A DNA stretch of 64,000 nt from Candidatus Peribacteria bacterium (lineage in GTDB: Bacteria > Patescibacteriota > Gracilibacteria > UBA1369 > UBA12463). The DNA lies in assembly GCA_943355055.1 (NCBI GenBank), contig CALREA010000003.1:11343-75342 (forward strand), in the 5' to 3' direction. The position numbers and the translations under genes are program-made. Every line of letters starts with the position of its first letter. Position 1 is the first letter of the stretch. A model generated the notes under the pieces. It searched no databases, was not told the origin of the DNA, and was given only the letters and a program-made list of their open reading frames with translations. This document shows positions 1-64,000 of this stretch, one piece after another.

Positions 1-1263
1 GAAAAGCCGTATTCCGGGAATAAACGCGCTACGAATGACAGCTTGTTACTATCTCAAATTCATTCAAAACTTACTTCGGTTCAAGATACGGATAAGAATT
101 TATTTTTTTTGAAAAAAGATTCAAGCAATATTGTTTCTTATACCGATGCGTCTGAAAAGGTGCCTCTCGTGTTTGATCCAACTGCGCGGTTAAAGAATTT
201 TGTTACTTCTGCCAAGGATCAGTATGCTATTGTTTATGAATTGAACTACGATGTTTTTGATCAGAAACTGATTGATATTCGTAATCGTATGATTGCGCTC
301 GCTGTTTTTGGAATTTTGATTGGCATCGTGTTTTCAATTTTGTTCTCTACTCGTATCGTCGGTCCTATCCGCCAGTTAGTTGATGCGGCTGCGGTATTAT
401 CTAAAGGTGATTACAGTGGACGCGTGACTATTACGACCGGAGATGAGCTGGAGGTGCTTGGGAAGTCGTTCAATACGATGGCGGAGGAGATAGATAAAAA
501 TACTCGATTGGCGTTGTATAAGGAACGTGTTACAAAAGAGCTTGAGCTTGCGGCAAAAATTCAATCTGAGATTCTTCCTAAGAAACTTCCAAATCTTCCG
601 AGCCTCGATATTTCCGCCGGTATTATTCCAGCCGAGGAGGTAGGTGGCGATTGTTATGACTTCCTGGAAGTCGGTGATCGTCGTATGATTTTTTACCTTG
701 GTGATGCCACGGGTCATGGTGTGCCCGCCGGTATTATGGTCTCGGTTGCCAATGCGCTTTTCTACTATTTATCGCATCGCAAAGCGTTGATGGAAATTAT
801 GGTTGAGGCGAATAGTGTTATCAAGGCCAAGACGGCTAGCAATATGTTTATGACGTTAGCCTGCTTAGAGTGGAATGATGACAAGAAGATCTTGCGCTAC
901 GTGAATGCAGGACATGAGCCGCTCTTGATTTATCATGCGAAAGATAAAAAAGCCGAGGAGGTTCGCGGTGGAGGTATGGCCCTGGGTATGCTTCCTGATA
1001 ATTCTAAAGTTTTGAAAGAAATAGTTCTGACGTTTGACATTGGAGATACATTAGTTATCTATAGTGATGGACTTCCAGAGTGCTGGAAGGATGAGAAGGA
1101 GTGTTTTGGCATGGAGCGTCTGACGGCTCTGGTAGCACAACATGGAGGGCTGCCGTCTTCCTTGGCCATTCGTAATGCCATTTTGAGTGAGATCAAACAG
1201 TATGCCGGCACTTACAAACAGATGGATGATATGACGATTATCGTGGTAAAACGTAAATTGTAA
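1..1263 (+). CDS. HAMP-linked PP2C/SpoIIE-family serine phosphatase (RsbU-like); 5' end probably lies outside the window
   Basis: The frame is open from base 1, with no stop before the TTG at 43. A TM segment MIALAVFGILIGIVFSILF is followed by a HAMP-like linker. PP2C/SpoIIE motifs are GGDCYDF, GDATGHGVPAG, NAGHEP and DDMTIIVV. Confidence 0.8.
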   Translation, partial: EKPYSGNKRATNDSLLLSQIHSKLTSVQDTDKNLFFLKKDSSNIVSYTDASEKVPLVFDPTARLKNFVTSAKDQYAIVYELNYDVFDQKLIDIRNRMIALAVFGILIGIVFSILFSTRIVGPIRQLVDAAAVLSKGDYSGRVTITTGDELEVLGKSFNTMAEEIDKNTRLALYKERVTKELELAAKIQSEILPKKLPNLPSLDISAGIIPAEEVGGDCYDFLEVGDRRMIFYLGDATGHGVPAGIMVSVANALFYYLSHRKALMEIMVEANSVIKAKTASNMFMTLACLEWNDDKKILRYVNAGHEPLLIYHAKDKKAEEVRGGGMALGMLPDNSKVLKEIVLTFDIGDTLVIYSDGLPECWKDEKECFGMERLTALVAQHGGLPSSLAIRNAILSEIKQYAGTYKQMDDMTIIVVKRKL

Positions 1264-1267
1264 TTTT

Positions 1268-1813
1268 ATGCCACTTGATGCACCATTTTCGGCTGATGAT
1301 CCTCAGGTTCTTGAGGTTGTTGAGAAGCAGTGTCTTTATGGAACCACGAAAGATGTATTGAAAAATATAGAAAAAAATATTCTCGATATCATCAAGGATG
1401 TGCTGAGGCGTAGACGTCTCGAAGTGGAATATCCTGACAGTATACCTACAATACAACTTATCATTATTGCTCTTGCTCGTCTCAATATGAGATATTTTTC
1501 CGAGAATGATATGAAATTACTCGAAATATTTCGAAGACGTTGTCATATAGAGGTAAGGAATTTTATGGATACGTTTGATTATCATGATACATCCGGATAT
1601 GGAAGAGCCGCTTCAAGTTTACTTGGAGCACTGTATGCCATGAATCCTCCTACGACAAAGAATAACGGTGCAACTGATGTTCGTGGTCAGCCTGATGACA
1701 CTTGGACGAAAGTAATCGGTACGGTATTGGCGACGATGGATTCTATTGAAAGAATAGAGCTATTATCCAAAAAGAAAAATGGAAAAAAATCTGGTAAGGA
1801 AAAGCAAAGTTGA
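1268..1813 (+). CDS. hypothetical protein (181 aa)
   Basis: The ATG lies 4 nt after the phosphatase stop. Amino-acid composition is balanced and no family motif is recognised. The tail is Lys-rich. Confidence 0.5.
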   Translation: MPLDAPFSADDPQVLEVVEKQCLYGTTKDVLKNIEKNILDIIKDVLRRRRLEVEYPDSIPTIQLIIIALARLNMRYFSENDMKLLEIFRRRCHIEVRNFMDTFDYHDTSGYGRAASSLLGALYAMNPPTTKNNGATDVRGQPDDTWTKVIGTVLATMDSIERIELLSKKKNGKKSGKEKQS

Positions 1814-1829
1814 GTTGCTATTCAGCAAT

Positions 1830-3083
1830 CTAGTTCATTCCTGGTACTGGGAATTTCGCACAGACTCCTTTCACTTCTTCCTTGAGTTGAGCTAATTTAA
1901 CCGTATCTTGCCAGTTGTTGATGATGTCATTGATTACCCGTGCCAGCCACTTCATCTCGGGTTCTTTCATGCCGCGCGTGGTGATTGCAGGAGTGCCGAG
2001 ACGGATGCCGGAGGGGTCCATAGGCCCGCGAGGGTCGAAGGGGACGGTGTTCTTGTTGACCGTGATGCCGGCGAGGTCGAGAGCTTCTTGGGCCTGTTTG
2101 CCGGTGACGTTTTTATTGGTCATATCGATGAGCATCAGATGATTGTCGGTGCCTCCGGTCATAATATCGAATCCGAAGTTCATGAGCTCGGCTGCAAGCG
2201 CCTGGGCGTTGAGAATTATTTGCTTGGAGTATTCTTTGAAGGCCGGATCGAGGGCTTCCTTAAATGCTATCGCCTTGGCGGCGATCATGTTCTCGTGGGG
2301 GCCACCCTGAAGTCCCGGGAAGACGGCCCGGTCAATCGCTTTCGCATATTTTTCTTTACACATGATCATCGCACCACGTGGACCTCGCAGAGTTTTGTGC
2401 GTCGTTGTTGTTACTACATCACAGTAGGGGACCGGGTTTTCCAGCACGCCTCCGGCAATAAGTCCGGCGATATGGGCGATGTCAGCCATCAGAATGGCTC
2501 CAACTTCGTCGGCGATCTCTCGAAACTTTTTCCACTCAAGCGAGCGGGAGTAGGCGGAGAATCCTGCGATGATGAGTTTTGGTTTGTGTTCTAGTGCCAA
2601 CGCTCTTACTTTTTCCATGTCAATTCGCTTGGTTTGTTGATCCACTTCATAGGCGACGACTTTGTATGATTTTCCTGAAAAGCTGATTGGTAGGCCGTGG
2701 GTAATGTGTCCACCGTGATCGAGCTTGAGACCCATGATCGTGTCTCCGAAATTCAAGAGTGCGAAATAGGCGGCCGTATTTGCCGGCGATCCTGAGTATG
2801 GCTGAACATTGATATGCTCAGCTCCGAATATTTGCTTGGCTCTATCGATAGCTAAATTTTCCACCACATCAACATATTCCTGTCCCCCGTAGTAACGCTT
2901 GCCAGGATATCCTTCTGAATATTTATTGGTAAAAATCGATCCCATCGCCTCCAACACCGGCTCCGAGACGTAGTTCTCAGAGGGAATAAGCTCCAATCCT
3001 TCGGATTGTCGCCTCTCTTCATTATGAAGCGCTCCATACACTTCCGGATCAAATAACTGCATCTGGGGATGCTGGGTGGACAT
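1830..3083 (-). CDS. glyA: serine hydroxymethyltransferase
   Basis: Full-length SHMT pattern: ELIPSENY, YSEGYPGKRYYGG, and the PLP-lysine region TTTTHKTLRGPRG. Confidence 0.97.
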   Translation of the reverse strand: MSTQHPQMQLFDPEVYGALHNEERRQSEGLELIPSENYVSEPVLEAMGSIFTNKYSEGYPGKRYYGGQEYVDVVENLAIDRAKQIFGAEHINVQPYSGSPANTAAYFALLNFGDTIMGLKLDHGGHITHGLPISFSGKSYKVVAYEVDQQTKRIDMEKVRALALEHKPKLIIAGFSAYSRSLEWKKFREIADEVGAILMADIAHIAGLIAGGVLENPVPYCDVVTTTTHKTLRGPRGAMIMCKEKYAKAIDRAVFPGLQGGPHENMIAAKAIAFKEALDPAFKEYSKQIILNAQALAAELMNFGFDIMTGGTDNHLMLIDMTNKNVTGKQAQEALDLAGITVNKNTVPFDPRGPMDPSGIRLGTPAITTRGMKEPEMKWLARVINDIINNWQDTVKLAQLKEEVKGVCAKFPVPGMN

Positions 3084-3095
3084 AGAGAGAAGAGA

Positions 3096-3656
3096 TTAAG
3101 AAGTATGGTAGGTTTTCTTTTCTGTAATGATGGTGTCGACCGGAGCGTCGTGCTCGTGCCGTGGTACAGCATGCAGGATTTGAAAGTCGTATGCAAGAGC
3201 TATCACTGGACAGCGAAGCTTCTTCAGTAGCCTGTCGTAATACCCGTGTCCGAAGCCGATACGGTTCCCTTTTTTATCGAACGCCACGCCGGGAATAATG
3301 GCGAGGTCTATCTCTTTTGGGTCAATTTTCTCGCAAGAAGCAATGGGCTCGTGGATGTGAAGTGTGTTTGGTTGTGTGTCTTGCCGTGAGGTGACGATTC
3401 GCAGGCTCATTTGTTTGGTTTTGAGCATTTTTGGGAGGGCAATGGTCTTGGCACTACTCCACTCCTCTATAATAAGCCATGTATTTACTTCTTTTTCATG
3501 AGGAATGGGGGCATAGAGCAAAATCTTTTTGGCTCGACGAAAAACCTCCATTTTGGTGAGTTTAGCACATATTAAGCGATCTTTTTCGCTTTTTGCTGTA
3601 TTGCGGTGAAGTTTCCTGCGCAGCCTCACCACCAGCCTGATGGCTTTTTTTACCAT
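3096..3656 (-). CDS. 5-formyltetrahydrofolate cyclo-ligase (MTHFS)
   Basis: C-terminal signature IPGVAFDKKGNRIGFGHGYYDRLL. It lies directly downstream of glyA on the same strand. Confidence 0.85.
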   Translation of the reverse strand: MVKKAIRLVVRLRRKLHRNTAKSEKDRLICAKLTKMEVFRRAKKILLYAPIPHEKEVNTWLIIEEWSSAKTIALPKMLKTKQMSLRIVTSRQDTQPNTLHIHEPIASCEKIDPKEIDLAIIPGVAFDKKGNRIGFGHGYYDRLLKKLRCPVIALAYDFQILHAVPRHEHDAPVDTIITEKKTYHTS

Positions 3657-3766
3657 GACATTTTAATTTAATCACATTTTTTTCTTTTTGTCAGCTTGAA
3701 AAATGTAACGAAAAGTATACCATCTCTGTACCTGTGTATGTTTTTTATTCTCTAATTTTTCATCCT

Positions 3767-5026
3767 ATGCAGCTTGATAGTGCTTCAAAAAAACTCTTGA
3801 CCTATGTTGTCATCCTAGGGCTTCTCTCCGGGTTTGTCGGAGGTTTGGCCGGTAGAAGTTTTGTGAAAAATACCGATGCGCAACCACTTAAAAATATTAC
3901 CGAAGAGAAAAGATATATCGAAGAGTCAGATTATATAAGCGCGATACAGAAGGTCAGTCCTGCCGTAGTATCTGTTATCGAGTCCAAGAATCTCCAGACC
4001 TATTATCAGCAACCAATGATGTTTTTTCAGGGGGATCCATTTTTTAATCAATTTTTCGGACAGCAAGTGCCTCAGCAACAGCAGCAGCAGCAGCAAAGGC
4101 AAAATCAGGGATCGACGAAAAAGCAAAAGGTGGGTGGGGGTAGTGGTTTTATCGTAACAAGTGATGGCTTGGTGATTACGAACAGACATGTCGTACAGGA
4201 TCCTGATGCGGACTATACGGTTGTGCTTAGTGATGGTCGTGAGTTCAAGGCGCAGGTATTGAGTAAAGATACTGCCAATGATCTTGCGGTAATCAAAATT
4301 CTCCCTAAGGACGATTCCGGTAGCGCTAAAGTAAGTTCGTTGCCTGTTGTTGAGTTTGGCGATTCTGATAATTTGAAAGTCGGACAGAGAGTTTTGGCCA
4401 TAGGCAATGCGTTAGGAGAGTATCAGAATACGGTAACGGCAGGCATTATCAGTGCACAGGGAAGGCAGATCACCGCTAATGACGGAAGTGGAATGGCGGA
4501 GACTCTTACCGGCCTTCTTCAAACTGATGCCGCAATTAACCCTGGTAATAGCGGCGGGCCGCTTGTGAATATGCAGGGACAGGTGATTGGTGTAAATGTC
4601 GCTATAGCGGCAAGTGCCAATAATATCGGCTTTGCTATTCCGTTTAATGACGTAAATCCGGTTATCACCAGTGTTCAGAAAACAGGGAAAATCATACGTC
4701 CGTACATTGGAGTACGTTACCAAATGCTTACCGAGGAGCGTGCGAAAGAGCTTGAGCTTTCTGGCGTTACGTATGGTGCCCTTCTTTTGGGAAGCGATGA
4801 AAAAGGCGAGTTTGCCGTTATCCCGGGAGGTCCTGGCGACAAGGCTGGTCTCAAAAAGGGTGATGTGATTCTGGAAGTTGAAGGAAAGAAGCTCGATCAA
4901 AATTTGGCGCTCCAGCAGTCGATTCGTAATAGGAAGCCTGGAGATACGGTGAAGTTGAGGGTCTGGACGAGTGGAAAAACGGTTGAAAAGACACTCACCC
5001 TCGGGGAGTCTCCTAATGCTAAATAG
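3767..5026 (+). CDS. HtrA/DegP-family serine protease with N-terminal membrane anchor and C-terminal PDZ domain
   Basis: Trypsin-like catalytic motifs TNRHVV, NDLAVIK and GNSGGPLVN, plus a PDZ-like GDVILEVEGKKL. The ATG at 3767 (MQLDSASKK..TM helix) is preferred over the GTG at 3734. Confidence 0.9.
   Translation: MQLDSASKKLLTYVVILGLLSGFVGGLAGRSFVKNTDAQPLKNITEEKRYIEESDYISAIQKVSPAVVSVIESKNLQTYYQQPMMFFQGDPFFNQFFGQQVPQQQQQQQQRQNQGSTKKQKVGGGSGFIVTSDGLVITNRHVVQDPDADYTVVLSDGREFKAQVLSKDTANDLAVIKILPKDDSGSAKVSSLPVVEFGDSDNLKVGQRVLAIGNALGEYQNTVTAGIISAQGRQITANDGSGMAETLTGLLQTDAAINPGNSGGPLVNMQGQVIGVNVAIAASANNIGFAIPFNDVNPVITSVQKTGKIIRPYIGVRYQMLTEERAKELELSGVTYGALLLGSDEKGEFAVIPGGPGDKAGLKKGDVILEVEGKKLDQNLALQQSIRNRKPGDTVKLRVWTSGKTVEKTLTLGESPNAK
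4073..4096 (+). repeat. in-frame (CAG/CAA)8 trinucleotide repeat encoding Q8 in the HtrA linker
   Basis: Read directly as CAGCAACAGCAGCAGCAGCAGCAA, in frame with the htrA-like CDS. Confidence 0.95.
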
Positions 5027-5098
5027 GTATTCCTTGGCTTCCGTGAGCTTTCGAAAAAACCCCTTTGAAATTTGTGAGAAATATATTACTCTATGCAC

Positions 5099-5139
5099 GC
5101 GGTCTGACCTAGATTATTATTTTCAAGGCATCAGACCGC
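5099..5139 (+). terminator. possible hairpin terminator after the htrA-like gene
   Basis: A 9-bp stem GCGGTCTGA/TCAGACCGC is followed by TCTTTGTG. The loop is long (about 23 nt), so the element is weak. Confidence 0.3.
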
Positions 5140-5146
5140 TCTTTGT

Positions 5147-5232
5147 GCCGAGGTGGCGAAATGGCAGACGCACTACCTTGAGGTGGTAGCGGGAGCAATC
5201 CTGTAAGGGTTCAAGTCCCTTCCTCGGCACCA
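5147..5232 (+). tRNA. tRNA-Leu(GAG), class II with long variable arm, CCA encoded
   Basis: Acceptor stem GCCGAGG/CCTCGGC. Anticodon stem CTACC/GGTAG with loop TTGAGGT. T-arm GGGTTCAAGTCCC, then ACCA. Confidence 0.93.
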
Positions 5233-5286
5233 TAGACACGCTTGCGTGTCAGATCCTGTTCCCGTTCCCCCCGATTTTGACAACGC

Positions 5287-5362
5287 GGACGATTAGCTCA
5301 GTTGGTAGAGCATCTCGTTTACACCGAGAGGGTCATAGGTTCGAGTCCTATATCGTCCACCA
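5287..5362 (+). tRNA. tRNA-Val(TAC), CCA encoded
   Basis: Acceptor stem GGACGAT/ATCGTCC. D-arm TAGCTCAGTTGGTAGAGC. Anticodon stem TCTCG/CGAGA with loop TTTACAC. T-loop GGTTCGAGTCC. Confidence 0.93.
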
Positions 5363-5632
5363 GCACACCGCAGCAGCGGTGGGATCCCGATTCCGACGTG
5401 CCGGAGATCCCATTCCCGCTTTTGTTTCTAATTTCTACTCCATTCTAGCTTGCGCTTGTTGTCACGGTATTGGTGACTTTTTCACCTACCTTGCCGTCGA
5501 CGTTTACCACCCAGTAACTTATCGTATATGTCGTACTTGATGGAAGATAGCTACCGAGCGATAAAATGTTATTCAGACTATTTTCGAAGTAATCTTTTTT
5601 TGTCAAACTGTCTTTATATTTTTCGAGAAAAG

Positions 5633-5641
5633 TGATATAAT
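5633..5641 (+). promoter_or_regulatory. extended -10 element (TGaTATAAT) upstream of the small membrane-protein gene
   Basis: TGATATAAT was read at 5633-5641, about 27 nt upstream of the ATG at 5668. The -35 is poor (TTTATA). Confidence 0.3.
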
Positions 5642-5667
5642 ATCATGTAGGATTATGACTATGCACT

Positions 5668-5874
5668 ATGTTTAAGAATCACAAAAAGAGGAGCCCTTTT
5701 CTCTATCACCTGATAACTGGTTCTGCCATTATTGCTGCGTGGAGAGGTATATGGGGGTTGCTTGATATATATCTCTTTCCTGGAAATATTGCCTTAAGCT
5801 ATGCCGTCTCGGCGATCATCGGTATCGTTATTTTGCTTATCAATGACTTTTCTATTTCAGAGTTGAGCGATTAA
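5668..5874 (+). CDS. small membrane protein (68 aa, two predicted TM helices)
   Basis: Two hydrophobic segments, LITGSAIIAAWRGIWGLL and LSYAVSAIIGIVILLI. It sits between the two tRNA-Val genes. Confidence 0.5.
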   Translation: MFKNHKKRSPFLYHLITGSAIIAAWRGIWGLLDIYLFPGNIALSYAVSAIIGIVILLINDFSISELSD

Positions 5875-5918
5875 TTTTTTGATGAGTTGCCTGATGGTGC
5901 TATATTGTTTCCATATAA

Positions 5919-5995
5919 GGACGATTAGCTCAGTTGGTTAGAGCGTACGATTCACATTCGTAAGGTCACTGGTTCGAGCCCAGTATCGTCCACCA
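5919..5995 (+). tRNA. tRNA-Val(CAC), CCA encoded
   Basis: Acceptor stem GGACGAT/ATCGTCC, identical to tRNA-Val(TAC). Anticodon stem TACGA/TCGTA with loop TTCACAT. T-loop GGTTCGAGCCC. Confidence 0.93.
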
Positions 5996-6088
5996 GACAC
6001 GCCTTCGGCGTGTCGGATCCCGCTCCTGATTCCGTTTTCTTTCCCGTTTTCTGTAACCTTTTGATATATTCTTCGTATAGTATCTGCT

Positions 6089-6829
6089 ATGAATTCAAAG
6101 AAACTTCTTCACATTTCGTTTGCTGATGATTCTATTATTGTCCCAAAGGACAGTAGGCCTGTGCCATTTGATCATTCATTGGTTTCGAGAGCCATAGGGG
6201 GTTATTTCGATGATCTCATTATCGAATCGTTTCCTGTATATGATGCGGGGAAAACTGTTTTCCCGGATGCGCGTGACTATGCTGGGGTTGTTATCGGCGG
6301 GTCGGCACATTTCGTTCGTGAGGCTGACCAGTTGGTTTGGATGGATGACATTGTGACGTTTATACGAAAAACAGTAGAGGCAAAAATTCCATTATTGGGA
6401 ATTTGCTTTGGTCATCAACTTATTGCGCATGCCTTGGGTGGTATTGTCGGTTCTTTTAGTGACGACCGACGTGATTTTGGTGTAATACAAATGGACAGAA
6501 CGAAATATGCGGAAAAGCACATGCTATTTGAGGGTGTCCCCGAGGTTTTTGATGCCCTGGCTTCTCATGGTGACATTATTCGCAAATTGCCGGTTGGCGC
6601 CCAGGTTCTCGTGAGTAGCGCGGGTTGTGATGTTGAGGCGGTTGAATTTAAACCTACTGTACATGGTGTTCAATTTCATCCCGAATATACGCCTGAAATT
6701 ATGTTGAATTTGGCAAAAGAGAGGATTGTTGATGCGGCTTCGAGGGATCGATTTGCTGCAGGATTATCCAGTGCTCCGTATGCAACTCAAGTGCTGAGGA
6801 ATTTCGTCAAGCACGCCGTCGGCGATTAG
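6089..6829 (+). CDS. class I glutamine amidotransferase (GuaA-N-terminal-like GATase1)
   Basis: Nucleophile elbow LGICFGHQLIAHALGG and the His/Glu region HGVQFHPEYT. Confidence 0.8.
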   Translation: MNSKKLLHISFADDSIIVPKDSRPVPFDHSLVSRAIGGYFDDLIIESFPVYDAGKTVFPDARDYAGVVIGGSAHFVREADQLVWMDDIVTFIRKTVEAKIPLLGICFGHQLIAHALGGIVGSFSDDRRDFGVIQMDRTKYAEKHMLFEGVPEVFDALASHGDIIRKLPVGAQVLVSSAGCDVEAVEFKPTVHGVQFHPEYTPEIMLNLAKERIVDAASRDRFAAGLSSAPYATQVLRNFVKHAVGD

Positions 6830-6833
6830 GTTG

Positions 6834-8153
<1,320 letters not shown>

Positions 8154-8267
8154 CTATAAAAGAATGCCCCTTAAATAACAACTTTTCGATATACTATTAG
8201 TTTAGTTTGCTATTTTTGAAATACCACTTTAGTATTTTGTTACTTTATTATTTCAATATGTTTTATT

Positions 8268-9227
8268 ATGATCCCAACCGACCAGATTCAAGCTCAGCTT
8301 CCTTTTTGTCTTGAGGAAACCGATTTTCCTACACTGGGAGAGAAATATATTGGAAAGGTAAGGGATAATTATACGAGTGGCGATAAACGGTATTTGATTT
8401 CAAGTGATCGTTTGAGCGCGTTTGATCGTGTAATTTGTACAATTCCTTTCAAGGGTCAGGTTTTGACACAGATGGCGAAGTTTTGGTTCGAGCAGACGAA
8501 GGATATAATTGGAAATCATGTTATTTCCTATCCGGATCCTCAGGTGTGCGTTGGAATTCAGTGTACGCCGCTTCCTATTGAGATGGTGGTTCGTGGATAT
8601 ATTACAGGGGTTACCACGACGAGTGCGTGGTATGCGTATGCGAATGGAGTTCGAAATTTCTGTGGAAATGTATTACCGGAGGGTTTGAAAAAAAATCAAA
8701 AGTTCGATGCGCCTATTTTGACGCCCTCTACAAAGGCAGAACATGGTGATCATGATGAGTCGGTTTCGAGAGAGGAAATCCTTAAGCGAACTTCTTTGAC
8801 TCCGGAGCAGTATGATTATATCGCTGATGCTTCTTTGAAATTATACAATCGTGGCGTTGAAATTGCAGCTAAGCAGGGGATTATTCTTGTGGATACAAAA
8901 TATGAATTTGGACTTACTCCTACGGGTGAGATTGTGTTGATTGATGAAATTCACACTCCGGATTCTTCACGTTTCTGGTTCGCTGATGAGTACGAAAAGC
9001 GATTTGCTGCAGGTGAAGAGCAGAAGAAAATTGATAAGGAATATCTCCGTGAGTGGCTAGCTGAGCGAGGATTCACAGGTGATGGAGAGATTCCAGTCAT
9101 TCCTGATGATATTAAAGTTGAGACTGCGCGTCGATATATTGAGGCGTATGAACTCGTCACCGGACAAAAGTTTGAGGCCGAGGTAGGGGATGTCACTGAG
9201 CGTATTAAGAAGAATTTGGGACTGTAG
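8268..9227 (+). CDS. purC: phosphoribosylaminoimidazole-succinocarboxamide (SAICAR) synthase, long form
   Basis: GKVRDNY, SDRLSAFD, LVDTKYEFG and IDEIHTPDSSRFW. Confidence 0.93.
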   Translation: MIPTDQIQAQLPFCLEETDFPTLGEKYIGKVRDNYTSGDKRYLISSDRLSAFDRVICTIPFKGQVLTQMAKFWFEQTKDIIGNHVISYPDPQVCVGIQCTPLPIEMVVRGYITGVTTTSAWYAYANGVRNFCGNVLPEGLKKNQKFDAPILTPSTKAEHGDHDESVSREEILKRTSLTPEQYDYIADASLKLYNRGVEIAAKQGIILVDTKYEFGLTPTGEIVLIDEIHTPDSSRFWFADEYEKRFAAGEEQKKIDKEYLREWLAERGFTGDGEIPVIPDDIKVETARRYIEAYELVTGQKFEAEVGDVTERIKKNLGL

Positions 9228-9449
9228 TTTCCCCATAATTTCTCTTTTTAGGCTACTCTAATTTACCGTCGAAAATGTTGGCATTGTTTGTCGTGTAAGA
9301 ATTTCGGAATCGAATATTGTCTCATATTTCTGTTGTCGCTTTTTACGACATCATCTTTTTTCCTCATCTGTTACTCTTGATTTTGTATCTAGTATTGAAG
9401 TAAGTCTAATAGTGCTTTTCTATTTTTATTTCCAACCCCTACTTCTTTT

Positions 9450-10655
9450 ATGATTAATACTGGTGATACCGCTTTCGTACTTATTTCTTCCGCGCTTGTC
9501 GCGATTATGACGCCCGGACTGGCTTTTTTCTATGGTGGTTTGGTGCGTCGAAAAAATGTTCTCACCATCATGATGCAGAGTTTTATTTCTATGGGCCTGG
9601 TTACGGTTTTGTGGGCGGTTTTTACTTTTTCTTTGGCCTTTGGAGCTGATCAGATAGGACTTATTGGAGGGCTTAATTATGTGATGTTGCATGGAGTTGG
9701 GATGGAACCTGTTGCCGGATATGGTGCCACTATCCCGTTTTTTGCCTTTTTCGTTTTTCAGATGATGTTTGCTATTATCACTCCTGCGTTGATTACCGGC
9801 GCTTTTACCGAGCGAATGAATTTCAAAAGTTATTTGGTTTTCCTTACCCTCTGGAGTATTTTTATTTACGCGCCTCTCGCTCATGCCGTGTGGGGCGGGG
9901 GAATTATTTCGAAATTAGGGGCGATTGATTTTGCGGGTGGAACAGTGGTCCATATCAGTGCGGGTATGGCGGCGCTCGCCTCGGTGTTTGTTCTCGGTAA
10001 GCGTAAAAATGCCAGCCATCTCCCTCATAATATTCCCTATGTAGCCCTGGGTACCGGTCTTCTTTGGTTTGGTTGGTATGGATTCAATGCAGGAAGCGCG
10101 CTGGCCGCAAACGGGCAGGCTGCCGCGGCGTTTGCCAATACTGACATTGCGGCTTCGTCAGGGATGATTACATGGCTTTTTCTCTCATGGATTGTGGATA
10201 AACGGCCAAGCATGGTCGGCGCTCTCACCGGCGTGCTTGCGGGACTGGTAGCTATTACCCCTGCGGCAGGATATGTGGAGTTGTGGGCCGCGCTTCTCAT
10301 CGGCATTATCGCAGCAATCGTATGTTTCTATGCCGTGAAATTTCGCATGCGTATGGGATGGGATGACGCTTTGGATGTTTGGGGATGCCATGGTGTGGGT
10401 GGAATAGTCGGGTCGATTCTTACCGGCGTGTTTGCCGCTAAGAGTATTGGTGGATTTTCAGGGCTTATCGAGGGCAATAGTGCTCAGTTTGTTTCGAATC
10501 TATACGGAACGATTATTTCAGCAGCTTTTGCTTTTGTAGGGACCTATGTTCTTCTCCGGGCAATTAAGCTCTTTATGAAGATTGACCCGGTCGTGAAAGA
10601 AGAGCAAGAGAGCCTCGATCGAGCTTTGCACGGGGAGGAGGCGTATGATTTTTAA
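9450..10655 (+). CDS. amt: ammonium transporter (Amt family)
   Basis: GDTAFVLISSALVAIMTPGLAFFYGGL, DFAGGTVVHISAGMAAL, GWYGFNAGS and DDALDVWGCHGVGG. Confidence 0.95.
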   Translation: MINTGDTAFVLISSALVAIMTPGLAFFYGGLVRRKNVLTIMMQSFISMGLVTVLWAVFTFSLAFGADQIGLIGGLNYVMLHGVGMEPVAGYGATIPFFAFFVFQMMFAIITPALITGAFTERMNFKSYLVFLTLWSIFIYAPLAHAVWGGGIISKLGAIDFAGGTVVHISAGMAALASVFVLGKRKNASHLPHNIPYVALGTGLLWFGWYGFNAGSALAANGQAAAAFANTDIAASSGMITWLFLSWIVDKRPSMVGALTGVLAGLVAITPAAGYVELWAALLIGIIAAIVCFYAVKFRMRMGWDDALDVWGCHGVGGIVGSILTGVFAAKSIGGFSGLIEGNSAQFVSNLYGTIISAAFAFVGTYVLLRAIKLFMKIDPVVKEEQESLDRALHGEEAYDF

Positions 10656-10694
10656 GTGATTATCAAAACAAGATCTTGCACTCTTCACAACTTT

Positions 10695-10713
10695 AGGTTA
10701 TATTTTATAACCT
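10695..10713 (+). terminator. AT-rich perfect hairpin AGGTTATA-TTT-TATAACCT after amt (terminator or operator)
   Basis: Perfect 8-bp inverted repeat with a 3-nt loop, followed by ATTTTGTG. It lies 40 nt after the amt stop and 19 nt before the next ATG. Confidence 0.35.
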
Positions 10714-10731
10714 ATTTTGTGATTCTATCCT

Positions 10732-11061
10732 ATGAGTATTGAAAACCCCGTTTCGTCTAATGAAGCTGATGGATACTACGGTATTAGCGTTCGACTTGCT
10801 CCGGCAATTCTCGAGGCGTTACGAACAGATCCTTCTCTCACCGATTTTGAAGCATTAGATGCACGTTTCGATAAGGCGCTTTTTCGTTTTGATCCGTCTA
10901 GCTCAAGAGAGGTGGAAAATCTTGCCGCCTATTTCCCTGGAGCGAGTGTTATTCTCATTGTGCGAGGAAAAGTTGAAAGCGTACTTTCCATGAGTGAGTA
11001 TACGAATATGGTTCGCGTCGTTCCTCCTTCGGACAGTTCCGATGATCCGGTTGGCTGTTAG
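10732..11061 (+). CDS. hypothetical protein (109 aa)
   Basis: ORF with balanced composition between amt and purE. No motif is recognised. Confidence 0.45.
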   Translation: MSIENPVSSNEADGYYGISVRLAPAILEALRTDPSLTDFEALDARFDKALFRFDPSSSREVENLAAYFPGASVILIVRGKVESVLSMSEYTNMVRVVPPSDSSDDPVGC

Positions 11062-11137
11062 TTTCTTGATAGGTTTGCGAGCTTGTGGCATGCTAGTGGT
11101 GATTACGAATCGTTTCATTCCCTAACATCTCAACTCC

Positions 11138-11584
11138 ATGATAGTTCCCATTCTTCTCGGTTCAGCATCTGACAAGGATTTTGCTCAAAAGATTGTCGAT
11201 GAACTAAATGTTTTTGAAATTCCTTCTGAGGTAATTGTTGCCTCCGCACACAAGGTTCCCGAAATGGTAATTGAAATTATTGAGCGATTCAATAGGGAAT
11301 CAGAAGTTGTATATGTCACTCTCGCCGGTATGAGTAATGGATTGTCGGGTGTTACCGCAGGGTCATCGTACCATCCGGTGATTGCCTGCCCTCCTCATAA
11401 AGACTTGGCTGAATATCAAGTTGATATTCATTCATCGCTCCGAATGCCGAAAGATACTCCTGTTTTGACGGTACTTTCTCCGGGAAATGTTGCCCTTTGC
11501 ATTGCGCGTATGTTTGCTATGAATCACCCAGAACTTCGCGAAAAAATAGTAGCTCGAGTGAAGAGCGTGAAAGCTTCTTTTTAA
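11138..11584 (+). CDS. purE: PurE-family AIR carboxylase / N5-CAIR mutase
   Basis: LLGSASD..(x)..VASAHKVPE and AGMSNGLSGVTAG, typical of PurE. Confidence 0.85.
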   Translation: MIVPILLGSASDKDFAQKIVDELNVFEIPSEVIVASAHKVPEMVIEIIERFNRESEVVYVTLAGMSNGLSGVTAGSSYHPVIACPPHKDLAEYQVDIHSSLRMPKDTPVLTVLSPGNVALCIARMFAMNHPELREKIVARVKSVKASF

Positions 11585-11606
11585 TTTTATTTTAATCTTA
11601 TTGACT

Positions 11607-12962
11607 ATGTCTCAACTTACCGCACTTTCGCCTCTCGACGGTCGCTATGGTGACAAAGTTTCCGAGCTGAGTGATTATTTTTCTGAATTGGCACTGCAGG
11701 AATATCGAGTAAAAGTGGAGGTGGAGTGGTTGATTTTTATTTGTAATCAGCTGAAATTGGCTGGTTCAAAGAAATTAAGCGCGACGCAGATGAAGACATT
11801 GCGAGGTTTTTATGGAAATTTTACCGAGAAAGATGGGCAACTCATTAAGGATATAGAGAGAACGACAAATCATGATGTGAAAGCGGTGGAGTATTTTTTA
11901 CGTAAAAAACTAGAAAGCGGGAACCTAAACGGCTATGTGACGTTTGTGCATTTCGCCTGTACGAGCGAGGATATCAATAATCTCTCGTACGCGATGATGA
12001 TCCGCGACGCGGTGAAGGGTCCGATGACAACGATTTATCAAGAACTCGTTGGAACATTAGAAGCATTTGCCCATGAGTACAAGACGGTGCCGATGCTTGG
12101 ACATACGCACGGACAGCCCGCTACGCCGACGACGGTTGGCAAAGAGGTTTTGAATGTAATTGCCCGACTCGAGCGCCAGGCGGATATTCTCGACGATTCG
12201 ATCGTGTTTTTGGGAAAGATCAATGGAGCTGTTGGAAACTATAATGCGCATGTGGTGGCGTATCCTGAAATTGATTGGATCAAGGCCGCTCAGAAGTTCA
12301 TTTCCGGACTCGGTCTGACCCCAAATATGTACACGACCCAGATTGAACCGCATGATTGGAATGCCGAGCTTTTTGATTTGGTTCGACGCGTGAATGTCAT
12401 TTTGACCGACTTTTCTCGTGATATGTGGATGTATATTGGAATGGGATATTTCAAACAACGGCTTAAAAAAGGAGAGGTAGGTTCGTCAACGATGCCACAC
12501 AAGGTAAACCCAATTGATTTCGAGAATGCCGAGGGAAATTTTGGCTTGGCTAATGCGCTTTTTGGACACTTCTCCGAGAAGTTACCTATCTCCCGCATGC
12601 AAAGAGACCTCACTGATTCGACGGTGATGCGAAATGTGGGCGTGGCTTTTGGATATATGCTTCTTGGATTTATGAGTTTAGTGAAAGGTATGGGAAAAGT
12701 TGAGGTAAATAAAGAATTGTTGGCTGCCGACCTGGATTCTCATTGGGAGATTCTTGGTGAGCCGGTTCAGACGGTATTGAGAAAATATGGCGTGAAGAAT
12801 GCCTATGAGTTATTGAAAGATATGACTCGAGGGAAAGATTTTTCACAAAAGGATTATGTGAAATTTGTTGGAAGCTTGCCAATTTCCCCGAAAGAAAAGT
12901 TGAAATTGGAAAAGTTAACTCCGGCGACGTATGCAGGACTAGCGGTAAAATTGGTTGGATAG
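11607..12962 (+). CDS. purB: adenylosuccinate lyase
   Basis: LSPLDGRY N-terminus, HFACTSEDINN, GHTHGQPATPTT and the fumarate-lyase signature GSSTMPHKVNP. The ATG at 11607 is preferred over the TTG at 11601. Confidence 0.95.
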   Translation: MSQLTALSPLDGRYGDKVSELSDYFSELALQEYRVKVEVEWLIFICNQLKLAGSKKLSATQMKTLRGFYGNFTEKDGQLIKDIERTTNHDVKAVEYFLRKKLESGNLNGYVTFVHFACTSEDINNLSYAMMIRDAVKGPMTTIYQELVGTLEAFAHEYKTVPMLGHTHGQPATPTTVGKEVLNVIARLERQADILDDSIVFLGKINGAVGNYNAHVVAYPEIDWIKAAQKFISGLGLTPNMYTTQIEPHDWNAELFDLVRRVNVILTDFSRDMWMYIGMGYFKQRLKKGEVGSSTMPHKVNPIDFENAEGNFGLANALFGHFSEKLPISRMQRDLTDSTVMRNVGVAFGYMLLGFMSLVKGMGKVEVNKELLAADLDSHWEILGEPVQTVLRKYGVKNAYELLKDMTRGKDFSQKDYVKFVGSLPISPKEKLKLEKLTPATYAGLAVKLVG

Positions 12963-13012
12963 ATTGCTTGTGTGCGCTAGGCTTAACCCTTGTATTCATT
13001 ACATTATACACT

Positions 13013-13735
13013 ATGGCAGATTTTGGTACTCGGTCATATTTGGAGTCTTTTGAAGAGGAATTTCACGGGAAGCCTCTTGGTTCTGATTCTCAGCTTTGGG
13101 AGATGAACATAATGACGTGTCCTTCTTTGTTCCGGGGTGATGTTGGTACCTTTAATAAGGCACGGCAAGATCATCCTGATTGGATACCATTGATGTATCG
13201 ATGGAATTTTCGTGGTGATGAGAAAAATCCGCTTGATCTGCGAGGTGCTGATTTGCGCAATGTTGACTTGCGGGGTGCGAAATTTTCCCATGTAAATTTG
13301 GCGGGTGTCTCGTTTGTCGGGTCTTTGATGCGAACTGTGGAATTTGAATTTTGTGATTTGCAAGGTACGGACTTTTCCGGAATGGATTTTGAATACGGAG
13401 AATTTCATTGGTGTAATATGGCCGGGGCTCAACTTCCGGGAATTTCGGCTCCTACTGCGAGTTTTTACGATTCAAATCTTACTGGTGCAAACTTGCGCGA
13501 TGCGGATTTGCACTTGATTATGCGATTTTGGAATCTTAATCTCACCCGTGCCGATCTGCGTGGTGCAAATTTAAGGTCAGATAGTTTTCGGAATAACGAG
13601 ATCGAAGGTGTTCAGGTCGATGCAGGGCAAGCGCTTGCTATTTTTCAAAGACAATTTCATGAACTTGAAAGACAACTTAAAGTCATTTCCCGTCAGCTCC
13701 AGGGGGTTTTGAAACAAGATGTTGCATCTGTTTGA
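13013..13735 (+). CDS. pentapeptide-repeat protein
   Basis: Tandem A(D/N)LXX-type repeats: LRGADLRNVDLRGAKFSHVNLAGVSF ... LTGANLRDADL ... LTRADLRGANL. The ATG at 13013 (MADFG) is preferred over the upstream GTG. Confidence 0.8.
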   Translation: MADFGTRSYLESFEEEFHGKPLGSDSQLWEMNIMTCPSLFRGDVGTFNKARQDHPDWIPLMYRWNFRGDEKNPLDLRGADLRNVDLRGAKFSHVNLAGVSFVGSLMRTVEFEFCDLQGTDFSGMDFEYGEFHWCNMAGAQLPGISAPTASFYDSNLTGANLRDADLHLIMRFWNLNLTRADLRGANLRSDSFRNNEIEGVQVDAGQALAIFQRQFHELERQLKVISRQLQGVLKQDVASV

Positions 13736-13784
13736 TATAGAGTAACTTTGGTTGACTTATTCCATTTTTATATTTTATACGAGT

Positions 13785-13806
13785 AATTTCCCCGGGGAAA
13801 TTTTTA
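13785..13806 (+). terminator. rho-independent terminator-like palindrome AATTTCCCCGGGGAAATT followed by a T-run
   Basis: Perfect 18-bp palindrome at 13785-13802 running into TTTTT, 50 nt after the pentapeptide-gene stop. Confidence 0.5.
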
Positions 13807-13956
13807 GCTTTAAAAAGGCTATTTTTTTAGCTTTTGTATTATTTTACCATATTATTTCCAAAGTGAATTTTTGAGTAGAGGTATATTCTATGTTTTTTTC
13901 TTGCCGTATGGACGATTCTCCTGCAAGAATGCATCTGACATTAATTTCCAAATTCT

Positions 13957-14559
13957 ATGATTCTCTCCGACCGCGATATTTATGCACGTATTCAGAAGGG
14001 TGATATTCAGGTAACGTGTCCTGAAAATGATTTTCTCAAAAATGTGCATGCCTCATCCATGGATATGCGACTTGGCAGATTTTTCAAGATTTATAATCAC
14101 AATACATTTGCGATTCTCGATCCTATGAAACCGGAGTGTTTCGATGATGCGACGCGATTGGTTGAGTTGCCGGAGGATGGCAGGACACCGTTTATTGTCC
14201 AGCCGGGGGAGTTTGTCCTTGGGGTTACGTTGGAGAAGATTAAGATTGCCGATGATCTTGTCGCTCGTGTAGAGGGACGAAGTTCATTGGGAAGGTTGGG
14301 AATTATTATTCACTCGACGGCTGGATTTGTCGATGCGGGTTTCGAAGGAACGATTACGTTAGAAATTACGAATATTAATCGTATGCCCGTTGCGCTCTAT
14401 CCAGGTATGCGTGTTTGTCAGCTCGCTTTTGAACTCATGAGTTCACCTGCCGACGTCCCATATCACAAAAAAGCTCACTCTAAATATCAGGGTCAGGTTC
14501 TTCCCGAAGAAAGCCGTATCCATTCAGATCCGGAGTTCGTGAGGTTGCGTGCCGCCTAA
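13957..14559 (+). CDS. dcd: dCTP deaminase
   Basis: MILSDRDI start, SSMDMRLG, VEGRSSLGRLGIIIHSTAGFVDAGFEG. Confidence 0.93.
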   Translation: MILSDRDIYARIQKGDIQVTCPENDFLKNVHASSMDMRLGRFFKIYNHNTFAILDPMKPECFDDATRLVELPEDGRTPFIVQPGEFVLGVTLEKIKIADDLVARVEGRSSLGRLGIIIHSTAGFVDAGFEGTITLEITNINRMPVALYPGMRVCQLAFELMSSPADVPYHKKAHSKYQGQVLPEESRIHSDPEFVRLRAA

Positions 14560-14569
14560 TACCCTTGCT

Positions 14570-15121
14570 TCAGAACGAATCGTTTTCAATAATACGTGGC
14601 CGAAATCCGCTCGGCTGGTTTGTTGTTCTGGTATGTATTGTTTTCATTGCCTCCTCTAAGCCTTTTTTGGTATTTTCAGGAATATCTTTCAACCATTCCT
14701 GCAGTTCGAGTAGCTCTCGTCTTCTCTGGGCACGTCCTTCAGGAGTTTTTATGATGTCCTCGTGGAGTATTCCGTGCGTGGGGTGTGTTTCTTGTTCCGG
14801 TAAAATTGATTCACCAATGAATGCTATTGGGCGAAGAGTGTGTGTTCCTATATTCCTTGATCCGTCAGCACGTCGAATGAAATCGGTGTTCATTGTACCT
14901 TCTTCGCGAAGCGCACGTTGCACTGCTTCTGCATTTTCTCGTCGAGTTTTTTCGAATTCCGTCTCGGGTTTATTGTTTTTTTGATCTTTGCCGCCCTGTA
15001 TGATTTCTAATTTTTGAGTTTTTCGGGCAAGGGGCAATCGTATTATTACGGCTCCTTTTGAAGATCCATCACATTCTTCTTCGTGCGTAAAATCATTGGT
15101 GTTCGCAGCTTGTAGACTCAT
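14570..15121 (-). CDS. hypothetical protein (183 aa, charged/hydrophilic)
   Basis: Protein-like composition, unlike the Ser/Cys-rich antisense ORF at 14565..14984. Divergent from ileS. No motif is recognised. Confidence 0.5.
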   Translation of the reverse strand: MSLQAANTNDFTHEEECDGSSKGAVIIRLPLARKTQKLEIIQGGKDQKNNKPETEFEKTRRENAEAVQRALREEGTMNTDFIRRADGSRNIGTHTLRPIAFIGESILPEQETHPTHGILHEDIIKTPEGRAQRRRELLELQEWLKDIPENTKKGLEEAMKTIHTRTTNQPSGFRPRIIENDSF

Positions 15122-15205
15122 ATACGTAGTGTATTATATTTTGCTTGCGTATTTTACCTAAGTTTTATTATCTGTCAATAGCCACTTTTATTAGTATGTT
15201 TCTTG

Positions 15206-15234
15206 TTGAGAAACAGCTTCAAAGGCAGTATACT
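15206..15234 (+). promoter_or_regulatory. candidate sigma70-type promoter of ileS (-35 TTGAGA, 17-nt spacer, -10 TATACT)
   Basis: The hexamers were read directly. The -10 ends 20 nt upstream of the ileS start codon at 15255. Confidence 0.35.
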
Positions 15235-15254
15235 CGACGGGCTATTTTAGAAAT

Positions 15255-18200
15255 TTGTCTATGTTTGAATCTGTTAACCCGAAGCAGTCCTTCCCTGATT
15301 TAGAGCACGAGATGCTCGGTTTCTGGAAGAAAAATAATACGTTCGAGAAGTCCGTTTTAGCCCGAAAGGGGAGGAAGAAGTATGTGTTTTTTGATGGTCC
15401 TCCTTTTGCCAATGGTCTACCGCACTATGGTCATATTTTGGCGAGTTCGCTGAAGGATGCCGTGACGAGATATTGGACGATGAAGGGATATTACGTGCCG
15501 CGTGAGAATGGCTGGGACTGTCATGGTCTCCCGGTGGAGTATGAAATCGAGAAAGAGTTGAAGCTTACCGGCCGTAAACAGATTGTTGAGATGGGCGTGG
15601 AGAAGTTTAATAATGCCTGTAGAGAGAGCGTGTTTCGATATACCAAAGAGTGGGAGAAGTTGATTGTACGGCTGGGTCGCTGGGTTGATTTTGAAAATGG
15701 ATACGCGACACTGGATAATTCCTATATGGAATCGATCTGGTGGGTTTTCAAGAAAATCTGGGATCGAAAGATGGTCTACAAGAGCTATAAGCCTATGCAT
15801 ATCTGTCCTCGATGCGAGACGCCATTGTCGAACTTTGAGGTGACACAGGGGTACAAGGATGTTACGGATTTGTCCGTGACGGCTACGTTTCCCGTCAAGG
15901 AGGGTGTTTACGAAGGATGCGAAGTTTTGGCTTGGACTACCACTCCATGGACGCTTCCTGGAAATATGTTTCTTGCAGTGAATCCGGATATTGAGTACGT
16001 CGTCGTGCGAAGTGCTATGGGCGGTGAGGATAAAAAATATATTCTTGCGAAGTCTCGTTTGGGTCATGTATTCAAAGAATCTCCCTATGAAATTGAAGAA
16101 GAAGTTGATTTGGAAAAGCTTCTGGGATGTCATTACGAACCATTATTTTCTTATTTCAAAAATTCTAAGGAGGATATATATCGTTTAGTTGCTGCCGATT
16201 TTGTGACAACCGAAGATGGTGCCGGTGTCGTGCACATCGCGCCTGCGTATGGTGAAGATGATATGAATGTTGGTGTTCGGGAGAAGGTGACATTGATCCA
16301 GCATGTGAAGATGGATGGCATGTTTATTCCTGAAGTTACGGATTTTTCGGGGAAATTTGCGAAGGGTCAGGATGTGAATGTGAAGGATTTTTTGGCTAAA
16401 GCAGGCCGCGTATTCTCATTTGAAAATATTCGACATAGCTATCCGCACTGCTGGAGATGCGATACGCCACTTTTGAATTTTGTGACGGATTCATGGTTCA
16501 TCCGCGTGACGGATATCAAGGAGCATATGACTCGAAACAATAAAAAAATTCACTGGCAGCCGGAACATATTCAGGAGGGAAGATTTGGTAAATGGCTGGA
16601 AGGCGCACGTGATTGGGCCATTTCTCGAAATCGATTCTGGGGCTGTCCGATACCAATTTGGGAGTGTGCTTGCGGAGAGACTGTTTGCATTGCCTCGATT
16701 GATGATTTGAAAAAAGTTTCCGGTGGTGTGGCACCGATGCGCGGTGATCAATTAGATTTGCATAAACCGTATATCGATGAGATTCATTTCCCATGTTCGA
16801 AATGTGGCAAGCAGATGAGCCGAATTCCGGATGTATTGGACTGCTGGTTCGAGAGTGGAGCGATGCCGTATGCGCAGTTGCATTATCCTTTTGAAAAGAA
16901 AAAAGAATTTGAAGATAATTTCCCAGCTGATTTTATCGCAGAGGGATTGGATCAAACACGTGGATGGTTTTACACACTGCATGTTATTTCTACGATTTTG
17001 TGGAACAAGCCGGCGTTTAAGAATGTTATTGTGAACGGAATTTTGTTGGCCGCGGATGGTGAGAAGTTATCCAAACGCAAGAAAAATTATCCCGATCCGA
17101 ACATGTTGTTTGATACTCGAGGGGTAGACTCAATGCGTATGTTTTTGTACACCTCTCCGGCTACCTTGGGTGATGATGTTCGGTTCTCTGAGCGGCATGT
17201 GGACGAGATCGTGAAGTCATTTACGCTGACGGTTTGGAATGTGTATTCGTTTTTCATGACGTATGCGTCTATTGATAAGTGGGTACCGGAGTTTACCGGA
17301 AAAAAGATGGAAAAGTTTCGCCCGGAACATACATTGGATCAATGGATTTTGTCTGAACTAAATACGCTCATTGCGTCGACTACGGACGCGATGGATAATT
17401 ATAATTTCATGGAAGCGACACGTCCGATGATTACGTTTGCGGATGATCTTTCGAATTGGTATGTACGCCGAAGTCGTAGACGTTTCTGGAAATCGGAGTC
17501 GGATGCTGACAAGCAGAGTGCGTATCAGACGTTGTATATTGTTCTCTATAGACTGTCGCAGCTGATGGCTCCGTATATGCCGTTCCTGTCGGAGTATATG
17601 TATCAGGGGCTTACGAAAGGAATTGCTGGCGAAAGCGAGTCGGTACATTTAACGGATTGGCCGGAAGCGGTGAAGAAACTTACCAAACCGCTCCTGAATA
17701 CGGAAATGCATATCGTTCGACAAATCGTGAATCTGGGACATAGTGCTCGTGCGAATGCCGGAATCAAGGTTCGTCAGCCACTCGCATGCGTAAGTATTGC
17801 TACGCCCGACGAGGTGAGTGTGGATGTGATTGAGAAGTATCGAGATATTATTCTTGAAGAATTGAACGTGAAGCAGATCGAATATATTCGAGAGCTCGGA
17901 GATCGAGTGAAGATTAAATATACTCCAAAATCGAAACTTCTTGGTCCTAAGTTTGGCAAGGATGTTCAGAATATTATCCGCATGGTAAAAGAGGGGAAGA
18001 TTCAGCCTATTTCTGGCGGTAGGTATCAGGTTGGGGATTTTGTGTTGAATGCGGAGGACGTTGAGGTTGGATATGAGGCTGCGGACGTCCTCCAAGAGAC
18101 AGGTCTGGTGACCCGCGCAGGTGTTGCGAGCGAGAATGGGTATACCTTATTGCTTGATACCCATATTACTGAGACGTTGGTTCGGGAGGGAATTGCTCGC

Positions 18201-18449
18201 GAGGTGGTGCGATTTGTTCAAGATATGCGCAAGGAGGCTGCTTATGATGTGAGCGATAGAATTCTATTGGTTGTTGAATCCGAACATGCTGAGATTCAGG
18301 CCGCCGTCATGGCTTTTGCTGATTATATCCGAAAGGAAACGCTTGCCGAAGAGTTACAGCAAGGCGGGTCTTTCGACGCCGATCTGAAGAAAGTTCTCGA
18401 ATTGGACACATATGTGATTACGGTTGCGGTAGTGAAGGTTTCAAAATAA
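15255..18449 (+). CDS. ileS: isoleucyl-tRNA synthetase
   Basis: PPFANGLPHYGH (HIGH), KLSKRK (KMSKS) and the editing-domain WTTTPWTLPGN. Length is 1064 aa. Confidence 0.97.
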   Translation: MSMFESVNPKQSFPDLEHEMLGFWKKNNTFEKSVLARKGRKKYVFFDGPPFANGLPHYGHILASSLKDAVTRYWTMKGYYVPRENGWDCHGLPVEYEIEKELKLTGRKQIVEMGVEKFNNACRESVFRYTKEWEKLIVRLGRWVDFENGYATLDNSYMESIWWVFKKIWDRKMVYKSYKPMHICPRCETPLSNFEVTQGYKDVTDLSVTATFPVKEGVYEGCEVLAWTTTPWTLPGNMFLAVNPDIEYVVVRSAMGGEDKKYILAKSRLGHVFKESPYEIEEEVDLEKLLGCHYEPLFSYFKNSKEDIYRLVAADFVTTEDGAGVVHIAPAYGEDDMNVGVREKVTLIQHVKMDGMFIPEVTDFSGKFAKGQDVNVKDFLAKAGRVFSFENIRHSYPHCWRCDTPLLNFVTDSWFIRVTDIKEHMTRNNKKIHWQPEHIQEGRFGKWLEGARDWAISRNRFWGCPIPIWECACGETVCIASIDDLKKVSGGVAPMRGDQLDLHKPYIDEIHFPCSKCGKQMSRIPDVLDCWFESGAMPYAQLHYPFEKKKEFEDNFPADFIAEGLDQTRGWFYTLHVISTILWNKPAFKNVIVNGILLAADGEKLSKRKKNYPDPNMLFDTRGVDSMRMFLYTSPATLGDDVRFSERHVDEIVKSFTLTVWNVYSFFMTYASIDKWVPEFTGKKMEKFRPEHTLDQWILSELNTLIASTTDAMDNYNFMEATRPMITFADDLSNWYVRRSRRRFWKSESDADKQSAYQTLYIVLYRLSQLMAPYMPFLSEYMYQGLTKGIAGESESVHLTDWPEAVKKLTKPLLNTEMHIVRQIVNLGHSARANAGIKVRQPLACVSIATPDEVSVDVIEKYRDIILEELNVKQIEYIRELGDRVKIKYTPKSKLLGPKFGKDVQNIIRMVKEGKIQPISGGRYQVGDFVLNAEDVEVGYEAADVLQETGLVTRAGVASENGYTLLLDTHITETLVREGIAREVVRFVQDMRKEAAYDVSDRILLVVESEHAEIQAAVMAFADYIRKETLAEELQQGGSFDADLKKVLELDTYVITVAVVKVSK

Positions 18450-18475
18450 TCGGTTTAAAGTAATTCGTCATTTTT

Positions 18476-18483
18476 CCCCCCCC
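18476..18483 (+). repeat. C8 homopolymer flanked by T5 and T4 (TTTTTCCCCCCCCTTTT)
   Basis: Read directly in the 56-nt ileS / holin-like intergenic region. Confidence 0.95.
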
Positions 18484-18505
18484 TTTTACTCACTTATCCT
18501 TCTCT

Positions 18506-18877
18506 ATGTTCCGATCTCTCCTCATTCGCTTCGTATTGAATGCCGGTACTCTCTACTTGCTGACATATCTGCTTCCTTCGGATATTACCTATACCGGCGG
18601 AGTAAAGTTTTTCGCGGTGGCCGGCCTCTTCATGACCGTCATCAATCTTGTTATCAAGCCAATCCTGAAGATTCTTGCCTTGCCCTTTATGATTTTGACG
18701 GCCGGCCTGTTCATGATTTTTATTAACGCTTTTTTGCTTTGGTTCCTAAAATACGCCCTTGACATCGTCAGGTTCCAGGATGTTTCACTTGTTATTCACT
18801 CCAAAGGAGGATATCTTATGGCGGGTTTTCTTTTTGGACTGTTGAATTGGACTTTGAATGCGGTTTTCCGAAAATAG
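18506..18877 (+). CDS. DUF360 / phage-holin-4-like four-TM membrane protein
   Basis: The pattern LIRFVLNAGTLYLLTYLLP...FFAVAGLFMTVINLVIKPILKILALPFMILTAGLFMIFINAFLLW matches my recollection of the YvlD/DUF360 family. Confidence 0.65.
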   Translation: MFRSLLIRFVLNAGTLYLLTYLLPSDITYTGGVKFFAVAGLFMTVINLVIKPILKILALPFMILTAGLFMIFINAFLLWFLKYALDIVRFQDVSLVIHSKGGYLMAGFLFGLLNWTLNAVFRK

Positions 18878-18892
18878 AAGTCCCTAGTTCTC

Positions 18893-19144
18893 ATGTTTTC
18901 TACTCATCTCTCTAATTTTCTCATTATGCATACATTTCTCAGTATATTCCAGATTGCCGTTTCCATCCTTCTCATTCTTCTCATCCTGACTCAGGAGCGA
19001 GGAACAGGTCTCAGTATGACGTTCGGAGGAATTGGTCACGTGTATCATAGCAAGCGTGGCGCGGAAAAGGTTATTGCCATTGCGACCGTTGTGCTGGCCA
19101 TCCTCTATGTTGGCTGCTCGATTGCTTTTCTTTTTGTAAAATAA
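18893..19144 (+). CDS. secG: preprotein translocase subunit SecG (start may be the internal ATG at 18926)
   Basis: Two TM helices flank ILTQERGTGLSMTFGG, a SecG-like Q-x-G-x-G...FGG loop. Confidence 0.6.
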   Translation: MFSTHLSNFLIMHTFLSIFQIAVSILLILLILTQERGTGLSMTFGGIGHVYHSKRGAEKVIAIATVVLAILYVGCSIAFLFVK

Positions 19145-19181
19145 TTAGTTTCGACGTTCTTACCTTTTTACCTCACGAGCC

Positions 19182-20831
19182 TTGATCAGGGATTTTTTTC
19201 GCACTATTCGTTCTTATTCGTTTGCGGAAAGGGCTATGAGTGTCTTTTTCTTTCTGCTTTTAATTTTTAGCGTATGGGGCGGACTTTTTCTCTCCAGCGG
19301 AGTTGAATCCAGGGATACATATGTCGAAGGTATGGTTGGAAAAATCATGGTTTTGAATCCACTTTATAGTGATTATAGTGATCTTGATCGAGATATTTCC
19401 AGTTTGATTTTTTCCGGATTGATGAAATATGATAGCGAAAAAGGAAAAATGATAGAGGACCTTGCCAAAGTTTCTATCGGCTCAGATGAAATGACCTATA
19501 CGTTCACTATTCGTGACAATGCTTTCTTCCATAATGGCGATCCTGTTACTGCCGACGATGTATACTATACCTACCATGATGTTATTCAGTCTCCTGAGTT
19601 TTCCAATGCTGTCCTGACGGCAAATTTTCAAGGAGTAGGTATTACTAAAAAGAATGCCAGGACTATTGAATTCCGCCTTTCTCAGCCCAACTCCTTCTTT
19701 CTTACCAATCTGAGTGTCGGTATCCTTCCTGTTAAAATCTATGGTGGTATCGTTGTAGCTGATTTGCTCATGAGTGACGTGAACAAGAATCCTGTCGGAA
19801 GTGGACCTTATGAGGTTAGTTCGCCGTATAGTCTCAATAGCCGTGGTGATGGAAAAATTACGCTGAAACGTTTCCAGAAGTATTACGGTGGACTTCCGAA
19901 GATCGCTACCATTGTTTATAAAACTTTTTCGTCGTTAGAGAAAATGCTTGATGCGAAGGATGATTTGAACGCCATGCCGAAATTAGGAGGTGAACAATTG
20001 GCAAAATTGCAAGGAAGTGCGTTCAAGCCTGTTCAGTATCTGTTGCCTCAATACAAGGCTGCATTTTTTAATATGGACAGTCTTATTGTTGGCGTCAAGG
20101 CTATACGTCTGGCGATGTTGAAATCGGTAGACAAGGATGAGTTGATGGCTATGGTGACCGGTAAAACTCCGGTAGATACGCCATTTATGGAGTTGAACCA
20201 GGGGGACTGGGTCTATAAGAGTGATGTCGATGAAGCGAAGGGTGCGCTCTACGATGCAGGGTATCGATATGCTGATGGTGAAAAAGCTGGTTTCAGAAAA
20301 ACAAAAAAAGGTAATCCCATGAAAATCAGATTGGCGTATTTTGAAAAAGGGGATAAATCAAAGGGTGATAGCGAGGATGCGACCATTGCTGAGTTTTTGA
20401 AAAATTCATGGGAAGCCGTTGGGATCCAAGTTGAGCTTTATCCCGTCTTGGCTGATATGCGTACTGAATTTTTGCAGCAACGTGATTACGATGTTTTGCT
20501 TGCCGGTGAGAGTTTGGGATATGATCTTGATACCTATTTCTTTTGGCACTCTTCTCAAGCGACGGCGGATGGCTCAAATCTCTCAAATTATAAGAATTTC
20601 AGCGTAGACTCCCTCATTGAAAATATCAGGCGTTATCTCGATGATGAACGAAAATCCACCCGCTTGAAGCAGCTTGCAAAGCTGGTTAAGGACGATATTC
20701 CTGCTCTATTCCTCTTCCGCCCCCTGTATATTTATGCGACTGATGGCAAGTTTCAGGGTATACATCTTTCCCAGGCCGCCTTTTCCTCGGATAGATTTTA
20801 TAATATACAGGGGTGGACTGCTGCCGAATAA
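19182..20831 (+). CDS. ABC-type solute-binding protein, family 5 (peptide/nickel type), membrane anchored
   Basis: N-terminal TM anchor. Family-5 SBP-like stretches FTIRDNAFFHNGDPVTADDVYYTY, NPVGSGPY and LFLFRPLYIYA. No permease or ATPase genes are adjacent. Confidence 0.75.
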   Translation: MIRDFFRTIRSYSFAERAMSVFFFLLLIFSVWGGLFLSSGVESRDTYVEGMVGKIMVLNPLYSDYSDLDRDISSLIFSGLMKYDSEKGKMIEDLAKVSIGSDEMTYTFTIRDNAFFHNGDPVTADDVYYTYHDVIQSPEFSNAVLTANFQGVGITKKNARTIEFRLSQPNSFFLTNLSVGILPVKIYGGIVVADLLMSDVNKNPVGSGPYEVSSPYSLNSRGDGKITLKRFQKYYGGLPKIATIVYKTFSSLEKMLDAKDDLNAMPKLGGEQLAKLQGSAFKPVQYLLPQYKAAFFNMDSLIVGVKAIRLAMLKSVDKDELMAMVTGKTPVDTPFMELNQGDWVYKSDVDEAKGALYDAGYRYADGEKAGFRKTKKGNPMKIRLAYFEKGDKSKGDSEDATIAEFLKNSWEAVGIQVELYPVLADMRTEFLQQRDYDVLLAGESLGYDLDTYFFWHSSQATADGSNLSNYKNFSVDSLIENIRRYLDDERKSTRLKQLAKLVKDDIPALFLFRPLYIYATDGKFQGIHLSQAAFSSDRFYNIQGWTAAE

Positions 20832-20929
20832 TCCCTAATTTTCGCTTTACAAGCTCAGCCTTATTGGATAGAATCCCGTTCGCCTATTGCTCCGTATGGG
20901 GCTTCTCAAATAAAGTAACCTTAATTTTT

Positions 20930-21382
20930 ATGAAAGTAGTACTACTCAAGGCAGTTTCAAAGCTAGGTCGACGAGGTGAAGTCAAAACGGTCGCTGATGG
21001 TTATTTCCGAAATTTCCTTTATCCTCGTACATTAGCGGTCACAGCGACACCCGGTCGTTTGGCTCAGGCTGAAGATCGCAAGACTCGCGCTTCCGCCAAC
21101 ATGGAGCAGATCCGTAAAAATGCTGCCGAGATTGCGAAGAAGCTGGCCGATGCCGTGGTTACGGTTTCCGGCAAGGCTACTCCAAAGGGTAAGTTGTATG
21201 CCTCAATCACCATGGCAGACGTACTCAAGGCTGTAGAAGAACAGCTGAAACTCAAGCTCAGTGATGGATCATTGCTTTCGCATGAGAACATCAAAACTAT
21301 TGGAAGAACCATGGTTGCCGTGCAGCTCTCTGATGAAATCAAATCGCATATTGCTGTCGAAGTAACCGCTTCTAAAAAGTAA
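20930..21382 (+). CDS. rplI: 50S ribosomal protein L9
   Basis: MKVVLLKAVSKLGRRGEVKTVADGYFRNFLYPRTLA is a canonical L9 N-terminus. The upstream extension of the ORF is rejected. Confidence 0.93.
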   Translation: MKVVLLKAVSKLGRRGEVKTVADGYFRNFLYPRTLAVTATPGRLAQAEDRKTRASANMEQIRKNAAEIAKKLADAVVTVSGKATPKGKLYASITMADVLKAVEEQLKLKLSDGSLLSHENIKTIGRTMVAVQLSDEIKSHIAVEVTASKK

Positions 21383-21802
21383 ATGGTTCACTCCGGAAAG
21401 ATTCTCGCCCTTGATTATGGCTTGCGCCGAATTGGTTTGGCAATTACCGACATGAATCGAACGATGGTTTTTCCGCGTCCTAGATTGGATAATAAGGGAG
21501 AGGCTTTCGTTTTTGAGCAGCTAGGGAAAATGATTACAAACGAAGATGTTACTTCTGTTATTTTAGGGTATCCCTATGATGATTCCCACATTGAGACCGT
21601 CCAGACAGAAGTTATGAAAGTGTTCGGTGAGCGATTATCGAAAGCGCTTTCCATTCCTGTTTTCTTTGAGGACGAGAAGTATACAACCGCTGAGGCTGAG
21701 GCGCTCTTGGACTCATATGGATATGATTTTAAGGAAAAAAAACTTCAACGCGACAGTATTGCCGCGATGCTTATTTTGCAGTCCTACCTAGACAGGGTAT
21801 AA
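21383..21802 (+). CDS. ruvX: YqgF/RuvX-family putative pre-16S rRNA nuclease / Holliday junction resolvase-like protein
   Basis: ILALDYGLRRIGLAITD N-terminus, DEKYTTAEAE and RDSIAAMLILQSYL. The start abuts the rplI stop. Confidence 0.9.
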   Translation: MVHSGKILALDYGLRRIGLAITDMNRTMVFPRPRLDNKGEAFVFEQLGKMITNEDVTSVILGYPYDDSHIETVQTEVMKVFGERLSKALSIPVFFEDEKYTTAEAEALLDSYGYDFKEKKLQRDSIAAMLILQSYLDRV

Positions 21803-21812
21803 TGCGCTCCGT

Positions 21813-24413
21813 ATGTCTTCTTTTTTCTCTATTATTATCGGCGGCGTGATTGGCACTTATGTGCTTTTCGTTCTTGTTGTTCTGTTTTTCCACTGGTTTA
21901 TGCGCTTTCAGCAGTACCGTCTGCGACGACGTCAACGCTGGATCGTGATGTCTGTTCGCGTGCCGAAGGAGAGTGAGCTGGGTCCGATTGCCGCCGAGCA
22001 AATTCTTACAACATTTCATAGTATCAATTATGAACTTAGTTTTTTGGATCGCATGATGGGTCTTTCGTCCGATCAGGTGAGCTTGGAGGTGGCGAATGTG
22101 AATAATGCCATTACTTTTTATGTTACGTGTCCAAAAAAGTTAAAAAATCTTGTCGAGGGTCAAGTATACGCGCAGTATCCGGATGTAGAAATTGAGCAGG
22201 TGCAGGATTATGCTGACGAAAGAGTGGTACGTTCATCGCGAGGCGGTATGAATGCTGAACTTTTTAAAAATGCCGTTGGAGTGGAATTGGAGCTTGAGGG
22301 GCCGGATTTTGATCCAATTAAGCGATATCCACAGTTTGAGGATCGAGTGAACAAAGTTTATATTGATCCGATGGCGGGTATTACTTCCGCTCTGGCAAAG
22401 TTGAATGATCCGTCTGAGCAGGTATGGCTCCAGATCATGTTGCGACCACTCGATGATACATGGAGGCTGTGGTACACGCGTACCGCTTGGATGATGAATC
22501 AGAAGGTTTTTGCCAATATCGAGCGATTGCAAGATATCTATGCTGATGTTATTTGTACGAGAAAGATGTATTTGAGGGTTATTTTTTTCCCATTTTACTC
22601 CTATTTTTGGCTTAGAATATTATTTACCGGATCAGGGAAAAATCTTTTTGCATTGGATGGGGTGGATTCAGATGTTATCGATGAAGGCACTTCAAAAATG
22701 CATGAAAAGGAGACGGCAGATACCGGAAGAATGGATAAAATCGCAAAGTTGCTTTATGAAGTCAATATTCGCATCGTGTACCTTCCAAAGGATAAGGAAG
22801 ATGACGCGACCGAGGCTAAGTTACAGGAAATTGTCGGCTCGTTTAAGCAGTTTAATCTACCGTATTTGAATGGTATTCAGGATAGAGAGTACATTATGAA
22901 TCCTTCAATCTTGGAGCGGTATCGTATGCGATGGATGGATAATCCTTTTGTGTTGAATAGCGAAGAGTTGGCGACGATATGGCATTTACCTAATTTACTC
23001 GTGCAAACCCCGCTGATCTCATGGGTACGTTCGAAGAAGATGGAGCCACCCTCCGATCTGCCGAAGCCTTCCAACACCGATATGGGTGACTTGACGATGC
23101 TTGGTAAGACAGACTTCCGTGGTATGCATGATGAATTTGGTATACATACGCTTGATCGTCGAAGGCATATTTATATCATTGGGAAGACAGGCATGGGCAA
23201 GTCTACATTATTAGAGAATATGATTTATTCTGACGTGATGGCGGGGAAGGGTGTTGGCTTGATTGACCCACACGGCGACACGGCTGATCGTGTGCTTGAT
23301 TTCATTCCGGCGCACCGAACGAATGATGTGATTGTGATCGACCCCTCGGATCGAGACTTCCCGGTGGCATTTAATATGTTGGATAATGTTGATCCGGCTC
23401 TTAATTCGATTGTCTGTTCGGGCTTGGTTGGTATTTTCAAGAAGTTGTATGCCGAGAGTTGGGGTCCCCGTCTGGAACATATTCTTCGTAATACTATTTT
23501 GGCCCTGCTGGAATATCCGAGTGCGACGATGTTGGGGATCACTCGGATGCTGCAGGATGCCGATTTCCGGGCAAAAGTAATTAAAAAAATAGATGATCCC
23601 ATCGTCAAAGGGTTCTGGCTAAATGAGTTTGAAAAGTATGGTGAGAAACAGCGCATGGAGGCCATTTCTCCGGTATTGAACAAGGTCGGACAGTTCCTCT
23701 CCAGCTCTATCATGCGCAATATCGTGGGTCAGCCCAAGAGCGAGATCGACTTGCGCTATGCTATGGATCATCAGCGGATTGTTATTGTGAATTTGTCCAA
23801 AGGGAAAATTGGGGAGGACAACTCAGCGCTGCTCGGCTCGATGATTATTACCAAGTTCCAGCTGGACGCGATGAGTCGCGCGAATATTCCCGAGAAGGAT
23901 CGAGTGGACTTCTACCTCTATGTGGATGAGTTCCAGAACTTCGCTACGGATTCGTTTGCGACGATTCTGTCCGAAGCGCGTAAATATCGCCTGAATCTTA
24001 CCATGGCCAACCAGTACATTGCTCAGATGCCCGAGGAGGTCCGTGATGCGGTATTTGGTAACGTAGGTAGTACTGTGTCGTTCCAGGTCGGATTTGATGA
24101 TGCTGAGGTTATTTCTTCCCAATTTAGCGAGGAGGTGATGCCACCTGACTTAGTCTCGATGAGCAAGTATACAGCGTATTCGAAACTTCTGATCGATGGT
24201 ATGCCTTCCAAAACCTTTTCGTTGAACACGATGCCTCCAGTTGAGTTGGATATTGAGGCTGGTCGTCGTGATAAAATTATCCGTATCTCGCGTGAGCGCT
24301 ATAGTCAGACCCGTGAGGTGGTGGAGGACAAGATCAAGCGTTGGTCAGCTAATACGAATGTGAATATGAACAAGGATGATGGGCCTCGTGCCGATACTTC
24401 CGAAGAGCCGTGA
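21813..24413 (+). CDS. membrane-anchored VirD4/TraD/TraG-like P-loop ATPase (T4SS coupling-protein-like) with a large uncharacterised N-terminal domain
   Basis: N-terminal TM helix. Walker A is IIGKTGMGKSTLL and Walker B-like is FYLYVDEFQNF. ARKYRLNLTMANQ resembles coupling-protein family motifs. Confidence 0.75.
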   Translation: MSSFFSIIIGGVIGTYVLFVLVVLFFHWFMRFQQYRLRRRQRWIVMSVRVPKESELGPIAAEQILTTFHSINYELSFLDRMMGLSSDQVSLEVANVNNAITFYVTCPKKLKNLVEGQVYAQYPDVEIEQVQDYADERVVRSSRGGMNAELFKNAVGVELELEGPDFDPIKRYPQFEDRVNKVYIDPMAGITSALAKLNDPSEQVWLQIMLRPLDDTWRLWYTRTAWMMNQKVFANIERLQDIYADVICTRKMYLRVIFFPFYSYFWLRILFTGSGKNLFALDGVDSDVIDEGTSKMHEKETADTGRMDKIAKLLYEVNIRIVYLPKDKEDDATEAKLQEIVGSFKQFNLPYLNGIQDREYIMNPSILERYRMRWMDNPFVLNSEELATIWHLPNLLVQTPLISWVRSKKMEPPSDLPKPSNTDMGDLTMLGKTDFRGMHDEFGIHTLDRRRHIYIIGKTGMGKSTLLENMIYSDVMAGKGVGLIDPHGDTADRVLDFIPAHRTNDVIVIDPSDRDFPVAFNMLDNVDPALNSIVCSGLVGIFKKLYAESWGPRLEHILRNTILALLEYPSATMLGITRMLQDADFRAKVIKKIDDPIVKGFWLNEFEKYGEKQRMEAISPVLNKVGQFLSSSIMRNIVGQPKSEIDLRYAMDHQRIVIVNLSKGKIGEDNSALLGSMIITKFQLDAMSRANIPEKDRVDFYLYVDEFQNFATDSFATILSEARKYRLNLTMANQYIAQMPEEVRDAVFGNVGSTVSFQVGFDDAEVISSQFSEEVMPPDLVSMSKYTAYSKLLIDGMPSKTFSLNTMPPVELDIEAGRRDKIIRISRERYSQTREVVEDKIKRWSANTNVNMNKDDGPRADTSEEP

Positions 24414-24489
24414 TGCGTGACTGTTGTGTGCGTAATTATAGTAGCAAAACTTTTTTCACCTCCTCGTCTTACTTCTTTTTCTTCTTCCC

Positions 24490-24864
24490 ATGCGCGCTGT
24501 TTCTACTGACAAGGCTCCTAAGGCTATCGGTCCCTATTCTCAAGCCGTCCGTTCTCGTGGATTACTATTTTGCTCCGGTCAGCTCCCTATGAGCGTTGAC
24601 GGTGCCATGATCGAGGGTACATTTGAAGAAAAGGTGGTTCAAATTTTGGAAAACCTGAAGGCTGTTGTTGAGGAAGCGGGTTCGTCATTTGGAAATGTCT
24701 TGAAGGTGACCGTGTTTATGGTCGACCTGAACCAGTTTGCTGAATTTAATGAGATCTATAGTCGCTATTTTGTAGATCACAAGCCGGCGAGATCGACGGT
24801 TCAGGTTGTTGCGTTGCCAAAGGGATCTCCACTCGAAATTGAGTGCATCGCGAAGGTGGTGTAG
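24490..24864 (+). CDS. ridA: RidA/YjgF/TdcF-family reactive intermediate deaminase
   Basis: APKAIGPYSQAV, GQLP, PARSTVQVVALPKG.. and IECIA. Confidence 0.93.
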   Translation: MRAVSTDKAPKAIGPYSQAVRSRGLLFCSGQLPMSVDGAMIEGTFEEKVVQILENLKAVVEEAGSSFGNVLKVTVFMVDLNQFAEFNEIYSRYFVDHKPARSTVQVVALPKGSPLEIECIAKVV

Positions 24865-24907
24865 GGGCATGTTAAAAGAATCTTTGCGATTCAAATAGAA
24901 AACTTTT

Positions 24908-25267
24908 TTAATTTTGTTTAGTATAACAATTTTCCGCTTCCCTGGTAATGGTAAGGCCATCTACTTTGCAGTTTCTCATGCTAAAATCAGTTTGTATATT
25001 GGAGAATTTGCACTTTATAAAGTTGCAATTATTAAACGATACGCCAACCAGGGCTAAATTTCTAAATAGTACGTTATCGAATGTGCAGTTTATAAATGAT
25101 GAACTACAAAAATCCCCACCGAAAATTTTGCAATCCTTGAAGATACGGTCGGTTATATCTAAATCCATCAACGCATTTGCATCTTTTACTTCAAATTCGC
25201 CACTAATAACCTCTGTTGATTTTGTTAATAGTTTTTCGAATTGATCTTCGTTTTGATAGTTTGACAT
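24908..25267 (-). CDS. small pentapeptide-repeat protein
   Basis: CKIFGGDFCSSSFINCTFDNVLFRNLALVGVSFNNCNFIKCKFSNIQ. The gene is AT-rich. A TATAAT lies at 25293-25298 on the minus strand upstream. Confidence 0.7.
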   Translation of the reverse strand: MSNYQNEDQFEKLLTKSTEVISGEFEVKDANALMDLDITDRIFKDCKIFGGDFCSSSFINCTFDNVLFRNLALVGVSFNNCNFIKCKFSNIQTDFSMRNCKVDGLTITREAENCYTKQN

Positions 25268-25350
25268 AATTCGTATGTTATTTCTAATTGTAATTATAGC
25301 AGTAAATGGTATATAGTAAAAGAAGAATGTTCTTTGACATTTTGGAATTC

Positions 25351-25400
25351 TCAGCGAGAGTGAAGTGTCTATCGTTTTATAGGTATTTCACTCTTGCTGA
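25351..25400 (+). promoter_or_regulatory. long 22-bp imperfect hairpin (plus-strand RNA) in the leader of the 25565 gene
   Basis: TCAGCGAGAGTGAAGTGTCTAT / ATAGGTATTTCACTCTTGCTGA with a 6-nt loop. The four non-Watson-Crick positions are G-U on the plus-strand RNA and would be C-A mismatches on the minus strand. Confidence 0.45.
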
Positions 25401-25564
25401 TAATGAAGCGGGCGAATAAAATTTTCATTTGAACTTGCTGCTCAAATTCTCCCTTTAATCGGGAATTTTTAGTAGCTTCTTGGTGCGTCCTTGTTTTTGT
25501 GCTCACTAAGGTAGTGAGTACTTCTTCAATAGTAATCGTGTTTTAGCACGAACGGGGGATTTTC

Positions 25565-25870
25565 ATGAGTAATACATATCGCCATGGTGGATATACTGTG
25601 TCGGAAGGTGAATGGACGCCTTGGTATACTTTTGCGGGCATGCTTGAAAAGGTGAAGCATGAAGGTGGATGGGAGCATATCTTGCGGAGCAATCTTGATG
25701 AGCCCGATCCTGATGCAAATCACATCCATACCAAACAGAAGCCGAATGGCAGTGGAGGTTATACTGTTGTCCTTTGTCGCGTGAAGATCGATGACATGGG
25801 GTCAATCAATAGGCGTAAGCTTATTGAGGCTGTTAATTTCTGTACCGGGCTTGACCTGGATTATCGTTAG
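25565..25870 (+). CDS. hypothetical protein (101 aa)
   Basis: A good SD (GGGGGA at 25554-25559) lies 5 nt before the ATG. GGYTV occurs twice internally. No family is recognised. Confidence 0.5.
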   Translation: MSNTYRHGGYTVSEGEWTPWYTFAGMLEKVKHEGGWEHILRSNLDEPDPDANHIHTKQKPNGSGGYTVVLCRVKIDDMGSINRRKLIEAVNFCTGLDLDYR

Positions 25871-26076
25871 CTCAGCAGATTCCTCATTCAGTTTTATTAT
25901 CGGTATAGAATCATATTCATTCGTTTTTAGTCTTAGTCATCTACCAAGATGAGCAAAAGGCTTACTGATGTGTATGCAGGAGGGGGTGAGGTAACTTGCT
26001 CCCTCTTTTTCCTGTGTCTGTTCCAAATGTACTATTTCCCCCGGATATTCTTTTATTTCAGAATAGGGTCATATAT

Positions 26077-27264
26077 TTACCGATACAGTACCTCGATTCC
26101 CGGGAGCTTTTTGCCGCTGAGGAATTCGAGGGAGGCACCGCCGCCGGTGGAGACGTGTCCGAAGGATGAATCGGGGAAGCCTAAGGTTTTGAGCACTTCA
26201 GAGGTGTCGCCGCCGCCGATGACAGAGAAGCAGGTTGAGTGGATCTCGGAAACGGCTTGGGCGGCTGCACGGGTGCCGTTTTGGAAAGGTGCGAACTCGG
26301 TGAGGCCGAGGGGGCCGTTCCAGAGGATGGTTTGAGAATCGGCAATGATGGATTTGAACTTGTCGATAGTATCGGGACCGATGTCGAGAATTTTTGAGGT
26401 AGAGGATACGGCATCCACTGAGACGGTTTGTGTGGCTGCGGTGTTAGAAATTTCCGTAGCCGTGATGACGTCGGTTGGGAGAATGATTTGATCCGGGGTC
26501 ATAGCTTTTTCGAGAATGGAACGGGCGAGGTCGAGTTTATCTTGTTCGTAGAGGGATTGTCCTACTTGTTTGCCCTGAGCTGCCAGGAAGGTGTTCGCGA
26601 GACCACCTCCGATGAGGATGTGCTGGGCCTTTGGGATGAACTGCTCGATGAGTGGAATCTTATCTTTGATTTTTGCTCCGCCAACAATGACCGTGAATGG
26701 CTGGTTTGGATTGGTGATGAGCGGTTCAAGTGCGGTGACTTCTTTCTCTACGAGGAGGCCGGAGTATGCGGGGAGGATGGTGCCGACGCCGAAGGCGGAG
26801 GCATGAGCGCGGTGACTCACTCCGAATCCATCGTTTACAAATACTTCACCTAGCTTGGCTAACTGCTTTGTAAATTCGACATTATTTGTTTCTTCGCCGG
26901 GATAAAAACGTGTGTTTTCCAACATAATAATCTCACCATCCTGCATGATGCTTACCTCCTTTTCCACTTCAGCACCAATGCATTCATTCATTTTTTTTAC
27001 CGGTTTATTCAGGAGCTGCGAGAGGTGAGTGGCGACCATATTGAGCCGTAAATTTTCAACAACTTTTCCATCCGGACGTCCGAGGTGGCTCATAATAATC
27101 AGACGTCCGCCTTTTTCTAATAAATAATTTATCGTCGGAAGAGCCTTGGTTATGCGCGAATCGTCCTGAATATTTCCGGCATCGTCGGTTGGGACGTTGA
27201 AGTCCACGCGAAGAAGAATACGTTTACCTTTTGGATCAAAGTCGCGGATAGTTTTGAGCGTCAT
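26077..27264 (-). CDS. pgk: phosphoglycerate kinase
   Basis: RVDFNVP, IMSHLGRP, VIVGGAKIKDKI and SVIGGGDT...STGGGASLE. Confidence 0.97.
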   Translation of the reverse strand: MTLKTIRDFDPKGKRILLRVDFNVPTDDAGNIQDDSRITKALPTINYLLEKGGRLIIMSHLGRPDGKVVENLRLNMVATHLSQLLNKPVKKMNECIGAEVEKEVSIMQDGEIIMLENTRFYPGEETNNVEFTKQLAKLGEVFVNDGFGVSHRAHASAFGVGTILPAYSGLLVEKEVTALEPLITNPNQPFTVIVGGAKIKDKIPLIEQFIPKAQHILIGGGLANTFLAAQGKQVGQSLYEQDKLDLARSILEKAMTPDQIILPTDVITATEISNTAATQTVSVDAVSSTSKILDIGPDTIDKFKSIIADSQTILWNGPLGLTEFAPFQNGTRAAAQAVSEIHSTCFSVIGGGDTSEVLKTLGFPDSSFGHVSTGGGASLEFLSGKKLPGIEVLYR

Positions 27265-27293
27265 GAGTATAATAGTTAAAGGTCGCCGATATT

Positions 27294-27761
27294 CTACGCA
27301 CGAAATGTTGCCATTTCAACTGCTGCTTGCGCAAATTCTTTTCCCTTATTCATTTTGGTCTTTTCAACTCTTTCTTTTGCTTGTTTTTCGTTTTCTACCG
27401 CCAAGACTCCGAAGATGATAGGCGTGTCTTCATCGAGCGTTACCTCCATTAATCCCTGATATGCCGTCTCTACGACAAGATCAAAATGTTTCGTCCCTCC
27501 GCGGATAACAACTCCTAAAGCGATAATGGCATGAAATTTTTTCGAAAGGGCGATTTTTAGGGCTGCAAATGGCAGCTCAAGTGTGCCAGGTACGCGATAT
27601 ACTTGTACATTTTTTATTCCTAACTCCTTGAGCTCATTTTGAGTATTGAGCAGGAGTTTTTGACCAAGCTCATCATTGAAGCGCGGGAGAATAATGGCTA
27701 TTTTTAGACCTTTATTCGTGCTTTTCCTTAATTTTACCTGAGTAGATTTATTGAGTTTCAT
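27294..27761 (-). CDS. ribH: 6,7-dimethyl-8-ribityllumazine synthase
   Basis: IAIILPRFN, VPGTLELPFAA and ALGVVIRGGTKHFDLV. Confidence 0.93.
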   Translation of the reverse strand: MKLNKSTQVKLRKSTNKGLKIAIILPRFNDELGQKLLLNTQNELKELGIKNVQVYRVPGTLELPFAALKIALSKKFHAIIALGVVIRGGTKHFDLVVETAYQGLMEVTLDEDTPIIFGVLAVENEKQAKERVEKTKMNKGKEFAQAAVEMATFRA

Positions 27762-27770
27762 ATTTTTATG

Positions 27771-28229
27771 TTATAAATGTTTTTTCTTATAAAAATGTAT
27801 GCAGAGCGTGATGATAAGAGATGGAATAAATGAGAGTCCGATAAATACGGAGAGGGGGAGTGATATGGCGACTAATCCGAATAGACCTTCAATCACGTTT
27901 CCGTTTCTTCCTAGGAAGGTATTTATAACAATTTGAATGATAATTGATAGAGTGGCTGGAATAATTATGATTCCTATCATACATAGTCCTGTAATCGATA
28001 TATTTTTGTAACTTTTAATTTTGAGCTTATGAAACAGGAGGGTACCTATCGCTGCTCCGATAATGATTCCCAATATGGCTCCATATTGTGCGCCGGTTTC
28101 ATAGTTGTTAAAGACATTTATTCCCATGACGAGCCCTACCGCAAAACCAATTGCGGCCCATATCATTCCCATAAGTGTACCCGCTAGACATTGCGCCATG
28201 ATTTTCCAATGAGCTTCTTTTATCATCAT
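27771..28229 (-). CDS. integral membrane protein of unknown function (152 aa, about 4 TM) between ribE and ribH
   Basis: Four hydrophobic segments. Same strand as the rib genes, with 13-nt and 9-nt gaps to its neighbours. Confidence 0.6.
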   Translation of the reverse strand: MMIKEAHWKIMAQCLAGTLMGMIWAAIGFAVGLVMGINVFNNYETGAQYGAILGIIIGAAIGTLLFHKLKIKSYKNISITGLCMIGIIIIPATLSIIIQIVINTFLGRNGNVIEGLFGLVAISLPLSVFIGLSFIPSLIITLCIHFYKKKHL

Positions 28230-28242
28230 TATTTTTTTAAAA

Positions 28243-28869
28243 TTAAATTAAATTTCTCTCTTTAAGAAAATGATACTTTGCCTCGCCTTCTTTTTCGTAG
28301 GTCATACGTTCGAGATAGCGGGAGATGAGGTCAATTTCGATATTTACCTCATTTCCAACTTTTGCATGTTTCATGTTGGTTGATTCGATGGTGTGGGGGA
28401 TGAGTGAGACCTGAAATGTGGTGTCCTCAAGTTTGGAAATCGTCAGGCTGATACCATTGATGGTGACTGAGCCTTTGAAGGCGAGGTACCGGGCGAGGTC
28501 AGGTGGGAAGGTGACAGTGATTTCGTGTTTGTCGTTTACGGATGAGATTGTGCCTGTTCCGTCTACGTGACCTTGAACCAGATGGCCGTCGATTCCCTTA
28601 GAGAGAGTGAGGGAAGTTTCGAGGTTAACCTCGGTATTTGTCAGATAATTTTTGGCGATTGTTCGCTCAATCGTCTCCGGAATGGCATCAAATATGAGTG
28701 TATCGCCATTTTTTGAACGCACTGTCAAGCATACGCCGTCCATGGAGACTGAGTCTCCGATGCTCGCTTTTGAAGCTGTTTTTGGAGCCAAAATTGAAAA
28801 TGTAACTATGTCATTTTCTTTTGTGATGGTCTTCATTTGTCCTAATTCTTCGGTTATACCCGTGAACAT
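28243..28869 (-). CDS. ribE: riboflavin synthase alpha chain
   Basis: MFTGITEELG start, a duplicated lumazine-binding repeat (GDSVSMDGVCLTV / GSVTINGISLTI) and HLVQGHVDG. Confidence 0.93.
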   Translation of the reverse strand: MFTGITEELGQMKTITKENDIVTFSILAPKTASKASIGDSVSMDGVCLTVRSKNGDTLIFDAIPETIERTIAKNYLTNTEVNLETSLTLSKGIDGHLVQGHVDGTGTISSVNDKHEITVTFPPDLARYLAFKGSVTINGISLTISKLEDTTFQVSLIPHTIESTNMKHAKVGNEVNIEIDLISRYLERMTYEKEGEAKYHFLKERNLI

Positions 28870-28963
28870 GGCTCAATTGTAACGTTTTATTCAAGGAAAT
28901 GTAAGAAAAAGTTTAGGACGGGGTGCTAAGGTTCCAGATACTTATTTCTTAATCCTTTTTATT

Positions 28964-29371
28964 ATGAAAGGTTACAACAAGGTTATGCTCATTGGTCGAC
29001 TGGCCGCCGACCCGGAGCTCCGTCAGACGACTACCGGCCGCTCCGTAGCGAGTTTTGCTCTCGCCGTACATCGTCAGTCCGTGAAGGAGCCGAATAACGC
29101 GGACTTCCATCAGGTTGTGGCGTGGAGCAAGTTGGCGGATTTCTGTTCCCGTATCTTGAAGAAAGGGATGACGGTTTTTATCACTGGAAAGCTGGTGAAG
29201 CATTCTTATGAAGGCAAGAATGGCAAGCAGTTCGCTACTGAGGTTATTCTCCAGGATGTAAATATCTTGACCTGGAAGGGGAGGGAGTCTGTCGTGGAGG
29301 ATCCCGCAGATGACGATATTGAAGAGGTAGAGGTGTCAGGCGATGAGTTGTCTGCTACAATACTTGCGTGA
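28964..29371 (+). CDS. ssb: single-stranded DNA-binding protein
   Basis: MKGYNKVMLIGRLAADPELRQT, FHQVVAWSKLA and an acidic C-terminal region. Confidence 0.93.
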   Translation: MKGYNKVMLIGRLAADPELRQTTTGRSVASFALAVHRQSVKEPNNADFHQVVAWSKLADFCSRILKKGMTVFITGKLVKHSYEGKNGKQFATEVILQDVNILTWKGRESVVEDPADDDIEEVEVSGDELSATILA

Positions 29372-30318
29372 TAAGCATTGTTATACCTACCTACAATCGG
29401 GCGGATATCCTGAAGGAGTGCTTGGAGCATCTGATGGTGCAAAAAACTGTAGATGGCTCAGGTGAACTTCATGATCAGTTCGAGGTTATCGTTGTAAATG
29501 ATGGTAGCATCGATACTACAGCGAGCGTCGTACAGGCGTTTGCGTCCAACGATCATCAGGTATCCGTCCGATACCTTGAGAAGAAAAACGAAGGACAGGG
29601 GATCGCGCGTAATGTAGGCGTGCGTGAGGCGAAAGGAGATATCATTGTATTTATTGGGGACGATATTCTGGTGGAACCGGATTTTGTGGCAAAACATCTT
29701 GCATTTCACCTAGCGCATCCTGAGATTTCAGCGGGCCTTCTTGGTTTTATCGAATGGGATCCACGTATGCCGAAAACTCCATTGTATACGTTCATGACTA
29801 ACGGCTCTCTGATTTTTGGTCGTTACGGAGGACATCAATTTGCTTTTGAAAAGTTAGAAGGAAAAACGGAGGCAAGTTATGATTTTTTCTATACCTCAAA
29901 TATATCGCTCAAGAAAGAGCTTCTATTGAAGTATCCTTTCGATGAGTCGTTTCTGAAATATGGCTGGGAAGATATTGAGCTTGGATATCGGCTTATGAAA
30001 GATGCAAAATTTCATTTGTTTTATGATAAATCTATCGTCGGTTATCACTTCCATCTGATTGATGAAGAGGGATTACGGAAGCGAATGTATGCTATCGGAA
30101 AGGCGGCGGTTCTGTTTGATCGGAAATATCCCGAGTTGGGAAAGGTTCCGAAACTTTTTAAGAAATGTATTTTTTGGCTTATATCAATCCCCCCCATTAT
30201 TTGGATATTTGATAAAGGTAGAGGCTTGTTCGGTGGGGCGTGGCACTACTGGTATTACTATCTTCTTTCAAAACGTTTTTTCTTGATGGGTTTGCAAGAC
30301 TTCCCGAAATCTCTATAA
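29368..30318 (+). CDS. family 2 glycosyltransferase
   Basis: ISIVIPTYNRADIL, VIVVNDGSIDT and IVFIGDDIL (DxD-like). The GTG start overlaps the ssb stop (GTGA). Confidence 0.85.
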   Translation: MISIVIPTYNRADILKECLEHLMVQKTVDGSGELHDQFEVIVVNDGSIDTTASVVQAFASNDHQVSVRYLEKKNEGQGIARNVGVREAKGDIIVFIGDDILVEPDFVAKHLAFHLAHPEISAGLLGFIEWDPRMPKTPLYTFMTNGSLIFGRYGGHQFAFEKLEGKTEASYDFFYTSNISLKKELLLKYPFDESFLKYGWEDIELGYRLMKDAKFHLFYDKSIVGYHFHLIDEEGLRKRMYAIGKAAVLFDRKYPELGKVPKLFKKCIFWLISIPPIIWIFDKGRGLFGGAWHYWYYYLLSKRFFLMGLQDFPKSL

Positions 30319-30352
30319 TACGAGTGACGTAATCGTCGATGAACTTCACTTC

Positions 30353-31795
30353 ATGAAAAAAACCCTCTCGCTCTTTCTTTTGCTTTCCTTGTTTGTCGGA
30401 CTTACCTCCGGTTGTTCTTTTTTCCTCAAGGATAATTCAGGAAAGGGAAAGGCAGCAAAAATTTTGTTAACGTACTATCGTTTTGGGGATGATGCCGAGG
30501 TTATTAAACCTTTGCTAGATAGCTACGAGTCTGCCCATCCGGGAACGACGATTCAGCTTGTAACTAAATTTCCAAACTATCAGGTATATGAGGATACATT
30601 AATTAATGAAATTGCCGAAGGTAATGGTCCTGATTTGTTCTCTGTTCCTAATACGTGGATTTATAAACATCAGAAAAAGATTGAGCCAATGCCTGATACT
30701 ATGGGTACGGTTGATCAATATCGACAGAATTTCGTGGCTACGGCAGATCGGGATTTAGTACGTCCGGATTCACGATACCCAGGATTACTCAAAATTTTTG
30801 GAATTCCTCTTTTTGTCGATACGTTAGCGGTGTATTATAACAAGCTCCAGTACGAGGATCGAATTCCTAACTCAGGGCGACCTGCAACCCTTTGGAATAA
30901 TTTTGTCGCCGATGGCATTGCTCTTGCCAAGACCGGTACTGAATCCGGTTTTGAAGTTTCCGGTACGGCGCTCGGACGAGTTGATAACATTTCCCACGGA
31001 CTAGATGTTTTTTATAATCTCGTGTTGCAATATGGTGGAAGTTTTTATAATCAACAGGGGACGGATGCCGCGCTCAAGACTCTCATGGTTAAGAAAGATG
31101 ACCAACAGATATATCCTTTCTCTCAAGCGTTGAATTTCTTTGCCGGTTTTGCCCGTAGCGATTCTCCGAATTATGTTTGGAATGCTGCTTCAGCATCACC
31201 CTTCGACTCACAAGAACTTCTCGCTTTTTCCCGTAGCCAGGTATCTTCTGTTTTTGGATATAGCGATGCGTACCAACGTATTATCTCCCTCTCAGGTAGC
31301 TCTGTGAAACAGGGTATGAAAACTATTGGGGCTAAAGATATTGGTATCGCGCCTCTTCCTCAATTTCAGGACCCGTCTGTTTCGACCAGCAAACGTGATG
31401 CTTTGGCTCACTACATGTTTGAAACGGTCTCCAGGAACTCAAAATATCAGAAACAGGCGTGGGAACTTCTTCTCTTTTTGGGGAATAAAAAGAATCAAGA
31501 GTACTACAATAGCAAAACTCATAAACCTACGAGTCGTCGTGACCTCCTGGAGGTCCAATCCAAAGATCCGATTTACGGCGTATTTGCCCAGCAGGTAGGA
31601 TTTGCCAGTAGTCTGCCTCTCTATGATGAGGTACGGGTGAATGAGATTATCTCGAGAATGATCCAAGCTGTTTCCGATGGCTCAAGTGTCCCGAAAGATG
31701 CCGTTGAATCCGCTGATGCTCAAATAGGTGTTCTCCTTCCTAAGACCGGTTTCGTTGGTCCGGGTCCCCATCTTCTGCCGCAGGTGAAGAAGTAG
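30353..31795 (+). CDS. extracellular solute-binding protein (family 1-like) with lipoprotein-type signal peptide
   Basis: MKKTLSLFLLLSLFVGLTSGC signal with Cys21. Sugar-type SBP-like stretches GNGPDLF and LAVYYNK. No adjacent permease. Confidence 0.65.
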   Translation: MKKTLSLFLLLSLFVGLTSGCSFFLKDNSGKGKAAKILLTYYRFGDDAEVIKPLLDSYESAHPGTTIQLVTKFPNYQVYEDTLINEIAEGNGPDLFSVPNTWIYKHQKKIEPMPDTMGTVDQYRQNFVATADRDLVRPDSRYPGLLKIFGIPLFVDTLAVYYNKLQYEDRIPNSGRPATLWNNFVADGIALAKTGTESGFEVSGTALGRVDNISHGLDVFYNLVLQYGGSFYNQQGTDAALKTLMVKKDDQQIYPFSQALNFFAGFARSDSPNYVWNAASASPFDSQELLAFSRSQVSSVFGYSDAYQRIISLSGSSVKQGMKTIGAKDIGIAPLPQFQDPSVSTSKRDALAHYMFETVSRNSKYQKQAWELLLFLGNKKNQEYYNSKTHKPTSRRDLLEVQSKDPIYGVFAQQVGFASSLPLYDEVRVNEIISRMIQAVSDGSSVPKDAVESADAQIGVLLPKTGFVGPGPHLLPQVKK

Positions 31796-31810
31796 TGATA
31801 TTATGCGCTC

Positions 31811-33130
31811 ATGAACCGTAGTTTTTCTCAGTTTATTCACCGATGTACAGAGGTAGTATTAGCTGGTTTTTTCGTAACGCTTTTTATTCCCCTTAAGTTA
31901 CGATTATTTGAGCCTGATATTTTTTTAAGTGGTGATTTTAACCCTTATAATGTTTTTTATCTTTATGCTAGTGATGCGTTTTTCCTTTTAGCTCTTTTTT
32001 TTATCGCACTTCAGTTTTTCTTCGTATCCCATAAGACTGATGATGAAATATTGAATGAATTTACCATCGGGGATTGGCCTATTATACTTTTTTTTGGCCT
32101 CTTAATAGCCGTGTCTCTTATTTCTTTCTTTGTGGTGACGGCTTCATCGGAGATGTTGTTATTTTCTTGGCGTTGGGTTGAGATGCTTGGTTTGTATTAT
32201 ATTGTTTCCCGTAATATCCTTCCCCTCGCGACGATTGCTCGTTTTTTCGTGTGGGCGATGATATTGCAGAGTATCATGGCGGGATTTCAGTATTTTCACG
32301 GGTCGAGTCTTGGATTGTCTTTCCTCGGTGAACCCTTGCTTCATATTGGAGAGCCAGGGATAGCTACAATGACGATGCTCAGTAAGACGATATTGCGAGG
32401 ATACGGTACGTTTTTGCACCCAAATATTTTTGCGGCTTATGCGATTTTTGGAGTTTTTCTTTCACTTTTATATCGAAAAACACGGCCTGTTTTTTTCTCA
32501 GTAGCCATCGGTATTCTTGTTTTTGGTATTATTATTTCTTTTTCTAGAATGGCTCTGTTTGCTCTTATAGCTCTCTTTATTCTCTCTTTTTTCTCGAAAA
32601 AAAAATACTTTTCCACCCGCGTTGTTTCGTATTCTTTGTTTAGTATTGTGGGTGTTTTGATGGCCGGTTTTCTTTCAGGTCTATTCTCTGTTCTCGTAGA
32701 GCGTTTTCAGTTTACCGATAATGCCGCGCTTCAGTTTCGGTATGCTAACTTTATCGATGGAATTCATGTATTCCTCAATTATCCTTTCGGGACGGGCTTG
32801 GGTGGTTCCACGACCGCTATGTCGATGATTTCATCGATGAAATTTGCCCCTTGGCAGTATCAGCCGGCGCATAATTTTTTTCTTGTTATGAGTGATGAGC
32901 TTGGGGTATTTGGACTTATTATTGTTTTGGTTGGTACTTTTTTTCTCTATCGGAATCTCTATCGAGATCGTCAATCTTATCCGCTTCATTTCGCGATTGG
33001 GGTAGCTTTTCTTTGCTTGTCACTCACGGATCATTATTTTTTTACGTTGTACCATGGACAGATACTACTCGTTCTTTTCCTTAGCTTCCTAGCTCTGGCG
33101 AAGCGAGAATCTTCTCCCAGTTCCCATTGA
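31811..33130 (+). CDS. O-antigen ligase / Wzy-like polytopic membrane protein
   Basis: At least 10 hydrophobic segments, with a central ISFSRMALFALIAL and a large loop containing HNFFL, typical of Wzy_C-type proteins. Confidence 0.6.
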   Translation: MNRSFSQFIHRCTEVVLAGFFVTLFIPLKLRLFEPDIFLSGDFNPYNVFYLYASDAFFLLALFFIALQFFFVSHKTDDEILNEFTIGDWPIILFFGLLIAVSLISFFVVTASSEMLLFSWRWVEMLGLYYIVSRNILPLATIARFFVWAMILQSIMAGFQYFHGSSLGLSFLGEPLLHIGEPGIATMTMLSKTILRGYGTFLHPNIFAAYAIFGVFLSLLYRKTRPVFFSVAIGILVFGIIISFSRMALFALIALFILSFFSKKKYFSTRVVSYSLFSIVGVLMAGFLSGLFSVLVERFQFTDNAALQFRYANFIDGIHVFLNYPFGTGLGGSTTAMSMISSMKFAPWQYQPAHNFFLVMSDELGVFGLIIVLVGTFFLYRNLYRDRQSYPLHFAIGVAFLCLSLTDHYFFTLYHGQILLVLFLSFLALAKRESSPSSH

Positions 33131-34052
33131 GAAATGTTTTGATGTCGCATGGTTTCTTCCCTTCCATCTGGAGTTCGAGAGGTAAGATCGCTCCTTGTTT
33201 CGTCCCAATGTGCAATACATCACCGGTAATTCTCATGACTCCCGGATTTAATGACGTTGTTGATTCATCGACTGAGGCTGCGAGAATTTTGAGTCTTTTG
33301 TTTTCCCATGTCGTAAAGCATGATGGCCAAGGAGTGTAGGCGCGAATTTTATTATGAATTTCTTTTGCCGTATTATTTTTCCAATCGATCAGTCCATCAT
33401 TTTTTTCAATTTTTCCACATGTGGTTGCTTTGCTTTCATCCTGCGGAATTGCCGTGAGTGCGCCTTCCAGATAGTCACTGATTACCAGCGGTGCCATTGC
33501 GCCGCCCAGAACGGCGAGTTTCTTGTAGAGCGTGGTGTAGGTATCGTCTTTTTGAATTTCATGTTTTTTCAGGAGGAGAATGTTTCCTTCATCCATTTTT
33601 TCATTCATCTTCATGAATGTGATTCCCGTCGTTGAGTCTCCGTTAAGGAGTGCATGTTGAATAGGGGATGCACCTCGATATTTTGGCAATAATGAGCCGT
33701 GAATATTGATAGCTCCGTATTTTGGAAGTTCGAGTAGATTTGGTGGAATGATCTGTCCATAGGAGATGACGACGAAGAGGTCGGGTTGAAGTTCTTTCAG
33801 CAATGCATAGAAATCTTCATTTTTCCTGATTTTTTTTGGTTGCAATACCGGTATGTTTATGGTCTGAACATGCAATTTTACCGGTGTCGGTTCAAGTTTT
33901 TGATGACGTCCCACAGGCATATCCGGCTGTGATACAACCGCTTTTACTGATATTTCAGCGCTTTTTGAGAGTGCATCCAGAGCCGGTATGGCGAACTCCG
34001 ATGTCCCGAAAAATATGACTTGATATTTCTTCATAAAATTCTTATAGTTCAT
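33081..34052 (-). CDS. fmt: methionyl-tRNA formyltransferase
   Basis: VIFFGTSEFAIP, NIHGSLLPKYRGASPIQ and the C-terminal Formyl_trans_C-like region. Confidence 0.95.
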   Translation of the reverse strand: MNYKNFMKKYQVIFFGTSEFAIPALDALSKSAEISVKAVVSQPDMPVGRHQKLEPTPVKLHVQTINIPVLQPKKIRKNEDFYALLKELQPDLFVVISYGQIIPPNLLELPKYGAINIHGSLLPKYRGASPIQHALLNGDSTTGITFMKMNEKMDEGNILLLKKHEIQKDDTYTTLYKKLAVLGGAMAPLVISDYLEGALTAIPQDESKATTCGKIEKNDGLIDWKNNTAKEIHNKIRAYTPWPSCFTTWENKRLKILAASVDESTTSLNPGVMRITGDVLHIGTKQGAILPLELQMEGKKPCDIKTFLNGNWEKILASPELGS

Positions 34053-34059
34053 TCTTCAT

Positions 34060-35079
34060 ATGCAAGATACCACAACTACATTTCGAGAGGCAAAAAAACT
34101 GATTGAACAATCGGAGAAAATTTTGTTGATTTCTCATCGCCGTCCGGACGGCGATACGTTAGGTGCCAATATCGCGATTCATTTGTTACTCCAGAGTATG
34201 GGCAAGCAAACCACCCTTGCCTGCATCGATGAACCATCTGAGCGATATGCATTTCTCCCTGATATTCGAACTTTTGTTCGTGAGTTTGACTTCCGTCAAT
34301 ACGACCTCATTATCGTCTCGGATGCGGGCGCGCATTATATGACCCAGTTTCATACGATCTATCCGGATATCTTCTCCGGAGTGGTTCCGGTGTTGAATAT
34401 CGATCATCACGCGTCGAATGATAATTTTGGAACACTCAATATGGTCGATCCCGTAGCGCCTTCGGCGACGGTTATTGTTTATCGATGGTTTCGGTACATG
34501 AGAATTACAATAACTCCGAGTATAGCGACCGCCCTCCTTACTGGCATTTATAATGATACCGGAAGCTTGATGCACTCCAATACAACCGAAGAGGTCTATC
34601 TCCAGTCTGCCGATCTGGTTGCCCATGGGGCAAAAGTACATACCATTGCTCGATCCATGTTTCGAACCAATACTCTTAGCTCACTTAAATTGTGGGGCAG
34701 GACGCTTGAAAATATGACTGTGTCGAACGATGGGGTGTGTATCTCGGTTCTCACGACGCGCGACTTTGCCGATTGTGGCGCTCATCCTGATGAGTCCGGC
34801 GGCGTGATTGATTTACTCTATACCGTTCCGGATACAACCTATTGCCTCCTCCTCGCTGAAGACGGGAAGGGGAATATCAAAGGGTCGTTTCGCACACGAA
34901 GAGACGATGTTGACCTGACTCTACTGGCGGCAAAGTTCAATGGTGGTGGTCACAAGAAGGCCGCGGGTTTCAGTATTCCCGGGACTATTCACAAGGAAAC
35001 GATGTGGAAAATCATCACTGATACCCTTCTTCCGTCCGCTTCTCAATTTCCTATACAAGGTTTGACCCTTCAGCAGTAG
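34060..35079 (+). CDS. DHH/DHHA1-family phosphoesterase (NrnA-like oligoribonuclease / pAp phosphatase)
   Basis: SHRRPDGDTLG, IDHHASN and GGGHKKAAGF. Confidence 0.88.
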   Translation: MQDTTTTFREAKKLIEQSEKILLISHRRPDGDTLGANIAIHLLLQSMGKQTTLACIDEPSERYAFLPDIRTFVREFDFRQYDLIIVSDAGAHYMTQFHTIYPDIFSGVVPVLNIDHHASNDNFGTLNMVDPVAPSATVIVYRWFRYMRITITPSIATALLTGIYNDTGSLMHSNTTEEVYLQSADLVAHGAKVHTIARSMFRTNTLSSLKLWGRTLENMTVSNDGVCISVLTTRDFADCGAHPDESGGVIDLLYTVPDTTYCLLLAEDGKGNIKGSFRTRRDDVDLTLLAAKFNGGGHKKAAGFSIPGTIHKETMWKIITDTLLPSASQFPIQGLTLQQ

Positions 35080-35096
35080 TTTGTTACAATCTTGCC

Positions 35097-36095
35097 ATGT
35101 TTAGGAAGATTCTCACTATTGTTATTTTTTCCGTGTTTGTTGTTTTTAGTATCCCGTTTTTCCTCGGTCTTGCCCTTTCGCACACTTTTTTTTCTCAGAA
35201 TTTTTATACCGGGACTTTTTTGAACACCGCTTATGTTCCGCTTGTCGACGCGGCTGCTGGAAATATGACGGAACTCGATCCTGCCATTGCGCGTTATTTC
35301 CCGCAAGACGAAATCCGACAACTTTTGATGATGCATTTTACCAAGGATGTTTTTCGCACTGTTATCGAAGGAACTTCCTCGAAGTTGCATCAAGAGATCG
35401 CCGCAACTCCCGCTAGCATCTCTCGATCTGACAAATTACCATTGAGCATCAATCTTACTCCGTTACTTGAACCGTCTAAGCTTTTTCTGCAGACGGCGAC
35501 GCAACGTGTCCTCGATCGTCTTCCTCCGTGCAAGGCCGGTATTCAGCCTGAAATTACCGGTATTTTTCCCAGCTGTTCTCTCCTTTCCTGGAAAACAGAT
35601 GATTTTAGAAATCAATTTAATAAGCAATTTCAACAAACTTATGAAAAGAAAATACTCAATAATGTCATGAGTGCCAATGGATCCGGTTTCGTCAAAAATA
35701 TCGAGCTGGATGTCTCCCGTCGTGACATAGGTCTTGTACTTCGACAATTCGATATGATGAATATATACGTCGTATTATTTATGGTTGCTTTTGTCTCTTT
35801 AATGCTTCTTCTTTGGCTCCGCAAATTGAAAATCGGACTGATGTATTCGGGAATTATGATTGTTTCTTCCGGTGTTGTCGGCTTGTTGATTGCCATGATG
35901 CTTTCAAAGATTGTTTTATTTTTACCATCCGATGCTCTTATGGATCCTGCCTTGTCTGAAGCGAATATCGCCCTGGCACGCGAAATACTCGGTGTTGTTT
36001 TTGTATCGTTTGCCAAGGCTTATGCCGGAATTCTCTTGGTGATTACCCTCCTTGGTGGTTCGGTGTATGCTTTATCTCGTCGTTACCTTGCCTAA
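35097..36095 (+). CDS. membrane protein of unknown function (332 aa)
   Basis: An N-terminal TM and three C-terminal TM helices around a soluble middle region. No motif is recognised. Confidence 0.55.
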   Translation: MFRKILTIVIFSVFVVFSIPFFLGLALSHTFFSQNFYTGTFLNTAYVPLVDAAAGNMTELDPAIARYFPQDEIRQLLMMHFTKDVFRTVIEGTSSKLHQEIAATPASISRSDKLPLSINLTPLLEPSKLFLQTATQRVLDRLPPCKAGIQPEITGIFPSCSLLSWKTDDFRNQFNKQFQQTYEKKILNNVMSANGSGFVKNIELDVSRRDIGLVLRQFDMMNIYVVLFMVAFVSLMLLLWLRKLKIGLMYSGIMIVSSGVVGLLIAMMLSKIVLFLPSDALMDPALSEANIALAREILGVVFVSFAKAYAGILLVITLLGGSVYALSRRYLA

Positions 36096-36097
36096 TT

Positions 36098-36472
36098 ATG
36101 ACGCATCATCGCTATCTTTCGATTATTGGAGTTGCTGCCGCAATGAGCTGGCTGGGCTGGCTGGTGGTGGTTTTTAAACTTGCTCCATTTGAGTCAACAG
36201 GGATGGCGCTTGGGTTTTTCTTTCTTACTCTTTTCCTTGCCCTGGCATGTAGTTTTGCTATTTTTGGCTTCTATGTACGTCTTTGGCTTAATCGAAATGA
36301 AGTATACTATCATCATATCAATATCTCGCTCAGACAGGGTGTGCTCTTGAGTGTGTTGGCGGAGGCGGCACTTGCTCTTCAGTTGGCCGGAGTATTGACT
36401 TGGTGGACCGGCATATTACTTATCACCTCCATCGTCTTGGTGGAGTTGTATTTTGCGTTAAGTTTTAAATAG
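36098..36472 (+). CDS. membrane protein of unknown function (124 aa)
   Basis: Four hydrophobic segments. The start lies 2 nt after the preceding stop. Confidence 0.55.
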   Translation: MTHHRYLSIIGVAAAMSWLGWLVVVFKLAPFESTGMALGFFFLTLFLALACSFAIFGFYVRLWLNRNEVYYHHINISLRQGVLLSVLAEAALALQLAGVLTWWTGILLITSIVLVELYFALSFK

Positions 36473-36478
36473 GTTATT

Positions 36479-37231
36479 TTACAGTCCGTAGAAATGTTTT
36501 TTCACAAACCCTATTTTTTCCAATGGGAATAGCGCCAGCCAGGCTCTGCCTTCCATGCGATCAAGTCCGATAAACGCATCCGCGTCAGTTTTACAGCCGC
36601 TGATCATCGAACTCCTGAAACAACTTCGCGCGTCGGAGGATACTTGTCGATTATCTCCGAATACAAGGTATCTTCCCTCCGGTACTACGAATTTTGTTTT
36701 TTCCGGGATGAGAGGGAGTGTGTTTCCCTGATTGGCCGCGCTTAAATAGGGTTCATCTAATTTAATTCCATCTGGGTGTTCCTTGTTCGTGACGTATACG
36801 TAACCATTTTTGAGATCAACGGTTTCTCCCGGTAGTCCAATAATTCGCTTGATGAAAAACTCCTGTCCATCCATATGGAGAAGCGTCTTGAAGAGTGACT
36901 CGAGTTTTCCATAGGTATCGCTGCTTGGAGGTCTGAATACGATAATATCTCCTCTTTCCGGAGAATCAATAATGTATCCTAACTTACTAATAATGAGATA
37001 TTCTCCATATCCCGTGTTGCATACTCCGTTTCGATAATTCATGGTGTTGCACATCGATGTTCCATGTACCTGAAACGGCGCGACGAGATAGCTGCGTATA
37101 AACACTACCATCGCGATGATTACTACGGCATCAATAATTATTTCTCCTATAAATTTTATAGCTTTTTTTATCCCCGGAGGAACGTTCGGCCTTTTCTTCT
37201 GCGGATGTAATACATGGTTCATGGCTGCCAT
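36479..37231 (-). CDS. lepB: signal peptidase I
   Basis: TM anchor, catalytic-Ser box HGTSMCNTM, KRIIGLPGE and GDNRQVSSDAR. Confidence 0.9.
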   Translation of the reverse strand: MAAMNHVLHPQKKRPNVPPGIKKAIKFIGEIIIDAVVIIAMVVFIRSYLVAPFQVHGTSMCNTMNYRNGVCNTGYGEYLIISKLGYIIDSPERGDIIVFRPPSSDTYGKLESLFKTLLHMDGQEFFIKRIIGLPGETVDLKNGYVYVTNKEHPDGIKLDEPYLSAANQGNTLPLIPEKTKFVVPEGRYLVFGDNRQVSSDARSCFRSSMISGCKTDADAFIGLDRMEGRAWLALFPLEKIGFVKKHFYGL

Positions 37232-37288
37232 CTTATATTTTATTCGCTTTATTTACAAGTGTCAGTAACTCCAGTACAATTCCCTTGT

Positions 37289-37903
37289 ATGAAATTGGCA
37301 TATTATTTTTTTGGTGAGTATCTCGAAAAAGGAGAGAAGGTGCATGCGGTTATTCATCGACATCTTGCCGTAATGTCTCCCATATTTATTAAAATTCTTA
37401 TCATTGGATTTCTTTTTCCCATCGGTATCGTTTACTTTTTTCCAATGCTTTTTTGGTTGATGGTTTCATGGATGATTTTGGCTGTCCTTCGAATTTTTTA
37501 TGATCTCTACGATTGGTATTATTATGTCTGGCTGATTACCGATAGAGGTATTCTTGATATTCGTTCACCGGGACTCTTCGAGGTTTCTACCGCGAGAGTT
37601 GAGTATCATATGATCGAGGGTGTCAGCTACACTATTGCCGGTTTTTGGCGAACAGTGCTTGGTTTTGGCGATATCACCATCCAGAAAGTCGGCTCTGGCT
37701 CGGTAATGACTATGCACGGGGGCGATAATCCTAAAAGGATTGAACGATTTGTTCTGAAGTATCAGGAAGAATATATGGAACATCATAATTACAATAGTCA
37801 CGATACGCTCAAGTCTCTTCTTTCCGGTATGCTCTATGAGCATATGAAAAAGGCGGGGCATGATGATTCTTCTCATTCGGAGCCAATAAAAAAGAAAAAA
37901 TAA
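37289..37903 (+). CDS. membrane protein with bacterial PH (bPH/YdbS-like) domain
   Basis: Two TM helices are followed by YYYVWLITDRGILDIR...GFGDITIQKVG, which resembles bPH_2 domains. The ATG at 37289 is preferred because the longer ORF overlaps the lepB start. Confidence 0.5.
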   Translation: MKLAYYFFGEYLEKGEKVHAVIHRHLAVMSPIFIKILIIGFLFPIGIVYFFPMLFWLMVSWMILAVLRIFYDLYDWYYYVWLITDRGILDIRSPGLFEVSTARVEYHMIEGVSYTIAGFWRTVLGFGDITIQKVGSGSVMTMHGGDNPKRIERFVLKYQEEYMEHHNYNSHDTLKSLLSGMLYEHMKKAGHDDSSHSEPIKKKK

Positions 37904-37912
37904 GCACTTTCT

Positions 37913-38335
37913 ATGAATGTATTGAATGTCGGTATTGCTATTCTCTTTCTGATGTTTGTTGGATTTTGTTTGTATGTAGCCTTTTTTCGAAAGCGTCTTG
38001 TTTTTTCATTGAAGGACGTTGACATGATACGTACCCGTTTTGCCGAACTGGAAAAGAAGCTTCATTGGGATCCTCGTTTTGTCGTAATGGAAGGGGATAA
38101 ACTCTTACATTTCCTCTTTCAAAAGCTTGGGTACAAAGGAGTGCTTGGCGATTCACTCAAAAGGGCCGGACGTCAGTTTTCTCATGAGCAAGATTTGTGG
38201 AGGGCTCATAAGTTGAGAAATTCTTTGGCGCATGAGTTGGGTAGTGAGGTTGATATCAAAATGGCTCGATCTGCGCTCAAGGCTTATAAATCGGCATTTG
38301 AGCAGTGCGGTATTTCATTCCCTTCCCATGAATAA
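37913..38335 (+). CDS. TM-anchored small protein with HEPN-like RNxxxH motif
   Basis: N-terminal TM helix VGIAILFLMFVGFCLYVAFF. WRAHKLRNSLAHE (R102..H107) fits the Rx4H HEPN signature. The 3' end overlaps the coaE start by 8 nt. Confidence 0.5.
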   Translation: MNVLNVGIAILFLMFVGFCLYVAFFRKRLVFSLKDVDMIRTRFAELEKKLHWDPRFVVMEGDKLLHFLFQKLGYKGVLGDSLKRAGRQFSHEQDLWRAHKLRNSLAHELGSEVDIKMARSALKAYKSAFEQCGISFPSHE

Positions 38336-38921
38336 GCCATTTATTATTGGCATTTTCGGCCCAATCGGTTCAGGGAAATCTACGGTTGCCGGTTTATTTC
38401 GAGAGAATAGGTATGTTGCGTGGGATGCGGATGAAGTCGTAAGTCGACTGTATATGTCCGGTGGAACAGGCGCGAAAAAAATTGGTGAGTTCTTCGGGTA
38501 TACATTTTTGAATAAAGATGGTTCTGTTTCGAAGAAGAAGTTGGGTCGTCTTGTACTGTCACATCCTGCCAAGATGCGAATTCTCGGGCATATTATTCAT
38601 CCACTCGTCGTGAATGACGCTCAGCACTGGATTGACGAACAGAAAAAGGCCGGGAATTTTTTGTTAGTTCTTGAGTCGTCGGCTTTTGAACCTGCGGACC
38701 TTGGACGTTTTCCCTGTGTGCTGCTGCGCGTGACTTCTGATGAGCAACTTTGTCGAGAGAGGGTTCTATTGAGAGGGAAGGATGATGCCTATTTCGATGC
38801 AATGAGTCATAATTTTCGTGATTATGAAACGCCACATCAAATTGTCAATAACGGTAGTTTGGAGGATTTGAAAAAGGTATTTGAAAATGTCCTTCCAGCC
38901 ATTACAATGAATGCGATCTAA
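38328..38921 (+). CDS. coaE: dephospho-CoA kinase
   Basis: MNKPFIIGIFGPIGSGKSTVA P-loop start. The upstream ORF extension is rejected. Confidence 0.9.
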   Translation: MNKPFIIGIFGPIGSGKSTVAGLFRENRYVAWDADEVVSRLYMSGGTGAKKIGEFFGYTFLNKDGSVSKKKLGRLVLSHPAKMRILGHIIHPLVVNDAQHWIDEQKKAGNFLLVLESSAFEPADLGRFPCVLLRVTSDEQLCRERVLLRGKDDAYFDAMSHNFRDYETPHQIVNNGSLEDLKKVFENVLPAITMNAI

Positions 38922-38931
38922 TTTCTCCTTT

Positions 38932-40380
38932 ATGCCAACAGAAAAAATGGAACTTGAAACGATTATCGGTCTTGAAATTCACGCGCAAATTGCCACGAAA
39001 TCGAAGATGTTTTGTTCTTGTTCGGCTAACGCCTATAATGCCGAGCCCAATGAAAATACCTGCCCGGTTTGCATGGGTTTTCCGGGACAGCTACCTGTTA
39101 TTAACGTTGAGGCTGTTCGTAAAGGAGCGATTGCGGCTATGGCGCTCCAGTGTACTATTCCTGAGTATTCCAAGTTTGATAGAAAAAATTATTTTTACCC
39201 GGATTCCCCGAAGGGGTACCAAATTTCACAGTTCGATAAGCCGCTTTCTGAACATGGGAAGATTACGATTCGCGTGCAAGGGGAGGATAAAGTTGTGGGT
39301 ATTACCCGTCTTCACTTGGAAGACGATGCCGGTAAGTTGACGCATGTTGATCGTGGGACGCTCTGTGATTTTAATCGTGCGGGCGTGGCATTGATGGAAA
39401 TCGTTAGTGATCCGGATATGCGTAGTAGCGCCGAGGCAGCCGCATATGCCAAAGAGATTCAAGTTATTGTTCGATATGTCGGATCGAGTGATGCTGATAT
39501 GGAAAAGGGCATGATGCGTTTCGATGCGAGCGTTTCAATGAGGCCAAAAGGAGATACTAAACTCTATCCACGTGCTGAAATTAAAAATTTGAACTCATTC
39601 AAGTCGCTCGAGGCAGCAATAGAGTACGAAGTTGGACGACAGCGAAAACTATGGGAAGATGGCAAACCTCAGAGCAAAGATATTACCGTTGGATGGAAGG
39701 AGGAGAAGCAGGCCACGTACTTTATGCGCGAAAAAGAAGGTGCCGATGATTATCGATATTTCCCGGAACCGGATTTGCCACCTTTGGGCTTGAGTGAGGC
39801 AATCTTGAATGAACTTCGTAGTTCGCTACCGGAGTTACCGGCCGTTCGCAGAGGTCGATATATACGTGATTTTGCGCTTTCTGAAGCCGATGTTGAACTT
39901 CTTACCGAGGACAAGGATTTAGCTGCATACTTTGAAAATACGTTGAAAGTTGCTACCCATGATCCTAAAAAGGTAGCGAGTTTTATTACAACCGTTATTC
40001 TTCGCTTCTTAAAAGAAGACGCCAAGGATATCGATGAATGTCCCGTATCTCCTGAACATCTTGGAGAACTCTTGAATGCGGTTGAGTCCGGAAAAATTTC
40101 TAACAATATGGCAAAGGGAGAGATTTTTGAGGAGATGTATCTGAAGGGGAAAAGCCCACTTGAAATTATTAAGGAAAAGGGACTTGAACAGGTGAGTGAC
40201 ACGGGCGAGATTGAAAAAATCGCGAGTGAGGTTCTTGGTATGCATGTCGATCAGGTCGCTGAATATAAATCCGGAAAAGTGAAGGTTTTTGGGTTCCTCG
40301 TTGGTCAGGTGATGGCCCGCATGAAGGGTCGTGCCAATCCCGGAGTAGTAAATGATGTGGTTAAAAAACTCCTAGGGTAG
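38932..40380 (+). CDS. gatB: aspartyl/glutamyl-tRNA(Asn/Gln) amidotransferase subunit B
   Basis: ETIIGLEIHAQ, CPVCMGFPGQLPV, LHLEDDAGK and the C-terminal GatB_Yqey region. The start is ATG 38932 or 38947. Confidence 0.95.
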   Translation: MPTEKMELETIIGLEIHAQIATKSKMFCSCSANAYNAEPNENTCPVCMGFPGQLPVINVEAVRKGAIAAMALQCTIPEYSKFDRKNYFYPDSPKGYQISQFDKPLSEHGKITIRVQGEDKVVGITRLHLEDDAGKLTHVDRGTLCDFNRAGVALMEIVSDPDMRSSAEAAAYAKEIQVIVRYVGSSDADMEKGMMRFDASVSMRPKGDTKLYPRAEIKNLNSFKSLEAAIEYEVGRQRKLWEDGKPQSKDITVGWKEEKQATYFMREKEGADDYRYFPEPDLPPLGLSEAILNELRSSLPELPAVRRGRYIRDFALSEADVELLTEDKDLAAYFENTLKVATHDPKKVASFITTVILRFLKEDAKDIDECPVSPEHLGELLNAVESGKISNNMAKGEIFEEMYLKGKSPLEIIKEKGLEQVSDTGEIEKIASEVLGMHVDQVAEYKSGKVKVFGFLVGQVMARMKGRANPGVVNDVVKKLLG

Positions 40381-40406
40381 TACTGGTTGATATTTCACGG
40401 AATGTT

Positions 40407-40434
40407 TTGTTATCCGTCAAATCCATAGTATAAT
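40407..40434 (+). promoter_or_regulatory. candidate promoter (-35 TTGTTA, 16-nt spacer, -10 TATAAT) for the 40465 gene
   Basis: The hexamers were read directly. The -10 ends 30 nt upstream of the ATG. Confidence 0.35.
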
Positions 40435-40464
40435 CTTTATTACAGAGATCATAACCTCACTCCC

Positions 40465-40740
40465 ATGGTCACCTCAACTCTTGATATTCTATATTTGTCG
40501 CTTGCCGTAGGCTTTATTGTCTTGGTAATTTTCTTGTCGATTACGCTTTTGTACACGATTTTTATTTTGAGAGATGTTTCGAGTGTGACGCAGGACGTGA
40601 AAGAGGTAACAGAAAAGGTAAATCAGGTTATCGTAAGTCCACTAAATGCGTTTCATTTTCTTGTTGAACAATTAAAACCGTATTTGGAAAATGCTTTCCA
40701 TGCTATTCAGCAGAGGAGGGCGAAGAAGGGGAAGAAGTAG
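40465..40740 (+). CDS. small N-terminally anchored membrane protein (DUF948-like)
   Basis: A single TM (ILYLSLAVGFIVLVIFLSITLLYTIFIL), then a helical charged region and a KKGKK tail. Confidence 0.5.
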   Translation: MVTSTLDILYLSLAVGFIVLVIFLSITLLYTIFILRDVSSVTQDVKEVTEKVNQVIVSPLNAFHFLVEQLKPYLENAFHAIQQRRAKKGKK

Positions 40741-40924
40741 ACGCGGTGTCTTTTTTGTATGTTGTAATGGGTTATTCCGTGGCTATTGTTTTATTCTCTA
40801 TCTGTTTTTTAATGTAAAAATTTCCCCGTTCCTACATTCTATATTAGAATAGGTACGTTTTTCGTACTCTTTCTTATATCAAATGTATTTTCGTGCACAA
40901 ATCTGCATAACGAAAGAGGATATC

Positions 40925-41554
40925 ATGTCTGAATTTCAGCTCAATTCGCAGGCTGCTCAGGCACGGATCAAACGTGCCTTCAAGAGCGGTTCGCTTTTAC
41001 CCCTCAGAAAAGGTTTGTATCTTACCTCCGCCTCCTATAATCACGAGTCGAATAGGGTTGAATTGGCTGAGTTTGTAGCCTCGAAGCTTCGAAGTCCTTC
41101 GTACATCAGTTTAGAATATGTACTTGAACGGTCTCATCTGCTTCCACCTCGATCTGTTTTATCAGTTACTTCCATCACCGATGACCAGACCTCTACTTTT
41201 GAAAATTTTTTAGGAAATTTCGTTTATAGAAATATCAAGCCAAGTTGTTACTTTGGTTTTGAAGAGGTGAAGTTTCGTGATCAGGTTTATCATGTTGCCA
41301 CCAAGGCCAAAGCACTATTTGATTATCTCTATCTTAGGCCTGAATTTGGTTCTCGTAGTGAAAAATATCTTCGCATACAACTTTTTAAAAAGTCATCACT
41401 TCAATGGGAAAATTTTTCAGAAGGGGATTTTGAGCAGTTCGAATCCTATGTTTGGAAATCAAACTCTTTCAAAATGATGCGCCTGCGTCGGGTGGTTGGA
41501 GCGTATTTTGAAGGAAAAAAGTTTGATGCGTGGAGAAAACAACTATTGGCGTGA
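40925..41554 (+). CDS. AbiEi-like (type IV toxin-antitoxin antitoxin/transcriptional regulator family) protein, no adjacent AbiEii
   Basis: SGSLLPLRKGLYL ... SPSYISLEYVLERSHLL ... ATKAKALFDYLYL resembles AbiEi N- and C-terminal regions. An SD (AAGAGGA) precedes the ATG at 40925. Confidence 0.45.
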   Translation: MSEFQLNSQAAQARIKRAFKSGSLLPLRKGLYLTSASYNHESNRVELAEFVASKLRSPSYISLEYVLERSHLLPPRSVLSVTSITDDQTSTFENFLGNFVYRNIKPSCYFGFEEVKFRDQVYHVATKAKALFDYLYLRPEFGSRSEKYLRIQLFKKSSLQWENFSEGDFEQFESYVWKSNSFKMMRLRRVVGAYFEGKKFDAWRKQLLA

Positions 41555-42322
41555 TATTTTTTTATATGGAAACACTGCTACGGCGTTCCAGATGCGTTTC
41601 CAGCGTTTTGGCTCTTTGGTGAGGCGGTAGAGCCATTCGAGGCCGAGGTTTTGGAGGAAGATGGGGGCGCGTTTGATGGAGCCGGAGATGTAATCAAATG
41701 TTCCACCTATGCCGATAGCGACTTTTATAGTGGGCATTTTGTGAATGTTGCGGGCGATCCATTTTTCTTGAGCAGGGGCGCCATACGCGACGAAAAGCAT
41801 GTCAGGATTGGTGTCGTTGATGATGTCTTTTATTTTTTCTTCTTCGTGCATTGATGGGGATCCTGCGTGAGTGCCGACGATACTGATCGTTGGAAATCTT
41901 TTTTCCAGTTCGTGCTTCGTCTTGTGAGCTACTCCGGGTTGTGCGCCTAGGAGAAATATTTTTGTGCCTTTTTTGGCTGCACGTTCTGCTATATCGAGTA
42001 TGAGATCAGAACCTTTTATGAGTTCAGGTAGGGGAGTGGTTGGTTTTTTGAAGAGGAGCTTGACGAGCTTGAGGATGGATATAATTTTGGAGTCGTTTTG
42101 TGTATTGGCAGCCCAGAGTAGTCCTGTTCCATCGGCAGTGTTGATGGTGGATGTATTGAGAATTTCCATGAATTCTTTGTCGTTTTGTGCAGCGAGAATC
42201 ATTTCAGGGTTTACCGTTATAATATGCATTTGATCTTTATTCGCACGAAAAATCACATCTAATAATTCAGATTTTGTGAATGCATCAACCGGTATGCCCA
42301 TGATGGTTATCCTTTTTTGCAT
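41543..42322 (-). CDS. WecG/TagA/CpsF-family glycosyltransferase
   Basis: MGIPVDAFT, ITVNPEMI, FLLGAQPGVA, VAYGAPAQEKW and GLEWLYRL. Confidence 0.88.
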   Translation of the reverse strand: MQKRITIMGIPVDAFTKSELLDVIFRANKDQMHIITVNPEMILAAQNDKEFMEILNTSTINTADGTGLLWAANTQNDSKIISILKLVKLLFKKPTTPLPELIKGSDLILDIAERAAKKGTKIFLLGAQPGVAHKTKHELEKRFPTISIVGTHAGSPSMHEEEKIKDIINDTNPDMLFVAYGAPAQEKWIARNIHKMPTIKVAIGIGGTFDYISGSIKRAPIFLQNLGLEWLYRLTKEPKRWKRIWNAVAVFPYKKISRQ

Positions 42323-42972
42323 ATGACGATGATATTGTGATGGGAGAAAAATATTTTTTCTATAGTGAGTTTTTTGGCTACTAGTCTACGTAATTCCGAT
42401 TTGGTGAAAGCATGATAGTATCGTTCGAGTTTGTTATTCCATCCGATGAAGAGATCATTCCATTCATGTGGACCACAAAGAATTTTTGAGAGAATTGCTT
42501 TTAGTATTGATGAGATATACTTTTTTTGCCAGAGATTCCAAACGGATATGATGATTGTTCCGTTGGGTTTCGTGATGCGGATGAGTTCATTTATGGCTTT
42601 TTCTCGTAGTTCATTTGAGGGGATGTGAGGAAGTGTAGCGATGCAAAATGTAACGTCGGTTGAGTTGGATGGTAGGGGAATTTCGAGGAGAGATCCTTCG
42701 ATGAACGTTTTGGTTGGGTGAAGTTTTTTGGCTTCCGAGAGGAGATTTTTACTGATGTCGACTCCCGTATAAGTGATGTCTTTTGGAAGACTTTCGATCA
42801 GTCGGCCGTTGCCGCAGCCTATGTCGGCTACTACAGCATGAGGTAGAATTTCGTTCTTGAAGGCTTCAAACTCGGCCCAAGGTGCTTTTCGGGTTTGGGA
42901 AAACTCAGAAGCGATTATGTCGTAATCCAGCTTTACTTTTTCTAAAATTTGTCGGGCAATTTCTGATTTCAT
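42307..42972 (-). CDS. Trm9-like class I SAM-dependent methyltransferase
   Basis: YDIIASEFSQTRKAPW, VADIGCGNGR, IISVWNLWQ and ERYYHAFTKSEL parallel yeast Trm9 (YNEIAPHFSQTRYKPW, DVGCGNGKY, YRYYHLYREGEL). Confidence 0.7.
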   Translation of the reverse strand: MKSEIARQILEKVKLDYDIIASEFSQTRKAPWAEFEAFKNEILPHAVVADIGCGNGRLIESLPKDITYTGVDISKNLLSEAKKLHPTKTFIEGSLLEIPLPSNSTDVTFCIATLPHIPSNELREKAINELIRITKPNGTIIISVWNLWQKKYISSILKAILSKILCGPHEWNDLFIGWNNKLERYYHAFTKSELRRLVAKKLTIEKIFFSHHNIIVICKKG

Positions 42973-42992
42973 ATGGTAGAATGGGCTTCGCC

Positions 42993-44594
42993 ATGCATCA
43001 AATACCCATAAATCATACCCTGAAGGAGTTGGTCAGACAAGCGCTGAAATCGCCAGTGAAGGATCAAACGACTTTGCAGCAATTGAAGAATCTTTATTCG
43101 TCGAAGCATAAAGTTTCTACTCCGACGAACATGGAGCTGATTGAGGCGTACCGACATATGATCACCGACAAGGAAATTGTGGAGGATCGAGAATTTATGA
43201 AATTCTTGAGAAAGAGGGGAGTTCGATCGATGTCGGGAATTGTTTCTATTACGGTTATCACGAAAGCCTTCCCTTGCCCTGGAAAGTGCATTTTCTGCCC
43301 GACGGAGCCTGGAATGCCAAAGAGTTATCTCTCGAATGAGCCGGCGATTATGAGAGCCATCCTGAATGATTTTGGAGCATATCGACAAACGGTGAATCGT
43401 ATCGATAGTTTGAAACGAACCGGTCATGAAACGGACAAAGTTGAAATAATTGTCTCTGGAGGAACGTTTTCCTTTTATCCGCATGCCTACCAGACGGCTT
43501 TTACTAGGCAAATTTTTAATGCGTTAAATTATCCGTTGAAACCGGCAAGGAGTTTACTGAAGGCACAACAGCTCAATGAAAAAGCAGAAAATAGATGTGT
43601 CGGTTTGTCTTTTGAGACGCGGCCGGATCACATAACGGAGTTGGAAGTGAAGCGCCTCGCTACGCTCGGCGCCACTAAAATCGAGATCGGTATTCAGTGT
43701 CTGGACGACGAGATCTACGCCCTCAACCAGCGAGGCCACACGATCGCCGATGTGGCCAGATGTATGCAGCTTCTCAAAGATGGCTGTTTCAAGGTCAACG
43801 CCCACATGATGCCAAATCTCTATGGCTCCACCCCTGAGCGCGATTACGAAATGACGAAGGAGTTATTTGATAATCCGGCCTTTCGACCTGACTGGATGAA
43901 GATTTATCCGACGATGGTTGTGCCGTGGTCTGTCCTGGAAAAGATGCACAAACGTGGCGAGTTCAAGGCGTATTCTGATGAGGTGTTGATTGACTTGATG
44001 TGTAAAATTAAACCGCTTATTCCTGAATATGTTCGTGTAACCCGCTTGTACCGCGATATTCCTGCACCGACGATTGTTGACGGATCCAAGATTTCTAATT
44101 TGCGACAAGTAGTCCAGGAAGAAATGAAACGACGCGGACTTCCATCGTGCCGATGTATCCGTTGCCGAGAAGTGCGTGATACGGTGGTCGACCCAAAAGA
44201 CCTGCGTATGCGCGTAACCGAGTATGACGCCTCGAACGGCAGAGAGTATTTCATTCAGTGGGAAGATCCTGTTTCTGATAAGATTTGTGCGTTCATCAGA
44301 CTCAGATTCCCATCGCAGTATTTCACCGGCAAGAAACATTTCATCAAAGAGCTCCAAGATTGCGCCCTCATTCGCGAGCTTCACGTCTATGGCATGCAGA
44401 TTCCGCTCAACGATAGGGAAGAGGGCTCGCAACAGCACTTTGGCCTGGGTAAGACGCTTCTCGTGAAGGCCGAGGAGATCTCCCGTGCTGCCGGATTCAA
44501 GAAAATGGCTATTATTAGCGGTGTTGGAGTGCGTGAATACTACCGTAAAACCGGATACCAGCTTGATGGGACGTATATGGTGAAGGGGATTTAG
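42993..44594 (+). CDS. elp3: Elp3-type radical SAM / GNAT tRNA uridine(34) modification enzyme
   Basis: Radical-SAM cluster CPGKCIFCP, IEIGIQCLDDEIY, and the GNAT end HVYG...QHFGLGKTLL...GVGVREYYRKTGYQLDGTYMVK. The start is ATG 42993 or 42981. Confidence 0.88.
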   Translation: MHQIPINHTLKELVRQALKSPVKDQTTLQQLKNLYSSKHKVSTPTNMELIEAYRHMITDKEIVEDREFMKFLRKRGVRSMSGIVSITVITKAFPCPGKCIFCPTEPGMPKSYLSNEPAIMRAILNDFGAYRQTVNRIDSLKRTGHETDKVEIIVSGGTFSFYPHAYQTAFTRQIFNALNYPLKPARSLLKAQQLNEKAENRCVGLSFETRPDHITELEVKRLATLGATKIEIGIQCLDDEIYALNQRGHTIADVARCMQLLKDGCFKVNAHMMPNLYGSTPERDYEMTKELFDNPAFRPDWMKIYPTMVVPWSVLEKMHKRGEFKAYSDEVLIDLMCKIKPLIPEYVRVTRLYRDIPAPTIVDGSKISNLRQVVQEEMKRRGLPSCRCIRCREVRDTVVDPKDLRMRVTEYDASNGREYFIQWEDPVSDKICAFIRLRFPSQYFTGKKHFIKELQDCALIRELHVYGMQIPLNDREEGSQQHFGLGKTLLVKAEEISRAAGFKKMAIISGVGVREYYRKTGYQLDGTYMVKGI

Positions 44595-44604
44595 CTTTGA
44601 GCAA

Positions 44605-44633
44605 TTGACTTATATCTATAGATATATTATAAT
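44605..44633 (+). promoter_or_regulatory. near-consensus promoter (-35 TTGACT, 17 nt, -10 TATAAT) with a perfect 16-bp palindrome TATATCTATAGATATA filling the spacer
   Basis: Read directly: -35 at 44605-44610, palindrome at 44611-44626, -10 at 44628-44633. Confidence 0.55.
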
Positions 44634-44662
44634 GTGTGTATTATTGTTTTAACGCTATACGT

Positions 44663-44911
44663 ATGGCTCCTGATGCTTCCGCGGATGATATTATCGATTC
44701 TTTGGATGGTTGCGTGTCGGCACATATTTCCGTTAATGACGGGGAGGTTATTGATATCCTTGATTCCATTAATCTTACCTCTGAGCAATTGAAGCAGATA
44801 TTGCAAATTTGTAATAAGGGATTCCAAATATCTCTATCTGAAAGAATGCCCTCGGATTCGTACCAAGCCATTATTGACTATATTCGTGAACGTTTATCTC
44901 GATGTTCCTGA
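44663..44911 (+). CDS. small acidic hypothetical protein (82 aa)
   Basis: The first ATG downstream of the predicted promoter is used, because the ATG at 44636 would lie at or before the transcription start. The protein is Asp/Ile/Ser-rich. It is followed 6 nt later by the kinase-like gene. Confidence 0.45.
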   Translation: MAPDASADDIIDSLDGCVSAHISVNDGEVIDILDSINLTSEQLKQILQICNKGFQISLSERMPSDSYQAIIDYIRERLSRCS

Positions 44912-44917
44912 TTATAT

Positions 44918-45952
44918 ATGTTACGCATTCAAACACCCCCATTACTTTTAGAGGATTCACTGGCGGGCGTGTCTGTGCCTTCTGATGATATCCATACCGT
45001 TCTTGAAATTGAGGGAATAACTCCGAGAGTAGGGGAGAGTGTTTTTTATGCGGCGGATCATGTTCCTGATGGCTATGAACCGATTGTCACTCATATGCGC
45101 GATAGAGTCGCTGATATTCTTGATAGAATGGGCTTTTTTGTTTTTACACAGCCCCAAGCTAGCACCATGAAGTCCGGAGCTTGGAAGCCTCTTACCGATC
45201 CGAGCCTTGTTTTTAAACATACCAAAGGTTTCATCCCTAGACGTTTCGATGTACCTGATCATCCCAATTTGGTCGCTGAGAGAATTTTTCCACTTTATGA
45301 CATATATGGAAATAATCTCCCCGAAGCTCTTACGGTCGCCCCTTCTCATTACGGTATACAAACGTTAGATGAGGTCGGGCATAATCTTTCATTGCCATAT
45401 CGATTAAAGGTATTGCTTGATGCGCTTCGTGGCAGTCATGCTGCTCTTTTTCCTCAATCCATTCATCACTCAGATGTTAAACCGGCTAATATCTTTGCTG
45501 TTAAAAATTCCCATGGAGCAAGCGGTAAACTTTTTGATTTTGAAGGGGTAGGGCTTAATGCTGTTAAATCCGCACTTTATAGCCCATCAGCATATTTCGG
45601 AAAATACACTACTCGTTTGCATGTCGGGCATGATGTATTTTCCTATGGTATTTCAATTCTTGAAATTCTCACTTCCGATGATATTGTCATTCATTTCCAT
45701 AACGCATGGCAGAAGAGAAGGGGAATGATCGATCGTATTACGCCACCATCTGTTTCTTCTTCTCAAATGCTCGAGTTGTATTTTCGAGGATTTTCTCATT
45801 TGTTTGCCGATCATTGCCAACGTAATGCAATTCCTAAGCAGGTGGAAATTGTTATTCTTGAAATGCTTGATCCTCGCTTGGGGGATGTGATTAACGTCGC
45901 TTCCATCATTCGCCGTATAGAGTCGATATATCAACTCAAGAAACTTATCTAA
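44918..45952 (+). CDS. atypical eukaryotic-like protein kinase-fold protein
   Basis: Catalytic-loop-like HHSDVKPANIF, DFG-like KLFDFEGVG, and subdomain IX-like HDVFSYGISILEILT. No GxGxxG loop or VAIK lysine is evident in the N-terminal about 170 aa. Confidence 0.6.
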   Translation: MLRIQTPPLLLEDSLAGVSVPSDDIHTVLEIEGITPRVGESVFYAADHVPDGYEPIVTHMRDRVADILDRMGFFVFTQPQASTMKSGAWKPLTDPSLVFKHTKGFIPRRFDVPDHPNLVAERIFPLYDIYGNNLPEALTVAPSHYGIQTLDEVGHNLSLPYRLKVLLDALRGSHAALFPQSIHHSDVKPANIFAVKNSHGASGKLFDFEGVGLNAVKSALYSPSAYFGKYTTRLHVGHDVFSYGISILEILTSDDIVIHFHNAWQKRRGMIDRITPPSVSSSQMLELYFRGFSHLFADHCQRNAIPKQVEIVILEMLDPRLGDVINVASIIRRIESIYQLKKLI

Positions 45953-45958
45953 AGCTAC

Positions 45959-45985
45959 CAGCTTTGATTCAGCTTTGCAGCTTTG
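45959..45985 (+). repeat. three direct copies of CAGCTTTG (two tandem)
   Basis: CAGCTTTG at 45959-45966, 45970-45977 and 45978-45985, starting 7 nt after the kinase-like gene stop. Confidence 0.9.
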
Positions 45986-45992
45986 GAGGTAT

Positions 45993-46022
45993 TACTTTGT
46001 ACAATGTATCTTGTGCAAAGTA
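45993..46022 (+). terminator. 12-bp hairpin TACTTTGTACAA-TGTATC-TTGTGCAAAGTA (candidate terminator)
   Basis: The stem has one G-U pair on the plus-strand RNA. It is followed by TTGTGGTT, a poor U-tract. Confidence 0.4.
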
Positions 46023-46295
46023 TTGTGGTTCCGAATAGTCGAATCGGTGTTGACGGATGCGTATAAGTGTTAATAACGTTCCGGGTGCCAATGTATACAT
46101 GTATAGCAACGGTATAATAAAATATACACAGGTGCTCTGGTATGATTATGACTTCGAATATATTACCTCTTCATTCGACCTATGCTCCTCTCCCCTGCTC
46201 TATCATCCCTGAAAAATGGCTCTGGGACTGTAAAAATGGCAAAACTGCCTCTAGGATGCGCTGGAATTGAAAAGATGAGTTATAGGACGTTTTGC

Positions 46296-46712
46296 TCATA
46301 AACTGCCAAGCTTTTTTGCCACATCTTCATCAATATAACTTCCTAATGCTTTTATTCTTTGCCTAATGTCTATAATTGTCGTCGCGAAGCGGGGTGCTCC
46401 AGATAGACCACTACATGTTTTTTTGATTCCCATGCCGTGTGTGTGAATTTCGAGTAATTTGCTGTTTACTTTTGGACGGAGATTTATTGCATCTTGTATG
46501 GCGCTTGTGGCGCCAACTCTTGCCATGTCGATATACGCACTTGCTCCACTGAGCATGGCCTGTCCATCGTAGAGTGCTTTTTCAAATTCAGAGGCTTTGG
46601 TTTCACATGTATTACCCGATATTTTTGTTACCTGTGGGGATGAGCAATTTGTTCCTGACAATACCGATAGTGATATGGCTAAAGGGGCTAATGTTTGGCT
46701 AATGCTTTTCAT
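46296..46712 (-). CDS. secreted hypothetical protein (138 aa, 4 Cys)
   Basis: N-terminal signal-like MKSISQTLAPLAISLSVLSGTNC. No family is recognised. Confidence 0.55.
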   Translation of the reverse strand: MKSISQTLAPLAISLSVLSGTNCSSPQVTKISGNTCETKASEFEKALYDGQAMLSGASAYIDMARVGATSAIQDAINLRPKVNSKLLEIHTHGMGIKKTCSGLSGAPRFATTIIDIRQRIKALGSYIDEDVAKKLGSL

Positions 46713-46770
46713 AAGTGAGGGTGATATTTTTTAGATCGTTATTTTACTCTTTTTTTGCTGCTTGTCAATA

Positions 46771-48816
46771 CTAGTCGTTGATGTACACGGCCTCGAGCTT
46801 GTCGAGTTTAGCTTTGAGGAGAGGAAAATTTGAGAGATTTGAGTCGTTTTCTATGAGCTTGATGGCGTATTGGCGGGCTTTGGAGATGGTGTGAGCGTCG
46901 GTGAGGGAGGCCATTTTGAGGTCTGGAATGCCGGATTGGCGTACGCCGTAGAGTTCGCCGGGACCACGCATCTCGAGATCGATCTCGGCGAGGGCGAAGC
47001 CACTGTGGTATTTGACCATAGCCGATAGGCGTTTAGTTGAGGTCTGGGATTCTTTATTGGTAAAAAGAAAGCAGTAGGATTGATGGTCGCTGCGTCCTAC
47101 GCGGCCGCGGAATTGGTGGAGCTGAGAAAGACCGAATCGTTCGGCTCCTTCAATAATCATAATAGTTGCATTTGGGACGTCGATGCCGACCTCGATGACC
47201 GATGTGGAGACGAGAAGGTGAATTTCATTATTTGAGAATCTTCCCATGATGTCATCTTTTTCTTCCTGTTTCATTTTGCCATGGAGGAATTCTACTTTCA
47301 GTTCGGGGAAGATGTGATTACTCAGTTCCTCGTAGGCTTCTGCTACGGAGCGGGCTTCTATTGTATCTGATTCGTCGATGAGTGGGCAGACTACGAATAC
47401 TTGTCGTCCTTTTTGTACCTGCTCACGTATCCAATTGTAGGCATCCTTACGCTTCTTTTCAGGTACGATGTGTGTTTCGATTGGTTTGCGACCTGGCGGG
47501 AGTTCGTCGATGACGGAAAGGTCTTGATCGCCGTAGAGGGTCATGGCGAGGGTGCGAGGGATGGGCGTTGCGGAGAGCGAGAGGAGGTGCGGACCGCCGT
47601 GGGATTTGAGCGTATCGCGCTGCTTCACTCCAAATCGATGCTGTTCGTCAATGATGGCGAGGCCGAGTTTTTTGAATCCGACGGCTTCCTGAATGAGGGA
47701 GTGGGTTCCAACCACTAGATCGCATGTACCTGTTTTGAGTTGAAGGATGATTTCTTCCTTTTGTTTTGTGGGTGTTGAGCCTAATACTTGCTGAATATTG
47801 ATACCGTACTGTACAAAAAATTTATACAATGTTTTATAGTGTTGTTTTGTGAGGATTTCTGTCGGTGCCATGATGGCTACTTGGTGTCCGTTTTTGATCA
47901 TAGAGAGGGCGGCGAGTCCGGCGATAACGGTTTTTCCGGAGCCAACATCTCCCTGAACTAATCGTGACATGGGGATGTCTTTTTCCAGGTCGTCGATGAT
48001 CTCGGTGAGGACTTTTGCTTGAGCATCAGTGAGCTGAAACGGGAGATTGCCGAGCATCTCCTGGAGGTATTCTTTGTTGATGCCAATCTTCTTGATCTTG
48101 CTCGCATCTGAGTGTTGCCAGAGCCACTTTTTGTGAATAGCCTTGAGCTGGAGGAGGAAGAGCTCATCGAAGGAGAGTCTCTTCTTGGCTGCCTCCAAAT
48201 CCTCTACCGTGTGCGGATAGTGCGCGAACTCAATCGCCTCTTTCAATGGAATGAGTTTTTCTTTTTCGCGAATTGGTTCCGGCAGGTAATCCTCTATTTG
48301 TTTCAAAAATTCATTCAGCACCGGTCGCATTTTTTCTCGAATCCATTTTGAATTAAGGCCTTCTGTCTCATGATATATTGGCACGATACGTCCGGTGTGG
48401 AGCTGCTCTTCTCGCTTATGCTCAACCGTCGGACTCGCAATTCCCAGTTTGCGCATATTCAATTTTGCCTTACCGCTCACAAAAACATGCATGCCAGATT
48501 TGAATTGATGCATGATGAATTTCTGATTAAACCAGACAAGCTCGATTCCGCCCGTGTCATCCGTAAGGAGGGCTTTGGTGAACTGACGGCCACCGGGAAG
48601 TTTTTTGGAGAAGAAGTTAGAGAGGGTGCCGGAAAAGGTTTGCAACTCCCCTTCTTTGGCATCGGAGATGGGAGTGATGCCTGAAGAATCCGTATAGGCA
48701 CGCGGAAAATAGTAGATGAAGTCCTCTACCGTCTTTACTCCAACACTTTGAAGGAGTTGTAGATGTTGAGTGTTGGTACCGAGGATGGATTTGAGAGGAG
48801 AGGAAAGAGTGTGCAT
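46771..48816 (-). CDS. recG: ATP-dependent DNA helicase RecG
   Basis: Wedge/OB N-terminus, LVQGDVGSGKT, IIDEQHRFGV, SATPIPRT and QLHQFRGRVGR. Confidence 0.96.
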   Translation of the reverse strand: MHTLSSPLKSILGTNTQHLQLLQSVGVKTVEDFIYYFPRAYTDSSGITPISDAKEGELQTFSGTLSNFFSKKLPGGRQFTKALLTDDTGGIELVWFNQKFIMHQFKSGMHVFVSGKAKLNMRKLGIASPTVEHKREEQLHTGRIVPIYHETEGLNSKWIREKMRPVLNEFLKQIEDYLPEPIREKEKLIPLKEAIEFAHYPHTVEDLEAAKKRLSFDELFLLQLKAIHKKWLWQHSDASKIKKIGINKEYLQEMLGNLPFQLTDAQAKVLTEIIDDLEKDIPMSRLVQGDVGSGKTVIAGLAALSMIKNGHQVAIMAPTEILTKQHYKTLYKFFVQYGINIQQVLGSTPTKQKEEIILQLKTGTCDLVVGTHSLIQEAVGFKKLGLAIIDEQHRFGVKQRDTLKSHGGPHLLSLSATPIPRTLAMTLYGDQDLSVIDELPPGRKPIETHIVPEKKRKDAYNWIREQVQKGRQVFVVCPLIDESDTIEARSVAEAYEELSNHIFPELKVEFLHGKMKQEEKDDIMGRFSNNEIHLLVSTSVIEVGIDVPNATIMIIEGAERFGLSQLHQFRGRVGRSDHQSYCFLFTNKESQTSTKRLSAMVKYHSGFALAEIDLEMRGPGELYGVRQSGIPDLKMASLTDAHTISKARQYAIKLIENDSNLSNFPLLKAKLDKLEAVYIND

Positions 48817-48824
48817 GATAGAAA

Positions 48825-49124
48825 TTATGTTGTGATCTCTACTTCCTTTCTTAAGCCATCAAGTAAAATTTGAAAATTATCAAGAAAGCCATGATTTCCT
48901 AAAATTATGTTCGGTTGTGATTCTGCAAAATATACTTCATCATCCCATTTAATACTTCTGAAGCCATTTTGATCTAATATATGACTGATTTTAATTTTGG
49001 ATGGATATACGATTATGCCTTTTGTGAGTATAAAATTTTTCCCATTTCTGAATAAGATACGGACAAGTGGACGATATATGTTTTTACCGTTACCGATTTC
49101 AAATTTTGAATATGCAAATTTCAT
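48825..49124 (-). CDS. hypothetical protein (99 aa), possibly a degenerate retropepsin-like fold lacking D-T/S-G
   Basis: AT-rich ORF whose start lies 3 nt after the stop of the upstream 53-aa ORF. The layout RPLVRILFRNGKNF...IILGNHGFLDNFQILLDG resembles small clan-AA proteases, but no DTG/DSG is present. Confidence 0.45.
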   Translation of the reverse strand: MKFAYSKFEIGNGKNIYRPLVRILFRNGKNFILTKGIIVYPSKIKISHILDQNGFRSIKWDDEVYFAESQPNIILGNHGFLDNFQILLDGLRKEVEITT

Positions 49125-49127
49125 TAT

Positions 49128-49289
49128 TTATCCGACAATATATCCCTTTGGAATTAATGCAAATGCAACTTTTCGCATATCCTCCTTCTTAACCTTTTCT
49201 CGTAATTTTGAAAATATTTTATCAGATGCGATAATTTTTTCATTTTTTTCTGCCACCCACTTGCCAGCATATTTTGCTTCGTATCTCAT
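49128..49289 (-). CDS. 53-aa protein, DUF5678-like (below the ORF-track length cut-off)
   Basis: Hand translation of the minus strand gives MRYEAKYAGKWVAEKNEKIIASDKIFSKLREKVKKEDMRKVAFALIPKGYIVG*. The KYAGKWVA...IP pattern matches my recollection of DUF5678. Confidence 0.45.
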   Translation of the reverse strand: MRYEAKYAGKWVAEKNEKIIASDKIFSKLREKVKKEDMRKVAFALIPKGYIVG

Positions 49290-49385
49290 AGAAAATTTAT
49301 AAGAGGTTTTATTGTAGCTCCTTGTTGCGTGAATGTCGAATTTTTAGTGTCATCAATTTGTGGCAACACGCAAGGCAAGCAATCT

Positions 49386-49538
49386 TTAGTGCTTCTGTGG
49401 CTGCTTGATTTTGCTGGCTTTTTTCATACCTAACTTTGTCGCCTTTTTGGCTAGATATATCCCTTCTTTGTACTCGACGATTCGTTCTTTTTTTACGGCT
49501 TTGGTGGCTGCTTTTGAAAGCACTTTTTTTGAGGTCAT
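49386..49538 (-). CDS. possible 50-aa lysine-rich protein
   Basis: Hand translation gives MTSKKVLSKAATKAVKKERIVEYKEGIYLAKKATKLGMKKASKIKQPQKH*. There is no motif, so it may be non-coding. Confidence 0.25.
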   Translation of the reverse strand: MTSKKVLSKAATKAVKKERIVEYKEGIYLAKKATKLGMKKASKIKQPQKH

Positions 49539-49604
49539 AATAGCTTATTGTTAATTATGAGTTCATGCTACTCCATTATTAATTTTTTGGCTAGTTTGAG
49601 GGCT

Positions 49605-50048
49605 TCATGTTTTCATCGTCATGAATTGTCTGTCGTTGTTCTTGAATCCAAGTTTTTCGTAGATACTTGCAGCCCGAGTATTGTGTTTTTCAACTTCGAG
49701 ATAAAGCATTTTTATCTTCAGTTTCTTACTTTTCCTTATGATGTATTTTAGCGTTTCTGTTCCGATGCCTTGATTTCGATATTTTGCATTTATGTAGACT
49801 TCGTCGATGTATGCGCATTGTCCTTTGTGCTCAAAACTGAAACAAAATGTTAGTATTATGTATCCAATTAATTTTTTATTGATTTCAACTACCCAGATAT
49901 TTCCAAGATGTGAGTTTTTTAAAAAAAACTTGAGGTTTTTTGTGGTAATTTTTTTATTGAATGGATAGTTGTCGAGTTTATTAAAATCCCTCATCATTTC
50001 GATAAGTTCCTCTGTATTTTTTTCTGAAAAAGCTTTGATTTTGATCAT
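49605..50048 (-). CDS. GNAT-family N-acetyltransferase
   Basis: Motif A YRNQGIGTETLKYII and C-terminal AASIYEKLGF. Confidence 0.85.
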   Translation of the reverse strand: MIKIKAFSEKNTEELIEMMRDFNKLDNYPFNKKITTKNLKFFLKNSHLGNIWVVEINKKLIGYIILTFCFSFEHKGQCAYIDEVYINAKYRNQGIGTETLKYIIRKSKKLKIKMLYLEVEKHNTRAASIYEKLGFKNNDRQFMTMKT

Positions 50049-50080
50049 GTTGTTCCTCTGAGTAATATCGTATTCACTTA

Positions 50081-51271
50081 TTACACAAGTTTATAAAATC
50101 CCCTCTTTCCGATCTGCAAAATTGAATCTCCCGTAATATTGATGGTGCTCATGAAATCTTCGATTTTTTCGCCGTTGTATTTGACGGCGCCGCCTTGGAT
50201 GAGGCGGCGGGCTTCACCTTTGGAGGGGCAGGCTTTGAGCTCGATCATGATGTCAACGATGTTCATGTTGGTGTCAGAGAGTTTAACTTCCGGAATTTCA
50301 TCGGGAAGTTCTTTTTTGGAAAAAACTTGGATGAAGTGTTCTTCGGTTTCTGTTGCGGCTGCCGCGGAGTGATAGATTGTGACGATTTCGCGGGCGAGGC
50401 GCATTTTGAGGTTGCGCGGATTTTCGCCGGAGAGAAGTTGTTTGTTGATATCGTTTATCTCGTTGACAGAGAGATTCGTCGTGAGTTCGAAATAACGAAC
50501 GATCAAGTTGTCGGGAATTGACATGGTCTTGCCGTACATGTCCTTCGGATCTTCATTGATGCCGATGTAGTTGCCGGTGGTTTTACCCATTTTCTTCACG
50601 CCGTCGGTGCCTTCGAGAATAGGGACGGTGAGGACGCACTGGGGAGTTTGACCGTAAGAGCGTTGGATTTCGCGGCCGGCCAGGAGATTGAAAGTCTGGT
50701 CTGTACCGCCGAGCTCGACGTCAGCCTGAATGGCGACGGAGTCGTAACCCTGCATGAGTGGATACATGAATTCGTGAACGTATATTGGCGCCTTGGCCTT
50801 GAGGCGGTCTTGAAACATGTCGCGCTCCATCATCTGCTGTACGGTGAAGACGGAGGCGAGGCGAGTGACATCGGAGAATGTCAGCTTGCCGAGCCAGTCA
50901 GCGTTCCAGACGACTTCGATTTTTTCAGTGTCGAGAACTTTTGAGGCTTGAGCGAGATAATGTTTCGCATTTTCTTCGAGCTCGACTTGCGTCTTGAGAG
51001 GGCGTGCCTCGGCTTTGCCTGATGGATCTCCTATCTGTCCGGTGAAGTTACCAAAGAGGAGAACGGCGGTGTGGCCGGCATCCTGGAACTGTCGCATCTT
51101 GCGAAGTGGTACCATGTGTCCAAGGTGGAGATCTGCTCCTGTTGGATCGATTCCTAGCTTGACTCGTAATTTTTTGCCTGATTTGAGCTTTTCTTCCAGC
51201 TCTTTGCGGACGATAACGTCGGCGACTCCTTTGTCGAGGATGGCCGAGATAATTTCTTTTGTATCTTTCAT
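50081..51271 (-). CDS. tyrS: tyrosyl-tRNA synthetase
   Basis: GIDPTGADLHLGH (HIGH), KMGKT (KMSKS) and a C-terminal S4-like domain. Confidence 0.96.
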   Translation of the reverse strand: MKDTKEIISAILDKGVADVIVRKELEEKLKSGKKLRVKLGIDPTGADLHLGHMVPLRKMRQFQDAGHTAVLLFGNFTGQIGDPSGKAEARPLKTQVELEENAKHYLAQASKVLDTEKIEVVWNADWLGKLTFSDVTRLASVFTVQQMMERDMFQDRLKAKAPIYVHEFMYPLMQGYDSVAIQADVELGGTDQTFNLLAGREIQRSYGQTPQCVLTVPILEGTDGVKKMGKTTGNYIGINEDPKDMYGKTMSIPDNLIVRYFELTTNLSVNEINDINKQLLSGENPRNLKMRLAREIVTIYHSAAAATETEEHFIQVFSKKELPDEIPEVKLSDTNMNIVDIMIELKACPSKGEARRLIQGGAVKYNGEKIEDFMSTINITGDSILQIGKRGFYKLV

Positions 51272-51433
51272 GAGACTATTTTACTGGTGTTTCAAAGCTG
51301 TGGCAAGCAGAGTGGTCGTTGAGCTTGCGGGGTGTTGTCCATTCCTGATGACACTTATTTTGCTGTTTTGTGGCTTATTCATTGACGAAGGCGGCTTTTC
51401 AGGAGTATTACTGTTTTCCTTTTATTTTATAGT

Positions 51434-52216
51434 ATGATTGAACAATCGCTGGTTCACTTGGGTCTTCGAGATAAGGAAGTGCTGGTTTTTGTTACGTTAG
51501 CTCGGTTAGGTTCTCAGCCGGCGAGTATTATTGCCCAGCGATCTGAGCTGAATCGTGCGACAACCTATGCTATCTTAGAATCACTTATGCAACGTGGATT
51601 TGTTTCAAAAATAGTAAGCAATAATGTTCAGTCCTTTTCCGCCATTACCCCTCATAAAATTTTGGAGCTGATGAAGGTGAAAAAGTTCGAGATCGAGAGG
51701 CAGGAACGCCACTTGCATTCCGTTATGCCCTCACTGATGGGTATGATGACTCCGCACCCTACTGCTCCAAAAGTAACGTATTTCGAAGGTGAAGAAGGTG
51801 TAAAAAATGTCATGGAAGAAACATTGAAGTCTACGGAGACGTTACTTTGTTATTGTCCTTTAGAAAAATGGCTCGAAGGTCCTCTGGCCTATTATATTCG
51901 TGATTATGTCTATCGACGTACGCAGATTGTAAAAATTCCAAATAGGGTTTTGGAATCGGATACTATTCAGAGTCGTGCGTTTTTCTACATGGAATCTCCT
52001 CCTGAATTTACCGAGCATCGATTTATTCCTCAAAATGTAGTATTTAGTCATAGTGAAGTGAATATTTTTGATAATAAAGTAGCTATGGTTTCTCTGCTTC
52101 CCGGTCATATGTTTGGGGTCATTATCGAATCTCAGGAAATTGCTGACACTCAGAAGGTAATTTTTGAGCTTGCATGGATGGCTGCTGAGAATTCTTCTCG
52201 AAAGAAGGCTATGTAA
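51434..52216 (+). CDS. TrmB-family transcriptional regulator
   Basis: N-terminal winged HTH LGLRDKEVLVFVTLARLGSQPASIIAQRSELNRATTYAILESLMQRGFV plus a TrmB-like C-terminal domain. Confidence 0.8.
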   Translation: MIEQSLVHLGLRDKEVLVFVTLARLGSQPASIIAQRSELNRATTYAILESLMQRGFVSKIVSNNVQSFSAITPHKILELMKVKKFEIERQERHLHSVMPSLMGMMTPHPTAPKVTYFEGEEGVKNVMEETLKSTETLLCYCPLEKWLEGPLAYYIRDYVYRRTQIVKIPNRVLESDTIQSRAFFYMESPPEFTEHRFIPQNVVFSHSEVNIFDNKVAMVSLLPGHMFGVIIESQEIADTQKVIFELAWMAAENSSRKKAM

Positions 52217-52246
52217 TGGGTAATTTATGTGATATAGTTGCCCTAT

Positions 52247-52981
52247 ATGTCACATACACCTGTAGAAATTTTGTTTGAAAATGATGATGTTGTCTTGGTA
52301 CATAAACCTTATGGAATCGTCGTTCATCCTGGAAATGGAGTAGGAATGGAGGGTACTTTGGCTGGAGATATGCTTAAACTCTATCCGGATTTGCCCCTTA
52401 CCAATGGTGAAGAAAGACCAGGGGTGGTTCATCGTTTAGACAAGGATACTTCAGGAGTCCTCATGTTTGCCAAGACGGAAGAGGCTTTGAATTTCTATAT
52501 AGAGCAGTGGAAGAAAAAGAAGGTTGATAAGACATATTATGCTTTGGTTAGTGGGATATTGGAGCCGAGATCGGGTACGATCGAGGCGCCGGTGCATCGC
52601 GATCGAAACAACCGTAAGCGAATGGCTTCCGATATGAGTGTTGGAAAAATGGCCATCACTCACTATGAGGTGGTTGAGTATTTCCCCGGACGACGATTTG
52701 GAACATCCCTTTTGAGAATTAATATTGAGACGGGCAGAACGCATCAGATTCGCGTACATATGGCAGCCATTGGTCATCCGGTCGTTGGAGACACGGTTTA
52801 TGGTAGAAGACAGATCAACGGCTTTTTCGCGAAAGAACGTGGTTTGGACCGACAGTTTCTTCATGCTACTGCCCTGAAATTTCCTCTTATGAAGGCTCGC
52901 AAGAGACACGAGGTAGAATCTAAAATACCTCCTGAGTTGCAGAAGGTATTGGATGTTTTGAGAGATAAGAAGACGGATTAA
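52247..52981 (+). CDS. RluA-family pseudouridine synthase (no S4 domain)
   Basis: VVHRLDKDTSGVLMFAK catalytic Asp motif, GRTHQIRVH and LHA. Confidence 0.92.
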   Translation: MSHTPVEILFENDDVVLVHKPYGIVVHPGNGVGMEGTLAGDMLKLYPDLPLTNGEERPGVVHRLDKDTSGVLMFAKTEEALNFYIEQWKKKKVDKTYYALVSGILEPRSGTIEAPVHRDRNNRKRMASDMSVGKMAITHYEVVEYFPGRRFGTSLLRINIETGRTHQIRVHMAAIGHPVVGDTVYGRRQINGFFAKERGLDRQFLHATALKFPLMKARKRHEVESKIPPELQKVLDVLRDKKTD

Positions 52982-52988
52982 TTCGAGC

Positions 52989-53300
52989 TTATGCCGTAAT
53001 GCTAAGAACCTCGATCGTGGTTAGGTTCTGTCTGTGTCCTTTGTTACGTGTATAACGCTTCTTGGCGTTCTTCTTGAATACGCGTACTTTGTCGTCCTTG
53101 AATTGTTCGAGAACTTTACACTCAACGACAGGTCCCATAACGTATGGTTCACCGATTTTGACATCAGCGCCATCAGCTAAAAGCATTACCGTCTTGAATG
53201 ATACATTTGTTCCTTCCTCGGCATCGAGCTTCTGGACATCGAACTTTGATCCCTTCTCTACTTTGAATTGCTGACCTGCGATTTCTACAACTGCAAACAT
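52989..53300 (-). CDS. rplU: 50S ribosomal protein L21
   Basis: MFAVVEIAGQQFKV start and KKRYTRNKGHRQ. Confidence 0.95.
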   Translation of the reverse strand: MFAVVEIAGQQFKVEKGSKFDVQKLDAEEGTNVSFKTVMLLADGADVKIGEPYVMGPVVECKVLEQFKDDKVRVFKKNAKKRYTRNKGHRQNLTTIEVLSITA

Positions 53301-53367
53301 AATAATGTGTGTTAAAGCGCGTGGATATTACGTGATAATTTGCTTGAGCGCAAGTGTTTTTTCGAGT

Positions 53368-53949
53368 CTAATTGTACTTGTTCATAGCTGAATCCATTCC
53401 ATCTTTCAAAGCTAGGGTGATGGCTTTTGCTCCGTTTTGGATGCCGATATCTATGAAGGGCTTTTCTTTGGTTGTGAATTTGCGAAGCACGAAGTCGCTG
53501 GTGTTCATCTGCTCAGGAACGCCGAACTCCTCTCCCCTGCTCTCAATACCGATACGGAGGCGCGGGAAGGTTTTTGAGGGGTAGAGTTCTTGAATAGATT
53601 TCATGCCGTTATGCGTACCTGCAGAGCCGTCTTTGCGAAGTCTGATCTTTCCGAGAGGAAGGTCGAGGTCATCGTAGCAAATCCAGAGATTTTCGGGTTC
53701 GATTTTGTAATAATTGGCGACTTGAACAACCGCCTCTCCGGAGAGATTCATGAAAGTGGTTGGCTTAGCGAGAATAACTTTTTTTGAATTAAACTCTCCT
53801 TTTGAGATAAATGCCTTGAGAGATTTTTCTTCTTTCCAATCAGAAGTGCCCCAGTTTTTCTGGAGTTCTTCTACGAGTGCGAAGCCCGCGTTGTGACGTG
53901 AGCCTTCATATTCTTTGCCGACATTGCCGAGTCCGACAATGACAATCAT
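53368..53949 (-). CDS. pth: peptidyl-tRNA hydrolase
   Basis: MIVIVGLGNVGKEYEGSRHNAGF, PTTFMNLSG, DDLDLPLGKIRLR and GSAGTHNG. The longer ORF (to 54330) overlaps obg and is rejected. Confidence 0.93.
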   Translation of the reverse strand: MIVIVGLGNVGKEYEGSRHNAGFALVEELQKNWGTSDWKEEKSLKAFISKGEFNSKKVILAKPTTFMNLSGEAVVQVANYYKIEPENLWICYDDLDLPLGKIRLRKDGSAGTHNGMKSIQELYPSKTFPRLRIGIESRGEEFGVPEQMNTSDFVLRKFTTKEKPFIDIGIQNGAKAITLALKDGMDSAMNKYN

Positions 53950-53963
53950 TGATTGGCTTGTGC

Positions 53964-55340
53964 CTACTTTTTGATTTTTTTCCATGTGGTTGCCTTGATA
54001 AATGGAATCTCTTTTTCTGCGATAACAACGATATCGTTTTCCGCAGCACCTTCCTTGGTAAGTGCCTGCTGGATGCCCATTTTCTTGAGATAGTGACGGA
54101 TACGTGTCATGCCATGCGGCGTGTTGATATCGGTCATATTTACAAGCTGCTCGATGCGTTTTCCTACCACGTCGTAGTACTTCTGCCTGTTGAGTTTTTT
54201 TACGTACTTGATGGTGAAGTTTTTCGTATTCTCCAGGTGTGGACGGAAGATTTTGTGAGCGGCCTGCGGTTCGATCTTCTTTTCTTTTTCTGCTTCCAAT
54301 TTCTTTTCTTCTAATTTGAGCACTCTCCAAACTTCTTTCATAAGTTCGTCGGTACCGTCGTTGATTTCTGCGGAGATGAAGAATACATTTTTTACTTTCA
54401 ATTTTTTCTGGATTTCCTTGAGGAAGTCTTCTTGGTCTTCTGGTGGGATCAGGTCACGCTTGTTTACGGCGATGATTTGGGGTTTCTTTGCGAGGTTTTT
54501 GTCGAACTTTTTGAGCTCGTTGTTGATGACTTTGTACGATGTTGGAATATCTGTGTCACTCGCGTCGATCACGTGGATCAGGATCTTCGTGCGCTGAACG
54601 TGTTTGAGAAACTCATGGCCGAGGCCTTTTCCCTCGTGGGCACCCTCGATAAGTCCCGGAATATCAGCCAAAACGAAGGAAGCATCTTTTTCTTTTAAGA
54701 GTCTTTCTAGCGAGACAACGCCGAGGTTTGGGCTGAGGGTTGTGAAGTGGTAAGCGGCGATTTTTGGCTTTGCGTTCGATACACGGGCGATGAGCGTGGA
54801 TTTTCCAGCGGATGGGAGTCCTATAATTCCGATATCCGCAATTAGCTTGAGTTCAACTATTACCTCTATTTCCTCTCCGTTCTCTCCAATTTCTGCGAGT
54901 TTTGGGGCTTGGAAGCGGCTACTGACGAAGTGTTTGTTTCCATAACCGCCACGACCACCCTTGGCTACAAGATAGGTATCGCCTTCGTTTACCAAATCGG
55001 CTAGAATCTGTTTCTTGTCCTCGGTGAGAATTTGTGTTCCTGTGGGAACGTCTATATACAGTGTTTCTCCATCGGCTCCATGTCGGTCAACATCTCCTCC
55101 ATTTCCTCCATTTTCAGCTTTGAATTTCTTGATATGACCCAGGTTCGAGAGTGTTCTCATGTTTTCACGTGCACGGAATATAACGTTTCCACCTCTTCCG
55201 CCATCGCCACCGTCCGGACCACCTCGTGGTACAAATTTCTCTCGTCGAAAGCTGACGAGTCCTCCTCCTCCTTTTCCTCCTATGCATCGTAATTGTACTT
55301 CATCGCAAATCATATCGTTTGGGGTTTCTTGTTTGATCAA
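53964..55340 (-). CDS. obg: GTPase Obg/CgtA with C-terminal OCT-like domain
   Basis: Gly-rich Obg fold GGKGGGGLVSFRREKFVPRGGPDGGDGGRGG, and G1-G4 motifs GLPSAGKST, DIPGLIEGA and NKRD. Confidence 0.96.
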   Translation of the reverse strand: MIKQETPNDMICDEVQLRCIGGKGGGGLVSFRREKFVPRGGPDGGDGGRGGNVIFRARENMRTLSNLGHIKKFKAENGGNGGDVDRHGADGETLYIDVPTGTQILTEDKKQILADLVNEGDTYLVAKGGRGGYGNKHFVSSRFQAPKLAEIGENGEEIEVIVELKLIADIGIIGLPSAGKSTLIARVSNAKPKIAAYHFTTLSPNLGVVSLERLLKEKDASFVLADIPGLIEGAHEGKGLGHEFLKHVQRTKILIHVIDASDTDIPTSYKVINNELKKFDKNLAKKPQIIAVNKRDLIPPEDQEDFLKEIQKKLKVKNVFFISAEINDGTDELMKEVWRVLKLEEKKLEAEKEKKIEPQAAHKIFRPHLENTKNFTIKYVKKLNRQKYYDVVGKRIEQLVNMTDINTPHGMTRIRHYLKKMGIQQALTKEGAAENDIVVIAEKEIPFIKATTWKKIKK

Positions 55341-55444
55341 TAAGCCGGCCTATTGTAACGCAATTTTTACCCTTTGGGAAGCCCCGTTTTGGATTGTTTT
55401 GTTTTTTCTTCCGTTCTTGGATATACTTCCCTAGCTTCAGGCGT

Positions 55445-55530
55445 GCCGGAGTGGCGGAATGGCAGACGCGCTCGACTCAAAATCGAGTACTCGCAAGGGT
55501 GTGTGGGTTCAAGTCCCACCCCCGGCACCA
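55445..55530 (+). tRNA. tRNA-Leu(CAA), class II, CCA encoded
   Basis: Acceptor stem GCCGGAG/CCCCGGC with one A-C mismatch. Anticodon stem CTCGA/TCGAG with loop CTCAAAA. T-arm GTGGGTTCAAGTCCCAC. Confidence 0.9.
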
Positions 55531-55538
55531 ATGAAAAT

Positions 55539-57830
55539 TTAAAGGGTCTGTTTGAGTACCATCGCGGACTTCTTTCCTACTACACGGGCGAGTTCGTCCA
55601 TGGTGGCGTTTTTGATGGCGTGGAGCCCGCCGAAGTGGTTGAGGAGTTTTTTCCTGGAGAGTTCGCCGATGCCTGGGAGGTCGTCGAGTTCGGAGGAGAT
55701 GAGTGTTTTGTTGTGGGCGAGGTTGGAGTAAGAGACGGCGAAACGATGGGACTCGTCGCGGATGCGTTGCATAAGGTGGAGGGCGTGTGAGTCTTTTGGA
55801 AGTTGAATCGACTGTGATTCGTGGGGCATGAAGATCTCTTCTTCTTGTTTGGCGAGTGAGCAGATTGGAATTTGCAGATCCATGTTTTTGAGTACCTCTA
55901 TGCCGATATTGAGCTGACCCTTGCCTCCGTCGAGGACGATGAGGTCGGGTTTTACGGAGAATTTTTTGTGTTGTTCGATGAGCTTGCCCGTCTCGATCAT
56001 GAGAAGAGTGGTGTGCGGAATTTTGATGAATCCTTCTTGTTCGTGTGGATTTTTTAATTCGTTAAATCCAAATTCTTCGTAGGAGCTGATGAGATCATCT
56101 GTGGCCTGTATGTACCATTTTTTAATAGTCTTATTTTTCTCAATGAAACGGTAGAGTAGCTGATGAGATAGCTGTTTGTGGTCGTATTTGTCGTCGATCC
56201 AGAGTTGTGTAATTTCTGCAGAAATTGATGAGTAGTCTTTTTTCTCGATGAAGCCCGCGAGCGATTTTTCTTTTATGAAGATGGTGTAATTTTCGAGATT
56301 GAGAGGTTCCTGCTTCTTATTTTTTGCCGGTTTATTCTGTATTTTTTGAATGGCCTCGGTGTACTTCTTTGTGGCTTTGGCTAGGGTAAATGTCGACTTT
56401 GATAAATATTTGAGACGACGGGAGAGTACCTCGCGCATGGATGCGTAGTCGTCGGGTTTGCCGTGTGGGATCGTCGTGAGTTTGAATCGTCGATACTCAG
56501 AGTTTGCTGGTGCGCCACTCTGCATGACGACCATGGATGCGACGGTCGAGGTGCCGCCAAAATGGGAGATGTCATAGCACTCGATGCGTTTTGGTGGTTT
56601 TGGAAGGTTAAGCACTTTTGCGAGACTCTCAAGTGATTCACGTGGTACAACCTCTTCCTTGAGCCATTTTGCCTTCTGTTGGTGTGCGTAACTTTTGGCG
56701 TTGGCGAGTGAGAGTTCGAGGAGTCTATTTTTTTCGCCCATTTGTGGCCAGTGGATGTTTACCTTCTTCCCCCGCTTTTCCGTAAGCCATTTTTCCAATA
56801 GCGGGATGGATTCGATATTTTCTGGAATAAGAATTTCTTCGGGAATGTTGGAACTTGTGATGTAGTAATCGCGGAGTATGGCCTCGGTAATTTCGCTTGT
56901 GGATGGTACTTCTTCCTTGTCGTGGTTTCCGGTGAATATGAAGTTTTCCTGGCCCATGATACGACCCTCGCGGATCTGAAAGAGGTTGGTGTAGATTTTG
57001 TTGTTGTCGATGACGAAGTGGAAGACGTCACAATCTTTTCTATTGGCATCGCTGATTCGTTGCTTCTCGAACATTTCTTCGATGAGTTTGATTTTGTCGC
57101 GAGTTTTTGCGGCTTTTTCGAATTTTTTGTTGGCGGCATGCGTCATCATTTCATCCTGAAGTTGCTTGATGAGTTCGTCCGGTTTTCCTTTGAGGAAGTT
57201 AATAACTTTTTCAATAATGCTTCCGTACTCTTGCGGATTTACTTTGCCAATGCATGGGGCAGCGCAGCGTTTGATGTAGTGATAAAGACAGGGGTATTTA
57301 ATGACTTTGTTTGTTACTTCTACTTCGTTTTCGTTGTTATTGAAGCCCTTGTAGGCGATGTGCAGGCCGCAATGACGGAATGGAAGAACTTTGCGTAGAA
57401 TATCGAGTGTTTGTTTGACTTTGTGGCCTGCCGTTTTTGGACCGAAATAAAGTGCTTTATCTTTTTCTTTTCTTCGCGTAATTGTCACGCGGGGGAAATC
57501 TTCGGATGTGTCGACTCGTATATATACGAAATTTTTGTCGTCTTTCATCAAGACGTTGTATTTTGGGCGAAACTGTTTAATCCAGCTCGTTTCGAGTATA
57601 AACGCTTCGAGATCGGTACCAACCTCTATATACTCAATGTCGTCGATGAGGCTGACCATATACTCTTTCCTATCGCCTAGGTCGGTCGCTTTTTGAAAGT
57701 AACTTCGTACTCGATTGCGGAGATTGATCGCTTTTCCAATATAAATAATTTTTCCTTCAACGTCTTTCATCTTGTACACGCCGGGAGTGGCGGGAAGTTT
57801 GGCGAGGGTGTTTTCGAGTTTTTGATTCAT
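55539..57830 (-). CDS. uvrC: excinuclease ABC subunit C with a large internal insertion
   Basis: GIY-YIG GVYKMKDVEGKIIYIGKAINLRNR, a UVR domain, endonuclease ECYDISHFGG ... PDLIVLDGGKGQL, and (HhH)2 LDDLPGIG. At 763 aa it is longer than the roughly 600 aa I recall for characterised UvrCs. Confidence 0.95.
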   Translation of the reverse strand: MNQKLENTLAKLPATPGVYKMKDVEGKIIYIGKAINLRNRVRSYFQKATDLGDRKEYMVSLIDDIEYIEVGTDLEAFILETSWIKQFRPKYNVLMKDDKNFVYIRVDTSEDFPRVTITRRKEKDKALYFGPKTAGHKVKQTLDILRKVLPFRHCGLHIAYKGFNNNENEVEVTNKVIKYPCLYHYIKRCAAPCIGKVNPQEYGSIIEKVINFLKGKPDELIKQLQDEMMTHAANKKFEKAAKTRDKIKLIEEMFEKQRISDANRKDCDVFHFVIDNNKIYTNLFQIREGRIMGQENFIFTGNHDKEEVPSTSEITEAILRDYYITSSNIPEEILIPENIESIPLLEKWLTEKRGKKVNIHWPQMGEKNRLLELSLANAKSYAHQQKAKWLKEEVVPRESLESLAKVLNLPKPPKRIECYDISHFGGTSTVASMVVMQSGAPANSEYRRFKLTTIPHGKPDDYASMREVLSRRLKYLSKSTFTLAKATKKYTEAIQKIQNKPAKNKKQEPLNLENYTIFIKEKSLAGFIEKKDYSSISAEITQLWIDDKYDHKQLSHQLLYRFIEKNKTIKKWYIQATDDLISSYEEFGFNELKNPHEQEGFIKIPHTTLLMIETGKLIEQHKKFSVKPDLIVLDGGKGQLNIGIEVLKNMDLQIPICSLAKQEEEIFMPHESQSIQLPKDSHALHLMQRIRDESHRFAVSYSNLAHNKTLISSELDDLPGIGELSRKKLLNHFGGLHAIKNATMDELARVVGKKSAMVLKQTL

Positions 57831-57911
57831 GGGGTGGTTGAGTATTGCCTCTGCAATCTAGTCTTTCGGCTTGAGATTGTAGCATGGACGGAATTTCATT
57901 AGAATAGATTT

Positions 57912-58805
57912 ATGGAGTCATTTCTTTCTACCGTGGCAGCTAATGGGCTTGAAAATGCTATCTACAAGACGGTTGCGTTCTTTGATGTGCTGGATTACTG
58001 CCTCACGGCTGAGGAAATTAGTGATAGATTGATAGGTTTTCAGGCGAATTTTGAAGAGATTTCGTTGGGTTTGGCGATGTGTTCAACAATTGATACAGAT
58101 GGGGTTTATTATTTTTTGAAGGGAAGGGACGAGCTAGTAAAAATGAGAACCGATAGTCAAATGCATCACAATGGGATTTGGAAGAAGGTTGAGCGCTTGA
58201 AGTGGATTTTCTCTTTTACTCCTTTTTTGAAGGGTGTTTATGTTTGCAATACTCTTGCGATGACACAGGCGCGACCCGGAAGTGATATTGATGTACTTAT
58301 CGTAACCACACGAAATAGATTATTTATTGTGCGTACGTGGCTGCTAATACTGACGCAGATTTTGGGTATAAGGAGGCACGGTGCGAAGATTGAGGGTAGA
58401 TTATGTCTGAGTTTTTTTGTGGATGAGGATCATGTGAATTTTTCTCAATTATTATTGAAACCCTATGATGTATATTTTGCGTATTGGTTGTTGTCATTGA
58501 AACTTGTCGGGAAATCCCCTTCTCTTATAGACTCGAATGAGTGGATGAAGGGATATTTTTCTGAGGAGGTATTAGCTCGCGGCGAGAGTGTGCGCGATGT
58601 TGTTTCGAATCATTCTTTTTTGGTGAAGTTTTGGAATAAAGTTGAATTACTGCTTTTGAATTGGCAGCTCGGACGGGCGTGTGCGAAATTTGTGGCTATG
58701 GGTAGACCTCAGGGTGTGGTATTAGAAAAGCACTGTCTGAAGTTTCATGATCAGGATATGCGGGAAATTTATCGTAAAGAGTGGGAGGAAAGAACGACGT
58801 CCTAG
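57912..58805 (+). CDS. hypothetical protein with Pol-beta-type nucleotidyltransferase-fold motif
   Basis: ARPGSDIDVLIVT fits the GS-x-DxD minimal NTase signature. The rest is unrecognised. Confidence 0.5.
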   Translation: MESFLSTVAANGLENAIYKTVAFFDVLDYCLTAEEISDRLIGFQANFEEISLGLAMCSTIDTDGVYYFLKGRDELVKMRTDSQMHHNGIWKKVERLKWIFSFTPFLKGVYVCNTLAMTQARPGSDIDVLIVTTRNRLFIVRTWLLILTQILGIRRHGAKIEGRLCLSFFVDEDHVNFSQLLLKPYDVYFAYWLLSLKLVGKSPSLIDSNEWMKGYFSEEVLARGESVRDVVSNHSFLVKFWNKVELLLLNWQLGRACAKFVAMGRPQGVVLEKHCLKFHDQDMREIYRKEWEERTTS

Positions 58806-58811
58806 GAAGTC

Positions 58812-60263
58812 CTACTTCTTCTTCCCGGAACCTTTTTTCAAAGCGTTCTTTTTTGCCTTACCTTTTTCCATGCGGTCGTGGTGAGTTTCACGCTTGACGC
58901 CTTCTGTTTTTTTATAGAATCGTAGATCGATTGCGGTACCGCTGAATCCGTAACGTTCACGAATTATTCGCTCAATGTAGCGTTTGTATGAGAAGTGGAA
59001 CAACTCGGGATTTGATACCGTAACGATAAAAGTAGGTGGATCTTTCTGAGTGTATTCGATGGAGTACATCGTTATCGTACGGCCGTGACTTCGAGGTGGC
59101 GCGTGACGCGTTATTGCCTCGGCGATGATAGATTTAAGTTCGCTTTGATCAATATCTTTGTTTCGTTCTTTGTGAATTTTTACGGCAAGGTCGAAAATTT
59201 TCGTAATGTTTTTTCCTGTCAGCGCGGAAGTCATAATAATCGGACTCCATGGGAGAAACTCGAACTTGTGCTGAAGTTTGTGTGTTAATTCTTCTGCATC
59301 TTCCGCTGAGAGTTTATCAATTTTATTGAGGAGAATAATTAGGCCCTTTTTCTCGTCTTTAATATATCCGGCTATATGTGAATCTTGGCTTACAATTCCC
59401 TCGGATGCATCAATGACGAGAATGGCGATTTCCGATTCTTCCAATGCCTTGATTCCGCGAAGTACACTCCAAAATTCTAATTCTCTTCCAATTTTCCCCC
59501 TCTTACGAATACCAGCTGTGTCTTTTAGGAGGAATTTCTGGTTGTTCCAATCGATTTCGGTATCTACGGTGTCACGTGTTGTACCTGAAATATCAGAAAC
59601 GATCATCTTATCCTGGCCGATGAGCTTATTGAGGAGGGAAGATTTTCCTACGTTTGGACGACCGAGAATGGCGATGGTAATCGTTCCTTCTGCGACTTTA
59701 CTTACCTTTTCTTTTTTATATCCCAATTTCTTGAGCATTTTCTCGACAAGTGTTTCCATTTCATCAATACCTGTGCCGTGATTTGCGGATATCGGACAGA
59801 TATTTTCCACTCCCATGCGGTAGTACTCCCCTATTTCCATTTCGTGACTTTTCCTATCGGTTTTGTTGGCAACACATATATATGGCTTCTTTGCCTTCAA
59901 AATGGTTCGAATGACGTGCTGATCTTCGATCGTTGGCGGAAGTGAACCGTCGACGATGAACATGATGAAGTTGGCTTCTTGAATTGCCAGAAGTGTTTGT
60001 GCGTATACATCGCCCTCAAGACTTACTTTTTTCCCATACTGAAGTCCGCCGGTGTCTACAAGAATAGCCTCCATGTTTCCAATCTCACAAGACTGGTAAA
60101 TACGGTCACGAGTTGTTCCGGCGATATCGGAGGTGATAGCAACTTTTTTCCCTACCATTCTATTAAAGAGGGTTGATTTTCCGACATTTGGTTTTCCGAT
60201 GATGGCAATAATTGGCTTCATGAGCGGTGTATTATGTGAGGTACTTTCCTTGTTCCGCGCCAT
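58812..60263 (-). CDS. der: ribosome-associated GTPase Der/EngA (tandem GTPase domains plus KH-like domain, Lys-rich tail)
   Basis: Two P-loops, GKPNVGKST and GRPNVGKSS, with DTGG/DTAG, NKTD/NKID and a C-terminal KH-like region. An alternative start lies at Met15 (60221). Confidence 0.96.
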   Translation of the reverse strand: MARNKESTSHNTPLMKPIIAIIGKPNVGKSTLFNRMVGKKVAITSDIAGTTRDRIYQSCEIGNMEAILVDTGGLQYGKKVSLEGDVYAQTLLAIQEANFIMFIVDGSLPPTIEDQHVIRTILKAKKPYICVANKTDRKSHEMEIGEYYRMGVENICPISANHGTGIDEMETLVEKMLKKLGYKKEKVSKVAEGTITIAILGRPNVGKSSLLNKLIGQDKMIVSDISGTTRDTVDTEIDWNNQKFLLKDTAGIRKRGKIGRELEFWSVLRGIKALEESEIAILVIDASEGIVSQDSHIAGYIKDEKKGLIILLNKIDKLSAEDAEELTHKLQHKFEFLPWSPIIMTSALTGKNITKIFDLAVKIHKERNKDIDQSELKSIIAEAITRHAPPRSHGRTITMYSIEYTQKDPPTFIVTVSNPELFHFSYKRYIERIIRERYGFSGTAIDLRFYKKTEGVKRETHHDRMEKGKAKKNALKKGSGKKK

Positions 60264-60310
60264 TTTGCCTCTTTTTTGCCATTCTGGCTACTCTTTGTTA
60301 TGATGTGTTT

Positions 60311-60961
60311 ATGAAAAAGATTTTCTCAGCTTTGTTTCTTGGAATAGTGCTTGTTTTTTCCCTTGTTCCAGCCCTTGTTTTGGCCCAGGATGCGACGCAA
60401 CAGCCTACGAGTTTATTGCCGACAGATACGGGGACGGGTCTGCCTGATGGCATCTCGGTTGATTGTATCCGATTTCTCAAACGACCGAGTCTGAGGGGCG
60501 AGGTACGAGATAATAAAGATATCAATGCCACGAGTAAAACAGCCACGCAGGTGAAGGAAACTGAGGATTTTGCCGTTGAAGGTGATAAGGCTGGTACCGT
60601 CGGAACTGCGAAAGATGGTGTGGCGAGGGTAATTTTTTTGGACAAAAATGGAAAAAAAGTTCCTGCGACATATGCTATCAATGCTCGAGAGACGGCGCTT
60701 TCTTGCGGGATTAAAACGGGAAGAATTGATATGTGGTTGATTCCATACTATCTCGTGCGTGTTATTGATTTTGGCTTGTTGCTCGCCGGACTTCTGTCGG
60801 TACTCTTCATTATTATTGGTGGATATCATTTCATTATCGGGAGTTATACTGACGATAAAGAGAAGGGCAAGAAAACAATTATGTATGCTTTAGGAGGACT
60901 CATTCTATGTCTTTTGGCCTATACGGTCGTGAATCTCTTACTTCTCTTTGTTACTTCGTAG
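60311..60961 (+). CDS. secreted protein with C-terminal T4SS-pilin-like (TrbC/VirB2-type) two-helix domain
   Basis: Signal peptide MKKIFSALFLGIVLVFSLVPALVLAQD. The C-terminus LLLAGLLSVLFIIIGGYHFIIGSYTDDKEKGKKTIMYALGGLILCLLAYTVVNLLL fits the CPR T4SS_pilin pattern as I recall it. Confidence 0.6.
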   Translation: MKKIFSALFLGIVLVFSLVPALVLAQDATQQPTSLLPTDTGTGLPDGISVDCIRFLKRPSLRGEVRDNKDINATSKTATQVKETEDFAVEGDKAGTVGTAKDGVARVIFLDKNGKKVPATYAINARETALSCGIKTGRIDMWLIPYYLVRVIDFGLLLAGLLSVLFIIIGGYHFIIGSYTDDKEKGKKTIMYALGGLILCLLAYTVVNLLLLFVTS

Positions 60962-60984
60962 TTTTTATTCTTCAATTCATTTAT

Positions 60985-62193
60985 ATGAAGCTAAACGATT
61001 TATTCAGGAAGACGAGAGTCATCGTAAAAAATTTACGTGATACCGTTGCGGAGGCCAGCAAGCAGCCGGAATTTGTGCATGCTGCTGAACGCGCTGAGGG
61101 TACTCGTGAGCCGTCTCAGGAGCTTACGCTGCGTATTTCCGGTCCTTCCGTGGCGAAGGCTACTCTCATTATTCTCGCCCTCCTGACTTTGGCATATTTT
61201 ATCAATGTTATTTCCGATATTCTTGTTGTTTTTTTCGTGGCTTTTTTGTTGGCTGCCGCCATGGAGCCGACGATCGACTCTCTTCATAAAAGGAAAATTC
61301 CACGCTGGTTATCCGTCATTGTACTCTACATTGTTTCTATCGTTCTCTTTGCTTTTATTGTTTCTTATATGCTTCCGATTCTTGCTCAGCAAGTTTCTGA
61401 ATTGGCGGTGAGTTTGGGAAATTATCTGAAGAATCTGGCTGAGGGAAAAAGTGCCCTTCCGATATCCGATCGTTTTCAGCCGTATGTCGGTCAGTTTCTC
61501 AAGAGTATCAATGTGCATGATTTAGCCGGACAGGTGGAGAATTCTCTTAATCTGATCGCTGAGCAGCTTTTCACTATCGGTGGTAATATATGGGAGGTTA
61601 TTAAAATTGTTTCCCACGGTTTTCTCAATACCGTGCTTGTGCTTGTCATTGCTTTTTTTATGGTGGTTGAGCGTAACGCTGTGGATACGTTTATTTTTGC
61701 TTTTATTCCTCTTCAGCACGAAAAATATTTGGAACATAAAATTCTGTTGGTGCAGAAAAAAATTGGATTTTGGGTTCGGGGTATGCTCATCATGATGGTT
61801 TCCATGGGTGTTTTGGTCTATATTGGTCTGACCATTTTTGGAATTCAGTACGCGGCTGTTTTGGCCCTTATTGCTGGCTTTCTTGAACTTATCCCTGTTG
61901 TCGGACCCCTACTCGCTTGGGCTATGGCGGTACCAATTGTATTAAATCAGTCAGGCTTGAGTATTGTACTTGTTACTATTTTATATTTTGTTATTCAGCA
62001 ATTCGAGAGTCATGTACTGTTGCCGGTTGTTATGAAGAGAATCGTCGGGCTGAATCCGATTATTATTCTTTTTGCCTTGCTGGTTGGACATCGTTTCTTG
62101 GGTGTTCTTGGCGCGGTTCTCTCTGTGCCGGTTGCTACGATGATATCGATTTTCGTGAATGATTTTTTTGAGAAGCCGAGGAAAAAGCAATAG
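60985..62193 (+). CDS. AI-2E family transporter (PerM/UPF0118)
   Basis: Multi-TM protein with ELIPVVGPLLAW and FESHVLLPVVM, typical of AI-2E transporters. Confidence 0.85.
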   Translation: MKLNDLFRKTRVIVKNLRDTVAEASKQPEFVHAAERAEGTREPSQELTLRISGPSVAKATLIILALLTLAYFINVISDILVVFFVAFLLAAAMEPTIDSLHKRKIPRWLSVIVLYIVSIVLFAFIVSYMLPILAQQVSELAVSLGNYLKNLAEGKSALPISDRFQPYVGQFLKSINVHDLAGQVENSLNLIAEQLFTIGGNIWEVIKIVSHGFLNTVLVLVIAFFMVVERNAVDTFIFAFIPLQHEKYLEHKILLVQKKIGFWVRGMLIMMVSMGVLVYIGLTIFGIQYAAVLALIAGFLELIPVVGPLLAWAMAVPIVLNQSGLSIVLVTILYFVIQQFESHVLLPVVMKRIVGLNPIIILFALLVGHRFLGVLGAVLSVPVATMISIFVNDFFEKPRKKQ

Positions 62194-62194
62194 T

Positions 62195-64000
62195 TTAATC
62201 CGATTCTGCTCCCTCCTCCCTCCTCCTCGCCAATCCAACCGCGGCACCGACCCCAAGAGCAATGGCTAACGGAGTAAGACCATTGTTCCCGTTCCCTGTT
62301 CCTGTTGCATTACAACCTGTGTCTTTTGGTGCCGGAGCGATGACGGGTGGCTTCCTTGATGTCTCGCTTGATCCCGCATCAGCGAATATCTCTTTCATAG
62401 TTTCAGCATCTCCTGCTAGCCAGGTATCGATGCCATCTGTCTTCTGCGTGTCTACCGGTGGCACGGCGGTATCATTGGTATCGACGTTGTCTGCTGTCTG
62501 CGTATCCGTCGGTGATGTAATCTCATTCGTACTCATATCAGGTGGTGTAACTTCTCCATCTACTTCGGCTGCTGTTGCCGCTTCCGACGTATCAGTCGAT
62601 GATTGATCCAACATCGTATCCGGTTCACCATCCGGCGCTACATCAGGGGAAATATCACTCATGTCACCTTTTCCATCCAACCAGTCATCGATGGCATCAC
62701 TTCCTCCATCAACTTCCGGAGTTATAATCACTTCCGCAGCCACATCCGTACCTCCTCCATCGACTCCTTCCGTCGTTCCCGCATCCATATCTTTTTCTGC
62801 GGCCTCCACTACCTCTACAGCCTCCACGGCTTCTACTACACCTTCAGTCGCACCCTCATTCGCATTTTCTACGACACTCGCATCCCCCGCGTCAGCGGGG
62901 GTGCCTGTTTTCACTACGGTGGCTACCTGCCCCGGTATCGTCACACACGCTTCGCCCGCACCAGCAAAGTTGTCTTTAAATGTGGTAAATGGAATTTTTG
63001 TAACCTCCGTTTCCATGGTAGCAGGACTGATAATTTTTATGAGGTAGACTTGATCATTTAACCCAAATTTGTCAGCCTTTCCATAAAGAATCCAACCATT
63101 GAGTTCTGTTGAATAAGACAGATTACCCCGAAGCGGAAAAATATTATTCGTAATGATTTTCTTATTCACCTGCGGCTTTGCCCATAAGTCAGTTATGTAG
63201 GTATCTACTTTTCCTCCTCCGTTATTAATAGCCTTGAATGCATATCGACTATCTGGATCTTCTACGGCAATGTCGGAATCCGCATCGGTTACTTTATAGT
63301 CGATGAGGTTGTTGATATTTACAAGTACGATTTTATTTCCTTCAACTGTTAAATATATGGTCGGCGTACCATTGGCATCTTTTGTTGCTAGGAAGCCGCT
63401 TTTCATTATAGACCAGTCATAGGCTTTAATGCCATTTATAGTCAATACAACAGGATCTTCTGTAATCCCATTCTGTTCAATAATTAACTTATGAATAGTT
63501 GGATTATTTCCGCTATCCAATATAAAAATAAAATTATCAGTCGCTTTTAAGCTTGACCAATCTTGAGCAATATCGTACGTAAAATCTGGCAATACTGGTC
63601 CCGTTTTATATTCTGCTTTTACGTTTCCGTTTGTATCGAATGGTGATTTATAAGCAGAAATTTTTGGATTGAGAAATACCATCCGATCTTGATCAGGCGT
63701 AGCTCCTTTTATAAAGTGTACTATTGTAGATGTGTTATAATCAGGATAATTTTTGCTATTAATGACAAAAGATTTTTTGACATTAGCTGGATCAGTAATA
63801 TTGTAGAGGTAGCACCCTTCTATCATTCCATTATTCGCTGGCCATTGCGTGTAGACGAAATTTCTGTGTACTCTTGCGTTATAATCTCCCCCATTTAGAG
63901 GATTGTCCATCTGATCCTTAAACGCCTGTGTCTCCGAGATAGAAAAGTCAGTAACTTTTCCATCGGTTAATACTGCCTTCCATCCCAGCTCTTCTCCTAC
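62195..64000 (-). CDS. large cell-surface protein with acidic T/D/E/V-rich linker and Cys-containing C-terminal anchor/sorting-like tail; 5' end outside the window
   Basis: The frame stays open upstream of the ATG at 63910 through base 64000 (checked codon by codon). The C-terminus is GCNATGTGNGNNGLTPLAIALGVGAAVGLARRREEGAESD. Confidence 0.7.
   Translation of the reverse strand, partial: VGEELGWKAVLTDGKVTDFSISETQAFKDQMDNPLNGGDYNARVHRNFVYTQWPANNGMIEGCYLYNITDPANVKKSFVINSKNYPDYNTSTIVHFIKGATPDQDRMVFLNPKISAYKSPFDTNGNVKAEYKTGPVLPDFTYDIAQDWSSLKATDNFIFILDSGNNPTIHKLIIEQNGITEDPVVLTINGIKAYDWSIMKSGFLATKDANGTPTIYLTVEGNKIVLVNINNLIDYKVTDADSDIAVEDPDSRYAFKAINNGGGKVDTYITDLWAKPQVNKKIITNNIFPLRGNLSYSTELNGWILYGKADKFGLNDQVYLIKIISPATMETEVTKIPFTTFKDNFAGAGEACVTIPGQVATVVKTGTPADAGDASVVENANEGATEGVVEAVEAVEVVEAAEKDMDAGTTEGVDGGGTDVAAEVIITPEVDGGSDAIDDWLDGKGDMSDISPDVAPDGEPDTMLDQSSTDTSEAATAAEVDGEVTPPDMSTNEITSPTDTQTADNVDTNDTAVPPVDTQKTDGIDTWLAGDAETMKEIFADAGSSETSRKPPVIAPAPKDTGCNATGTGNGNNGLTPLAIALGVGAAVGLARRREEGAESD

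Follow-up and report, generated by a model that had tools for sequence, protein, structure and literature searches.

Two genes that abut head-to-head in a 64-kb stretch of bacterial DNA (the window, meaning the whole stretch analyzed) probably encode a self-sufficient two-step pathway for wobble-uridine modification, in which a stand-alone Elp3 would make cm5U34 and a Trm9-like methyltransferase would methylate it to mcm5U34. A candidate bacterial cm5U/mcm5U module had been proposed in the original prediction for this DNA, and the proposal is now supported by the family membership of the Elp3, by the Trm9-likeness of its partner, and by the conserved adjacency of the two. We infer the tRNA substrate, the products, the promoter positions, and the independence from Trm112. 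The divergent, abutting arrangement that had been read from the sequence is borne out by the ORFs, at 42307–42972 on the minus strand and from 42981 or 42993 to 44594 on the plus strand. The genes of the locus are as follows:

42981..44594, plus strand: Elp3, radical-SAM and GNAT/KAT domains, predicted to make cm5U34; 537 aa (533 aa if the start is at 42993)
42307..42972, minus strand: Trm9-like class I SAM-dependent methyltransferase, 221 aa; predicted tRNA (carboxymethyluridine34-5-O)-methyltransferase
41543..42322, minus strand: WecG/TagA/CpsF-family glycosyltransferase (PF03808, 183.6 bits; TIGR00696, 146 bits)

The Elp3 Gene

The plus-strand ORF, for which there are two candidate in-frame ATG codons, at 42981 (MGFAMHQ) and 42993 (MHQIPINH), includes the sequence CPGKCIFCP and ends at 44594 with ...GVREYYRKTGYQLDGTYMVKGI. 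It scores 548 bits against TIGR01211 (cut-off 350), spanning model positions 2–521 of 522, and matches MinElp3 and DmcElp3 in the PDB with 408 and 386 bits, respectively. The cysteine triad of the radical-SAM [4Fe-4S] cluster, CPGKCIFC in the window, aligns with CPGKCIYC in DmcElp3 and CPHGKCIFC in MinElp3, and the zinc motif CRCIRCRE is identical in all three proteins; such a three-cysteine zinc motif is typical of bacterial and archaeal Elp3 (PMC6367351). Taking the list of key DmcElp3 residues from the same source, a phmmer alignment with 5l7j finds the acetyl-CoA pocket/KAT equivalents of K77, K193, E386, H388, and Y441 all to be kept (5/5). The prediction of a full Elp3, with CPGKCIFCP and a C-terminal GNAT domain, is thus upheld by the full-length TIGR01211 match and by the presence of every catalytic residue that was checked. 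Judged by its sequence, the window protein is solidly placed as a bona fide member of the Elp3 family.

A very improbable alternative is that this Elp3 acts as a protein acetyltransferase, or an acetyltransferase of some other kind, rather than as a tRNA enzyme, and that the pair serves a non-translational purpose such as defence or regulation. Such a reading could draw on the former annotation of Elp3 as a histone acetyltransferase, still seen in PDB names, on the presence of an AbiEi-like gene 1 kb away, and on a generic 52-bit match of the methyltransferase to the methyltransferase domain of the PADLOC “mad2” model. Against it, the hydrolysis of acetyl-CoA by bacterial, archaeal, and eukaryotic Elp3 enzymes depends on tRNA as the trigger (PMC6367351), the window Elp3 has no PADLOC match, and its partner is specifically Trm9-like.

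Family of the Methyltransferase

The methyltransferase begins with MKSEIARQ at a start codon occupying 42970–42972, and the Trm9-type motifs that had been noted in it are indeed found, as FSQTRKAPW, DIGCGNGR, and RYYHAFTKSEL. Among Pfam models it matches generic Methyltransf_11 alone, at 67.7 bits. No NCBIfam model reaches its cut-off, the UbiE, UbiG, and BioC models falling well below theirs (TIGR01934, 43.1 vs 158; TIGR01983, 41.5 vs 103; TIGR02072, 36.6 vs 185). Because these libraries offered generic methyltransferase domains only, a fungal Trm9 HMM was built from database matches. The window protein matches this model over its full length with 99 bits, as opposed to 9.1 for BioC, 7.4 for UbiG, 6.5 for UbiE, and 4.7 for CmoM of E. 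coli; the comparison of profiles that had been suggested as a check therefore comes out on the side of Trm9. An hhalign comparison with 20 fungal Trm9 proteins likewise extends over 205 columns with a probability of 100% (E 1.4e-39).

Searches of known structures point the same way. The top PDB match is Yarrowia lipolytica Trm9 (5cm2_Z), whether one uses phmmer with the single sequence (E 2.5e-14, the next match being at 1.5e-6), the profile of the methyltransferase family (96 bits vs 81 for the next), or Foldseek with the AlphaFold model (E 8e-17), which itself has a pLDDT of 94.4 and a class I SAM methyltransferase fold. In a crude, poorly supported neighbor-joining point estimate the window and CPR proteins stand beside fungal, giant-virus, and archaeal Trm9 and apart from the outgroups, with a bootstrap value of 20% and saturated distances; against the four E. 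coli enzymes alone the bootstrap value rises to 66%, the distances again being saturated. Annotation names vary: two homologues are called TRM9 by the JGI pipeline, and several sources name homologues “UbiE”. Taken together, the sequence comparisons support the assignment of the methyltransferase as specifically Trm9-like, and not UbiE-, UbiG-, BioC-, or CmoM-like.

Downstream, the co-oriented WecG/TagA gene, if its first ATG is the start, reaches 16 nt into the 3' end of the methyltransferase gene, so that this part of the original prediction agrees with the ORF coordinates. Similar overlaps or tiny gaps recur in relatives: eight loci overlap by 2–13 nt and L005 by 1 nt, while six have gaps of 1–14 nt. 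The methyltransferase–WecG order is kept in 18 loci, the subset nearest to the window, and WecG is absent from beside the methyltransferase in the remaining Elp3–methyltransferase loci. Within this clade the methyltransferase gene lies in an operon with an envelope glycosyltransferase gene, which weighs against a role in tRNA modification. Because it is limited to the closest loci, WecG is a clade-specific passenger, lying outside the core module. On the surroundings of the pair more generally, we note an AbiEi-like gene at a distance of 1 kb.

These observations bear on a second alternative, in which the protein is a small-molecule or envelope methyltransferase (of UbiE/UbiG/BioC type, or a partner of WecG/TagA) and lies next to Elp3 through genome compaction. 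The generic or sub-threshold Pfam/NCBIfam matches to UbiE, UbiG, and BioC would fit such a role, as would the “UbiE” label borne by homologues and the WecG/TagA overlap, with its order kept in 18 loci. We consider it improbable nonetheless, as UbiE, UbiG, BioC, and CmoM reach only 5–9 bits on the Trm9 HMM on which the window protein reaches 99, the catalytic residues of Trm9 are kept, and the link to Elp3 is seen across phyla, at more than 120 loci, whereas that to WecG is confined to the closest clade.

Essential Residues of Trm9

The Trm9-like assignment can be followed to individual residues. In yeast ScTrm9, alanine substitution of R29, D72, H116, W145, W168, R241, Y243, or N271 abolishes or cripples activity (PMC4678810). 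By alignment, all eight have equivalents in the window protein, namely R28, D72, H116, W145, W178, R184, Y186, and N213, and all are nearly invariant among 29 CPR homologues, the SAM-binding D72 being fully so. Y18 and Q149 of Trm9 are kept as well. The sole residue exchanged is H115, which is P115 in the window, and the H115 alanine mutant of ScTrm9 is almost wild type (PMC4678810). The Trm9 residues proposed as binding sites for the cm5U carboxylate and the uracil ring are all present in the window protein, as they are in the CPR homologues.

The methyltransferases adjacent to Elp3 in Chloroflexi are of another type, in that they have no equivalents of Y243 and N271 and score 22–60 bits against fungal Trm9. 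This difference is one reason to weigh a further, rather unlikely alternative, namely that the pair does modify tRNA while its product or target departs from eukaryotic mcm5U34, with the ester serving as an xm5U intermediate, with only a subset of tRNAs being modified, or with shifted chemistry in the Chloroflexi-type enzymes. There is precedent for such departures: yeast trm9 mutants accumulate ncm5U, which shows that not all steps of the pathway are settled (PMC3110198), and archaeal U34 products are “similar but not identical” to mcm5s2U (PMC2584109). Set against this is the full cm5U-carboxylate/uracil residue set in the window and CPR proteins, of which the D. mccartyi neighbor retains all but Y18.

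Conservation of the Pairing

A survey of Elp3–Trm9 adjacency, named as a check when the pair was first noticed, finds the pairing conserved in both directions. When genome loci are centered on the methyltransferase, Elp3 lies within 6 kb in 62 of 80, or 62 of the 73 that are assessable; 55 of these 62 pairs are divergent, and in 45 of the 55 the matches are less than 400 nt apart. When metagenome loci are centered on Elp3, the methyltransferase is found divergently upstream in 61 of 70 assessable loci (61 of 80 in all), leaving ~13% of assessable Elp3 loci with no methyltransferase. Juxtaposition that recurs in 62/80 and 61/80 loci of other organisms is more than chance, and Elp3 and the methyltransferase are the sole genes widely kept across these neighborhoods. 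Pairs occur in CPR/Patescibacteria, in Chloroflexota, and in Dehalococcoides mccartyi, nearly all of them divergent and abutting. Exceptions include a tandem methyltransferase–Elp3 arrangement in a Crenarchaeota locus (L042) and a few loci (L024, L036) having strong Trm9-like genes with no Elp3 within 6 kb.

Two terms applied to the module at the outset have to be amended. It is not an “operon”, the Elp3 and methyltransferase genes being a divergent pair in which the methyltransferase is instead co-oriented with WecG/TagA. “Horizontally mobile” goes beyond the evidence: no mobile-element genes are seen among the Pfam-scanned immediate neighbors or the window ORFs inspected by eye, no composition anomaly is found at the locus, and the distance matrices of Elp3 and the methyltransferase co-vary with r = 0.83, which also speaks for a functional link between the two.

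The Junction Between the Genes

Depending on which Elp3 ATG is chosen, the two start codons are separated by 8 or 20 nt. Three elements at the junction are relevant to how the genes might be transcribed:

42973..42987, plus strand: 15-nt block ATGGTAGAATGGGCT, covering the 8-nt gap and the first Elp3 codons
42974–42982, plus strand: extended −10-like element TGgTAGAAT, inside the 15-nt block; candidate
43012..43040, minus strand: weak sigma-70-like match TTGTCT-17-TATGAT, 9/12 consensus positions; candidate only

The window, L001, and L081 share the 15-nt block letter for letter, whereas the coding DNA around it has diverged in L081 (Elp3 identity, 88%). The second in-frame ATG (42993) starts 11 nt past the hexamer, and a −10-like hexamer is present at 35 of 94 junctions against a background of 17.8%. 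We infer that TGgTAGAAT in the gap is a promoter element for Elp3. The minus-strand match sits in the 5' coding region of Elp3, at ~40 nt upstream from the start codon of the methyltransferase; the region has five sigma-70-like consensus sites, which is not above shuffled sequences (6.8 ± 2.5), and the consensus scan for promoters and terminators as a whole gave no excess over shuffling. The expectation that each promoter has to be sought within the coding region of the other gene holds only partly at this locus, as the conserved TGgTAGAAT sits in the gap. Transcription of the two genes would run in opposite directions from a common control region no longer than 20 nt, with at least the −10 element of Elp3 within the gap and the rest, upstream of each start, formed by coding sequence of the partner.

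Trm112 and Other Wobble Enzymes

No Trm9 characterized so far, be it from yeast, from human (ALKBH8), or from Haloferax, is known to work without Trm112, and the lack of a nearby partner gene weighs against the proposed function. A motif search and tblastn with E. coli YcaR covered the 64-kb window and 160 related loci, and no ORF resembling Trm112/YcaR came to light in either. In most CPR homologues two positions of the hydrophobic Trm112 interface are charged (V59 to K/R, F78 to D/E). Inspection by eye of the 62 ORFs of the window, which covered MnmE, MnmG, CmoA, and CmoB, turned up neither MnmE nor MnmG. Two ORFs considered as MnmE were set aside by eye, a 483-aa GTPase at 58812–60263 that looks like Der/EngA and an ORF at 53964–55313 that looks like Obg.

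Proposed Pathway and Significance

[quoted passage not shown] The Trm9-like enzyme would then methylate the cm5U carboxylate with SAM as the donor, giving mcm5U, and where a 2-thiolase also exists this could go on to mcm5s2U.

More tentatively, CPR/Patescibacteria and Chloroflexota, Dehalococcoides included, might make mcm5U-type wobble uridines by this archaeo-eukaryotic-type route, using a minimal, head-to-head, Trm112-free Elp3–Trm9 cassette that may replace MnmE/MnmG. If true, and we put it forward as a possibility short of an expectation, bacteria would possess a nucleoside class so far not credited to them. Start codons of head-to-head Elp3–Trm9 pairs often overlap as CATG, and with the genes regarded as a cassette this layout could conceivably give both of them one compact bidirectional control region.

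Bacterial Elp3 has served as a structural model for Elongator. The pairing with Trm9 bears on the role of Elp3 in bacteria and on the step that follows cm5U there, and it predicts an mcm5U-type nucleoside as the end product in carrier bacteria. The cassette is a two-gene system that should be expressible in E. coli, and D. mccartyi is a cultured carrier. There may be a Trm9 that is by nature independent of Trm112, and such an enzyme would aid in dissecting why its eukaryotic counterpart needs Trm112. Hundreds of CPR and Chloroflexota proteins now listed as “class I SAM-dependent methyltransferase” or “UbiE” would also gain a specific annotation.

Comparison With Known Systems

With eukaryotic Elongator and Trm9–Trm112 (ALKBH8–TRMT112), the window shares the radical-SAM/KAT architecture and key residues of Elp3, as well as the fold and the eight essential residues of ScTrm9/YlTrm9. 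It differs in having no Elp1, Elp2, or Elp4–6 subunits, as in all prokaryotes, in the physical pairing of its genes with no Trm112 gene detected nearby, and in that its products are predicted only.

The archaeal systems, too, have a stand-alone Elp3, and archaeal MinElp3 is the best solved match of the window protein. Elp3–Trm9 gene clustering is on record in archaea, for example in Sulfolobus solfataricus (PMC2584109; PMC6144793), so that the pairing is not new there; for bacteria, in which the original prediction knew of no description as an operon, a limited literature search found no description of it. The window pair is accordingly a new bacterial member of a pathway already known. Archaeal Trm9 has been reported solely in Sulfolobales and Halobacteriales (PMC5372719) and works with Trm112, as in Haloferax HvoTrm9–Trm112, whereas the window host is bacterial (CPR/Peribacteria-like, L001) and its pair is head-to-head rather than tandem.

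DmcElp3 of Dehalococcoides mccartyi (PDB 5L7J, 5L7L, 6IA6) is, like the window enzyme, a bacterial stand-alone Elp3, the two differing in that DmcElp3 has no counterpart of the ~75-aa N-terminal extension common to the window and archaeal proteins (PMC6367351). Its gene has a divergent Trm9-like neighbor 43 nt upstream, of which a limited search of the DmcElp3 literature found no mention. This neighbor keeps the catalytic residues and, except for Y18 (F), those proposed to bind cm5U and uracil; it also has R for H244.

E. coli CmoM (SmtA), a class I enzyme, carries out SAM-dependent methyl esterification of the cmo5U34 carboxylate downstream of CmoA/CmoB. The chemistry is analogous, a methyl ester being placed on the carboxylate of a U34 C5 side chain in a bacterium, but CmoM belongs to another family and works after CmoA/CmoB and not after Elp3. 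It scores 4.7 bits on the Trm9 HMM and, on the window-family HMM, 27.9 bits, below UbiE, UbiG, and BioC. YlTrm9, by contrast, scores 96 bits against the profile of the window-family alignment, among whose best 60 PDB matches CmoM does not appear. MnmE/MnmG and MnmC, finally, form the canonical bacterial xm5U34 pathway, which tunes the decoding of NNA/NNG codons; with the proposed Elp3–Trm9 route it has in common the tRNA position and the purpose, while the enzymes and the chemistry are unrelated.

The locus and its gene layout

The two genes, described in the original prediction as divergent and abutting, are borne out by the open reading frames and the raw sequence of the window. Together with the neighboring glycosyltransferase gene they are arranged as follows.

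41543-42322, minus strand: WecG/TagA gene (PF03808, 183.6 bits)
42307-42972, minus strand: methyltransferase gene, a 221-aa ORF with the N-terminus MKSEIARQ
42882-44594, plus strand: ORF of the Elp3 gene, open from 42882, with in-frame ATG codons at 42981 and 42993

The methyltransferase ORF carries the motifs FSQTRKAPW, DIGCGNGR and RYYHAFTKSEL, and its 3' end overlaps the WecG/TagA gene by 16 nt. The Elp3 ORF contains CPGKCIFCP and ends in ...GVREYYRKTGYQLDGTYMVKGI; depending on which of its ATG codons is used, the two start codons lie 8 or 20 nt apart. The window has a G+C content of 43.8%, its long ORFs are intact under code 11, and its gene content includes housekeeping genes typical of small genomes. 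The Elp3 of one related locus, L001, is 99% identical to that of the window. The idea that the module is horizontally mobile finds no support here: there is no compositional anomaly, and neither the adjacent genes scanned with Pfam nor the other window ORFs, inspected by eye, include mobile-element genes.

Several further features flank the pair. A 223-aa ORF at 40883-41554 (plus strand), for which Pfam gives no match, matches in PADLOC, at 135 bits, the AbiEi antitoxin of the AbiE abortive-infection/toxin-antitoxin system. It adjoins no AbiEii-like gene, its neighbor being the convergent WecG/TagA gene, which overlaps its 3' end by 12 nt, and it looks like an orphan AbiEi. On the other side, a sigma-70-like promoter (TTGACT-17-TATAAT, 11 of 12 consensus positions; 44605-44633, plus strand) begins 11 nt past the Elp3 stop codon and ends 3 nt short of the GTG of a 91-aa ORF without family match (44636-44911, plus strand). 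For the 344-aa ORF downstream of Elp3 (44918-45952, plus strand), the only matches are weak, partial ones to protein kinases (Pfam Pkinase at 22.5 bits, which is under the cut-off, and PADLOC MkoA at 31 bits).

Identity of the two enzymes

The plus-strand product is unambiguously a member of the Elp3 family. TIGR01211 is covered over its whole length at 548 bits (cut-off 350). Among solved structures, archaeal MinElp3 (408 bits) and the bacterial DmcElp3 of Dehalococcoides mccartyi (386 bits) come nearest, ahead of eukaryotic Elp3 (~335 bits). Aligned residue by residue, the window protein keeps the cysteine triad of the Fe-S cluster, the zinc motif CRCIRC and the equivalents of K77, K193, E386, H388 and Y441, which form the acetyl-CoA pocket of DmcElp3 (PMC6367351); a ~75-residue N-terminal extension is present, as in archaeal Elp3. 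That this Elp3 would serve some role other than tRNA modification is a reading to which we give hardly any weight.

For the methyltransferase, Pfam returns only generic methyltransferase domains, and the NCBIfam models (DVU_1556, UbiE/MenG, UbiG, BioC and others) all fall far under their cut-offs. Five independent comparisons single out Trm9. The top phmmer match in the PDB is Yarrowia lipolytica Trm9 (5cm2_Z, E 2.5e-14), with an alignment that reaches into the C-terminal RYYH region, followed by UbiG at 1.5e-6; a profile of 24 homologues again puts Trm9 at the top (96 bits, full length). A fungal Trm9 HMM, built from proteins retrieved with the Y. lipolytica sequence, scores the window protein at 99 bits and its CPR homologues at 75–122 bits. 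Aligning the 24 homologues with a 20-member fungal Trm9 alignment (hhalign) gives a probability of 100% and an E value of 1.4e-39 over 205 columns. Finally, the AlphaFold model (pLDDT 94.4, pTM 0.90) has 5cm2_Z as its top Foldseek match (E 8e-17, target TM-score 0.82), and fold alone discriminates weakly, because many class I methyltransferases follow close behind.

Close kinship with BioC, UbiG, UbiE or CmoM is unlikely, as the E. coli enzymes (sequences from NC_000913.3) reach only 9.1, 7.4, 6.5 and 4.7 bits, respectively, on the fungal HMM; profile placement between Trm9 and UbiE-type families thus comes out in favor of Trm9, as the original prediction had supposed. Phylogeny is consistent with this assignment and not decisive: by neighbor-joining the window protein falls with fungal, giant-virus and archaeal Trm9 at a bootstrap of 20%, or 66% when set against the four E. 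coli enzymes, the distances being saturated, which accounts for the low support. Homologues are currently named "class I SAM-dependent methyltransferase" by NCBI and, by JGI, "UbiE" in some cases and "TRM9" in two.

PDB 3sm3 (Methanosarcina mazei Q8PUK2), a structural-genomics methyltransferase without an assigned function, is the runner-up over its full length, in the profile search (81 bits) as well as in the fold comparison; it may be an uncharacterized archaeal relative of Trm9.

The most specific evidence for the predicted Trm9 identity is the conservation of catalytic residues. In yeast Trm9 (ScTrm9), the substitutions R29A, D72A, H116A, W145A, W168A, R241A, Y243A and N271A inactivate or cripple the enzyme, these residues being proposed to hold the cm5U carboxylate and uracil ring, while H115A is almost wild type (Létoquart et al., PMC4678810). 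We anchored the alignment on Yarrowia Trm9, with numbering exactly equal to the YlTrm9 numbers of that study. The window protein has equivalents of all eight (R28, D72, H116, W145, W178, R184, Y186 and N213), along with Y17 (= Y18) and Q149, and the sole replacement among the positions compared is at H115, which is P115. Across 29 CPR homologues the Trm9 catalytic positions are near-invariant.

Loci L049-L078, from Anaerolineales/Chloroflexota and others, encode another type of methyltransferase next to Elp3, which is more divergent (22–60 bits against fungal Trm9). It retains the R, D, HH, W, W and R positions; the Y243 equivalent is V, C or A, and that of N271 is mostly G, S or A (N in 3 of 17), changes that hint at altered substrate contacts.

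All characterized Trm9 enzymes require Trm112 (PMC4678810; PMC6144793). No Trm112/YcaR-like ORF was found in the window or in 160 related loci, and in most CPR homologues the hydrophobic Trm112 interface carries a charge at two positions (YlTrm9 V59 to K/R, F78 to D/E); in the window protein they are V47 and T67. Within the window and these loci, the absence of Trm112 near the pair and the charged interface are compatible, if weakly, with a methyltransferase that would stand alone.

Conservation of the pairing

The pairing of Elp3 and methyltransferase is conserved in both search directions.

Table. Adjacency scans.
Methyltransferase-centered, GTDB species genomes: 80 loci, 73 assessable; Elp3 within 6 kb in 62
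Elp3-centered, metagenomes: 80 loci, 70 assessable; methyltransferase upstream in 61

The genome scan yields 55 divergent pairs, 45 of them with less than 400 nt between matches; in the metagenome scan all 61 pairs are divergent, 60 within 400 nt. Among the 18 genome loci without Elp3, 7 have too short an upstream sequence to judge, and the remaining 11 are mostly the weakest methyltransferase matches. As labeled, carriers include Peribacteria, Peregrinibacteria, Gracilibacteria, Saccharibacteria, Paceibacterota, several Parcubacteria groups, WWE3 and Woesebacteria, as well as many Anaerolineales/Chloroflexota, Fermentibacteria and one Myxococcales MAG; in one crenarchaeal locus the pair is in tandem. 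Complete or nearly complete carrier genomes are CP019867.1, the 1.2-Mb contig Ga0233431_1000001 (L157) and the 671-kb contig CAZIYE010000001 (L041). The module is two genes in an otherwise variable context: on clustering the ORFs of the 80 genome loci, these two genes alone are widespread, in 73 and 61 loci, and the next cluster occurs in 10. Over 108 pairs, the pairwise distances of one protein are correlated with those of the other (r = 0.83; Mantel, 0/999 permutations as high), which shows co-inheritance, whether through functional coupling or through shared phylogeny.

The same arrangement is found where bacterial Elp3 structure has been studied. Rebuilding the DmcElp3 sequence from its PDB alignment led to the Dehalococcoides protein (P0241) and its locus (L242, 4283-6380, equal to CP019867.1 positions 567446-569543), in which a 224-aa Trm9-like gene lies divergently, 43 nt upstream of Elp3, with TATAAT in the spacer. 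Its product reaches 68 bits with fungal Trm9 and 120 bits with the 24-homologue profile, and retains R29, D72, H115, H116, W145, Q149, W168, R241, Y243 and N271. The only structurally studied bacterial Elp3 is thus in the same module.

Many giant-virus MAG contigs from IMG/VR (among L161-L224) encode Trm9-like proteins (98–201 bits, fungal HMM). Two of these contigs (L162, 2725-5606; L167, 3157-5600) have in addition an Elp3 homologue, 35–36% identical to that of the window and located ~800 nt upstream in the same orientation, so a viral Elp3-Trm9 pair also exists.

The shared junction

Past the methyltransferase start codon, the window and its two closest relatives have one and the same 15-nt block (ATGGTAGAATGGGCT, 42973-42987), with diverging coding DNA on either side. 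On the Elp3 strand this block holds the extended -10-like element TGgTAGAAT; ATG 42993 starts 11 nt past the hexamer, so that a very short Elp3 leader, or none, would be possible. Of 94 divergent junctions from L001-L160, 35 have a -10-like hexamer within their first 50 nt, an enrichment over the background of 17.8%; a generic promoter scan gave only chance-level results. The nearest Elp3 ATG lies -24 to +30 nt from the methyltransferase start in at least 50 of the 94, and in 22 (e.g., L010, L012, L014, L018, L093, L095, L107) the start codons overlap as CATG, a palindrome in which the opposite-strand codons have two bases in common. The proposal that each promoter lies inside the partner's coding sequence suits the family generally, but at this locus the Elp3 -10 element seems to fall within the gap.

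Predicted pathway

Judged from homology and gene order, the pair probably encodes a pathway in which Elp3 would make cm5U34 and the Trm9-like enzyme would then methyl-esterify it to mcm5U34. A tRNA pathway ending in another product is unlikely. Less likely still is an unrelated small-molecule or envelope methyltransferase. Such a role would fit the operon with WecG/TagA in the window's clade, where the order methyltransferase then WecG/TagA is kept in 18 loci (window 41543-42972, minus strand; L001-L006, L016, L081-L088, L091, L157), but this link is limited to the 18 loci nearest the window, whereas that to Elp3 extends across phyla. At the methyltransferase/WecG junctions, 8 loci overlap by 2–13 nt and L005 by 1 nt, and 6 have gaps of 1–14 nt; this arrangement suggests that a tRNA enzyme is translationally coupled to an envelope glycosyltransferase, although no reason for such a link is evident.

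Comparison with known systems

The Elp3-Trm9 route to mcm5U34 is textbook knowledge in eukaryotes. In archaea, clustering of the two genes was recorded in Sulfolobus in 2008 (PMC2584109), and HvoTrm9-Trm112 has been characterized (PMC6144793). Bacterial Elp3 has been called rare or said to occur in "some clades", with no mention of a downstream enzyme (PMC6367351; PMC13315578), and a limited literature search found no description of a bacterial Elp3-Trm9 pair. The pathway is therefore known, and what appears to be new is the occurrence of the pair in bacteria, of which Trm112 independence and head-to-head, overlapping starts may be variant features.
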